The position numbers were made by a program, and so were the translations under genes. A stretch of DNA of 32,028 nucleotides from a virus. Lineage: Duplodnaviria > Heunggongvirae > Uroviricota > Caudoviricetes. Below the pieces are notes generated by a model that worked only from the letters and a program-made list of their open reading frames with translations, was not told where the DNA came from and did no database searches. Positions 1-32,028 of this stretch are shown in pieces. Location of the stretch: the IMG/VR virus record IMGVR_UViG_3300008111_001458. One strand, written 5' to 3'. How positions within the stretch are numbered: the stretch's first letter is position 1; the number at the start of each line of letters is the position of its first letter.

Positions 1-416
1 CTTTTTGGATCACGAAAACGTATCACATCCTGCTGGCAGTTGCGAGCCAGGGTGTCATTGTCCACACCCTCTGCAATCAACTGTCGTACTAGATCCCAGT
101 CTATCTGCTTCTTAGGGTAAGTGCCCACTACCACGGGTAGGTCTTGGTCCACCATCTCAGTTAGATGGGGCTCTGGGCTGAAGCCCACGTCAGCATCTAA
201 CCAAAATAAGTGTGTGCAGTTTGAGTCCATGAACTCCTGTGTGAGATCATTGCGAGCATGACTGATTGAGCTTTGGTTGGTACGGAACACAAACTCCACA
301 TAGATCTTGTGAGTATGGCTCCAGTGCTTGATCTGCAGCAGTGTTTCTATATAGTTGGCGCAGCCCTGACCCCCGTACATGGGGGTGGCTACCATAATTC
401 TTGTGCTAGGGTTCAT
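1..416 (-). CDS. GT-A fold glycosyltransferase-like protein (partial, runs off window; not in ORF track)
   Basis: Manual translation from ATG at 416 (ATGA overlap with stop of 413..1033): MNPSTRIMVATPMYGG...SISHARNDLTQEFMDSNCTHLFWLDADVGF...VVVGTYPKKQIDW. Shows ATP start, ARN and a DAD (DxD) motif typical of GT2-like proteins. Confidence 0.7.
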   Translation of the reverse strand, partial: MNPSTRIMVATPMYGGQGCANYIETLLQIKHWSHTHKIYVEFVFRTNQSSISHARNDLTQEFMDSNCTHLFWLDADVGFSPEPHLTEMVDQDLPVVVGTYPKKQIDWDLVRQLIAEGVDNDTLARNCQQDVIRFRDPK

Positions 417-1033
417 AATTGAAATTGTGTGTAATAGGGTTCGGCAAGTGGGTCCATGAGCATGGTAATCAACTGATCGTAGTCTACCAAGGTTGACCCC
501 CAATACTGTTGCTGCACAGCTTCAAAGTTCTCACGACTCTGTAGCACCCAGGGCCAGCTGTGGGCTGGGTAGTAGGCCAAGCTGATGTGATTGAGACTGG
601 AGTCCTGGGTCACATACTTGTGTCGTTCTAGGGTCAGGGGTATGCAGCAGATCATTTCCATCAATCGCATTCTGTTGGCTGTTAGAGATAGATCACAGGC
701 CCTGATGATGCTGCTGGGGTCTCTGACCTTGTCTACGCTGGTACCCGGACTTTTAACACGGGTCAGGCCCAGTAAAAACTTATTGCGCTGGCGTATGTGA
801 TTGAAGTCTAGTCTAAAACGAATTTTAGGCTCACCAGTGACTAGATCTGGCACTGCAACCCACCCTGGCTCTCCAGTAAGCAAACAGGTCAACTGTCGAG
901 TTGGATCACCCATGTATATGTGCTGCAACACAGATAGGTTTAGATTTTTATAGTAGGCCTTTTTGATTTCGCCCGCTTTGTCACAAGTGGGTTGAAATAG
1001 GGCATCTACTGGTATGTAAATTTTTTTTGTCAT
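413..1033 (-). CDS. hypothetical protein (206 aa)
   Basis: Open frame, translationally coupled to the downstream GT gene; no recognised motif. Confidence 0.6.
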   Translation of the reverse strand: MTKKIYIPVDALFQPTCDKAGEIKKAYYKNLNLSVLQHIYMGDPTRQLTCLLTGEPGWVAVPDLVTGEPKIRFRLDFNHIRQRNKFLLGLTRVKSPGTSVDKVRDPSSIIRACDLSLTANRMRLMEMICCIPLTLERHKYVTQDSSLNHISLAYYPAHSWPWVLQSRENFEAVQQQYWGSTLVDYDQLITMLMDPLAEPYYTQFQL

Positions 1034-1118
1034 TATGGTTACGGTGTCTTAACAGTGGTCGTCCACTAAATTAATTATCTGCGTAGATTATTCCACAGTT
1101 TAGATATGAGTTAAATAT

Positions 1119-2219
1119 ATGACTATGGCAAATCCTTTAGATCAATTAACTACCTATACTCAAGAAAATCCCAACAGTCTTACTGCTGCTGTGGAAAGAC
1201 GCAGCACTGTCAATCCTTTGGCACGTAGATTGAACACAGTAATCGCAGCCAGTGCCAATCAAACAGTGTCCACAATCACAACAGACACCACTGAAATAAT
1301 CGGTGATGTTGAGATAGGCACAGCCGATGCAGTTGTGACTGTACCAGCAGAAAGCATTGAAGCATTAAAACAAGAACTATTAAATGATTACATCAGCCCG
1401 TTAACTGATGTAATTGCCAACCTAGAAAGTTTCAGTGGTGACCTAGAAGGCACCCCACCTAATGCACAGATCAGAGAAAATGCTGTGGGCATCAGAGAAT
1501 TAAATGTAATAGACGGTACCAACGGACAGGTATTGGCCACTGATGGTGCCGGTAATCTCAGCTTTGTCACTGCTTCGTTAGGTGGGGGTGGGGGTGGCGG
1601 AACTTTTATTCTACCCACTGCCACAGCCAGTGTGTTAGGTGGCGTAAAGATTGGTTCAAATATTACCATTACTAACGGTGTGATCAGTGTAGCAGCTCCC
1701 TTTAGTGCTAGCTACAACGATTTAAGTAATAGACCCACGCTGACCACGGGTAATGTTAAATCTGTAGCAGTTGCAGGACAGACCACTGTTACCTTGGCAC
1801 AGGATGATACCCTTACTTTAGTAGCAGGAGTTGCTATAGGTATTACAACAAACAGTACCAATAAGTCTGTGACCATAAGCAGTGCTAGAACAGTGAGAGC
1901 AGATACTGTGGGAGCCGCATCCTACGGTCTGGATTGTACTTTATACAATGCATGGAACCTTACACTAACTGCCAGTGCTGCAACCACTGTACAGATTGCC
2001 ACAGGTAAGGCCCCTCCAAACGGTGTAGAATACGAGATGCGAATTTTTATAACCTATAAGGCCAATTCTTCTGTAACGTTTAACCTTCCTGGTTTGAAAT
2101 GGCCCGGAAACATAGTTCCAACACAAACGGGTACGGCCGATAAAATAGATATCTTTGCTTTTACTACAATAGATGGCGGCAGTATCTGGTATGGCTCAGT
2201 ATTAGGACAGAACTTCTAA
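1119..2219 (+). CDS. tail fibre-like virion protein
   Basis: Thr/Gly-rich; GTNGQVLATDGAGNLSF and LPTATASVLGGVKIGSNITI motifs common in phage fibres; C-terminal KWPG..PT.T.TADKIDIFAFTTIDGG..WYG domain; TAAATA at 1112. Start may be ATG 1125. Confidence 0.7.
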   Translation: MTMANPLDQLTTYTQENPNSLTAAVERRSTVNPLARRLNTVIAASANQTVSTITTDTTEIIGDVEIGTADAVVTVPAESIEALKQELLNDYISPLTDVIANLESFSGDLEGTPPNAQIRENAVGIRELNVIDGTNGQVLATDGAGNLSFVTASLGGGGGGGTFILPTATASVLGGVKIGSNITITNGVISVAAPFSASYNDLSNRPTLTTGNVKSVAVAGQTTVTLAQDDTLTLVAGVAIGITTNSTNKSVTISSARTVRADTVGAASYGLDCTLYNAWNLTLTASAATTVQIATGKAPPNGVEYEMRIFITYKANSSVTFNLPGLKWPGNIVPTQTGTADKIDIFAFTTIDGGSIWYGSVLGQNF

Positions 2220-2914
2220 TGTGGAGTCATAGCCCTACAGTAAGCTTTGCCAGAGCCGGTAGTGTAATTTGGCAAAATATTCCAGCTAGTACTGGTAATT
2301 TGGATGTTGAAATATCTCAGTTTGGTATTTTACCAGGTCAAAGTGTTTTATATCATTGGGCCACTAATCGTGCCAATGGTGCTACCACAGTGGCCCATGC
2401 TGGCCTAACTCCAACAACTACTCTAGGAGTAGCAAATACTGGTAATACCGTATCTCAAGGGTTTGTATTAGTTCACTACCCCCTTGGACTCAGTGTTAAT
2501 ACTTTTGTTACATTCAGTAAGGCAAACTTCTGGGGTCCATGGTGTACACTCAGTGCTTGGCGTTTTACCAACGTTTTATATATTGCTAATGCACTGGCTC
2601 TTAACGGTAATGTAGTTGCCAACACCCCTGTTGGATCTGGATTTGGTTTTACTTCAGGCAATGTGTTTAGACCAGGGTATAAAAAATCAATAGCGGTGTT
2701 TGCAACCTCAGTGGCCACAGGTACAGCACTGACTTTAACTGGGATTGGAAATGGATATACCGCACTGGCTCAGTATTCCAACACCAATCTCAGTGTTACC
2801 TGGCAGGCCAGACATTGGCCAATATCTTTACCAGAAACTAAAGACATAGTAGCATGGGCATTCAATGCCAGTCAAACTGACACAAATTTTGCTATTATAC
2901 GTCTTGTAATCTAG
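2219..2914 (+). CDS. beta-rich hypothetical protein, probable fibre-associated
   Basis: TAATG coupling to the fibre gene; Thr/Gly/Asn/aromatic-rich composition. Confidence 0.55.
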   Translation: MWSHSPTVSFARAGSVIWQNIPASTGNLDVEISQFGILPGQSVLYHWATNRANGATTVAHAGLTPTTTLGVANTGNTVSQGFVLVHYPLGLSVNTFVTFSKANFWGPWCTLSAWRFTNVLYIANALALNGNVVANTPVGSGFGFTSGNVFRPGYKKSIAVFATSVATGTALTLTGIGNGYTALAQYSNTNLSVTWQARHWPISLPETKDIVAWAFNASQTDTNFAIIRLVI

Positions 2915-2922
2915 GAGAATTT

Positions 2923-3120
2923 ATGAATAAAATTGTAATGGTTAACGGCGCTACCGTTAAAGTTGTGAATGAAACAGAAGTTGACAGTTTAGTAGAAAAC
3001 TTAAAACTTGTTCTGCCCGATGCACAAATTAACATAATAGATTATGTTGATGCTAATTCTATAATTGATATGAAAGACGCAAGCTTTACTGTTGTAAACC
3101 TTGAAGATCCTACAGTTTGA
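2923..3120 (+). CDS. small hypothetical protein (possible fibre chaperone)
   Basis: GGAG RBS upstream; 65 aa, acidic; chaperone role inferred from position only. Confidence 0.55.
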   Translation: MNKIVMVNGATVKVVNETEVDSLVENLKLVLPDAQINIIDYVDANSIIDMKDASFTVVNLEDPTV

Positions 3121-3132
3121 TTAAATAGTTAT

Positions 3133-3501
3133 ATGAAATTGATTTTAACTTTGCTTTTAGCTGTGTCTTTATCTGGTTGTGCAGTAGTAGATAAAGTAAA
3201 ACAAATGTGGCCTAGAGCGCATGATCCTGTTTTAGTTGATCGCTGGGTTACAGTTAGTCTAGCTATTGAGCGTGTAGATTGCGCAGCAACACCCACAGGG
3301 TGGACAGATGTTGTTGTTCCAGCAGAACATCTAGCAAGACTCACAGAGTTTCGCAATGATCCACAGGCTAAGAACATGAGAGGGCTTGCTGATCATGCGG
3401 TGCGTATGAGCAAAGGTGGTAGCAAGACATTTTGTGAATTAGGTAAAAAGACCGCTGACCAAAGATTGGCGGCAGCTAAATCTGCTTGGGAGGGTAGATG
3501 A
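3133..3501 (+). CDS. lipoprotein
   Basis: Signal peptide II MKLILTLLLAVSLSG-C16 with lipobox LSGC; TAAATA at 3122. Confidence 0.75.
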   Translation: MKLILTLLLAVSLSGCAVVDKVKQMWPRAHDPVLVDRWVTVSLAIERVDCAATPTGWTDVVVPAEHLARLTEFRNDPQAKNMRGLADHAVRMSKGGSKTFCELGKKTADQRLAAAKSAWEGR

Positions 3502-3689
3502 TGCATCCATTAGAACAAGAAGTACAGGCAATTGTAGAACAGTGTCAATTAGGTAATATTTCTCTAGAAGAACAAAATTATCTATTGCAAGAAATTCGTG
3601 ATATCCGTGCTGCTCAAGAATGTGCTGGTGATGAACAGATGTTTAGATACATAGTACAGGCTTGTAACATAGCAATGAAAATTGTTTAA
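3498..3689 (+). CDS. hypothetical protein (63 aa)
   Basis: ATGA overlap with the lipoprotein gene; helical composition. Confidence 0.6.
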   Translation: MMHPLEQEVQAIVEQCQLGNISLEEQNYLLQEIRDIRAAQECAGDEQMFRYIVQACNIAMKIV

Positions 3690-3701
3690 TTAAATAATAT
3701 T

Positions 3702-3941
3702 ATGAGAATAGCAGAAGTAGTTGAGAGACCAGTAGATGAAGCACCTGCAAGTCGCGCCTTATGCACTTCAGGTAAACCAGATTCTGCCTTAGGTGCTAGC
3801 CAGTTGGCTTCATGTAAGAGCCAAGGTTACAGATCCAGAGACGGTGGCAAAAGTCATAAGATCGGCCAAGAACGTGTAAAAGTTCGCGGCAAGAAAATCA
3901 AAGGTAAGAAATATGGAGGTCCTCTTCCGGACTGGAGCTGA
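3702..3941 (+). CDS. small basic late protein, probable head-internal protein
   Basis: TAAATA at 3691; N-terminus MRIAEVVERPVDE-A; Lys/Gly-rich C-terminal half. Confidence 0.55.
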   Translation: MRIAEVVERPVDEAPASRALCTSGKPDSALGASQLASCKSQGYRSRDGGKSHKIGQERVKVRGKKIKGKKYGGPLPDWS

Positions 3942-4510
3942 TGGATATTAAAAATCATTATGAAGTAAATGTAGGGGATATGTTGGTTGCACCCCCTAAC
4001 ATGAAAGACCCAAGATTCAACAAATCCGTAGTTTTAATTACCCGTGTTAGTGAACATGGAAGTCAAGGATTTGTTATCAATAAACAAACTAGTCATGGTA
4101 TTAACAGTCTAATTGATGATACCGGACTAACTCTAGATCAAAACTATCCTTTATATTGGGGCGGCCCAGTAAATCAAAATACTGTATGGATGCTACACGA
4201 TTCTAATTGGGGTTTAGAACAAACATTATCTATTAACGATCAATGGAGCATGACCAGTCATCGTAATATGTTTGAAGCACTAAAGGTTGGACACATGCCT
4301 GCTAGATTTAAAATTCTTTATGGATTTGCAGGTTGGGGTGCTGATCAATTAGAAAATGAAATCCGTGGAGAATATCCTTGGAACCAAAACTCCAGTTGGC
4401 TTATTCTCCACGAACCCGATCCAAATTGGATCGTAGAAAGAGATGCAGAAGATCTGTGGACTGACGCTATAACTTTTACAGCTAATCAAACAGTTTCTAC
4501 TTGGTTGTGA
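3941..4510 (+). CDS. YqgE/AlgH family protein (DUF179)
   Basis: LVAPPNMKDPRFNKSVVLI, GFVINK, YWGGPV, GFAGWGADQLENEI and terminal LW motifs. Confidence 0.88.
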   Translation: MDIKNHYEVNVGDMLVAPPNMKDPRFNKSVVLITRVSEHGSQGFVINKQTSHGINSLIDDTGLTLDQNYPLYWGGPVNQNTVWMLHDSNWGLEQTLSINDQWSMTSHRNMFEALKVGHMPARFKILYGFAGWGADQLENEIRGEYPWNQNSSWLILHEPDPNWIVERDAEDLWTDAITFTANQTVSTWL

Positions 4511-4772
4511 GTTTATCGCTATTCTTGATTGTATCAAGCAACTCCTGCTTCTCCTTTTGATACTTGCGCCACTGTTCTTGAGAACCATCCCACACAACCC
4601 ATTTAAGCATAGATCCTAGAATCACTATCATGGGAACTAGACTTAGATAGAAAACATAAGGTGGTTCAGACACCATTGCTGCTCCAAAGAATGCAGCACT
4701 AACTATCCAGCATTTCTGCCAGAATTCAAACTTTTTCCATTGCCACGATACAAAATTCCAAACGTCTTTCAT
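4497..4772 (-). CDS. membrane protein (2 TM)
   Basis: Two hydrophobic segments; overlaps the yqgE-like 3' end convergently by 14 bp. Confidence 0.6.
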   Translation of the reverse strand: MKDVWNFVSWQWKKFEFWQKCWIVSAAFFGAAMVSEPPYVFYLSLVPMIVILGSMLKWVVWDGSQEQWRKYQKEKQELLDTIKNSDKLTTK

Positions 4773-5177
4773 TTAGACCTCCTCAAAAAGTTGACTAAAC
4801 ATAGGATTAACATACGAATAAGTTTTCTTATGATCTCCAAACAGCTTAGTTTTTTTGTTATGACAATTAGCACATAAGATTTTTAAATTATCTTTAGAAG
4901 TATTGAGTTTATCTCCGTCGTGATGATCAATAGTTAAACTGTCATTATAAGGATCTCTACAGAACCATCCTAGATATCCAGATCGATTTTCACATCCAAC
5001 ACTTTGTTTCCACTCGTCAACTTCAAATTTTAATGCGTTTCTATGAGCTGCACAAAATGTAGTCCACTTCCATACAGGACTACCATCTAATTTGTTATTT
5101 CTTTTGTGATATCCTACTTGATTTAAACAACTAGGTAAACTGCATTTTGGTGCATGTTGTTTAGATAGAGATACCAT
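4773..5177 (-). CDS. HNH endonuclease with N-terminal Cys/His zinc-finger
   Basis: TIDHHDGDKLNTSKDNLKILCANCHNKKT HNH core; CSLPSC...CAAH at N-terminus. Confidence 0.85.
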   Translation of the reverse strand: MVSLSKQHAPKCSLPSCLNQVGYHKRNNKLDGSPVWKWTTFCAAHRNALKFEVDEWKQSVGCENRSGYLGWFCRDPYNDSLTIDHHDGDKLNTSKDNLKILCANCHNKKTKLFGDHKKTYSYVNPMFSQLFEEV

Positions 5178-5442
5178 TGTCTATTCCTTTAGGTAAATTA
5201 ATTTGCCTGTTATACTGACTGTTAATACTGTTGTCTGCTTCTGGACCGGGATACTTTACATTGCTTTCTACTCCGAGTCCAAACGCTGCACGAATGTTCT
5301 TTTTATCTGCTTGACTACCACAGATTTGCGCACACTCTTCTGCTACTAGCTCTGCTAACATTTCCATGCGATGTTGACAGTCTTCTGTAATGTATTTGTG
5401 AAGACCGTGATCTAACATTAATTGTTTAAGTCGTTGGTTCAT
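5161..5442 (-). CDS. hypothetical protein
   Basis: Coupled small ORF; AELVAEECAQIC motif resembles FAEMIVKECVQV in 5632..5952 (related small phage proteins). Confidence 0.6.
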   Translation of the reverse strand: MNQRLKQLMLDHGLHKYITEDCQHRMEMLAELVAEECAQICGSQADKKNIRAAFGLGVESNVKYPGPEADNSINSQYNRQINLPKGIDNGISI

Positions 5443-5635
5443 TCTTCAACTCCATATAAGGTGCTATGTCGTTGTCAAAGATCTGTGCCATTACTGACCA
5501 TATCCATTGACGCTCTTGTTCAGTAGTTCCAGAAGAAATAACATCTGCAAATCCTGTGCCTACTTGTTTTTCAAGCCCGTAGTCGTGTCTATATGTATAA
5601 CACATTGAAGTGATTATTTCTTCACGTGTTTTCAT
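5426..5635 (-). CDS. hypothetical protein
   Basis: ATGA-coupled small ORF with GGAG upstream. Confidence 0.6.
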   Translation of the reverse strand: MKTREEIITSMCYTYRHDYGLEKQVGTGFADVISSGTTEQERQWIWSVMAQIFDNDIAPYMELKNEPTT

Positions 5636-5952
5636 TCTTCAACTCCAAAATGTTTCTTAATCTGTCTAGCAATAATAGCACCCATATCATCATCACGATG
5701 ACTACTGTTTAATGATACCTGAACACATTCCTTTACAATCATCTCAGCAAATCTATGAGCAGTGGGTTTCCACATTGGACTGTGATAGATATTAAAATGA
5801 GCTTTATCGGCTATCTCTTTAAATGGATCTTCCAGTTCGGCTAAAGACTGATTACGTTTTTTTACAAACTCATCATACTCTTCTTGTGTTCCTAACTGAT
5901 ATCCACCATCGCCTGCGTGAATGTCTGCGCCTGCTTTAATATTTTCATTCAT
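5632..5952 (-). CDS. hypothetical protein
   Basis: Coupled ORF; FAEMIVKEC...IKKHFGVEE C-terminus. Confidence 0.6.
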   Translation of the reverse strand: MNENIKAGADIHAGDGGYQLGTQEEYDEFVKKRNQSLAELEDPFKEIADKAHFNIYHSPMWKPTAHRFAEMIVKECVQVSLNSSHRDDDMGAIIARQIKKHFGVEE

Positions 5953-5954
5953 TA

Positions 5955-6188
5955 TTATCCCTTTAATTCTTTCAAGACCTGCTCTTTAGCACGACGATCA
6001 AGATCAACTTCATTGGCCTCAATAATTTTGTAAGACATCAAATCAATAAATTCCATAACTGCTTCTTTGCCACTATCAGTAAGATGACTATAACCAGCAC
6101 CTACAGATGAATGATAGTAGTATCTATTATTGTTTAGAATCTCTTCTAATCCACCGTAAACTAGATCTTTGATAGCACCTTTTTGCAT
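5955..6188 (-). CDS. hypothetical protein (77 aa; start corrected to ATG 6188)
   Basis: ATG lies 2 nt after the ligase stop with AAGGTG upstream; the ORF-track extension to 6461 overlaps the ligase C-terminus. Confidence 0.6.
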   Translation of the reverse strand: MQKGAIKDLVYGGLEEILNNNRYYYHSSVGAGYSHLTDSGKEAVMEFIDLMSYKIIEANEVDLDRRAKEQVLKELKG

Positions 6189-6189
6189 C

Positions 6190-7518
6190 TTAGATTTTTT
6201 CACCTTTCGTAAAGCCACGGAATCGGAGGAATCTTGGGAAGCGTAAGGACCAAACATCTTCGCTGTCCTGGCTCCTAGTTGCCGCATCCGCCCTGACTTC
6301 CACAACTTGACCAATAAGGGTATCACGGACATCCCAGTAATCAGTGCGTTGGTCATCGGTAAAGCCGGACCCAACATTGACTTTAATAAACTTACCGTCA
6401 TCTTCACCCTCGCAGATGAGAGCTCCAAGTCGTCCTTCATTTCTACCAGTTCCTTCCTCATAGGCTGTTACAGTTAGGCTCACTTCAATAAAAGGTTTCA
6501 TTTTGAGCCAACTAGCAGAACGTTTGCACTCATATGGTGCATCCACATCCTTAATCATAATTCCTTCGTATCCATCTTCAATCATTTGTTTGTTGAAGTC
6601 CTGGAATTCAATTTTTCCAACCAGTGTTTCTAAATCAACTTCGACCCACGGTACGATGGTAATGCACCCACTGTCTCCAAATAGGTTAGTAAAGTTAGAC
6701 TTGAGAAAGTTAAGTCTGCGACGCTGACCCAATGCACTTTCACCTTGTTTAAATTCTACAAGTGGAATGATATCAAAAATGTTAAGCACAGCATCGCCTG
6801 CAGATACGTTGTCTTTGCGATGTACTTGTTTCATTAAATCTTGAAATGAGTTACTCATGATCTCGCCATCGATTACATAGCTGCGACTAATTTCATCTAA
6901 GTGATCTTCAAGGTACTTTGTGATATGTGCAAAGTTTTCTAACACTTTGCCATTGCGTGTATATTGGGTAACAGTACGTGCTTCGTAATTAACTACAGTA
7001 AGACAGCGAACGCCATCTAGTTTCTTCTGCAGAATCTTAGTACCTGTGATTTTACTTTCATGATTCTGACTATCATGACTTAGCATACATTCAAACACAG
7101 GAACGGCGTACTGTGTCTTTTTTTGTTTTTTAGCAACTGTGTTAACAGTTTTCTCTGATACACCGCAACGTAAATCTTTAATAAGAATACGACGGTAGTA
7201 GTCGTTCCATTGCGCCTGTGTGGCCACACCCATTGCTAATAATACGGCATCACGAGCAGCATGACCGGTGAGTTCACGACGATATAGACTTTCGGCCAGT
7301 TGCTTAAAGTTTTCCCAACTTAGGCCTTGACCGTTGTTCTCTTCTTTAATAGGAACTTGTTTGACACCAAAAGTGTAAAGATTGTCAAGCGCCATACGAA
7401 CGCCTTCAAAGAACTCGTCAAGTCCTTCATTCATAGCGTCTGCTAGAATAGCTTCTTTGGCTAAACGACTGTTATCTGCTTCAAGTTTTTGAATGATAAC
7501 TTCTGGTTGTGTGCGCAT
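6190..7518 (-). CDS. lig: ATP-dependent DNA ligase
   Basis: KLDGVR (motif I), DGEI, FD, EGIMIK, WLKMK, OB-fold VGSGF and SLRFPRF motifs; T4 gp30-like N-terminal domain. Confidence 0.96.
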   Translation of the reverse strand: MRTQPEVIIQKLEADNSRLAKEAILADAMNEGLDEFFEGVRMALDNLYTFGVKQVPIKEENNGQGLSWENFKQLAESLYRRELTGHAARDAVLLAMGVATQAQWNDYYRRILIKDLRCGVSEKTVNTVAKKQKKTQYAVPVFECMLSHDSQNHESKITGTKILQKKLDGVRCLTVVNYEARTVTQYTRNGKVLENFAHITKYLEDHLDEISRSYVIDGEIMSNSFQDLMKQVHRKDNVSAGDAVLNIFDIIPLVEFKQGESALGQRRRLNFLKSNFTNLFGDSGCITIVPWVEVDLETLVGKIEFQDFNKQMIEDGYEGIMIKDVDAPYECKRSASWLKMKPFIEVSLTVTAYEEGTGRNEGRLGALICEGEDDGKFIKVNVGSGFTDDQRTDYWDVRDTLIGQVVEVRADAATRSQDSEDVWSLRFPRFLRFRGFTKGEKI

Positions 7519-7550
7519 CTGTGCCTCGCTCTGTTAACTACAATAACCAT

Positions 7551-7579
7551 ATTGTAGCATCAGTGCGAGGCATTGTCAA
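7551..7579 (-). promoter_or_regulatory. sigma70-type promoter of ligase, with extended -10
   Basis: TTGACA (7579-7574), 17 nt, TACAAT (7556-7551) preceded by TGc; embedded in inverted repeats. Confidence 0.8.
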
Positions 7580-7580
7580 C

Positions 7581-8612
7581 TTATTCTTCTGAGAATAGTT
7601 CGTTGGCTATGTTGGATTGTTTTTTCTTTTTACCAAACCCGCGATTGCCCATACCTGGGTGATTGGTTTTGTTATCAACAATGATGTTACCTGCACGTTC
7701 ATTTGGAACAAAGAAATAGTCCATGATGCCTTTGACTTTGGCCCAAGTATCTGGAAGTTTGTCGCCCTTGAATGTGTAGATACTGTAGTTTCCAATTTGA
7801 TTAATAAAGAAATCTGCAATATCTTGCGGAGTATAACTAAACTTTTTAGCCTGTGCTTCAACCATTTCTAGTTGAACTATTGGACGACATCTGCGTATAG
7901 TCTGTTCGCCGCCCTTAAGAACAGGAAACTCATATCCCTCAACGTCAACTTTTATAATGTCAACATTTTCAAAATTATATGAGTCTAGTGTATTAACTGT
8001 GACTGTATGCAATGTATAATTAGTCTTGTCTTTACGTCCTTCTGTAAGGATACAATTGTGCCCAGCATTATTCGGATGATGTTCCATTTGAAATGATCCA
8101 GGAACTTCGCCTAGTCCTACATTGTGTGTATGAATATTTCCTGTAATGGAAAGACTAGCAAATTGTCCATTAGATAGTTTGTACCAACCATCTGCATGAT
8201 TAGGATCGTGAACTGTATTAACTGTCTTTGTATCCCAATAACGACCTTTTAGTTCTACATGTTTATTGAGATTGATATTTTCTAACGCCATTTGATAGGT
8301 ATCGGGAAATGGTTCAAACCCGTGAACGTCCTGCGCCCATGTAGCATATTCCATTGTATTGTTTGCAACGTTCATGCCTACATCAATAATTGTGCGAGCG
8401 TTAGGAATTACATTTCTTAAGAATTTAAGATTGCGTCCCTGATAAGGACCGTTTTCTCTAGCAAAACGCTGCACATAAAGGGCATCTCCTTTGGTTACCC
8501 AATAGAGTCTGCCCATACGATTATGTATTAATTCTTTAGTTGGATCGTTTGTTAAGTTGCCTAATGTTCTAAAATGATTGATGTCCCATTCATGCCATTG
8601 ATAGTTTTTCAT
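7581..8612 (-). CDS. FkbM family SAM-dependent methyltransferase
   Basis: IIDVGMNVAN, VHGFEPFP, NVGLG, TLDSY, IIKVDVEGYEFPVLKGG motifs. Confidence 0.9.
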   Translation of the reverse strand: MKNYQWHEWDINHFRTLGNLTNDPTKELIHNRMGRLYWVTKGDALYVQRFARENGPYQGRNLKFLRNVIPNARTIIDVGMNVANNTMEYATWAQDVHGFEPFPDTYQMALENINLNKHVELKGRYWDTKTVNTVHDPNHADGWYKLSNGQFASLSITGNIHTHNVGLGEVPGSFQMEHHPNNAGHNCILTEGRKDKTNYTLHTVTVNTLDSYNFENVDIIKVDVEGYEFPVLKGGEQTIRRCRPIVQLEMVEAQAKKFSYTPQDIADFFINQIGNYSIYTFKGDKLPDTWAKVKGIMDYFFVPNERAGNIIVDNKTNHPGMGNRGFGKKKKQSNIANELFSEE

Positions 8613-9489
8613 TATTTTTATTTCCTGTATATTTTGCCTTAGATGGTTTGTGAGTGTAATGCAATCGTTCGAGCTCGTGAAAGTCGTTGCTCACAAACAC
8701 AGACAAGTCTTTAGGAATTTGGTGATAACTTTCTACTTTGTTGTAAAGAAAGTCAGTTGCCTCATTCATTAACTTGTTATGATAGTTATCATCTATTGTA
8801 TCTAGATGGTTTAGAATCCGGCTAATAAAAGGATCTTCGCGTGTTTGAATCATAGCAATTTCAGCCATGGTCATGTTGTTGGCAGGAACAAAGCCTTTGT
8901 CATTTCGCCAACACAATACACTGGTATCCATTTTAGCATAACGCCAAAACGGACGATGATTAGTATTTTCGTGAGAGCCACTGTCATTACGTTCTTCATT
9001 CATAATAGTAGCAACAACAGTGTTGGCAAGGATCCATTTAGCAACATCAGTTGCCTTATTCATATTTTCGCTTAGGATAGCCTCTACTAGTTCTTCACGA
9101 CGTTGACGATTTTGTACTGTATGTTCGCAGTGATAAAACTCGCTGAATCGTCCTTGTGGTTGACCGTTGATCATCATGTGGCTGAGAGCACGAGCACTGA
9201 TAAAAATAGAACCCCAATTGCCTTCTGTAGATTTAAGACCGTAGGTATCTGCTGCTTGTCGCAGAGCATAATCTACGCTAGATGTATTTTGATTAGATAC
9301 ACCGTGCCAACCTTGGCCACTGATGTGTTCACGGTAGTAGGCATTGTCTCGTGCCTTATCCATATCGCCATTTAAAAGATTAATGACTTCTTTATAGCCA
9401 TTAGTCATAACTAGAATACGGGCACAGATTCCCAGCAGTTTTTCTGCAACAAGTTTTGGATCTGCTTTAAGACGTTTTTCTAAGTTCAT
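8590..9489 (-). CDS. hypothetical protein, possible His-Me finger nuclease-like
   Basis: 299-aa ORF with HCEH and later TIMNEE...PFWRY; function uncertain. Confidence 0.45.
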   Translation of the reverse strand: MNLEKRLKADPKLVAEKLLGICARILVMTNGYKEVINLLNGDMDKARDNAYYREHISGQGWHGVSNQNTSSVDYALRQAADTYGLKSTEGNWGSIFISARALSHMMINGQPQGRFSEFYHCEHTVQNRQRREELVEAILSENMNKATDVAKWILANTVVATIMNEERNDSGSHENTNHRPFWRYAKMDTSVLCWRNDKGFVPANNMTMAEIAMIQTREDPFISRILNHLDTIDDNYHNKLMNEATDFLYNKVESYHQIPKDLSVFVSNDFHELERLHYTHKPSKAKYTGNKNNEKLSMA

Positions 9490-9518
9490 TTAGAATCTCA
9501 TTAGTTACTATAAAATAC

Positions 9519-9547
9519 ATTATAGCATCTAATGAGATTTTTGTCAA
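9519..9547 (-). promoter_or_regulatory. consensus sigma70 promoter with extended -10
   Basis: TTGACA (9547-9542), 17 nt, TATAAT (9524-9519) preceded by TGc; lies inside a 21-bp hairpin. Confidence 0.85.
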
Positions 9548-10062
9548 ACACCCAAATAATCAGCCCAACTTGGATGACGTAAATTGAATCCTTTGACTCT
9601 ACGTTTCTCAGCCAATTCCCAGTAATCTGGTTTATAGGGTGTAGTTTTTGGTTTGTGCTTGCCTACATGAGCAGCCTTGCGATAGTTGCAGGATTTACAT
9701 GCTGTAGTTAGATTTAACCAAGAGCTTGTACCACCATGACTAATTGGATGCACGTGATCTAATGTGGCTGTTTGTTCATTCACATCAGTTCCGCAGTATT
9801 GACAAGTATAACGATCTCGTAAGAATACGTTTCGTTTGGTTAAACGAACGATATGCTTTTTCTTGTAGTACTCGTTTAATAGTAGTACAGCAGGCACACG
9901 AGTTTCCCAACGTGCAGATCTTACGATCCAATCGTCGTGCCAATCTAATACTCTGGCTTTTTCCAAAACCATGTAGCGGATAGCTTCTTGCCAATCGCAG
10001 GTAGACAACGGTAAAAGACTTACCGGCTGAGCATCTGCGTTTAATATTAATGTATCTGACAT
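9544..10062 (-). CDS. HNH endonuclease (McrA-like)
   Basis: LNAD..P N-terminus, VFLRDRYTCQYCG, TLDHVHPISHGG.SSWLNLTTACKSCNYRK. Confidence 0.92.
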   Translation of the reverse strand: MSDTLILNADAQPVSLLPLSTCDWQEAIRYMVLEKARVLDWHDDWIVRSARWETRVPAVLLLNEYYKKKHIVRLTKRNVFLRDRYTCQYCGTDVNEQTATLDHVHPISHGGTSSWLNLTTACKSCNYRKAAHVGKHKPKTTPYKPDYWELAEKRRVKGFNLRHPSWADYLGV

Positions 10063-10118
10063 GTTGTTTTGAATGGTTACAAACGTTATTTAAGTCTTAA
10101 AATATACATTCTTTTTGC

Positions 10119-10147
10119 TTGACTTGCAAGATGATTTTGCATAAAAT
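10119..10147 (+). promoter_or_regulatory. sigma70-type promoter of epimerase-clpP
   Basis: TTGACT, 17 nt, TAAAAT; ATG follows after 6 nt. Confidence 0.7.
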
Positions 10148-10153
10148 AAACAA

Positions 10154-11095
10154 ATGAAGCGTATCTTAATTACAGGGGCGGCCGGGTTCTTGGGTAGAAA
10201 TTTAACCCATTATCTCAAAGACAAGTACGAATTAGTTTTAGTAGACCAAGACCCAGAACACTGGACTAACTTTCAGTTAGAACCGCATGACTCAAATATT
10301 AGAATTGAAGTAGCAGATCTTCACGAAGACCTGTTTATATATGTTGCTCTGTTGCAGGATGTAGACGCTGTTATTCATTGTGCCAATAGAGCAAGAATTG
10401 ATCCTAGCTGGTTAGAGTATCAACAATATTATCAAACTAACATTGGCGACACTCAAAAGTTTTTTCAATTGTGTCAAGAACACAATATTAAAAAGTTTAT
10501 CTATATCAGTTCTAGTTCAGTCTATGGTAACAATGGACAAGAAATACAAACAGAAGATGGTCAGTTAAATCCCAGCAGTCCATACGCAGTCAGCAAATTA
10601 GCAGCAGAATGGGCACTTCGTGTTCAAAGTCAAAAGGCATGGATAACTGAATTAATTATTGCAAGACCATTTACCATGTATGGTGCATATATGGATTACA
10701 GTGACCGTGCTTTAATGATACCAAGATACATGAAGTCTTTGGTAGATGGACATCCTTTATTTTTACACGGTGATGGTGCCCAACGTAGAGACTTTGTTCA
10801 TGCATCTGATGCAGTTCAAGCTATAGAACTGTTAATAGAAAAAGGACAGCGCGATGAGATTTATAATATTGGATCAGGAACATCGACAAGTGTTAAAGAA
10901 ATAGCAGATGTTGTAAGCATGAAACAGATTAAGGTTCCTGATAGATTAGGACAGGTCAAGTCTACTCTAGCAGATATATCAAAGTTACAGCAGTTAGGTT
11001 ATGTACCAAAAGTAAATGTAATTAATTGGATTACCAATCAAGTTGAACAATTTAACAAAAGGAAACAAAATGAGTCTAGTACCAGTAGTAGTTGA
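10154..11095 (+). CDS. NAD-dependent epimerase/dehydratase (extended SDR)
   Basis: [25 protein letters not shown] (YxxxK), [24 protein letters not shown]. Confidence 0.93.
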
Positions 11096-11660
11096 GTCTA
11101 CCAGCAAAGGTGAGCGTGCCTATGATATCTATAGTCGTTTGCTCAAAGAGCGTATTGTCATGCTCAACGGCCCAGTTGAAGACATGATGAGTAATTTAAT
11201 TGTAGCTCAAATATTATTCTTAGAATCGGAAGATCCTAAGAAAGAAATCAATCTTTTTATTAACAGTCCCGGAGGAGTTGTAACAGCAGGCATGGCTATC
11301 TACGATGTTATGCAATTTGTTAAATGCGATATTGCTACCTATGTTATGGGACAGGCCTGTTCAATGGGTAGTTTGTTAGCACAGTCAGGAGCACCGGGTA
11401 AACGTTTTATGTTACCTAATGCTCGTCATATGATTCATCAACCTTCGGGAGGTGCAAGAGGTCAAGCCACTGACATGCAGATTCAAGTTGAAGAAATCTT
11501 AAAGATGAAAAAAGAACTTACTGGAATCTATGTTAAACATAACAGCAAAGGCAAAACATTTGAACAGCTAACAGCTGACATGGAACGTGATAAGTTTATG
11601 TCAGCACAAGAAGCTCTTGACTACGGATTAATTGATAAGATTATTGATAAACGTCCTTAA
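11070..11660 (+). CDS. clpP: ATP-dependent Clp protease proteolytic subunit
   Basis: [30 protein letters not shown] (catalytic Ser), MIHQPSGG (His), [19 protein letters not shown] (Asp); AAGGA RBS supports start 11070. Confidence 0.97.
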
Positions 11661-12834
11661 GAGCAGTTATCAAATTACTCATCATTGAGTCATCATGAAA
11701 CGGAGTAGGTGCGAAACGTAACCGCTCCGTTCCCACATCAACCGTAGGATAGTTAATGGCCTGCACATAAATGTTAAATTCATCTAACAATTTATCACTC
11801 ATTTTTTTAGCACGTTTAGCATCACCAACTAACAACGGAACAATATGAGTAGTAGAGCAGGTCATTAAGGGCAGTTCATTTTCTTTAAACAGTTGTTTGA
11901 GTTTACCAGCTCTTTCTTGATGTTTAACACGAACTTCGTTATGATCCTTAAGCCATTTAACTGCTGCCAGTGCACCTGCACAGGCCACTGGCGACATTGA
12001 AGTTGTAAAGATAAATCCTGCTGCCACTGAACGAATAGCATCAACGACATCAGCATCGGCAGCAATATAACCACCTTGGACTCCAAACGCCTTGCCTAGG
12101 GTTCCATTGATTATATCAATCCTAGACTCTAGTCCGAGTTCTTCTACTTTTCCACCTCCGTGGGTTCCGTAGAGTCCTACCGCATGTACTTCGTCGATGT
12201 AAGTGATAGCATTGTATTTGTCTGCTAGGTCACAAATCTCTTTAATCAGTCCAACGTCGCCATCCATTGAGTAAACTGATTCAAACACAATACAGGGTAT
12301 CTGTCCTGATATGGTTACATTGGCTAACTTATCTTCTAGGTCTTGTAGATCATTGTGTTTGAAAATACTCTTGCTGGCTTTGCTGTGACTAATACCTACA
12401 ATTAAACTGTTATGATTATTAGCATCACTGATAAAATGTATGTTAGGAATAATCTTTGATAATGCTATCAAAGTCCATTCGTTGGCCACATAAGCTGAGC
12501 TGAACAATAACGCTTTACTCTTATTATGCAGCATGGCTAGTTCATGTTCCAAGGCCACATGATAGTGACTGTGTCCGCCAATATTGCGTGTACCTCCTGA
12601 ACCTGCTCCTGTTTGATCTAAGGCTGTGTGCATAGCATCCAGAACTACTTTGTGTTGACCCATACCTAGATAATCGTTTGAGCACCAATTTACTATGGTT
12701 TTGATATTATACGGGCCGTACCAAATTGCTCGTGGAAATTGCCCTCGTTCACGCACAATGTCGTTAAACACACGATATTTGCCCGTGTCCTTGAGATCTA
12801 GGATAAGTTTTTTAAAAGGTTCTTTGTTAATCAT
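11641..12834 (-). CDS. hemA: 5-aminolevulinate synthase (PLP-dependent, Shemin pathway)
   Basis: [48 protein letters not shown] (PLP Lys), [21 protein letters not shown]. The GTRNI motif favours ALAS over BioF/KBL. Confidence 0.92.
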
Positions 12835-12840
12835 AGTCCC

Positions 12841-12858
12841 ATATTTACCGCTAAATAT
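12841..12858. promoter_or_regulatory. back-to-back late-type promoters
   Basis: ATATTTA-ccgc-TAAATAT gives TAAATA on each strand, between hemA (-) and the 12876 operon (+). Confidence 0.7.
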
Positions 12859-12875
12859 TTGATCGGAGATTTGGA

Positions 12876-13127
12876 ATGGATATTGTAAAATTAGACGTGC
12901 CTTTGTTTATAAGGCTTTTAGAACTAGCCCGTGAAGATGTAAAACAAGATGCAGATCTGCATGATATAGCAGAAGCAGTTATTAAACTAAGTCAGGACGG
13001 ACCTGTTACAATGGCAGATTACGATACTATTGTATCCTTTATGAAAGGGCAGGGAGATCCAGCTCCGGAAAAACCTGCAGGATCTTTTGATGAATTAAAC
13101 AGAATTAGAAAACTTGGAGGTCTATAA
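12876..13127 (+). CDS. hypothetical late protein (83 aa)
   Basis: GGAG RBS; TAATG-coupled to the next gene. Confidence 0.7.
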
Positions 13128-13549
13128 TGGCCAATATTACTATTTCTGTTCAGAGTTTTTTAAATTCAGCTAACAATCTAAGTATTACTATTGACGATGG
13201 TCAAACTGTGGCTCAATTAAAAACTGCTGTCAATGCAGCAGAAGGTACCCCAGTAGACATAATGGATTTATTTTTAAGTGGAACAAAATTAACTGACGCC
13301 ACAACACTAGTGGCTAGTGGAATGATTGCAGGATCTTACATAAAGACTTCTAATAATCTAACTCAGACCGGTCTTTGGACCAAACAACAAAGACAGGATT
13401 ACAAATTGCAAATTGCTGCTTTAAGAAGAGCAGCAACTAGTCGTCGTTCAACATACGATATTAATGAATTACCGAATCCATATAACGGAAATGATACAGC
13501 TCCAGATGACGGAGCATCAACGCTGACCCTTGGTCGCCCTTGGAGTTAA
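13127..13549 (+). CDS. ubiquitin-like (beta-grasp) domain protein with C-terminal extension
   Basis: Ungapped manual alignment to ubiquitin residues 22-69 gives 13/48 identities, including EGxPxDxxxLxxxGxxLxDxxTL; no terminal GG. Confidence 0.75.
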   Translation: MANITISVQSFLNSANNLSITIDDGQTVAQLKTAVNAAEGTPVDIMDLFLSGTKLTDATTLVASGMIAGSYIKTSNNLTQTGLWTKQQRQDYKLQIAALRRAATSRRSTYDINELPNPYNGNDTAPDDGASTLTLGRPWS

Positions 13550-13552
13550 TTA

Positions 13553-14905
13553 ATGGGCGTTCGTAATAAAAATTCAACAAACTACGTCCACGCAGACGAG
13601 CCCAATATTTTAAATCTCCATAAGGCTATGGAGTACAATGCTATTGGGCAACCTGTACTACGTGCCAACGTTAACCTAGTAGGCTCAGGCGAAGGTTCTG
13701 GAGTCAGTTCCAGCATAGACAGTAAAGGTCGTCTCAAAGTACAGACACAACAGACTATATTCTTCAACACATTCCAGTATGGTAAAGAAACTGATGTGTG
13801 GGATGAGAGCGCAGTCAACGGAGCCTCCGCAGTATTTGACACTTCATTTAGTCAAATACGCATGGAGGTGACAAATCAACTGGGATCCAAGGTCATACGA
13901 CAAACCCGCAACGTTCAACGTTATACTCCAGGCCGCACACAGAGTGTGGCATTCGCTATTAGGTTAGATACACCAACAACTGGCATCCGTCGTAGGTTTG
14001 GAATGTTTGATGGCACTGATGGATTTTTCTTTGAAGACTGTGGAACTGTTGATCCAGTAACAGGTGAGCCACAGTATGCCTGTGTGATTATCAACAGTGA
14101 TGGTGCTACACCCACAGTGGAAAGAATCTATCGCAAAGACTGGAACGGCGATAAACTAGATGGTAACGGTCCCAGCGGTCTCACAGCAGATCCTCAAGCA
14201 CAGCAGTTAGTCATGATGGATTACGAATGGTATGGTGCTGGACAGGTATCGTTTATGTTTGTGATGAACGGCTTGCCCAGAGTTATACACACCTTTAACC
14301 ACGGTAATAGACTACAGAGTCCTTGGGCGAAAACTCCATTCTTGCCCATCAGACTGGAGATAGAAAATCTCACTGGAGCCGCGGGCACACACTATCTATG
14401 GCAGGGCAGTAATAGTATTCTAGCAGAAGGATCGGTTGAAAAACTAGGCATCGCTGAAAGTATTCTAACACCGTTAACTGGTATCAACATGCCCTTGTCC
14501 AACACATTCTATCCCGTAGTCAGTATTAGAATAAAAAGCACAGCATTAACAGGCATTGTTATACCTACTTACTTCCAAGCAGGCACTGTAGACAACACTG
14601 ACATTTACTTTAAACTTATACGCAATGCCACAGTAAACGGCACGTGGGTGGATCATCCAGATCCCAATGCTTTCACACAGTACAACTATACTTCAACGGG
14701 TGCTATCACAGACGGTGTTGAACTGTCAGCAGGTATCATTACAGCAGGCGGCGGTGCCGCACAGATTAGAGTGGACACCGACACAGTTTATCAAATTGGT
14801 CGAAGTAATTTAGGCACAGTCAGCGATAACTTAACCTTGGCTATCGCTGCCAAGAATGCCAACAAGAATGCTGTGGCCACAATGACTTGGATTGAACAGA
14901 GATGA
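13553..14905 (+). CDS. probable virion structural protein (beta-rich)
   Basis: DSKGRLKV, RYTPGR, RRRFGMFD..DGFFFE, DYEWYGAG motifs resemble structural proteins of T4-like phages (recognised from memory, not searched). Confidence 0.6.
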   Translation: MGVRNKNSTNYVHADEPNILNLHKAMEYNAIGQPVLRANVNLVGSGEGSGVSSSIDSKGRLKVQTQQTIFFNTFQYGKETDVWDESAVNGASAVFDTSFSQIRMEVTNQLGSKVIRQTRNVQRYTPGRTQSVAFAIRLDTPTTGIRRRFGMFDGTDGFFFEDCGTVDPVTGEPQYACVIINSDGATPTVERIYRKDWNGDKLDGNGPSGLTADPQAQQLVMMDYEWYGAGQVSFMFVMNGLPRVIHTFNHGNRLQSPWAKTPFLPIRLEIENLTGAAGTHYLWQGSNSILAEGSVEKLGIAESILTPLTGINMPLSNTFYPVVSIRIKSTALTGIVIPTYFQAGTVDNTDIYFKLIRNATVNGTWVDHPDPNAFTQYNYTSTGAITDGVELSAGIITAGGGAAQIRVDTDTVYQIGRSNLGTVSDNLTLAIAAKNANKNAVATMTWIEQR

Positions 14906-15327
14906 TCTACAGAAAATATATAAACATCGTAGAAGCAGCCAACAAAGGTTGTCCTATTGCTACCTACGACATAGACGTCAACCTAAAGAATCGTCAGAAG
15001 GCCATTGATGATTATCACTACGGCCCTGCTAATCCTGAGGAGCCAGAATCATATTGGAAGGATGCCGCAAAACGATGGGATATTACAGAAAAGACTGCTC
15101 GTACAATGCTGTGCGGTAACTGTGCGGCTTTTGATGTATCAGACAAAATGTGGACATGTATTGAAGATGGTATCAAAGGTGATGAAAAATCTGCAGATGC
15201 TATGGCCACAATCCACAAAGCAGACTTAGGCTACTGCAACTTCCTACACTTCAAATGCGCCGGAGATCGTTCCTGCACAGCGTGGGTCACTGGCGGAGCA
15301 ATAGATGACAAGGATCGTACAGAATGA
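14902..15327 (+). CDS. Cys-rich protein, HiPIP-like Cys pattern
   Basis: 7 Cys: CGNC...GYC-x6-C-x5-CTAW; N-terminal IVE-A motif. Confidence 0.55.
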   Translation: MIYRKYINIVEAANKGCPIATYDIDVNLKNRQKAIDDYHYGPANPEEPESYWKDAAKRWDITEKTARTMLCGNCAAFDVSDKMWTCIEDGIKGDEKSADAMATIHKADLGYCNFLHFKCAGDRSCTAWVTGGAIDDKDRTE

Positions 15328-15716
15328 AAATACAAGATGTAGTTTCTGAAGGCAAGTTTAGATCTAGAGACATCGAGGATTATAAACCCGATAATGAAAA
15401 ACTCAACGATCTAAAAAGCAAATATCTTCCAGACTGGGAAATGTTAGATCATAAAACTCTACAAGCCAAATACGTTGCTAAGGATCACAGACATGCCTTA
15501 TCATTTGTAAAATTCATTAATGGTCTTTCGGAACGTATGGATCATTTTGCAGAAGTTACACAGGATGTTGCAGAAGTCACAGTAAAGACTACTACATTTG
15601 ATGTCAAAGGGTTAACTGTATTAGATTTTAAACTGGCAATGAAAGTTGATCGTTACGCTGAAAAGAATGACATAGAACAAGTGCGTATGCAGGGCAACTT
15701 TGGTATGCATGAATAA
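15324..15716 (+). CDS. pterin-4-alpha-carbinolamine dehydratase (PCD/PhhB)-fold protein, divergent active site
   Basis: LPDW...ALSFV...SERMDHF...VTVKTTTFDVKGLTVLDFKLA..VD matches the PCD pattern, but HHP is DHF and THD is TFD. Confidence 0.75.
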   Translation: MKIQDVVSEGKFRSRDIEDYKPDNEKLNDLKSKYLPDWEMLDHKTLQAKYVAKDHRHALSFVKFINGLSERMDHFAEVTQDVAEVTVKTTTFDVKGLTVLDFKLAMKVDRYAEKNDIEQVRMQGNFGMHE

Positions 15717-15727
15717 GGGAGCGAATA

Positions 15728-15862
15728 ATGGAAAAGGAATCAATTTGTAATTATTGTAAACATCAAGCACATTGCGGACAAAGTTGCTTAGACGAAAGTT
15801 GCGACCATTGTTCAGAATGCGCCTGCGATCATTGTCAAGCAGAATCTACTAGAGAAGAATAA
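15728..15862 (+). CDS. metallothionein-like Cys/His-rich peptide (44 aa; not in ORF track)
   Basis: AAGGGAG RBS; MEKESICNYCKHQAHCGQSCLDESCDHCSECACDHCQAESTREE (9 Cys, 4 His); TAATG-coupled to the next gene. Confidence 0.75.
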   Translation: MEKESICNYCKHQAHCGQSCLDESCDHCSECACDHCQAESTREE

Positions 15863-16482
15863 TGTTTCGTAGACATCAAATTACATTGATGTCAAATCCG
15901 TCCTGTAATAAAAAAATTGAAAATTTAGAATTGACAGATTTTCAATACTACGATAAAGATGGATTTGAATTAAATCGCGCAGAACGTAAATTTTACGCTG
16001 CAATGAAATATCCTATTGATAATCCTATATTGAATCATACCTGTTGGCAAGAACCGTGGTTTGAATTAGAAAAAGACAATTTAAATTTAATATTAGATCA
16101 CAGTATATTTCTTTGTAAATGTAAGTTTGATGGTGAGGCAGAACAACAACTTAGAAGGTTAAAAGAATCAATTCCTCAAGCTGATTTATTATTAAGAACT
16201 AAACAAAAGTGGGGTTTTGATTTTGCGTTAGATGCAGTGCGTGATGGAACAGTGTTTGAGGTTCTGCATATAGAATACGATCATTACAACTATGATATTT
16301 TTAAGAATCGTATGATTAATTTTGAATGGACAGTGCGGCATACTGATTGGCGTGACGCTGCTGATCGTATATGGTCAGTCAGAGACCAATGGCAAGGTCT
16401 ACAAGGATTTGATCAAAATCACTGGAAAGCTAACTTTTTATTAGGTTGGACCAAAGCTGAATTTACAGAGAAAAGCGTATAA
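15862..16482 (+). CDS. hypothetical protein (206 aa, aromatic-rich)
   Basis: Coupled ORF; no recognised family. Confidence 0.65.
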   Translation: MFRRHQITLMSNPSCNKKIENLELTDFQYYDKDGFELNRAERKFYAAMKYPIDNPILNHTCWQEPWFELEKDNLNLILDHSIFLCKCKFDGEAEQQLRRLKESIPQADLLLRTKQKWGFDFALDAVRDGTVFEVLHIEYDHYNYDIFKNRMINFEWTVRHTDWRDAADRIWSVRDQWQGLQGFDQNHWKANFLLGWTKAEFTEKSV

Positions 16483-16485
16483 ATA
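16478..16485 (+). promoter_or_regulatory. T4-type late promoter
   Basis: Exact TATAAATA upstream of the nuclease gene. Confidence 0.75.
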
Positions 16486-16508
16486 CAGCTATTATTAGTG
16501 AGGTTTTC

Positions 16509-16967
16509 ATGTTTAAAGAAAAACTATTCCTAGCTATGCTAGGATTTTTGCTGTTTTTTCCACTTAGCAAAGCAGCTTTTGCACAAAAAGCACCACAAGG
16601 TGTTACGTATGACGCACAAATTTTAAGGGTAAGCGACGGTGACACTATTGTTATCAGTGCACCATTTCTTCCTAAGCCGCTCAAACCAGAACTTGCAGTT
16701 AGAATCTACGGAGTTGACACTCCAGAAAAAGGCCACAGAGCTCAGTGCCCAAGTGAGGCTCAGCGAGGGGAAGCAGCCTCAGCATTTACCAAAAACGCAG
16801 TAGCTACTACTCAAAAACATCAGGTTACGCTTTACGCCTGGGATAAGTTTGGTGGTCGTGTACTGGGAGATATCATTCTAAATGGTGTTAGTCTACGTGC
16901 CGAACTAATTAAAAATGGGTTTGCCCGTGAGTACTACGGCGAAGCCAAACAAAGTTGGTGTCAATAA
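16509..16967 (+). CDS. thermonuclease (SNase-like) with N-terminal signal/anchor
   Basis: VSDGDTI, RIYGVDTPE, DKFGGRVLG, ELIKNGFA motifs; hydrophobic N-terminus. Confidence 0.9.
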   Translation: MFKEKLFLAMLGFLLFFPLSKAAFAQKAPQGVTYDAQILRVSDGDTIVISAPFLPKPLKPELAVRIYGVDTPEKGHRAQCPSEAQRGEAASAFTKNAVATTQKHQVTLYAWDKFGGRVLGDIILNGVSLRAELIKNGFAREYYGEAKQSWCQ

Positions 16968-17803
16968 TGAAATCATTCCGCAATTATCTTTATGAAGTAG
17001 AACGTAGACGTCAGCCTGATGAGGATGATGATTCTGAACGTAAGCCTACTAAAGACAAACAGAAAGATCCTTTTGCGGACTTTGATGATCTATTTGCTCC
17101 TCGAGATGACAAGTTACCTGCTGCCCCAGAACCGGAGCGCAGACAAGAGGAACCACCACGTGACGATGGAGATAGACGCAGACGTGCTAGTCAGGCTGAT
17201 ACACAACGAGCAGCTGGTAATATAGCACCAAATCAACGTATGCGTGATCTGTTAGGTCGTATGCGTGATATTGAAAATGATCCAGATGATCCAGGATATC
17301 CTGATCCAGAACCACCGCAAGATTTGCCCGATGTTAGAGTGAACAATCAAAACTTACCAGCGGTAGCAGGTGCTAATCTAAGAGCAGCAGGAGTTCAAGA
17401 TCCAGACTTTCATAAGGTATCTAACTTACCAGGCAATATGAGTCGTGCTATTCGTACATTAGGCCGTCAACTGTTTAGATCATTTACCACAACAGATACA
17501 AACGACATCTGGATGGTAGGTAATTTAGGTGGGCAAGGTCCTAACTCAAGACAAGAAGTAAATGCAGTTGCTGGGTGGGTTAGGAATAACGGTGAAGATA
17601 TTGGTACTGGTGATATTGATTTTGATACTAGTATTCCTGGATATCAAGCAGAAATACAACAGTATTCAGCTGGCGGCATTCGTTGGCTATTAGTAAGAGA
17701 TGAATTTGGTGACTATATCTATAGTTGGCCAGAAGCAGATAGTGTGGGACATAATCGTGCTGCACAAATAGGTCGTGACCGACCACGTCTAGGAAATGAT
17801 TAA
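16967..17803 (+). CDS. hypothetical late protein, Pro/Asp/Arg-rich N-half (start corrected to 16967)
   Basis: TAATG coupling; MKSFRNYLYE-V start. Confidence 0.65.
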   Translation: MKSFRNYLYEVERRRQPDEDDDSERKPTKDKQKDPFADFDDLFAPRDDKLPAAPEPERRQEEPPRDDGDRRRRASQADTQRAAGNIAPNQRMRDLLGRMRDIENDPDDPGYPDPEPPQDLPDVRVNNQNLPAVAGANLRAAGVQDPDFHKVSNLPGNMSRAIRTLGRQLFRSFTTTDTNDIWMVGNLGGQGPNSRQEVNAVAGWVRNNGEDIGTGDIDFDTSIPGYQAEIQQYSAGGIRWLLVRDEFGDYIYSWPEADSVGHNRAAQIGRDRPRLGND

Positions 17804-17811
17804 ATAAAATT

Positions 17812-18678
17812 ATGACAAACGCTGGAAAATTATTTGCCGATATGTATAAAGAATCTCTCACAGAGGCTTCTACCACTGGAGATATTATTAAAAGTAAACC
17901 TGGTGGTTCGGCCATTATGAAAGATCTACACACCACCGAACAAACTCCACATGATTTAAAATATGATAAAATAGAAAAAATCAGTTGGAGTGAGTTAAAA
18001 GATTACAGTCGTAAGAGCTGGGTAGTTATTGTAGGTTCCGAAGGAACTGGTGCAATTAAAGTCGATAACAATACATATCTTGCCAAAGCTGCTAAAGCAG
18101 ATGGTGAAGTTAAAAGTTTTAGAAATGACAGAGGCGGCAATATATTAGATTTCCTTAAAGGTAACATTGGAAAATTAAGAGAGTTTCATGTAGCTTTAAA
18201 ACAAAAAGATACCTCGGATACTCAAAGACAGCGAAAAGAACTTAATAAGAAACCCGATGCCGTTAAAGTAAGTCAAGAATCTCTTGTACAAAAATTCAAA
18301 CCTTTATGGACTAAAGCTATTAATTCAGCCATTGTGGATATTAAAGGTCACGTAGTAAATCAAATTAAAAATGATGCATTTGAAAAAGCAGAAAAGAAAT
18401 TACATCATATTAAAAATTTAGAAAATGCTATACAAAATATGAATCAAGATAGATATGGAACAGTTAGTATTATTAAAAGTTCAGTAAATGTAGCAGTCAT
18501 GATGACCGCTGCTCATTACTATCCAGAAAAAACTGGCGATATAACAAAAGATCGTAATGGGTATTCTGTTCAAAATAGAGAAGGTGTGAATCAATTGTTA
18601 ACAGATCTTGAACAAGGTGATACAGCTAAACTTGGAACAGTCCTAGCATTCTTTAAAAGGACATTGATATCAGGATGA
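17812..18678 (+). CDS. hypothetical late protein (288 aa)
   Basis: TAAATA at 17801; ESLTE-A motif near N-terminus. Confidence 0.65.
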   Translation: MTNAGKLFADMYKESLTEASTTGDIIKSKPGGSAIMKDLHTTEQTPHDLKYDKIEKISWSELKDYSRKSWVVIVGSEGTGAIKVDNNTYLAKAAKADGEVKSFRNDRGGNILDFLKGNIGKLREFHVALKQKDTSDTQRQRKELNKKPDAVKVSQESLVQKFKPLWTKAINSAIVDIKGHVVNQIKNDAFEKAEKKLHHIKNLENAIQNMNQDRYGTVSIIKSSVNVAVMMTAAHYYPEKTGDITKDRNGYSVQNREGVNQLLTDLEQGDTAKLGTVLAFFKRTLISG

Positions 18679-19817
18679 AACTAACACAAATTATTCTAGA
18701 AGCAAACATTGCTGCCAAATTAAAAGATCCTAAAATTATAAAAATGTTAGGTATTGCCGTGCGTCACGACGAAACTTTACCAAAACATAAGATAGCAGCA
18801 TTAGGTCCAAAACCTGAAGATGATCAGATTCTTAATTTATGGAGCGAAATACTAGATCAAAGTTTAAGCTCAACTAATTATGGTAATATATCTACCGATG
18901 GTAAATTTGATGATTGGTTAACACGTCTTTATATTAATGGCGTGGTTGATTATGAGGATATCAGCGGAGAAGGTGGAGACGCTCTCGGTGCTTGGAAGGC
19001 TCTGAGTATACGAGGTAAATTAAAGCCAGAACATCAAGACTTTAACAAATTTAAAAGCATAAAAGAAATACAACGTATCGTAAGAATGCAAGAATATCGT
19101 ACAGAATTAGATAGAATTAAAAATGCCGAAGTTATTGAAAAACATAAGCGTGAAAAGAAAGAAACCACACTTATAGATAACGAACGTTTCTTGATTACAC
19201 TGCCTTATAACTACGGTGCTTGCTATACATTTAATAATTCTGCAGGATTCCAAGCCAGCTTCTGTACAGGATCTAGTTCGGGGCTACGTTGGTTCGAACG
19301 CTATGCTCCAGAAGGTCCAATTATTTCTATTTTTGATAAACAAAATCAAGAAGATGAAAATGGTAAATGGCAAATGCATGCCCCAACCGGACAGATGAAC
19401 AACGGAGATCAAAGCGTAACTTATAGAAGTGGTGACAAAAGGTTTTCAGAATTATATCCTGGATTAATGAAAGAAATTATTGCAGCCATGCAGCAAAAGG
19501 CTGAAGAAATTAAAACCAATTCTACTGAAATTACCAGTGGCGGGTACGATGTTGAAGCAGCAATTAATGACATTAAAGATAAGTTACCTTCTTCTTACGC
19601 ATCAGAAGCTCCTAAACCAGAAGTTGAACCAGAAGCCGAACCAGGAGCACAAGTTGACGGTCCTGGAGAATATCTAGTTACACATACTCCTACTGGTAGA
19701 CAGGCACGTATTAATGCAGACGGTCGTGATGATGCACAACAGAAGTTATTACAAAGACATCCTAATATTAATTTAGATGACTTTACATTTGAATTACAGC
19801 CCGGAGAGGCTCAATAA
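18675..19817 (+). CDS. hypothetical late protein (380 aa)
   Basis: ATGA coupling; MKLTQIILE-A start; central FCTG..F..Y..EGP...WQMH segment; separate small C-terminal domain after an acidic Pro linker. Confidence 0.65.
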   Translation: MKLTQIILEANIAAKLKDPKIIKMLGIAVRHDETLPKHKIAALGPKPEDDQILNLWSEILDQSLSSTNYGNISTDGKFDDWLTRLYINGVVDYEDISGEGGDALGAWKALSIRGKLKPEHQDFNKFKSIKEIQRIVRMQEYRTELDRIKNAEVIEKHKREKKETTLIDNERFLITLPYNYGACYTFNNSAGFQASFCTGSSSGLRWFERYAPEGPIISIFDKQNQEDENGKWQMHAPTGQMNNGDQSVTYRSGDKRFSELYPGLMKEIIAAMQQKAEEIKTNSTEITSGGYDVEAAINDIKDKLPSSYASEAPKPEVEPEAEPGAQVDGPGEYLVTHTPTGRQARINADGRDDAQQKLLQRHPNINLDDFTFELQPGEAQ

Positions 19818-19915
19818 CACCTACCTTAGGACGTTATCGTTACTTTAGGTGTGCCCGGCTGCTGGGCAGAACGTTATGGGAGTCGTGCCCCGGAATGGCG
19901 TTCTAAGTGAGCACT
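19817..19915 (+). ncRNA. putative structured RNA with loops antisense to 23S H69-70 and the 16S 530 loop
   Basis: Three stem-loops with G-U pairs on the + strand; loop 1 region pairs with 22 of 24 nt of 23S 1910-1933; loop 2 region gives a perfect 10-nt complement of 16S 518-527 (E. coli numbering). Confidence 0.65.
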
Positions 19916-19918
19916 AAT

Positions 19919-20503
19919 TCAACTAACTATCTTTTGATAGATTTCTTTCCAGTTCTTGACTCGTGGTATCGCTGAATCTTCGTAATCCATATTGTGTCCG
20001 TGTTCCATCAGTAGACTTTTAAGACCTAGGCTATTGCCAACTTGACAGTTAACAATTTTATCTTCAATCCACCACAGTCCGCTATCACGATAAGGTTCTA
20101 AGGCTTCATCTTTGTCTGCACCTGTGTCTAAGAAAATAAATTTTTCAAATGCTGTTTCTCCAAACAATTTCTTTAAATTCATTTTACGTAGTTCTTGTGC
20201 ATTTTCATCTTTACTCAATGATGTAATACAATGAAACACATACCCATGTTCTTCGTGTAGCCGTTTTACATAATACATAGCATCGCGCAATGGAGGCAGG
20301 AATCCCATGTGTGCAGATTCGTTAAAAATCTTTATAAGCTTTTTACCTTGATCCATGTCAATGCCATAACGGGCACCAATATTGTATTTTAAGTTTCCAC
20401 CATCAACTTTATTAAAGCCATGCTGTCGCATGTACACATCAAAAGCGTATTCCCAATCTAGCAGAACACCGTCTGCATCTGTTAATATAATTTTATTTTT
20501 CAT
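19919..20503 (-). CDS. HAD superfamily hydrolase, 5'(3')-deoxyribonucleotidase-like
   Basis: ILTDADGVLLDW (DxD motif I), ITSL (motif II), K, WIEDKIVN (motif IV). Confidence 0.85.
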   Translation of the reverse strand: MKNKIILTDADGVLLDWEYAFDVYMRQHGFNKVDGGNLKYNIGARYGIDMDQGKKLIKIFNESAHMGFLPPLRDAMYYVKRLHEEHGYVFHCITSLSKDENAQELRKMNLKKLFGETAFEKFIFLDTGADKDEALEPYRDSGLWWIEDKIVNCQVGNSLGLKSLLMEHGHNMDYEDSAIPRVKNWKEIYQKIVS

Positions 20504-20691
20504 ATTGTGATATCTATGTTTTGTCCTAATCGATTATCAAGTTCCCTGGCTCTTTGCATATTTTCTATTTTTAGTTTATCAAGATGTTGTTGATGATCTA
20601 CTCTATCGTCATACAGAGTTTTATCTCGCATTTTCGTAAGATAACGTGCATATTCTTCGTAGTAGCGTACTGTAGTGGGATTGATTTTCAT
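20500..20691 (-). CDS. hypothetical protein (63 aa; start corrected to 20691)
   Basis: ATGA overlaps at both ends. Confidence 0.6.
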   Translation of the reverse strand: MKINPTTVRYYEEYARYLTKMRDKTLYDDRVDHQQHLDKLKIENMQRARELDNRLGQNIDITI

Positions 20692-20900
20692 TTGTAGAAT
20701 AATCCTATAACATAGATAATTAATAGACCAATATTGATTACTACTAAATTCCATTCTTTAATCCGTAAACTCCAAATCAAATATAGAACAGCACCAATGT
20801 TAAGCAACCAAATATTTGTAGGATCAATTCTTAAACTGGTACACATGGCCCCTGCTAATGTTATAAAACAAGCAGTCCATTTTAGGATAGAGTTTAGCAT
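20688..20900 (-). CDS. small membrane protein (3 TM)
   Basis: Three hydrophobic segments; consensus promoter directly upstream. Confidence 0.7.
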   Translation of the reverse strand: MLNSILKWTACFITLAGAMCTSLRIDPTNIWLLNIGAVLYLIWSLRIKEWNLVVINIGLLIIYVIGLFYK

Positions 20901-20906
20901 ATTGTG

Positions 20907-20935
20907 ATTATATAATCTGTTATTGAGTATGTCAA
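20907..20935 (-). promoter_or_regulatory. consensus sigma70 promoter (leaderless transcript)
   Basis: TTGACA (20935-20930), 17 nt, TATAAT (20912-20907), 6 nt, ATG (20900). Confidence 0.85.
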
Positions 20936-20937
20936 GC

Positions 20938-20945
20938 TATAAATA
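20938..20945 (+). promoter_or_regulatory. T4-type late promoter
   Basis: Exact TATAAATA, 4 nt before the desaturase ATG at 20950. Confidence 0.75.
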
Positions 20946-20949
20946 CTTG

Positions 20950-21654
20950 ATGGAAATTATTATAGCAACGTTAGTGATGACGCACATCACAATAGTGTGC
21001 GTTACACTATATCTACACAGAAGCCAGGCGCATAGAGGATTAGAGTTTCATCCTATAGTCAGTCATTTTATGCGTTTTTGGTTATGGCTCACAACCGGTA
21101 TGACTACAAAACAATGGGTTGCAATACATCGCAAACACCATCAAATTACAGACGTGGAAGGCGATCCGCACAGCCCGCATGTATTTGGAATATGGACCTT
21201 AATGTTTAGTGGTTGGAGTTTATATAATAACGCCGCCAAAGATCCCGAGTTCGTAGTCAAGTACGGAATGGGCACTCCTAACGACTGGATTGAACACAAG
21301 CTTTATACACCTCACCACAAACTTGGTATTCTCTTAATGCTGATCATAGACTTATTGTTATTTGGACCATGGGGATTCTTAGTGTGGGGCGTTCAGATGA
21401 TATGGATTCCATTCTGGGCCGCTGGTTTTATCAACGGTGTTGGTCATTGGTGGGGATATCGTAATGGCGATACAAATGATTACAGTCACAATGTTAGCCC
21501 AATAGGTATTCTTATCGGTGGTGAAGAGCTACACAACAATCATCACTTAGATCCAGCAAATCCTAAACTAAGTCGTAAGTGGTTTGAATTTGACATTGGG
21601 TGGATGTGGTTTAAGATATTTGAGTTTTTGAAATTAGCAAAACTTAGAACATAA
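20950..21654 (+). CDS. membrane fatty acid desaturase (delta-9/DesA-like)
   Basis: Three His boxes: HRSQAH, HRKHH, HNNHH; TM segments; start 20950 fits the late promoter. Confidence 0.93.
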   Translation: MEIIIATLVMTHITIVCVTLYLHRSQAHRGLEFHPIVSHFMRFWLWLTTGMTTKQWVAIHRKHHQITDVEGDPHSPHVFGIWTLMFSGWSLYNNAAKDPEFVVKYGMGTPNDWIEHKLYTPHHKLGILLMLIIDLLLFGPWGFLVWGVQMIWIPFWAAGFINGVGHWWGYRNGDTNDYSHNVSPIGILIGGEELHNNHHLDPANPKLSRKWFEFDIGWMWFKIFEFLKLAKLRT

Positions 21655-21686
21655 AGAAAAAGCACCCGAAGGTGCTTTTCTTTTTT
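21655..21686. terminator. bidirectional intrinsic terminator
   Basis: AAAAGCACC-CGAA-GGTGCTTTT with A and T tracts, between convergent genes. Confidence 0.88.
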
Positions 21687-21712
21687 CTAGTATATTACTC
21701 TACGAGCGTATA

Positions 21713-21982
21713 TTATTTCTTCACGCCGCTATTAACAAATGCGTACATTTTTTCGGCGGTTTCAAGTACTTTATCTAGACCTGGAAACTCTGGCATGCCA
21801 ACCTTAGTAAGAACTTGTCCAGTTTTCTCATCACGAGAAACTGACATTTCCCAACCGCGAAACTTTGAATGAAAGTCTTCGCTAACTAAGCTCTTAGCCA
21901 TGTCTAGGATGTCTGTACGGATTTCATATCCGTTTTTATTAAATTTAACTTCTGGTAGTCTAGGGGTATCAAAATTTGACAT
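21713..21982 (-). CDS. hypothetical phage protein (89 aa)
   Basis: Strong AAAGGAG RBS; NKNGYEIR..IL.MAK and P.FP...VLETAEKMYAFV motifs. Confidence 0.75.
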   Translation of the reverse strand: MSNFDTPRLPEVKFNKNGYEIRTDILDMAKSLVSEDFHSKFRGWEMSVSRDEKTGQVLTKVGMPEFPGLDKVLETAEKMYAFVNSGVKK

Positions 21983-22071
21983 AATTTTCTCCTTTGTGTG
22001 TATGTCCGTACTATCAAGCTACTTCTGTTTCGCTGACAGTTTAGTATATATGCCTAAAATAAAAAAAACAA

Positions 22072-22647
22072 TTATTTTATGACGCTATCTATCCGTTTGC
22101 GAATTATTTCTATTACTGGTTCTGCCAATACCACTTCATAGTGATTGTAGCCAACCTCTACTAGTTCCATATCCTCGTGGTGCTTCTGACTATGTATACT
22201 GACTACTCCGTCGTTAGGAACTAAGATAAAAGGACTGCGACCCGTAGTAGTAACTATGTTAGTCCAAGGATGCTGTATCTTAATTTTAGCAGCTTCACGC
22301 ATAGCCCAACTGCTAGGCCCTATGTCACGCATAAGTCTGCTAAATGGCAAGAAGTATTGAGCATAGTCTGCTACTTCTGCACCGCCATAAGGTGTGCTTA
22401 GAGTTACTGCTCCTAGAACATGTGCGGGCAAATGATGACTAAGGTGTAAGGCATAAATCCCTCCTAGACTATGAGCAATAAAAAAGCACTGTTTTGAAGC
22501 CATTAAACTGATCTTCATAGAGGCTAAGTTATGCTCAAACCCATCGCGGCTGTCGTAGTTTAGATCTAGCCCTGCACCTAATTGGCTTCTAATATGATTA
22601 AAGCTTTCACTAGTGGCATTGGCCCCGTGTATATAAACCAATTGCAT
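22072..22647 (-). CDS. alpha/beta hydrolase (esterase/lipase-like)
   Basis: YIHGA oxyanion loop, AHSLGG nucleophile elbow, NDGVV (Asp), NHYEV (His); TAAATA (minus) at 22652-22657. Confidence 0.88.
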   Translation of the reverse strand: MQLVYIHGANATSESFNHIRSQLGAGLDLNYDSRDGFEHNLASMKISLMASKQCFFIAHSLGGIYALHLSHHLPAHVLGAVTLSTPYGGAEVADYAQYFLPFSRLMRDIGPSSWAMREAAKIKIQHPWTNIVTTTGRSPFILVPNDGVVSIHSQKHHEDMELVEVGYNHYEVVLAEPVIEIIRKRIDSVIK

Positions 22648-22661
22648 GGATTATTTACTGG

Positions 22662-22781
22662 TTATTTGGCCATTATACGTTTAGCTCCGTCGTAGTCGCC
22701 TCTACGAGCAAGATAAGTGGCGGCACGAGCTTTGCCAAAAGATTCAAATACTGACCAAATATAGTTAAGAACTGTTTTCAT
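22662..22781 (-). CDS. small basic amphipathic protein (39 aa; not in ORF track)
   Basis: AAGGA RBS; MKTVLNYIWSVFESFGKARAATYLARRGDYDGAKRIMAK; ATGA overlap with the upstream gene. Confidence 0.7.
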   Translation of the reverse strand: MKTVLNYIWSVFESFGKARAATYLARRGDYDGAKRIMAK

Positions 22782-22954
22782 AGATAATTTTCCTTATGGG
22801 AGTTAAATTGCTGGATATAATTTTCCAACTGTGCAGCATCGGTAATGCCTTTGGTGCTTAGATATTCTTCTAAGCGATTTTGATAGCTAGATCCCGGAAA
22901 CATTTCTGATAACCGTTCTAAAATTCTTAGCATTCTGTTTGATATGTGTTTCAT
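22778..22954 (-). CDS. small helical protein, DUF3563-like (58 aa; start corrected to 22954)
   Basis: GAGG RBS; LERLSEMF...RLEEYLS...D..QLE pattern; TAAATA (minus) at 23001-23006. Family resemblance is tentative. Confidence 0.6.
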   Translation of the reverse strand: MKHISNRMLRILERLSEMFPGSSYQNRLEEYLSTKGITDAAQLENYIQQFNSHKENYL

Positions 22955-23100
22955 ATTGTCCTCTGTAAGTGTGTGTAGATTCTTATGGTTTCTACTGATA
23001 TATTTATGTTGCACCCGCACATACAAAATTTTACTATACTAAATTTTTTTGTTACAATACAATTAAATTGGTTAAATACTTGAACAGGCTAAATTATTCT

Positions 23101-23370
23101 ATGAAACTAAAAACACGATCAATATTACAAGAGCTGAATTCAATAGCTGAAGTGCGCCACACTGATGCTGTTGTAGAAAGTCGTGCCGTTAACGTTATTA
23201 ATTCGGCCATTAACCTAATTGAATCAATTAAAAATAATTACAGTGCTGAGGAAGCCGATGAATTAGAGCGTAGATTGATCAATGCTATCAAAGGGCAGGA
23301 TACCTCCAAATTTTCCAGAGGTATTCGTAAAATTGCTGAAGATCGCAAAATTAACAAAAAACCCCTCTAA
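23101..23370 (+). CDS. hypothetical late protein (start corrected to 23101)
   Basis: TAAATA at 23073; MKLKTRSILQE start. Confidence 0.7.
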   Translation: MKLKTRSILQELNSIAEVRHTDAVVESRAVNVINSAINLIESIKNNYSAEEADELERRLINAIKGQDTSKFSRGIRKIAEDRKINKKPL

Positions 23371-23446
23371 AACCATAATTTTTTCCAATCAAAATAAATA
23401 CTATGCCAGCCTCTGAGCGAGGCTTTGATTATGAGGAGAAAATATC

Positions 23447-23809
23447 ATGGCAGATCTATTAAACGAAACAGTTGCAGCCAATTATGGCAAGCATGTAATC
23501 AACCAAGCTGACGTAGGTCGTGAGCTTATTGTTAAAGTTGCTTTAACTAACATGACAAACGCAAACGTTACAGCTATCCGTAACGCAATCACTCTACCAG
23601 GTGGTTCAGGCGGTACATTACCAGCCGACACCGGTGATGCATTTACTGTAGCAGCTATTGGTACAGCAGATGGTTCAGCTTTTGTAAGCGGAACAACTGA
23701 CGTTATCTATATGCGTGTTCAAGGTACAGGTACATTCAGTACTGTTGATGCAGCAGGTGCAACTGGTGCTACTGTAACTGTTGAAGCAATCTTTACACCA
23801 GCACTATAA
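23447..23809 (+). CDS. probable abundant virion structural protein (120 aa)
   Basis: Own TAAATA (23395), 5' hairpin, GAGGAG RBS, biased codons, strong terminator; Ala/Thr/Gly/Val-rich. Confidence 0.65.
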   Translation: MADLLNETVAANYGKHVINQADVGRELIVKVALTNMTNANVTAIRNAITLPGGSGGTLPADTGDAFTVAAIGTADGSAFVSGTTDVIYMRVQGTGTFSTVDAAGATGATVTVEAIFTPAL

Positions 23810-23833
23810 TTTCCACTCGGGATGGGAAGGAAG

Positions 23834-23860
23834 AGAGCGGATTTATTCCGCTCTTTTTTT
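23834..23860 (+). terminator. intrinsic terminator
   Basis: AGAGCGGA-TTTAT-TCCGCTCT followed by a T tract. Confidence 0.88.
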
Positions 23861-23883
23861 ATCTGCGTAAATAGTAGCACATT

Positions 23884-24276
23884 ATGGCAAGATACACCAT
23901 CATCACACTAGTAGACATTACTAGAACACAACCAACAAGATCTGAAACAGACAAAATTAAATTAGGCCAACAATCTAATTTTAACAGTCTACTTCAGGCC
24001 ATTGGTTTACGATCAAATGTCAGTTGGGATACTGATCCAAAAATGCATACTGGTTCAATACCTACAACAGACGGTAAAGCCAATCACTGGATTTGGGAGT
24101 TTGATACAGAACGCGATGACAGTTTTTTAAAAGATAAGGATCCAGTGGGATTATTGGTAGATGATTTACACGGTGTTCCTATAATAACTAATCTTAATGA
24201 AAATACAGATATTCATCCTGCTGCTTTTGTATCTAAAGGTGACAATACCAATACATGGATAAAATCCAATCATTGA
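23884..24276 (+). CDS. hypothetical late protein (130 aa)
   Basis: TAAATA at 23868. Confidence 0.7.
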   Translation: MARYTIITLVDITRTQPTRSETDKIKLGQQSNFNSLLQAIGLRSNVSWDTDPKMHTGSIPTTDGKANHWIWEFDTERDDSFLKDKDPVGLLVDDLHGVPIITNLNENTDIHPAAFVSKGDNTNTWIKSNH

Positions 24277-24366
24277 TAAATATTCAGTAAAGGCACATTT
24301 ATCTAGGCAATTTCACAAGGCACATATCCGAAAGGAACTTGACCAACAACAGGAGATTAGCCTAAA

Positions 24367-24756
24367 ATGGCGCGAGTAGCAATGTTACAGCCAGTCGCGG
24401 AGCGTGTCAGCGTACTGGAAACAAAAGTTGAGAATATCGACGAAAAAATTGACGATCTTAAAGTAGATGTCAGAGACATGCACGATTGTCTAGATCGTAC
24501 CAGAGATTTATTAGATGCTAAATTAGACGAAATGTTAACCGAATACAAAGCTAACAGAGATAAATTTTATGAACATGCTGATCGTTTACATTTAGAAGAC
24601 GCTGCGGCACATGCAACTTTAGCAGCTAAGATTGAATCACTAGAAAAACAGAAACATAAATTTGTAATGTACGCTATGGTTGGATTGGCGTTTGCAGCAG
24701 GAGCAGGGTGGATTAATCAATTAGATCTTAATTCAATTGTCAAATTCTTTTTATAA
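24367..24756 (+). CDS. coiled-coil protein with C-terminal TM anchor
   Basis: Heptads VLETKVENIDEKIDDLKVDV; C-terminal FVMYAMVGLAFAAGAGWI; AGGAG RBS. Confidence 0.7.
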   Translation: MARVAMLQPVAERVSVLETKVENIDEKIDDLKVDVRDMHDCLDRTRDLLDAKLDEMLTEYKANRDKFYEHADRLHLEDAAAHATLAAKIESLEKQKHKFVMYAMVGLAFAAGAGWINQLDLNSIVKFFL

Positions 24757-24776
24757 CAATCAAACATAGTTTAAAT

Positions 24777-24801
24777 AAAAGGGCCCAGTGGGCCCTTTTT
24801 T
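24777..24801 (+). terminator. intrinsic terminator
   Basis: AAAAGGGCCC-AGT-GGGCCCTTTTTT. Confidence 0.8.
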
Positions 24802-25242
24802 ATGTCTAACTTAAATTCAAAACTACAACAGGTAGTTGAACGCACTCATCGAAAGTTATATGAACAGGACCGAATTATGCCTGTTAAAACCAGCGAAGGT
24901 ATACTGGTTGGTAACGTTCTTATAGCGTCTGTTGGACATGTAAAAAATCTTTATCAAGATAATATTTTGATCTATAAAGAAATAAGTTTAAATGTTGTGG
25001 CTATTAAAATTGCTAACATTTTAACAAAAAGTGGAACTACAGCCAGGGCTGAAGCACTGTATCGAGCTGATCAAGAGTACGGGCGATGGCTTCAAGAAAG
25101 CCAATTTTTAAGGCATAAGTATCAAATAGCTCGCAAAAATGGTAACAACGACCGTGCTGATATATATCTAGCCAGGTACTGCACAGCTAGAGACAAGGCA
25201 AAAAACGCACATTCACACGTACTTGCTTTGGCTGCGTTCTGA
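24802..25242 (+). CDS. hypothetical protein (146 aa)
   Basis: ORF directly after the terminator; TAAATA at 24772. Confidence 0.65.
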   Translation: MSNLNSKLQQVVERTHRKLYEQDRIMPVKTSEGILVGNVLIASVGHVKNLYQDNILIYKEISLNVVAIKIANILTKSGTTARAEALYRADQEYGRWLQESQFLRHKYQIARKNGNNDRADIYLARYCTARDKAKNAHSHVLALAAF

Positions 25243-25273
25243 ATAAATATACGATAATTCTGGATTTTAACTT

Positions 25274-26227
25274 ATGAAAACACTTGATATTTTTACTAGG
25301 CCGTCTGTAAAAAAACTAAACGAAAGCTTTGAAAAAACTTACGGCAAAAAGCTCAATCTTGAAACTTTTACATTGCCGCAGTTAGAGGACGCTAGAAACA
25401 GATTAAGAACAAAAGTTCATCAAATGCGCAATGACAGCACATTTAATGAAACTGTTGAAAACGAAGATCACCAAAAAACACAGTGGATGCTTGATATCAT
25501 TAATCAAGAAATTGCTGAAAGATTAGAAGAAGTAGTTGAAGAAGATCAAGATCTAGCATCTATGTTTCAAGGTATCGAGACTGAAACAGCAGAAGTTGAA
25601 TTAAATGATTACGAAACAGATGAAGTCACAGAAATAAGCGGAAGCGATGATGACGAGTCATTTGGTATATACGACGGCTACGATTTTAGCCAACAGGAAC
25701 AATTTGGAGAAAGTATGAACACTCAAGTAAATGAAAACGAACTAAACAAAGCTTCTGCTGTAGTTTCAGCCAAAGGTATGGTTGACAAGGTTAGCAGATG
25801 GATTGAAGAATTAGCAGGTATTGAAAACGACACATTATTATCTTTAGGTGATAGTATTCGTGACGAAATGGGACAAGAACAAGCCAAGGCATTTTTAAGC
25901 TCAGTTGCTCCTGCAATTCAATCTGCATTAGATACACTAAAGCAGGCTAGAGAAACAATGAGTACTGGTGTAAGAACCTTAACAGGTGAAGTACAGCCGG
26001 CAGAAATGCTAGGCGGTGGTGAAGCTGAAAATGAAGCTCCTCCAGGATTTGAAGAGCCGGGTGTAGAACCAGCTGATCCTGACGCTATGAACTCTGATGA
26101 ATTAGAAGCACCAGAAGATGATTTTGCCGCAGCAGAACCAGCAGCAGGTGGTGCAGAAACCGCAGGACGTGAACAGCGCGAAAGTATTAACTTTCAAAGT
26201 CGTCTATTAAAAGCATTGGCAGGCTAG
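25274..26227 (+). CDS. acidic helical late protein, scaffold/prohead-core-like
   Basis: TAAATA at 25244; very Glu/Asp-rich; several (L/V)xE sites; scaffold role inferred. Confidence 0.5.
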   Translation: MKTLDIFTRPSVKKLNESFEKTYGKKLNLETFTLPQLEDARNRLRTKVHQMRNDSTFNETVENEDHQKTQWMLDIINQEIAERLEEVVEEDQDLASMFQGIETETAEVELNDYETDEVTEISGSDDDESFGIYDGYDFSQQEQFGESMNTQVNENELNKASAVVSAKGMVDKVSRWIEELAGIENDTLLSLGDSIRDEMGQEQAKAFLSSVAPAIQSALDTLKQARETMSTGVRTLTGEVQPAEMLGGGEAENEAPPGFEEPGVEPADPDAMNSDELEAPEDDFAAAEPAAGGAETAGREQRESINFQSRLLKALAG

Positions 26228-26228
26228 C

Positions 26229-26699
26229 ATGAGCTCTTCACAAATTTTAAGGTCATACCTTGATATTTTAAATGAAAGAGGCGGAAGGGGTGGCGCAGCC
26301 TCTAGACCGGCCGCGGCAAAACCTGCTATGCAACAACAGCCAGCTCAAACTGCTCAGCCTGCTATGCAACAACAGCCAGCTGTACCTAAACCTGGTCAAC
26401 CTGCTAATTTACAACAGACATCAAAGATACAACAAAAAACAAAAGTAGGATTACAAACTGTTGGAAAATCACTTACAGGAAAAAATCCTACCGGAGTAGG
26501 TCAAGCGGTTCAGGGTTTTAACAAAATTTCACAAGGATCAGCTGTGACTGGTACTCAGTCTACTGCCTTAGAACCTTTTATCGAACCTTTACAAATGATT
26601 TTAGCTAATCCGCAACTGAAACAAAGATTTTTAGCATTGGTTGCACAGGCAAAACAGGCTACTGCTAAGATTGATCCAACAGCAATACAACAACAATAA
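26229..26699 (+). CDS. Gln/Pro/Ala-rich late protein
   Basis: ILNE-R motif; duplicated PAMQQQPA. Confidence 0.6.
   Translation: MSSSQILRSYLDILNERGGRGGAASRPAAAKPAMQQQPAQTAQPAMQQQPAVPKPGQPANLQQTSKIQQKTKVGLQTVGKSLTGKNPTGVGQAVQGFNKISQGSAVTGTQSTALEPFIEPLQMILANPQLKQRFLALVAQAKQATAKIDPTAIQQQ
26322..26381 (+). repeat. 24-bp direct repeat (period 36) in CDS
   Basis: CCTGCTATGCAACAACAGCCAGCT at 26322 and 26358. Confidence 0.9.
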
Positions 26700-26715
26700 C
26701 AGATTTCAATAAATT

Positions 26716-27105
26716 ATGAGATTAAAAGATTTAAAAGAGCACGATGAACAACTAGACGAAATACTGCCAGCGATTGGTGCTATTGCTGGCGGTGCTGCTC
26801 GAGTAGCTGGTGGTGCAATGAGTCGAGGACTTACAAAAGCAGGCGGCGCATTGGCTAGGGGAGTTAGTTCAGCGGGCGGTGCATTGGTTAGGGGAGTTAA
26901 ATCAGCAGCCACCACTGTTGGACAAAAAGTAGCAGGTGCTGCCGGTCAAGCTGCATCTGGACTAGTAGGTGGCGGGATGGACCCTGCCCAAGCCGCCGCA
27001 GAAAAAAAACAGCATGATGACGATAAAAGGTCCATTCAGGCAGCTATTAAAGAAAAACAAGCTGAAATAGCAGAACTACAAAAACAACTGGCAAGCATAG
27101 GATGA
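26716..27105 (+). CDS. Gly/Ala-rich late protein with 11-residue repeats and C-terminal coiled coil
   Basis: LDE-ILPAIGAIAGG, then AGGAMSRGLTK/AGGALARGVSS/AGGALVRGVKS. Confidence 0.65.
   Translation: MRLKDLKEHDEQLDEILPAIGAIAGGAARVAGGAMSRGLTKAGGALARGVSSAGGALVRGVKSAATTVGQKVAGAAGQAASGLVGGGMDPAQAAAEKKQHDDDKRSIQAAIKEKQAEIAELQKQLASIG
26839..26904 (+). repeat. imperfect 33-bp tandem repeat
   Basis: GCAGGCGGCGCATTGGCTAGGGGAGTTAGTTCA followed by GCGGGCGGTGCATTGGTTAGGGGAGTTAAATCA. Confidence 0.85.
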
Positions 27106-27509
27106 GATTCTACGAATTTGTTTTACCTTTAGATGAAATTGAAACAGAGCCAATTGATAAATTCATTTTAGCTCTTAAGAATTATATTGGCACCGCAGCT
27201 ATTAAAAAACAACCAGCCGAATTCAATTGGAATGGGTTTGCTAAGATGATGCGTAGTCAAGGATTCGAGATGGCTGCAGACTATGAAGTTTTTAAATCAA
27301 TTTATGATCAGCTTCCTCCAGATATGCAAAACTTAGTTTTAGATTTTAATGATAAAACTGTTCAACTTAACGTTCCCGGAATTAAGAACGACAATCCAGA
27401 TCTTGAACCAGAACAAGATAGTCAAAATGCTGTAAATCAAATGGCTCAAGGATTGGCACCTCAGCAGTTAGCTAAACAATCACAAACTCCACAAGTAACA
27501 CAAGCTTGA
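27102..27509 (+). CDS. hypothetical late protein (135 aa)
   Basis: ATGA coupling; MRFYEFVLPLDE start; Gln-rich tail. Confidence 0.65.
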   Translation: MRFYEFVLPLDEIETEPIDKFILALKNYIGTAAIKKQPAEFNWNGFAKMMRSQGFEMAADYEVFKSIYDQLPPDMQNLVLDFNDKTVQLNVPGIKNDNPDLEPEQDSQNAVNQMAQGLAPQQLAKQSQTPQVTQA

Positions 27510-27534
27510 CATACATAAAGTAATAAATTAAAAT
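27506..27534 (+). promoter_or_regulatory. sigma70-type promoter of exonuclease
   Basis: TTGACA, 17 nt, TAAAAT; ATG follows after 5 nt. Confidence 0.8.
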
Positions 27535-27539
27535 ACTTT

Positions 27540-28214
27540 ATGACTTTACTAATCGAAAAATTTCAATACCCCACCACCACAAGAACTACTATAAACGGTA
27601 AAAGACATTACGATGCCGGAGACGGCATTCCTGTTCCTAGTGTTACGACTATTCTTGATGCAACAAAAGATAAAACTTTTTTACATGAGTGGCGTAAACG
27701 TGTAGGCGAACAAGCAGCTCAACAGATTACTACAGAGGCTGCAGGGGTTGGGACCTCAATGCACAAGTATCTTGAAGATTATGTCAAAGGAGAACCGCTG
27801 ACTCCTAAGAGCAATATGGTGCATCAACAAGGTTTTAAGATGGCGCATGTCATTATTGAAAAGGGCATGAGCAATGTCAGCGAAATGTGGGGCTCGGAAG
27901 TTAACTTATGTTATCCTGGGCTGTATGCTGGTACCACTGACGGCGTAGGAGTGTTTAACGGCAACCCTGCAATCATTGACTTTAAACAGACCAATAAACC
28001 CAAGAAAGAAGAGTGGGTAGAAGACTACTATCTACAACTAGTGGCCTACGCAATGGCTCACAACGAGATGCACGGAACAGACATAAAGTACGCACATATC
28101 TTGATGTGCAGCAGAGAGCTTCAATATCAACAGTTTGATATTACTCCTGACACATTTAACAAGTGGTCTGACAAGTGGTTAGAGCGGGTTCAGCAATACT
28201 ATGACTCTAGATAA
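27540..28214 (+). CDS. PD-(D/E)xK exonuclease (MGME1/Cas4/RecB-like)
   Basis: PSVTTIL, GTSMH, SEV, YAGTTD, IIDFK (D-x-K) and QL.AY motifs. Confidence 0.88.
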   Translation: MTLLIEKFQYPTTTRTTINGKRHYDAGDGIPVPSVTTILDATKDKTFLHEWRKRVGEQAAQQITTEAAGVGTSMHKYLEDYVKGEPLTPKSNMVHQQGFKMAHVIIEKGMSNVSEMWGSEVNLCYPGLYAGTTDGVGVFNGNPAIIDFKQTNKPKKEEWVEDYYLQLVAYAMAHNEMHGTDIKYAHILMCSRELQYQQFDITPDTFNKWSDKWLERVQQYYDSR

Positions 28215-28238
28215 ATACCCTAACAAGGGTATATTTCT

Positions 28239-29774
28239 ATGGCCGTAGTCCAAATAAGCAAAATACAAATCCGTAAAGGAAAAAAGTTACAAACTGGGAT
28301 TCCTCAGTTAAGTGGCGGTGAGTTCGCCTGGGCAGTTGATACACAAGAACTATACATAGGTAATGGTTCCGTGTTCGAAGGAGCTCCTTTAGTTGGTAAT
28401 ACTAAAATTTTAACAGAATACGATAATATTTTAGATCTTGCTAGAGGTTATAAATTTGCTTCCGGAAATCCTAGTATAACTAGAAGTGTATCTCGTTCAA
28501 TACAATCAAAATTAGATGAATATGTAAGTGTGTTTGATTATGGTGCCAAGGGTGATGGCACTACAAATGATACTGTTGCATTTCAAAGAGCATTAGATGA
28601 TCTTTTTTTAAATGCAAATACAAATTTTAAAAAAGCATTATTCATTCCGTCTGGAAATTATCTAATTTCTTCAGAATTACGTATTCCTAGTAGTGCAGTT
28701 ATTATTGGAGACGGCCAGAATAATACAACTCTTCTCATGAATGCTAGTACTGTAACTTTTAAAACTTCTAGTAATTCAACTTTAGGAAATTTCACAGGGT
28801 CTAATAGGCCAGAAAATATTTCTTTATCAAATTTTAAATTTTATTTTACAAGTGGATCTTTAAATTTAACAGGCGTAAAAAATGCAAAGTTTGATAATAT
28901 AATTTTTGAATCAACATATTCATTAGGCAACAGTACTGAAACTTCAATGGTTAACTGGTCTAATGACATTGACAGCACTAAAGTTACTGATATTTTCTTT
29001 TCTAATTGTAAATTTACCAAAGGATATATTGCAGTATCTGCAATATTTTCATCGGTACTAACTACCAGTGTAAATTTTAATAATTGTAATTTTTATATAT
29101 GTGGTAAAGGAATTTATTTACAAGGGCAAGCCAATCAAAGCAATCAGTGGTCAATTCAAAATTCTCAGTTTGAATTAATCTTCAATCAAGCCATACATGT
29201 AACCAACGGTTACAATATGTCTGTGCAAAATAGTAAATTTTTAATTTGTGCAAATGGATTGAATGATGCAGCTACTCCAACTTTACCTGTTATATCATTT
29301 TCTCAAACAAAAAATAACACAGTCATTGATTGTTATTTTGATAGAACACAAGAAGCCGGAGTATCAAATACATCATCTAAACCGGGATGGCCAGAAGTTC
29401 AGAATAGTTCAAAAACTACAATTATTAATAATGTTGTTACTGACATTGCACTGTCTGATGGTCAAAGAACTTTAGCAGTATTTTCTGCGTTTAATAAATT
29501 TATAAAAATTGATTATGTATTAACTTTAGGAACAAGTATTAGAAAAGGTATATTAACTCTAATAGTTGATGGACTCAGTCCTAGTACTATATCGTTAACT
29601 GACGAATTTAATTTTACATCGGGGGTAACAGTCATGACAGGATTTGAATTTGGAACAAACGTATTTGATAATAATTTAGATTCTGGGATTGATACTATTC
29701 AGTTATGGTATAGAAATCCAATTGCCAATCAATCCACTGGCACTATTTCTTATTTCATAACATACGGTGTTTAA
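28239..29774 (+). CDS. virion protein with pectate-lyase-like parallel beta-helix (tailspike/baseplate-type)
   Basis: N-terminal QIRKG...PQLSGGEFAWAVDTQELYIGNG; VSVFDYGAKGDGTTNDTVAFQRA motif; Asn/Ser-rich beta-helix repeats; TAAATA at 28212. Confidence 0.75.
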   Translation: MAVVQISKIQIRKGKKLQTGIPQLSGGEFAWAVDTQELYIGNGSVFEGAPLVGNTKILTEYDNILDLARGYKFASGNPSITRSVSRSIQSKLDEYVSVFDYGAKGDGTTNDTVAFQRALDDLFLNANTNFKKALFIPSGNYLISSELRIPSSAVIIGDGQNNTTLLMNASTVTFKTSSNSTLGNFTGSNRPENISLSNFKFYFTSGSLNLTGVKNAKFDNIIFESTYSLGNSTETSMVNWSNDIDSTKVTDIFFSNCKFTKGYIAVSAIFSSVLTTSVNFNNCNFYICGKGIYLQGQANQSNQWSIQNSQFELIFNQAIHVTNGYNMSVQNSKFLICANGLNDAATPTLPVISFSQTKNNTVIDCYFDRTQEAGVSNTSSKPGWPEVQNSSKTTIINNVVTDIALSDGQRTLAVFSAFNKFIKIDYVLTLGTSIRKGILTLIVDGLSPSTISLTDEFNFTSGVTVMTGFEFGTNVFDNNLDSGIDTIQLWYRNPIANQSTGTISYFITYGV

Positions 29775-30192
29775 CCTCTATCGCGACGATAGAATTAAAA
29801 TTTGGAGAGAATTTAGAGATGTGTTAGAAACAAGCAATAATCCGCTACAGGATATTGCTGAATTTTGGTCTTTAGCTCCATTTGTTAATCCTTATCTAAA
29901 TCCACAAAAACCTTCTGAATGGCCAGATCCTTGGCGTTTAATTCTCGAAGGCAAATACGATGATCTTGCAATTTCATTAGGAATGCTGTATACTCTGAAA
30001 TTAACACAGCGGTTTATGAATGCCTATTGCGAGATACATACGTCTATGCTCCTCAATGAAAAACATCCTAAATTTTTCGTAGTTGTAGAGCGGTCTGATG
30101 TTTTAAATTTTGAATATAAAAGAAGTTTAAAGATACATGAAGTTTCCCAAATAGATTCACAGATAATATGGCAAGGTAGCACTCTGCCATAA
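29767..30192 (+). CDS. hypothetical protein (141 aa)
   Basis: Overlaps the preceding gene; WPDPW..I motif. Confidence 0.6.
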   Translation: MFNLYRDDRIKIWREFRDVLETSNNPLQDIAEFWSLAPFVNPYLNPQKPSEWPDPWRLILEGKYDDLAISLGMLYTLKLTQRFMNAYCEIHTSMLLNEKHPKFFVVVERSDVLNFEYKRSLKIHEVSQIDSQIIWQGSTLP

Positions 30193-30235
30193 ATATCTGC
30201 TCATCATAAAAAATAATATTGAGGCATAAAGAAAG

Positions 30236-32028
30236 ATGAACATTACAGTTATTAAAAGAAACGGGGAGAGAGAGCCACTAATGATTGAAAAGTGGCAGGC
30301 ACAGGTGGCAAAGGTATGTAAGAGCATTGCTGATGTTAGCCAATCAATGATAGAAATCAAAGCGCAGTTACACTTTTATGATGGTATTACAACTGAAGAG
30401 ATTGATAATATTACTCTTAGAGCGATTGTAGATTTAATCGACGTAGAACATAATCCTGATGTAGGACATACCAATTATCAGTATGTTGCCGGAAAACAAA
30501 GATTATCAATGCTTCGTAAAGACGTATATGGATCTTATGAGGTTCCCCATCTTTATGAAATCGTAAAGAAAAATATTAAAGTTGGTCTTTATACTTCGGA
30601 ACTTCTTGAATGGTATTCAGAAGATGATTGGAATAAGATGAATGATATGTTAGATCATTCTAAAGATGAAGAATATTCCTATGCTGCTATTGAACAACTA
30701 ATTGAAAAATATCTAGTGCGTAATCGTGCTACAAAAGAAATATACGAAACTCCTCAAGTTCGTTATATGATTGCAGCAGCTACAGTATTTCATAAGGAAG
30801 AACCAAATGCTGCCAGAATGCGTTACATAAAGGAATATTATAATGCTGCTAGTGATGGTCTTTTTACTCTTGCTACTCCTGTCCTTGCTGGGCTTGGCAC
30901 TCCGACGAAACAATTTTCTTCTTGCGTTCTCATTAGGTCTGATGATGACCTGGATAGTATATTCGCTAGTGGCGAGATGATGGCCAAGTATGCCAGCAAA
31001 CGTGCTGGCATTGGCTTAGAGATTGGACGTTTGCGTCCTTTGGGTAGTCCAATTCGCGGTGGCGAGATCATGCACACTGGCATGATCCCTTTCCTTAAGA
31101 AGTGGTTTGGTGACCTACGCAGTTGCAGTCAAGGAGGTATTCGTAATGCTAGTGCTACAGTTTTTTATCCTATTTGGCATCATCAGTTTGATGATCTTAT
31201 CGTCCTTAAGAACAACCAAGGCACAGACGAAACCAGAGTCCGTCATATGGATTATGGGGTTGTGCTTAGTGCTTTCTTCTGGAGAAGATTTAAAAACAGA
31301 GAAAACATAACCTTCTTTGATCCTAATGAAGTACCGGATTTATATGAAGCTTTCTACAGCAATACAGAACGCTTTGAAGAATTATATGTTAAATATGAAA
31401 AGCAAAAAAGTCTCCGTAAAAAAGTAATGAGTGCTGAAGAGGTATTCAAAGGAGGCATTTTAAAAGAGCGCACAGACACAGGACGTATCTATCTTGTATT
31501 CATTGACAATGTAATGAATCAAGGTCCGTTTGATACAGAGTATCATACCATTTATCAGAGTAACCTTTGCTGTGAGATCCTATTACCTACGAAACCATTT
31601 AAGAGACTCGACGATCCGGAGGGCAGAATTGCTCTTTGCACCCTTGGGTCCATTAACTGGGGTGCCTTCCGCAATCCTGAAGACATGCGTCGTGCTTGCC
31701 GTATATTGCAGCGTAGTCTTTGCAATATATTGGATTATCAAGATTTTCTAAGTATACAATCTGAGTTAAGCAATCAAGAAATACAACCGTTGGGTATTGG
31801 TGTTACTAATCTAGCCTACTGGCATGCTAAACGTAGTTTGAAATACGGTGAGAAGGATGCACTACAAGAAGTTAAGTCGTGGATGGAACACCAAGCGTTC
31901 TATCTTACAGAAGCAACAGTGGATCTTGCTAAGGAAAGAGGCAAATGTTTAGACAGTAACAAAACTTGGTATGGTAAGGGTGTGTTTCCTTGGGAGCGCA
32001 GAGCTCATGGTGCAAACGAGCTAGCAGA
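30236..32028 (+). CDS. nrdA: ribonucleoside-diphosphate reductase class Ia alpha subunit with ATP cone (partial, runs off window)
   Basis: Manual translation MNITVIKRNGEREPL (ATP cone), ATPVLAGLGT..QFSSCVLI, IYQSNLCCEILLP (Asn/Cys/Glu active site), CTLGSINW, LGIGV. Confidence 0.96.
   Translation, partial: MNITVIKRNGEREPLMIEKWQAQVAKVCKSIADVSQSMIEIKAQLHFYDGITTEEIDNITLRAIVDLIDVEHNPDVGHTNYQYVAGKQRLSMLRKDVYGSYEVPHLYEIVKKNIKVGLYTSELLEWYSEDDWNKMNDMLDHSKDEEYSYAAIEQLIEKYLVRNRATKEIYETPQVRYMIAAATVFHKEEPNAARMRYIKEYYNAASDGLFTLATPVLAGLGTPTKQFSSCVLIRSDDDLDSIFASGEMMAKYASKRAGIGLEIGRLRPLGSPIRGGEIMHTGMIPFLKKWFGDLRSCSQGGIRNASATVFYPIWHHQFDDLIVLKNNQGTDETRVRHMDYGVVLSAFFWRRFKNRENITFFDPNEVPDLYEAFYSNTERFEELYVKYEKQKSLRKKVMSAEEVFKGGILKERTDTGRIYLVFIDNVMNQGPFDTEYHTIYQSNLCCEILLPTKPFKRLDDPEGRIALCTLGSINWGAFRNPEDMRRACRILQRSLCNILDYQDFLSIQSELSNQEIQPLGIGVTNLAYWHAKRSLKYGEKDALQEVKSWMEHQAFYLTEATVDLAKERGKCLDSNKTWYGKGVFPWERRAHGANELA

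Follow-up and report, generated by a model that had tools for sequence, protein, structure and literature searches.

To our knowledge, tailed phages rarely encode PF00240 domains, and the sole characterised ubiquitin-like (Ubl) domain encoded by a phage is that of lambda gpI, which is of the ThiS/MoaD type and is served by a JAB peptidase. The relation between the Ubl of gpI and the JAB domain of gpK was originally a prediction (PMC1779556), and according to a conference report the JAB domain of gpK cuts off the N-terminal Ubl of gpI only once gpI has been built into the tail tip, and an order of assembly is imposed in this way (PMC12908700). The gpI Ubl has a conserved C-terminal Gly and is followed by gpI's own C-terminal domain, and the peptidase that cleaves it, gpK (JAB plus NlpC/P60), is encoded next to it. 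Ubiquitin folds are also found in phage-host conflict: the Ubls of Bil (ISG15-like) and type II CBASS systems are host-encoded, possess a conjugatable Gly end and use E1, E2 and JAB enzymes, and a preprint states that Bil conjugates its Ubl to the central tail fibre of phages (bioRxiv 10.1101/2023.09.04.556158). The modular receptor-binding and decoration proteins of phages provide another comparison; in these, a short conserved N-terminal module is followed by swappable ConA-like, PA14 or ILEI heads, examples being the carbohydrate-binding modules of J-1 Dit and the receptor-binding domain of TM4 gp23. In the papers searched, no description was found of a phage structural module that bears a PF00240-type domain, or of the anchor motif presented below.

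The gene of interest lies at 13127..13549 on the plus strand of the window (the whole 32,028-nt stretch analysed, from the tailed-phage record IMGVR_UViG_3300008111_001458) as a single ORF of 140 aa, and its product, here called the Ubl-anchor protein, consists of a beta-grasp Ubl domain (residues 1-75, 13127..13351, plus strand, delimited by PF00240, a family profile compared with the PDB, AlphaFold2 and Foldseek) joined to an anchor. The first part of the anchor (residues 76-103, 13352..13435, plus strand), defined by alignment and model, is a linker from N76 and an amphipathic helix at residues 86-103; the second part (residues 104-140 and the stop codon, 13436..13549, plus strand), defined by alignment and pLDDT, is a tail predicted to be disordered with the sequence YDINxLPxxYxGN...L.GRPW[S]. 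The sequence reads as a Shine-Dalgarno element (GGAGG, 13116..13120, plus strand) 6 nt 5' of the ATG, and the ATG overlaps (TAATG) the stop codon of an upstream ORF of 83 aa (12876..13127, plus strand) that, by similarity and synteny, opens a conserved three-gene cassette. An ORF of 450 aa (13553..14905) begins 3 nt past the stop codon of the Ubl-anchor gene and is followed by more genes with overlapping stops and starts. The Ubl-anchor gene is part of a tight, co-directional and translationally coupled gene string. The cassette is surrounded by metabolic and DNA genes and not by a head or tail operon: the window contains a divergently transcribed aminotransferase-class gene, epimerase-like and ClpP-like genes (from translations judged by eye), and genes for pterin-4a-carbinolamine dehydratase, a staphylococcal-type nuclease, a fatty-acid desaturase, an ATP-dependent ligase, ribonucleotide reductase and a tailspike-like protein. 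Of the description of the locus as a late operon in the sequence-only reading, the coupled co-directional string stands, but the genes around it are metabolic, and late timing is plausible and nothing firmer. The DNA belongs to a large uncultured phage, and an identical Ubl-anchor protein is encoded on contigs of up to 260 kb.

The Ubl-anchor ORF encodes a true ubiquitin-type domain. The ungapped alignment to ubiquitin from which the domain had been recognised was recounted and does hold 13 identities in 48 residues, the stretch beginning at residue 27. In a Pfam profile search, residues 13-71 matched PF00240 ('ubiquitin') with an E value of 1.9e-6 and 28.0 bits, the curated gathering cut-off being 25.4 bits, and the weaker matches (Ubiquitin_2, Rad60-SLD, OTU1_UBXL) all belong to the ubiquitin clan; no ThiS/MoaD family was among the Pfam matches of the 140-aa protein at E<=1. 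A profile of the family, built together with its alignment from 36 members, matched mono-ubiquitin in the PDB (E ~6e-6, 29.6 bits), and its PDB matches also include ISG15 and baculoviral ubiquitin. PF00240 was matched at E<=1e-3 in 20 of 97 relatives (the anchor proteins scanned with their extra domains), the best match having an E value of 2.8e-13. The structure predicted by AlphaFold2 with the family alignment as input has a pLDDT >90 over residues 1-103, with strands at residues 3-9, 17-23, 46-50 and 71-76 and a helix at residues 28-39, a beta-beta-alpha-beta-beta topology that corresponds to a four-strand beta-grasp. In Foldseek the model matched ubiquitin, NEDD8, ISG15 and SUMO at a probability of 1.00, with a target-normalised TM of 0.83-0.92 and an rmsd of 1.0-1.9 A across 73-79 columns; for ubiquitin and NEDD8 specifically, the TM is ~0.9 and the rmsd ~1.1 A. 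Both checks proposed for the domain, the Pfam search and the AlphaFold and Foldseek comparison, thus gave a significant profile match and a beta-grasp fold, and the suggestion that the domain is closer to ubiquitin than to ThiS/MoaD is borne out by Pfam, by the PDB profile search and by Foldseek.

The beta-grasp of ubiquitin, NEDD8, ISG15 and the viral ubiquitins superposes almost exactly on the window domain, but sequence identity to the eukaryotic and viral ubiquitins is only ~20-28%, the window protein lacks LRLRGG, and its Ubl, unlike eukaryotic ubiquitins, always continues in-chain into the anchor. As had been noted, there is no C-terminal GG; indeed, no Gly-Gly is present anywhere in the 140-aa protein. 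In all 36 aligned members the last Ubl strand passes straight into the N76 linker and the helix, and the same alignment contains no conserved Gly and no recognisable cleavage motif at the junction of Ubl and anchor. The residues invariant in the domain (V8, Q9, S10, T27, L31 and K32, equivalent to V5, K6, T7, T22, V26 and K27 of ubiquitin) are residues of the fold and form no modifier end. Genes for E1, E2 or JAB enzymes had been reported absent from the window, and none was found among the 39 window ORFs scanned against Pfam, a scan that covered most, though not all, ORFs from 90-93 aa upwards and none below that length. Furthermore, five related viral records, of which three are complete at ~355 kb, lack ThiF, Prok-JAB and JAB. 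The absence of Gly-Gly, of an evident processing site and of any E1, E2 or JAB partner found in these searches suggests that the Ubl is an accessory cap and not a conjugatable modifier. Beyond the ubiquitin clan, the Ubl-anchor protein did not match TAPI (PF06805), the family of the lambda tail tip assembly protein gpI, at E<=1, and NCBIfam and PHROGs yielded nothing significant for the whole protein.

The tail motif pointed out by the sequence-only reading is confirmed, and nowhere in the family is conservation higher than in this YDINxLP..Y..N....GRPW[S/A/T/V] segment. In the tail, L115, P116, Y119, L133, R137, P138 and W139 are invariant in the 36 sequences; N76 is near-invariant, and the helix at 86-103 contains invariant Q90, K93, L94 and R101. 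In the AlphaFold2 model of the protein by itself, the helix has a pLDDT >90 and the tail a pLDDT of ~50, as expected of a disordered segment. Homologues of the whole Ubl-anchor protein in metagenomes number 182 after clustering at 90% identity, nearly all of them 136-150 aa long, and a profile of the anchor by itself (~60 residues, the amphipathic helix and the LPxxY...GRPW tail) matched 404 clusters at E<=1e-3 and 242 at E<=1e-10 among 1.84 billion cluster representatives, clusters being defined at 50% identity. The architectures of the best 150 of the 404 anchor clusters were sorted with local HMMs: 50 of these 150 have a window-type Ubl before the anchor (29 of the 50 with a further C-terminal extension), 79 have the anchor at the start, at about residue 7 (59 of the 79 with a C-terminal extension), and 21 have another N-terminal region, which in some cases resembles a divergent beta-grasp; in a few of these 21, the helix and the tail are separated by an inserted domain of ~100 residues. 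To the question of whether homologues of the tail occur apart from the Ubl, the answer is that among the best 150 they are commoner than those with it. The anchor motif corresponds to no Pfam, PHROG or NCBIfam family, and when the anchor by itself was searched against a protein atlas, every match was of low TM and to a short protein of no relation. Docking of the HbYX kind by the C-terminal ...RPWS was considered and rejected, as many members run 1-3 residues, or a whole lectin domain, past the Trp.

The Ubl-less relatives begin at the anchor with M..NGIS.L.TKE.RQ. One of them is a 67-aa protein (L080) in the same cassette, which shares 70% identity with the anchor of a relative that has the Ubl; another (L089) is a 521-aa protein with the anchor at its start and a ConA-like domain at its end, and is encoded in the same order as in the window, namely divergent aminotransferase gene, small ORF, anchor protein and neighbour protein. 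Since close relatives do without the Ubl, it is dispensable for the cassette. The extra domains found in 97 anchor proteins are Laminin_G_3 (ConA-like) in 33, PA14/GLEYA in 21 and ILEI in 11; Calx-beta, SPRY and a glycine-rich domain (Gly_rich_2) were each seen once. By these domain matches, most anchor proteins carry C-terminal sugar-binding (lectin) heads. The unit that is conserved is the anchor of ~60 residues, not the Ubl or the 140-residue Ubl-anchor unit. A single anchor gene was found per genome in each of five related records, so that none of the five has several anchor paralogues, which would have pointed to a dock shared by several fibres.

The gene neighbourhood was compared across 80 IMG/VR loci and five metagenome loci. 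A homologue of the downstream 450-aa protein (phrog_1645) starts between -10 and +30 nt from the stop codon of the Ubl-anchor gene at 57 of the 77 IMG/VR loci with at least 300 nt downstream, and the same gene triad is present in metagenome contigs at 48-63% identity. At the other loci the next gene encodes the large terminase, a protein beginning MGRPLKIAK (a weak match to a tail-fibre PHROG), or a protein of fibre-like character in which GNVNIPG-type repeats occur; where it encodes the MGRPLKIAK protein, the gene upstream usually encodes a long fibre-like protein. The small ORF upstream, of 75-125 aa, is kept at most related loci, and its family is marked by the motifs R[ML]KQIAGL, YxNxPxE, PKHPxD[IM]R and SMYP. 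The 83-aa ORF of the window, which has weak direct similarity to its homologue at locus L006, is a shortened member of the family that ends at ...ELxR[IM][KR]xLGGL. No relative of the Ubl-anchor protein was found in 50,697 deposited phage genomes by tblastn of the protein or by megablast of the region, and thus it has no annotated or cultured relative.

The 450-aa product of the downstream gene belongs to phrog_1645, 'virion structural protein' (E 1.3e-130); deposited phages yield 162 records of homologues, which come almost without exception from T4-like cyanophages. The name 'virion structural protein' attached to the cyanophage homologues is the annotation of their depositors; in general, such labels in cyanophages trace to virion mass spectrometry (PMC3037559). 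None of the deposited genomes with homologues of the 450-aa protein encodes a Ubl or an anchor, and the Kyanoviridae homologues match only from residue 60 on, the N-terminal peptide being missing there. In cyanophages and podoviruses, the small genes that precede the homologue were considered as counterparts of the Ubl or anchor and set aside, their sequences being unrelated. In the AlphaFold2 model the protein is all-beta from residue 69, and residues 1-77 are disordered, with a pLDDT <50 for the N-terminal peptide. The body of the protein (13733..14905, plus strand), as delimited by phrog_1645 and the model, would comprise a jelly roll at residues ~64-296 followed by a second all-beta region. 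Residues 64-296 of the model superpose on GH16 glucanases and lectins (VIA-align Z 17.8, rmsd 2.4 A over 180 residues), the VIA-align list including the carbohydrate-binding module of Lactobacillus phage J-1 Dit, and Foldseek matched legume lectins and the receptor-binding domain of mycobacteriophage TM4 gp23. The 450-aa protein is therefore predicted to contain a ConA/GH16-like jelly roll. Its N-terminal peptide (residues 1-60, 13553..13732, plus strand), identified from homologue conservation and the model, contains NSTNYVHxxExNxLNLHKAMEY, which is kept in most Ubl-linked homologues; between the proteins of loci L080 and L032, the first 45 residues are ~90% identical and the whole proteins 43%. 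A conserved attachment end combined with a divergent distal body is what usually marks the receptor-binding proteins of phages. Alternative N-terminal peptides (MTYLF..., VPDPEHVKPWYLRN...) occur in other homologues, and one gene of the MTYLF type is preceded by a gene for an unrelated 217-aa protein, not an anchor protein. Anchor subtypes do not obviously co-vary one-to-one with the types of N-terminus seen in the neighbour, which implies that the docking partner of the anchor may be another protein. Prediction of a 1:1 complex of the Ubl-anchor and 450-aa proteins from their own alignments gave a score of 0.00, which speaks neither for nor against an interaction.

The explanation of the locus that we favour, with moderate confidence, is that the 140-aa protein serves a fibre or adhesin module as a structural adaptor without a head, and that its Ubl is a dispensable N-terminal accessory. 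The constant anchor of ~60 residues would dock modular phage surface proteins, and its tail would probably fold onto some conserved part of the particle, within the assembly that also holds the lectin-like neighbour; presence in the virion is suggested by gene context and by the architectures of relatives. In related phages the anchor bears a C-terminal sugar-binding head (ConA-like, PA14/GLEYA or ILEI), and in about a third of the best-matching representatives, the window protein included, it bears the Ubl at its N-terminal end, with the helix lying beside the Ubl domain in a model of high confidence. The combination of a short docking peptide, exchangeable lectin heads, a single copy per genome and fibre-like neighbours argues for a surface adaptor or adhesin and against a soluble effector, and the Ubl-anchor protein is most likely part of the host-recognition gear of the particle. 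The most likely roles of the Ubl would be either that of a folding or assembly aid that keeps a sticky anchor soluble until docking, comparable to lambda gpI, or that of a small exposed domain on the appendage. Being dispensable, the Ubl fits an accessory role, and its dispensability argues against its being the active principle of a decoy or inhibitor. Weighing against the favoured explanation are the metabolic surroundings of the window's cassette, the lack of simple tracking between anchor subtypes and the N-terminus of the neighbour, and the N-terminal strand of the Ubl (MANITI.VQS.LN), which is conserved as strongly as the anchor and hints at a specific function for which an accessory cap does not account. 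The sequence-only reading had offered a virion-displayed adaptor encoded beside a structural gene as one of its possibilities, and this agrees with the conserved gene pair and with the fusion of the N-terminal module to lectin heads in relatives.

Like lambda gpI, the Ubl-anchor protein has an N-terminal ubiquitin fold joined to a structural part, and in both proteins the Ubl is no free modifier (PMC1779556, PMC12908700). Both are encoded beside host-specificity genes, a likeness that is functional at most. In contrast to gpI, the Ubl of the window protein is of the PF00240 type, its junction has no Gly, no JAB was found in the complete relatives, and what follows it is a short docking peptide that is often lectin-headed.

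An unlikely alternative, although one that deserves weight, is that the protein is an assembly chaperone that is later released, its anchor binding the unfolded N-terminus of the lectin-like neighbour or of another fibre protein and its Ubl serving as a solubility domain. The tight coupling of the gene to a downstream structural gene, and the disorder of both the anchor tail and the N-terminus of the neighbour when each is modelled alone, speak for it; however, the lectin heads on most anchor proteins suit the surface of a particle and not a transient chaperone, at some loci the gene precedes the terminase gene or genes for other proteins instead, and genes for phage fibre chaperones usually lie behind the gene of the client.

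It is distinctly doubtful, by our estimate, that the Ubl is a functional device instead of a passive cap. It would then be either a removable assembly checkpoint cut by a new kind of protease, JAB being absent, or a ubiquitin fold that the particle displays so as to pre-empt or mimic the tagging by host Ubls of its fibre apparatus, at which Bil-type defences are directed. If the Ubl were such a device, it would be the first phage-encoded Ubl of the PF00240 type in phage-host conflict or in the control of assembly.

Proteolytic processing, in which a phage or host protease cuts the precursor between Ubl and anchor so that the Ubl is a removable checkpoint and the anchor of ~65 aa enters the particle, is improbable. 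The Ubl-less relatives do start exactly after the last Ubl strand, with N76 aligned to M..NG..., and the cleavage of gpI by gpK in lambda is a precedent (PMC12908700); against this, Prok-JAB and JAB are missing from the three complete relatives, the junction has neither the conserved Gly nor the recognisable motif that a protease might use, and residues 1-103, domain and helix together, are modelled as one unit at pLDDT >90.

Very improbable, finally, is the counter-defence role proposed by the sequence-only reading, that of a non-conjugatable decoy or inhibitor. In such a role the protein would tie up E1, E2 or deconjugating enzymes belonging to host Bil or type II CBASS systems, or protect a fibre protein from being tagged. 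The idea draws on a ubiquitin-type domain devoid of Gly-Gly, on a fibre-like gene context and on the tagging of a phage tail fibre by Bil as described in the preprint cited above, but the Ubl is missing from more than half of the proteins with the conserved tail (79 of the best 150), close relatives in the same cassette included, conservation lies in the anchor and in the fold of the Ubl and not on the Ubl surface or at a conjugation end, the protein matches no PADLOC defence-system model at E<=1, and fusions to lectin heads are unexpected for a soluble inhibitor. The Ubl-anchor protein does share with the Ubls of these systems a ubiquitin fold in the phage-host arena, but it is phage-encoded and not conjugatable. 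The tempting interpretation as a decoy against Bil or CBASS is thus removed as unsupported.

The structural adaptor that we favour is kin to two known kinds of protein, namely structural proteins of phages that begin with a ubiquitin fold, and adhesins of modular build with lectin heads. In the window protein, a ubiquitin-type domain caps a docking peptide that was previously undescribed. The protein would be a second, independent case for asking why phages front structural proteins with ubiquitin folds. The anchor is widespread in large, uncultured, mostly freshwater phages, and its motif would provide a handle for finding host-recognition proteins in metagenomic phages that have no cultured relatives.

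The anchor that follows the ubiquitin-type beta-grasp (Ubl) domain, an amphipathic helix and a disordered LPxxY...GRPW tail, occurs in variant architectures among the homologous proteins. In some anchor proteins (P0371, P0373, P0386, P0389), an inserted domain of approximately 100 residues separates the helix from the tail; thus, helix and tail are separable submodules of the anchor. Some others (P0311, P0315, P0325, P0374, P0380) carry a different N-terminal domain of approximately 85-90 residues, which was not detected by the Ubl HMM and looks like a divergent beta-grasp. Because such beta-grasp-like domains escaped the HMM, the true share of Ubl-capped anchor proteins may be higher than the count.

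The small ORFs that precede the Ubl-anchor gene (window 12876-13127; L003 5686-6000; L006 5674-5997; L080 3259-3579; also in most of the related loci L008-L087) constitute one conserved family of 75-125 aa with the motifs R[ML]KQIAGL, YxNxPxE, PKHPxD[IM]R and SMYP, and no match to this family was found in Pfam, PHROG or NCBIfam. The window copy, at 83 aa, ends directly after the first family motif and is without the C-terminal half. On the other side of this ORF, a divergently transcribed aminotransferase-class gene (Aminotran_1_2; window 11641-12834, minus strand) keeps its position beside the cassette in the related contigs L003 (4460-5659, minus strand) and L089 (448-1656, minus strand). 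Directly after the lectin-like protein gene is a Cys-rich ORF of 141 aa (window 14902-15327) without a family match, which may be part of the cassette in the lineage of the window; 134-aa ORFs stand at the corresponding position in L003 (7772-8176) and L089 (5320-5724). Two auxiliary metabolic genes of the phage code for a pterin-4a-carbinolamine dehydratase (window 15324-15716, E 3.8e-18) and a fatty-acid desaturase (window 20923-21654, E 3.9e-13).

In a 511-aa protein encoded 13.3 kb from the cassette (window 28239-29774), an Mtd_N (major tropism determinant N-terminal) domain occurs together with a pectate-lyase-like beta-helix. This protein has matches to tailspike PHROGs and is a second candidate for host recognition. 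The lectin-like protein (N-terminal peptide at window 13553-13732; homologues P0124-P0243) has a common body, with GNVNIPG-type repeats as insertions in its longer forms, and at least four alternative N-terminal peptides (NSTNYVHP..., MTYLF..., ...YEVMYLANNANGD... and VPDPEHVKPWYLRN...). That one body is joined to different N-terminal peptides suggests that the virion-attachment ends of the lectin-like protein are exchangeable.

Follow-up and report, generated by a model that had tools for sequence, protein, structure and literature searches.

The question raised by this locus is what occupies the 101-bp gap (19818-19918) that the ORF list leaves between a + strand ORF (18675-19817) and a - strand ORF (19919-20503) in the window, i.e., the whole 32,028-nt stretch of viral DNA analysed here, and what it might act on. 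A sequence-only reading had placed in this gap an RNA with three stems, P1, P2, and P3, and with loops antisense to both ribosomal subunits. The coordinates and letters of the three stems and the 101-bp convergent gap itself were all verified in the sequence and the ORF list.

A phage RNA family and its neighbourhood

The gap contains, in a single copy, a pseudoknotted and conserved non-coding RNA of ~85-105 nt. RNAs of this family occur in >300 IMG/VR viral contigs, including complete phages of ~353 kb, and their carriers are large freshwater T4-like and jumbo phages. The family (R1) is defined by a P1 whose loop contains CUUAGG, by the pairing of the P2 loop with the 3' tail, and by P3; the window copy has all of these and, with 112.6 bits (E = 1.4e-27), is the best of all matches to the family covariance model. 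An exact 23-mer is found in 65 viral contigs, and looser patterns give at least that many matches. The covariance model finds a single match at each locus and, in four of five contigs of 238-354 kb, a single match in the genome, and a divergent paralog in a complete 353-kb phage retains UCGCUACCU, with only ACCUUA retained in its P1 loop.

The Infernal-style comparison with Rfam that had been proposed along with the sequence-only reading was run, and none of the 4227 models of Rfam 15 matched at the gathering threshold over the whole window; at E <= 10, the sole match within 19750-19980 was a spurious minus-strand S15 leader (E = 7.4, 16.9 bits against a cutoff of 46.5). ARAGORN found no tRNA or tmRNA genes in the window, and in blastn 19700-20050 matched none of 50,697 phage records, the family being found here in uncultivated contigs only. 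A pattern scan of bacterial and archaeal genomes returned 33 matches, of which only a 14.5-kb contig in a Lishizhenia MAG, perhaps a binned phage, is genuine; the other 32 were rejected as GC-rich chance matches. In the literature search, no paper with GGAGUCGUGCCC in either spelling was found, CCTTAGGAC appeared only in unrelated papers among the matches listed, and neither a description of a phage RNA antisense to H69 nor a precedent was found. The small folded phage RNA is real and widespread and, apparently, undescribed. Fremin et al. 2023 (PMC10690425) obtained ~10,000 candidate structured RNAs from IMG/VR phages, i.e., from the same data source, and these are likewise covariation-supported phage motifs outside Rfam. 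The main text of that paper gives no rRNA predictions overlapping the candidates and no description of the present motif; the family may be among the candidates.

The 380-aa upstream ORF (18675-19817, + strand), whose TAA stop (19815-19817) overlaps the first base of P1, has no match in Pfam or PHROG, and an ORF of its cluster precedes the element in 41 loci. Throughout the family, the element is invariably preceded by an ORF on its own strand, whose stop codon is no more than ~20 nt away in 121 of 155 loci. No conserved promoter appears upstream of the element in the position profile of 178 unique flanks, where the information content is ~0 from -40 to -1 and increases only in the 6 nt preceding P1, which form an A-rich 5' leader (19811-19816, + strand; WAARAA in the family). 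Most likely, the window RNA is transcribed together with the 380-aa ORF. At the other end, the 3' flank (19913-19918, + strand) is A/U-rich and G-poor in the family profile and has no U-run adjoining a stem, and no site within 18600-21000 of the window resembles an intrinsic (Rho-independent) terminator, that is, a GC-rich hairpin followed by a U-tract.

Downstream lies an NT5C-like gene (phrog_420; 19919-20503, - strand) in convergent orientation. This arrangement is atypical for the family, in which the downstream gene is co-oriented in 146 and convergent in 30 of the 176 non-redundant loci (83% co-oriented). The ORFs flanking the family loci fall into at least 34 clusters downstream and at least 25 upstream, no protein gene is common to every locus, and even the best co-located clusters are present at no more than 59-65% of loci and missing beside the window copy. 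In 40 of 146 loci, the first 50 nt downstream contain a TAAATA motif resembling a late promoter, whereas other 50-nt bins have ~2. As to expression, a 154-nt RNA-library contig identical to 19746-19899 joins the upstream coding sequence to the element, and a 252-nt contig from a relative covers the whole element uncut; at a depth of ~2 and with DNA carry-over possible, both indicate presence rather than ends, strand, or partner. Thirteen RNA-labelled runs share words with the element, two of them confirmed by a contig; neither the remaining runs nor the absence of RNA-library contig cover over the flanking genes counts as evidence.

The setting would suit a cis-acting end of the transcription unit, namely a 3' exonuclease protector, an unconventional terminator, or a processing site devoid of any trans function. 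The constant place shortly after the stop codon of a co-oriented ORF, the lack of an own promoter, the nearby TAAATA motif, the position of the window copy between convergent genes lacking a canonical terminator, and the link to the upstream coding sequence in the RNA-library contigs all fit this explanation. However, a protective or terminating fold needs neither an invariant 10-nt loop nor a sequence-specific pseudoknot, the U-tract is absent, and there is one copy per 240-350 kb genome, though operon ends are many there, and an exclusively cis-acting role is regarded as improbable. The cis-element reading is itself compatible with an antisense one, as in sRNAs that derive from 3' UTRs.

Fold, pseudoknot, and strand

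The P1 hairpin (19817-19852, + strand) has the stem ACACCUA (19817-19823)/UAGGUGU (19846-19852), in which seven of seven pairs show compensatory changes, and encloses an apical region that opens with the invariant core CCUUAGGAC (19824-19832, + strand; CCUUAGGACC in most relatives), unpaired in the MFE fold of the window. The core runs into the inner hairpin P1a, ACG-UUAU-CGU plus UAC (19831-19843, + strand), which covaries in the forms ACG/CGU, CC/GG, AACGC/GCGUU, and CGGUA/UACCG and is missing from minimal forms of ~84 nt. The P2 hairpin GCCC-GGCUGCU-GGGC (19853-19867, + strand; pairing 19852/3-19867/8) exposes the loop GGCUGCU (19857-19863), and its outer pairs covary. Lastly, the P3 hairpin (19868-19904, + strand) combines a variable outer stem (19868-19877/19895-19904), with two U-G pairs in the window, and a class-1 cap GGGAGUCGUGCCCC (19878-19891, + strand), of which GGG-AGUCGUG-CCC takes up 19878-19890. 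In 91 distinct relatives, compensatory changes affect all 10 pairs of this outer stem, and U-G is the commonest pair at two of its positions.

Over the whole fold, 92% of the cells in these 91 relatives are canonically paired and compensatory changes occur at 22 of 31 pairs, with 550 both-side-changed cells observed against 186 +/- 14 in shuffles and far lower values in slid controls. Covariation thus supports P1, P2, and P3 on the + strand. The + strand folds better (lower folding energy) in 114 of 119 variants, and this energy, together with the conserved U-G pairs, indicates the strand; the window sequence taken alone gives a fold z-score of only -1.7. The earlier claim of a structured + strand phage RNA is, therefore, borne out by the compensatory changes, the U-G pairs, and the folding energy. 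The fold presents the P1 apical loop single-stranded. Two further pairings were considered and rejected: that of the P1 loop with the P3 loop or the 5' leader, which on inspection amounts to just 3-4 bp without covariation, and an extended CUUAGG/CCUAAG pairing, in which AAG alone is conserved and spacer bases lie in between.

The 3' tail AAGUGAGC (19905-19912, + strand) provides the 3' strand of a pseudoknot with the P2 loop (19857-19863), a pairing of GGCUGCU with AGUGAGC that compensatory changes across relatives demonstrate. In the window, the pairs are G19858-C19912, C19859-G19911, U19860-A19910, G19861-U19908, C19862-G19907, and U19863-A19906, with G19909 bulged. Loop and tail change together, as in GCCUGCU/GAGG, GGGUGCU/GACC, GGCUACU/GUGUAGC, GGCCACU/GUGUGGC, GACCACU/AGUGGU, CGCUGU/ACAGC, and GGUUACU/AGUAGC, and the helix is 98% paired, with the changes GC>CG, CG>GC, GU>AU, and GU>GC; the pseudoknot is proven by covariation. 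This result bears on the second ribosomal contact of the sequence-only reading, a perfect complement of 16S 518-527 at 19856-19865. The match is present, with a score that alone falls below the mean best score of shuffles, and is accounted for by the intramolecular pseudoknot. Specifically, among 125 members found without constraining P2, the P2 loop is GGCUGCU in 112, and the remaining 13 lose the match to the 16S 530 loop yet retain the pseudoknot. Most simply, the complementarity of P2 to the 530 loop is a by-product of the pseudoknot.

A self-cleaving ribozyme of a new type, or an aptamer that binds a ligand as a riboswitch or signal sponge, could also look like this, with a pseudoknotted, compact fold, few invariant nucleotides, variable phage neighbourhoods, and no match in Rfam. 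The order P1-P2-P3-P1'-P4-P2' with an obligatory P3/L3 that marks HDV-like ribozymes is, however, not the order seen here, where the pseudoknot joins the P2 loop to the tail and the P3-like inner hairpin is optional, and the RNA-library contig that spans the element uncut speaks, weakly, against self-cleavage. As for sensing in cis, the element holds no constant 5'-UTR position before coherent genes, and the variety of downstream clusters (at least 34) and of orientations (30 of 176 loci convergent) rules out a classical riboswitch. Overall, catalysis or ligand binding is given very little credence.

Complementarity to helices 69 and 70 of 23S rRNA

Aligned with E. coli 23S 1910-1933, the antisense of 19821-19843 is identical in 22 of 24 positions, the exceptions being a mismatch at 1915 and a gap, as had been claimed from the sequence; the score of 36 is reached by 0 of 2000 dinucleotide shuffles of the 99-nt element anywhere in 16S, 23S, and 5S rRNA. 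The complementarity is unevenly conserved. The core CCUUAGGAC is antisense to 23S 1922-1930 in the window, and CCUUAGGACC in the relatives to 1921-1930, a segment that comprises the 3' strand of helix 69 (H69) and its link to helix 70 (H70) at the subunit interface. Among 161 unique members, complementarity is 92-100% at 1922-1930, declines on both sides, and is zero past 1933, whereas 1910-1921 is matched in only 57-82% of members and position 1915 in 12%. P1a, which in the window is antisense to the H69 loop (23S 1910-1920), varies as a hairpin does, through compensatory changes at the expense of the rRNA complementarity, and is dispensable in the minimal forms. Hence, of the antisense loop that the sequence-only reading had taken as a unit, CCUUAGGACC is the only universal part of the P1 loop, and the part facing the H69 loop is an optional covarying inner hairpin.

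The likeness extends beyond the core, since in 52 of 98 types the loop stripped of the core is still similar to antisense 1900-1922 (p < 0.05 against their own shuffles), among them the structurally different hairpins CCGUUUAGUUACGG, CUUAUAGUUA, and GUUAUCGUUAC. These comparisons support the view that the P1 apical region is related to antisense 23S H69-H70 well beyond chance and family-wide. When the core 10-mer is shuffled, a match anywhere in rRNA arises with p = 0.008, a nominal value that, like the others, overstates the evidence because the match was picked out after the fact from a very large scan. In a ranking of 216 rRNA windows by duplex energy, 23S 1861-1941 came first for five of six family representatives and second for the window, the windowed duplex folding serving for ranking alone given its unrealistically long duplexes. 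Moreover, a search for a target in phage transcripts found GTCCTAAGG on the strand of the RNA neither in 2.5 Mb of loci nor elsewhere in the window.

As for the target, 23S 1911-1942 is identical in E. coli and in all 17 Bacteroidota genomes having a match, and a Massilia and a Firmicute share the entire 33 nt of 1910-1942 as well; the identity of the target segment across these bacteria fits a P1 loop that is invariant over phages with differing flanking genes. The actinobacterial 23S rRNA differs (CCAUCC), and a search for the corresponding loop CUUAGGAUG next to GGCUGCU gave only unrelated coding-sequence families, an uninformative outcome.

The same match, read as DNA or on the other strand, had suggested a decoy or target of an I-CeuI-type homing endonuclease or, on the minus strand, a mimic of H69 and the 530 loop; the sequence of that strand is GTAACGATAACGTCCTAAGGTAG, which resembles the region of 23S rDNA that holds the I-CeuI site (~26 bp, 1911-1937). 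The left half of that site is conserved in only 57-70% of members and nothing is conserved from 1934 onward; with the family conservation stopping at 1933, the right half-site (GCGAA) is missing beside P1, which speaks against the decoy. The mimic agrees no better with the data: compensatory changes and conserved U-G pairs reveal selection on pairing in the + strand RNA, minus-strand transcription is not expected where 83% of the downstream genes are co-oriented, and nothing in rDNA corresponds to P2 and P3 in their order. The DNA-level or minus-strand explanation is largely refuted.

A further loop points to the same rRNA region. In the sister class 2, the P3 loop is AUUCGCUACC, antisense to the adjoining 23S 1929-1937, and its UCGCUAC is invariant in 66 of 66 unique members, with conservation of 0.76-0.98 at the flanking bases. 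The corresponding target GGUAGCGAA occurs once in the E. coli rRNAs, at 1929-1937, and the match to the 1890-1990 region has p = 0.002-0.005 in shuffles. Because the targets of P1 and of the class-2 P3 share 1929-1933 and follow an order that is not collinear with the RNA, full pairing of both loops at once is impossible. The class-1 P3 cap, borne by the window copy and ~55% of members, has no significant rRNA complement: the match of UCGUGC to 23S 1964-1969 brought forward earlier is present, with p = 0.34, and was discarded. So was that of the tail, CUAAGUGAGC, to 16S ~266-275, which does pair at 9 of 10 positions, a chance-level result (0.13 such matches expected) with two of the bases in the variable P3 stem. 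The length of P1 complementarity differs between P3 classes (medians of 21 and 15 nt, p = 9e-4) in a comparison that is phylogenetically confounded.

Alternatively, the element may be a scaffold RNA with a non-rRNA partner, i.e., a phage or host protein or another RNA, with the invariant loops serving as protein-binding or tertiary-contact motifs and a likeness to rRNA that is a vestige or a coincidence. In line with this, P3 is capped differently in class 1 and class 2, and the class-1 cap finds no match in rRNA; P1a shows the behaviour of a structural hairpin; the P2 loop, for which a pairing with rRNA had been suspected, pairs within the molecule; the P1 loop of the paralog is different; and 9-nt matches to rRNA in sense orientation are found in other loops too, e.g., in class 3. 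Against such a partner stand the complementarity of two different loops to neighbouring parts of a single 20-nt stretch of rRNA, the leaning of architecturally different P1a variants toward antisense H69, and the lack of a protein gene shared by every locus, the best clusters stopping at 59-65% and being absent beside the window copy. The non-rRNA partner is kept as a possible, albeit doubtful, explanation.

A putative antisense RNA against the large subunit

The reading preferred here is that of a pseudoknot-scaffolded antisense RNA targeting 23S H69-H70, to which a probability of roughly 0.4 is assigned from sequence comparison. The RNA would be transcribed with the upstream gene, perhaps excised at its A/U-rich flanks, and would act in trans, its loop pairing with 23S rRNA that is nascent or in free 50S subunits. 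Two points count against it: in the mature ribosome, 1906-1924 is helical and lies at the interface, which may limit access, and the RNA would face tens of thousands of ribosomes, which may exceed its copy number. The pairing might keep H69 and bridge B2a from forming or might mark the rRNA for cleavage, and the phage would thereby control or dismantle the host ribosomes. A bolder version, in which this would be the first natural antisense RNA against rRNA in bacteria or phages, clamping H69-H70 with one or two apical loops (and conceivably the 530 loop with the P2 loop), blocking 50S maturation or subunit joining or marking rRNA for cleavage, and so shutting down or recycling ribosomes whatever the host, the target being universal, is tentative and, on the sequence comparisons at hand, unlikely. 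To our knowledge, no base-pairing attack on rRNA has been described for bacteria or phages or among their defence systems.

Among known systems, the closest in design are the kissing-loop antisense RNAs, such as OxyS-fhlA (with two loop contacts), CopA/CopT, and RNA I/RNA II, which share with the phage RNA exposed loops bearing 7-15 nt of target complementarity. An exposed conserved loop complementary to a defined target is found here in CCUUAGGAC(C) and in the class-2 P3, and one subclass of the phage RNA would address neighbouring segments with two loops. The presumed target is, however, rRNA rather than an mRNA or a plasmid primer, the scaffold is pseudoknotted and set after a gene, an Hfq-type terminator module is lacking, and the pairing is predicted from sequence. 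Archaeal and eukaryotic box C/D and H/ACA guide RNAs are likewise small and structured and carry 10-20 nt complementary to conserved rRNA, and in eukaryotes the pseudouridines of H69 are guided by rRNA-complementary small RNAs. Conversely, 19811-19918, when read directly, contains neither C/D boxes (RUGAUGA, CUGA) nor H/ACA boxes, and the complementary bases of the phage RNA sit in an apical hairpin loop instead of an internal pocket; we know of no use of rRNA guide RNAs by bacteria or phages. The T-shaped structure of turnip crinkle virus and BTE-type elements with rRNA complementarity, mostly tRNA-shape mimics, are ribosome-binding elements in the 3' UTRs of plant viruses and enhance translation in cis in eukaryotes. 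They resemble the phage RNA in size (~100 nt), in combining hairpins and pseudoknots after a viral coding region, and in a proposed contact with the large subunit or its rRNA, whereas the phage contact would be Watson-Crick pairing to bacterial H69-H70, with no kinship in sequence or Rfam. Lastly, synthetic anti-H69 oligomers (PNA, 2'-O-methyl) inhibit translation in vitro, indicating that the site can be reached by antisense. They address the same target helix but are artificial, short, and unstructured, and the phage RNA centres on the H69 3' strand and the H70 linker (1921-1930) rather than on the H69 loop.

Regardless of any link to rRNA, a very common RNA family of freshwater phages outside Rfam (>300 loci) is now described with its secondary structure, pseudoknot, and subclasses. 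The idea of an rRNA target lends itself to a direct test in E. coli, which has the identical target sequence. Should the loops indeed pair with 23S rRNA, these phages would hit the most conserved RNA of the ribosome by simple base pairing and would provide the natural counterpart of the synthetic anti-H69 oligomers; ribosomes recycled in this way could, moreover, supply nucleotides and phosphorus for the RNR-fed DNA synthesis of the phage.

A conserved plus-strand RNA with a loop-tail pseudoknot

The element (19817-19915) fills a 101-bp gap between a plus-strand ORF (18675-19817) and a convergent minus-strand ORF (19919-20503), and the window, read directly, contains exactly the helices and sequences that a sequence-only reading had described there. 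Across 91 distinct sequences of the family, 92% of cells are canonically paired, compensatory double changes occur in 22/31 pairs, and double-change cells number 550 versus 186 +/- 14 after shuffling, with slid controls collapsing. Nearly all Watson-Crick combinations occur in the P1 and P3 outer stems, two P3 positions are mostly U-G, and the plus strand folds better in 114/119 variants (mean -31.2 versus -23.9 kcal/mol); therefore, the RNA is the plus strand, as first assigned, and the minus-strand rRNA mimic proposed as an alternative fails. More broadly, a function of the DNA itself or of the minus strand fits poorly and is highly improbable, and a ribozyme or aptamer, also a poor fit to the data, is improbable.

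When P2 is left free in the search, each variant of its loop, among the matches listed, comes with a 3' tail (after P3) that has changed to match: GCCUGCU with GUGAGG, GGGUGCU with GACC, GGCUACU with GUGUAGC, GGCCACU with GUGUGGC, GACCACU with AGUGGU, CGCUGU with ACAGC, and GGUUACU with AGUAGC. This helix is 98% paired in 94 distinct sequences, with exchanges GC>CG, CG>GC, GU>AU, and GU>GC, so that the family is a conserved RNA with a P2-loop/tail pseudoknot. Since the pseudoknot covaries, the invariance of GGCUGCU and of the tail AAGUGAGC is explained inside the molecule. The P2 loop had been regarded as antisense to the 16S 530 loop: the 10-mer match to 16S 518-527 is indeed perfect, yet alone it scores below the mean best shuffle score, and CGGCUGCUG, the invariant stretch of nine bases, is exactly antisense to 16S 519-527, for which the nominal chance is ~0.02. 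Because the pseudoknot accounts for the invariance and 13/125 members of the P2-free search, among the matches listed, keep the pseudoknot and lose the match, pairing with 16S is unsupported, though conceivable.

Complementarity of the hairpin loops to 23S rRNA

In comparison with the real E. coli rrnH operon (L164), the reverse complement of 19821-43 agrees with 23S 1910-1933 at 22/24 positions, with one mismatch opposite 1915 and one gap, in line with the pairing originally proposed; its score of 36 is reached by 0/2000 dinucleotide-preserving shuffles of the 99-nt element (maximum 31) against either strand of 16S, 23S, and 5S. In 161 unique P1 regions, among the matches listed, complementarity is 92-100% at 1922-1930, 58-82% at 1916-1921, 57-65% at 1910-1914, 12% at 1915, 54-76% at 1931-33, and zero beyond. 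The CUA opposite 1931-33 belongs to the P1 stem, which covaries, and the part facing the H69 loop forms an inner hairpin with compensatory substitutions (ACG/CGU, CC/GG, AACGC/GCGUU, CGGUA/UACCG, CGUAAC/GUUACG) that is absent entirely from minimal forms of ~84 nt. Since this part covaries as a hairpin and is sometimes missing, only CCUUAGGAC(C), antisense in its bases to 23S 1921/22-1930, is universal. Homologues had been expected to combine covarying stems with invariant rRNA-complementary loops, and this holds for the stems and the P1 core, not for the H69-loop part or for the P2 loop, which changes with the tail.

Shuffles of the 10-mer core match anywhere in the rRNAs at p = 0.008, a nominal value that is post hoc in a very large scan and comes from a family whose members are not independent. 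Rare core variants, GGAAC (CCUUAGGAAC; loci L067, L078, L080) and GGGCC (CCUUAGGGCC; loci L072, L162), are one position off the 23S complement. Even without the core, what remains of loop 1 lies nearer to antisense 1900-1922 than shuffles of itself do in 52/98 sequence types, which are related by descent, so that the count is no probability. These types include architecturally different hairpins, such as CCGUUUAGUUACGG, CUUAUAGUUA, and the GUUAUCGUUAC of the window; together with the core, the CCGUUUAGUUACGG hairpin, of an architecture unlike that of the window, reaches 22/23 over 1908-1930. Judged by such complementarity, the antisense-H69 likeness does show as a family trait and not as an accident of the window.

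Leaving P3 free reveals a second major class (66/156 unique members, among the matches listed), in which the cap AUUCGCUACC stands in place of the class-1 cap GGAGUCGUGCCC of the window. Its bases UCGCUAC are invariant and, with the flanking U and C, antisense to GGUAGCGAA. The E. coli rRNAs contain this sequence a single time, at 23S 1929-1937, adjoining and overlapping the P1 target; shuffles reach this match in the 1890-1990 region at p = 0.002-0.005, again nominal and post hoc. For the class-1 cap, no rRNA match is significant, and two weaker matches suggested earlier (UCGUGC to 23S 1964-69 and 9/10 bases to 16S 266-275) are at chance level. A captured rDNA fragment was considered and rejected, because the P1 and class-2 P3 loops are not collinear with their target and overlap at 1929-33.

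Distribution and genomic setting

The exact loop-1 23-mer of the window is present in 65 IMG/VR contigs, and further copies were gathered with three looser patterns, each freeing one hairpin, whose counts are those among the matches listed. Trained on 63 diverse copies, a covariance model gives one match per locus (198 further searches) and a single match per genome in 4/5 large contigs. In the fifth, which is a complete phage of 353 kb (G005), the normal copy is joined by a divergent paralog (L322:1501-1589; genome 76930-77018) that retains GGCUGCU as its P2 loop, AAGUGAGC as its tail, and the class-2 P3 loop UCGCUACCU, antisense to 23S 1928-1936, and differs in its P1 loop (..CAACCUUAA). Rfam 15, a proposed check, contains nothing similar to the element, and ARAGORN finds no tRNA or tmRNA in the window. 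In the literature full text searched, GGAGUCGUGCCC is found in neither spelling and CCTTAGGAC, among the matches listed, in unrelated papers only. Two metatranscriptome assemblies contain the element, in contigs of 154 nt (identical to window 19746-19899) and 252 nt (from a relative, spanning the whole element with unrelated flanks), both at a depth of ~2 that informs on presence and not on strand, ends, or abundance.

The element derives from uncultivated large freshwater phages, because the structural proteins of the window are ~50% identical to T4-like cyanophage counterparts, none of 50,697 deposited phage genomes matches its DNA, related contigs measure 238-354 kb (two at least 98% complete), and the DNA runs holding the window are lake or freshwater metagenomes. 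Neighbouring cargo genes (19919-22647 region) code for an NT5C-like nucleotidase (phrog_420), a fatty-acid desaturase (20923-21654), and a small alpha/beta hydrolase (22072-22647), and those at 27540-32026 for an exonuclease (27540-28214), a tail-spike-like protein (28239-29774), and the NrdA large subunit (30236 onward). The minus-strand operon 20754-19919 is headed by a perfect sigma-70 consensus promoter, TTGACA-17-TATAAT (20907-20935, minus strand); as no terminator intervenes, it would be transcribed into the element in antisense.

Throughout the family, the element comes after a co-oriented ORF, generally with the stop codon right at P1, and the neighbouring ORFs form at least 25 clusters upstream and at least 34 downstream. 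The gene that comes next has the same orientation in 146 loci and is convergent in 30, including the window; in ~60% of loci, a small DsbA-like gene and the gene for a family-B (gp43-type) DNA polymerase follow about 0.3-1.6 kb downstream, a synteny broken in the window. The T4-late-promoter-like TAAATA occurs within 50 nt downstream in 40/146 loci versus ~2 per bin elsewhere (~20-fold enriched), often 5-8 nt before the next ATG, a spacing that fits near-leaderless late mRNAs. Upstream there is no conserved promoter, conservation outside the element being confined to an A-rich leader of 6 nt and a trailer rich in A/U and poor in G, and no canonical terminator is found at the element. Given the diverse neighbours and the lack of its own promoter and terminator, the element is a self-contained module at the end of transcription units in a variable region, and not the leader of one particular gene. 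Action solely in cis, at the 3' end of the mRNA, would agree with some of these data but leaves the invariant loops unexplained, and is unlikely.

Possible action on the ribosome and host range

The exposed invariant P1 loop antisense to 23S 1921-1930, its lineage-specific extensions into antisense H69, and the sister-class P3 loop antisense to 23S 1929-1937, all recognized by base complementarity, suggest tentatively (roughly 40%) that the loops would pair with 23S rRNA, nascent or in the free 50S subunit, and would disturb H69 and bridge B2a or provoke cleavage. The strongest competing reading, somewhat less probable, is a scaffold RNA with another partner, in which the rRNA likeness would be vestigial or coincidental.

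Among 185,579 prokaryote species (one genome each), the pattern scan gives 33 matches and only one true family member, L178:1095-1199 (-), located in a Lishizhenia (Bacteroidota) MAG on a contig of 14.5 kb. That contig may come from a phage and have been binned together with its host; if so, some of the family may have Bacteroidota hosts. 23S 1911-1942 is identical in E. coli and in 17/17 Bacteroidota genomes with a match, and the full 33-nt 1910-1942 also in a Massilia and a Firmicute. The 23S of a Nocardioides (G007, contig C1, 4253-4285) differs at 1921-1922, with CCAUCC in place of CGGUCC (AACCAUCCUAAGG versus AACGGUCCUAAGG in E. coli, the Massilia, the Firmicute, and the 17 Bacteroidota), so that the invariant phage loop would mismatch it, which gives a prediction on the host range of these phages.
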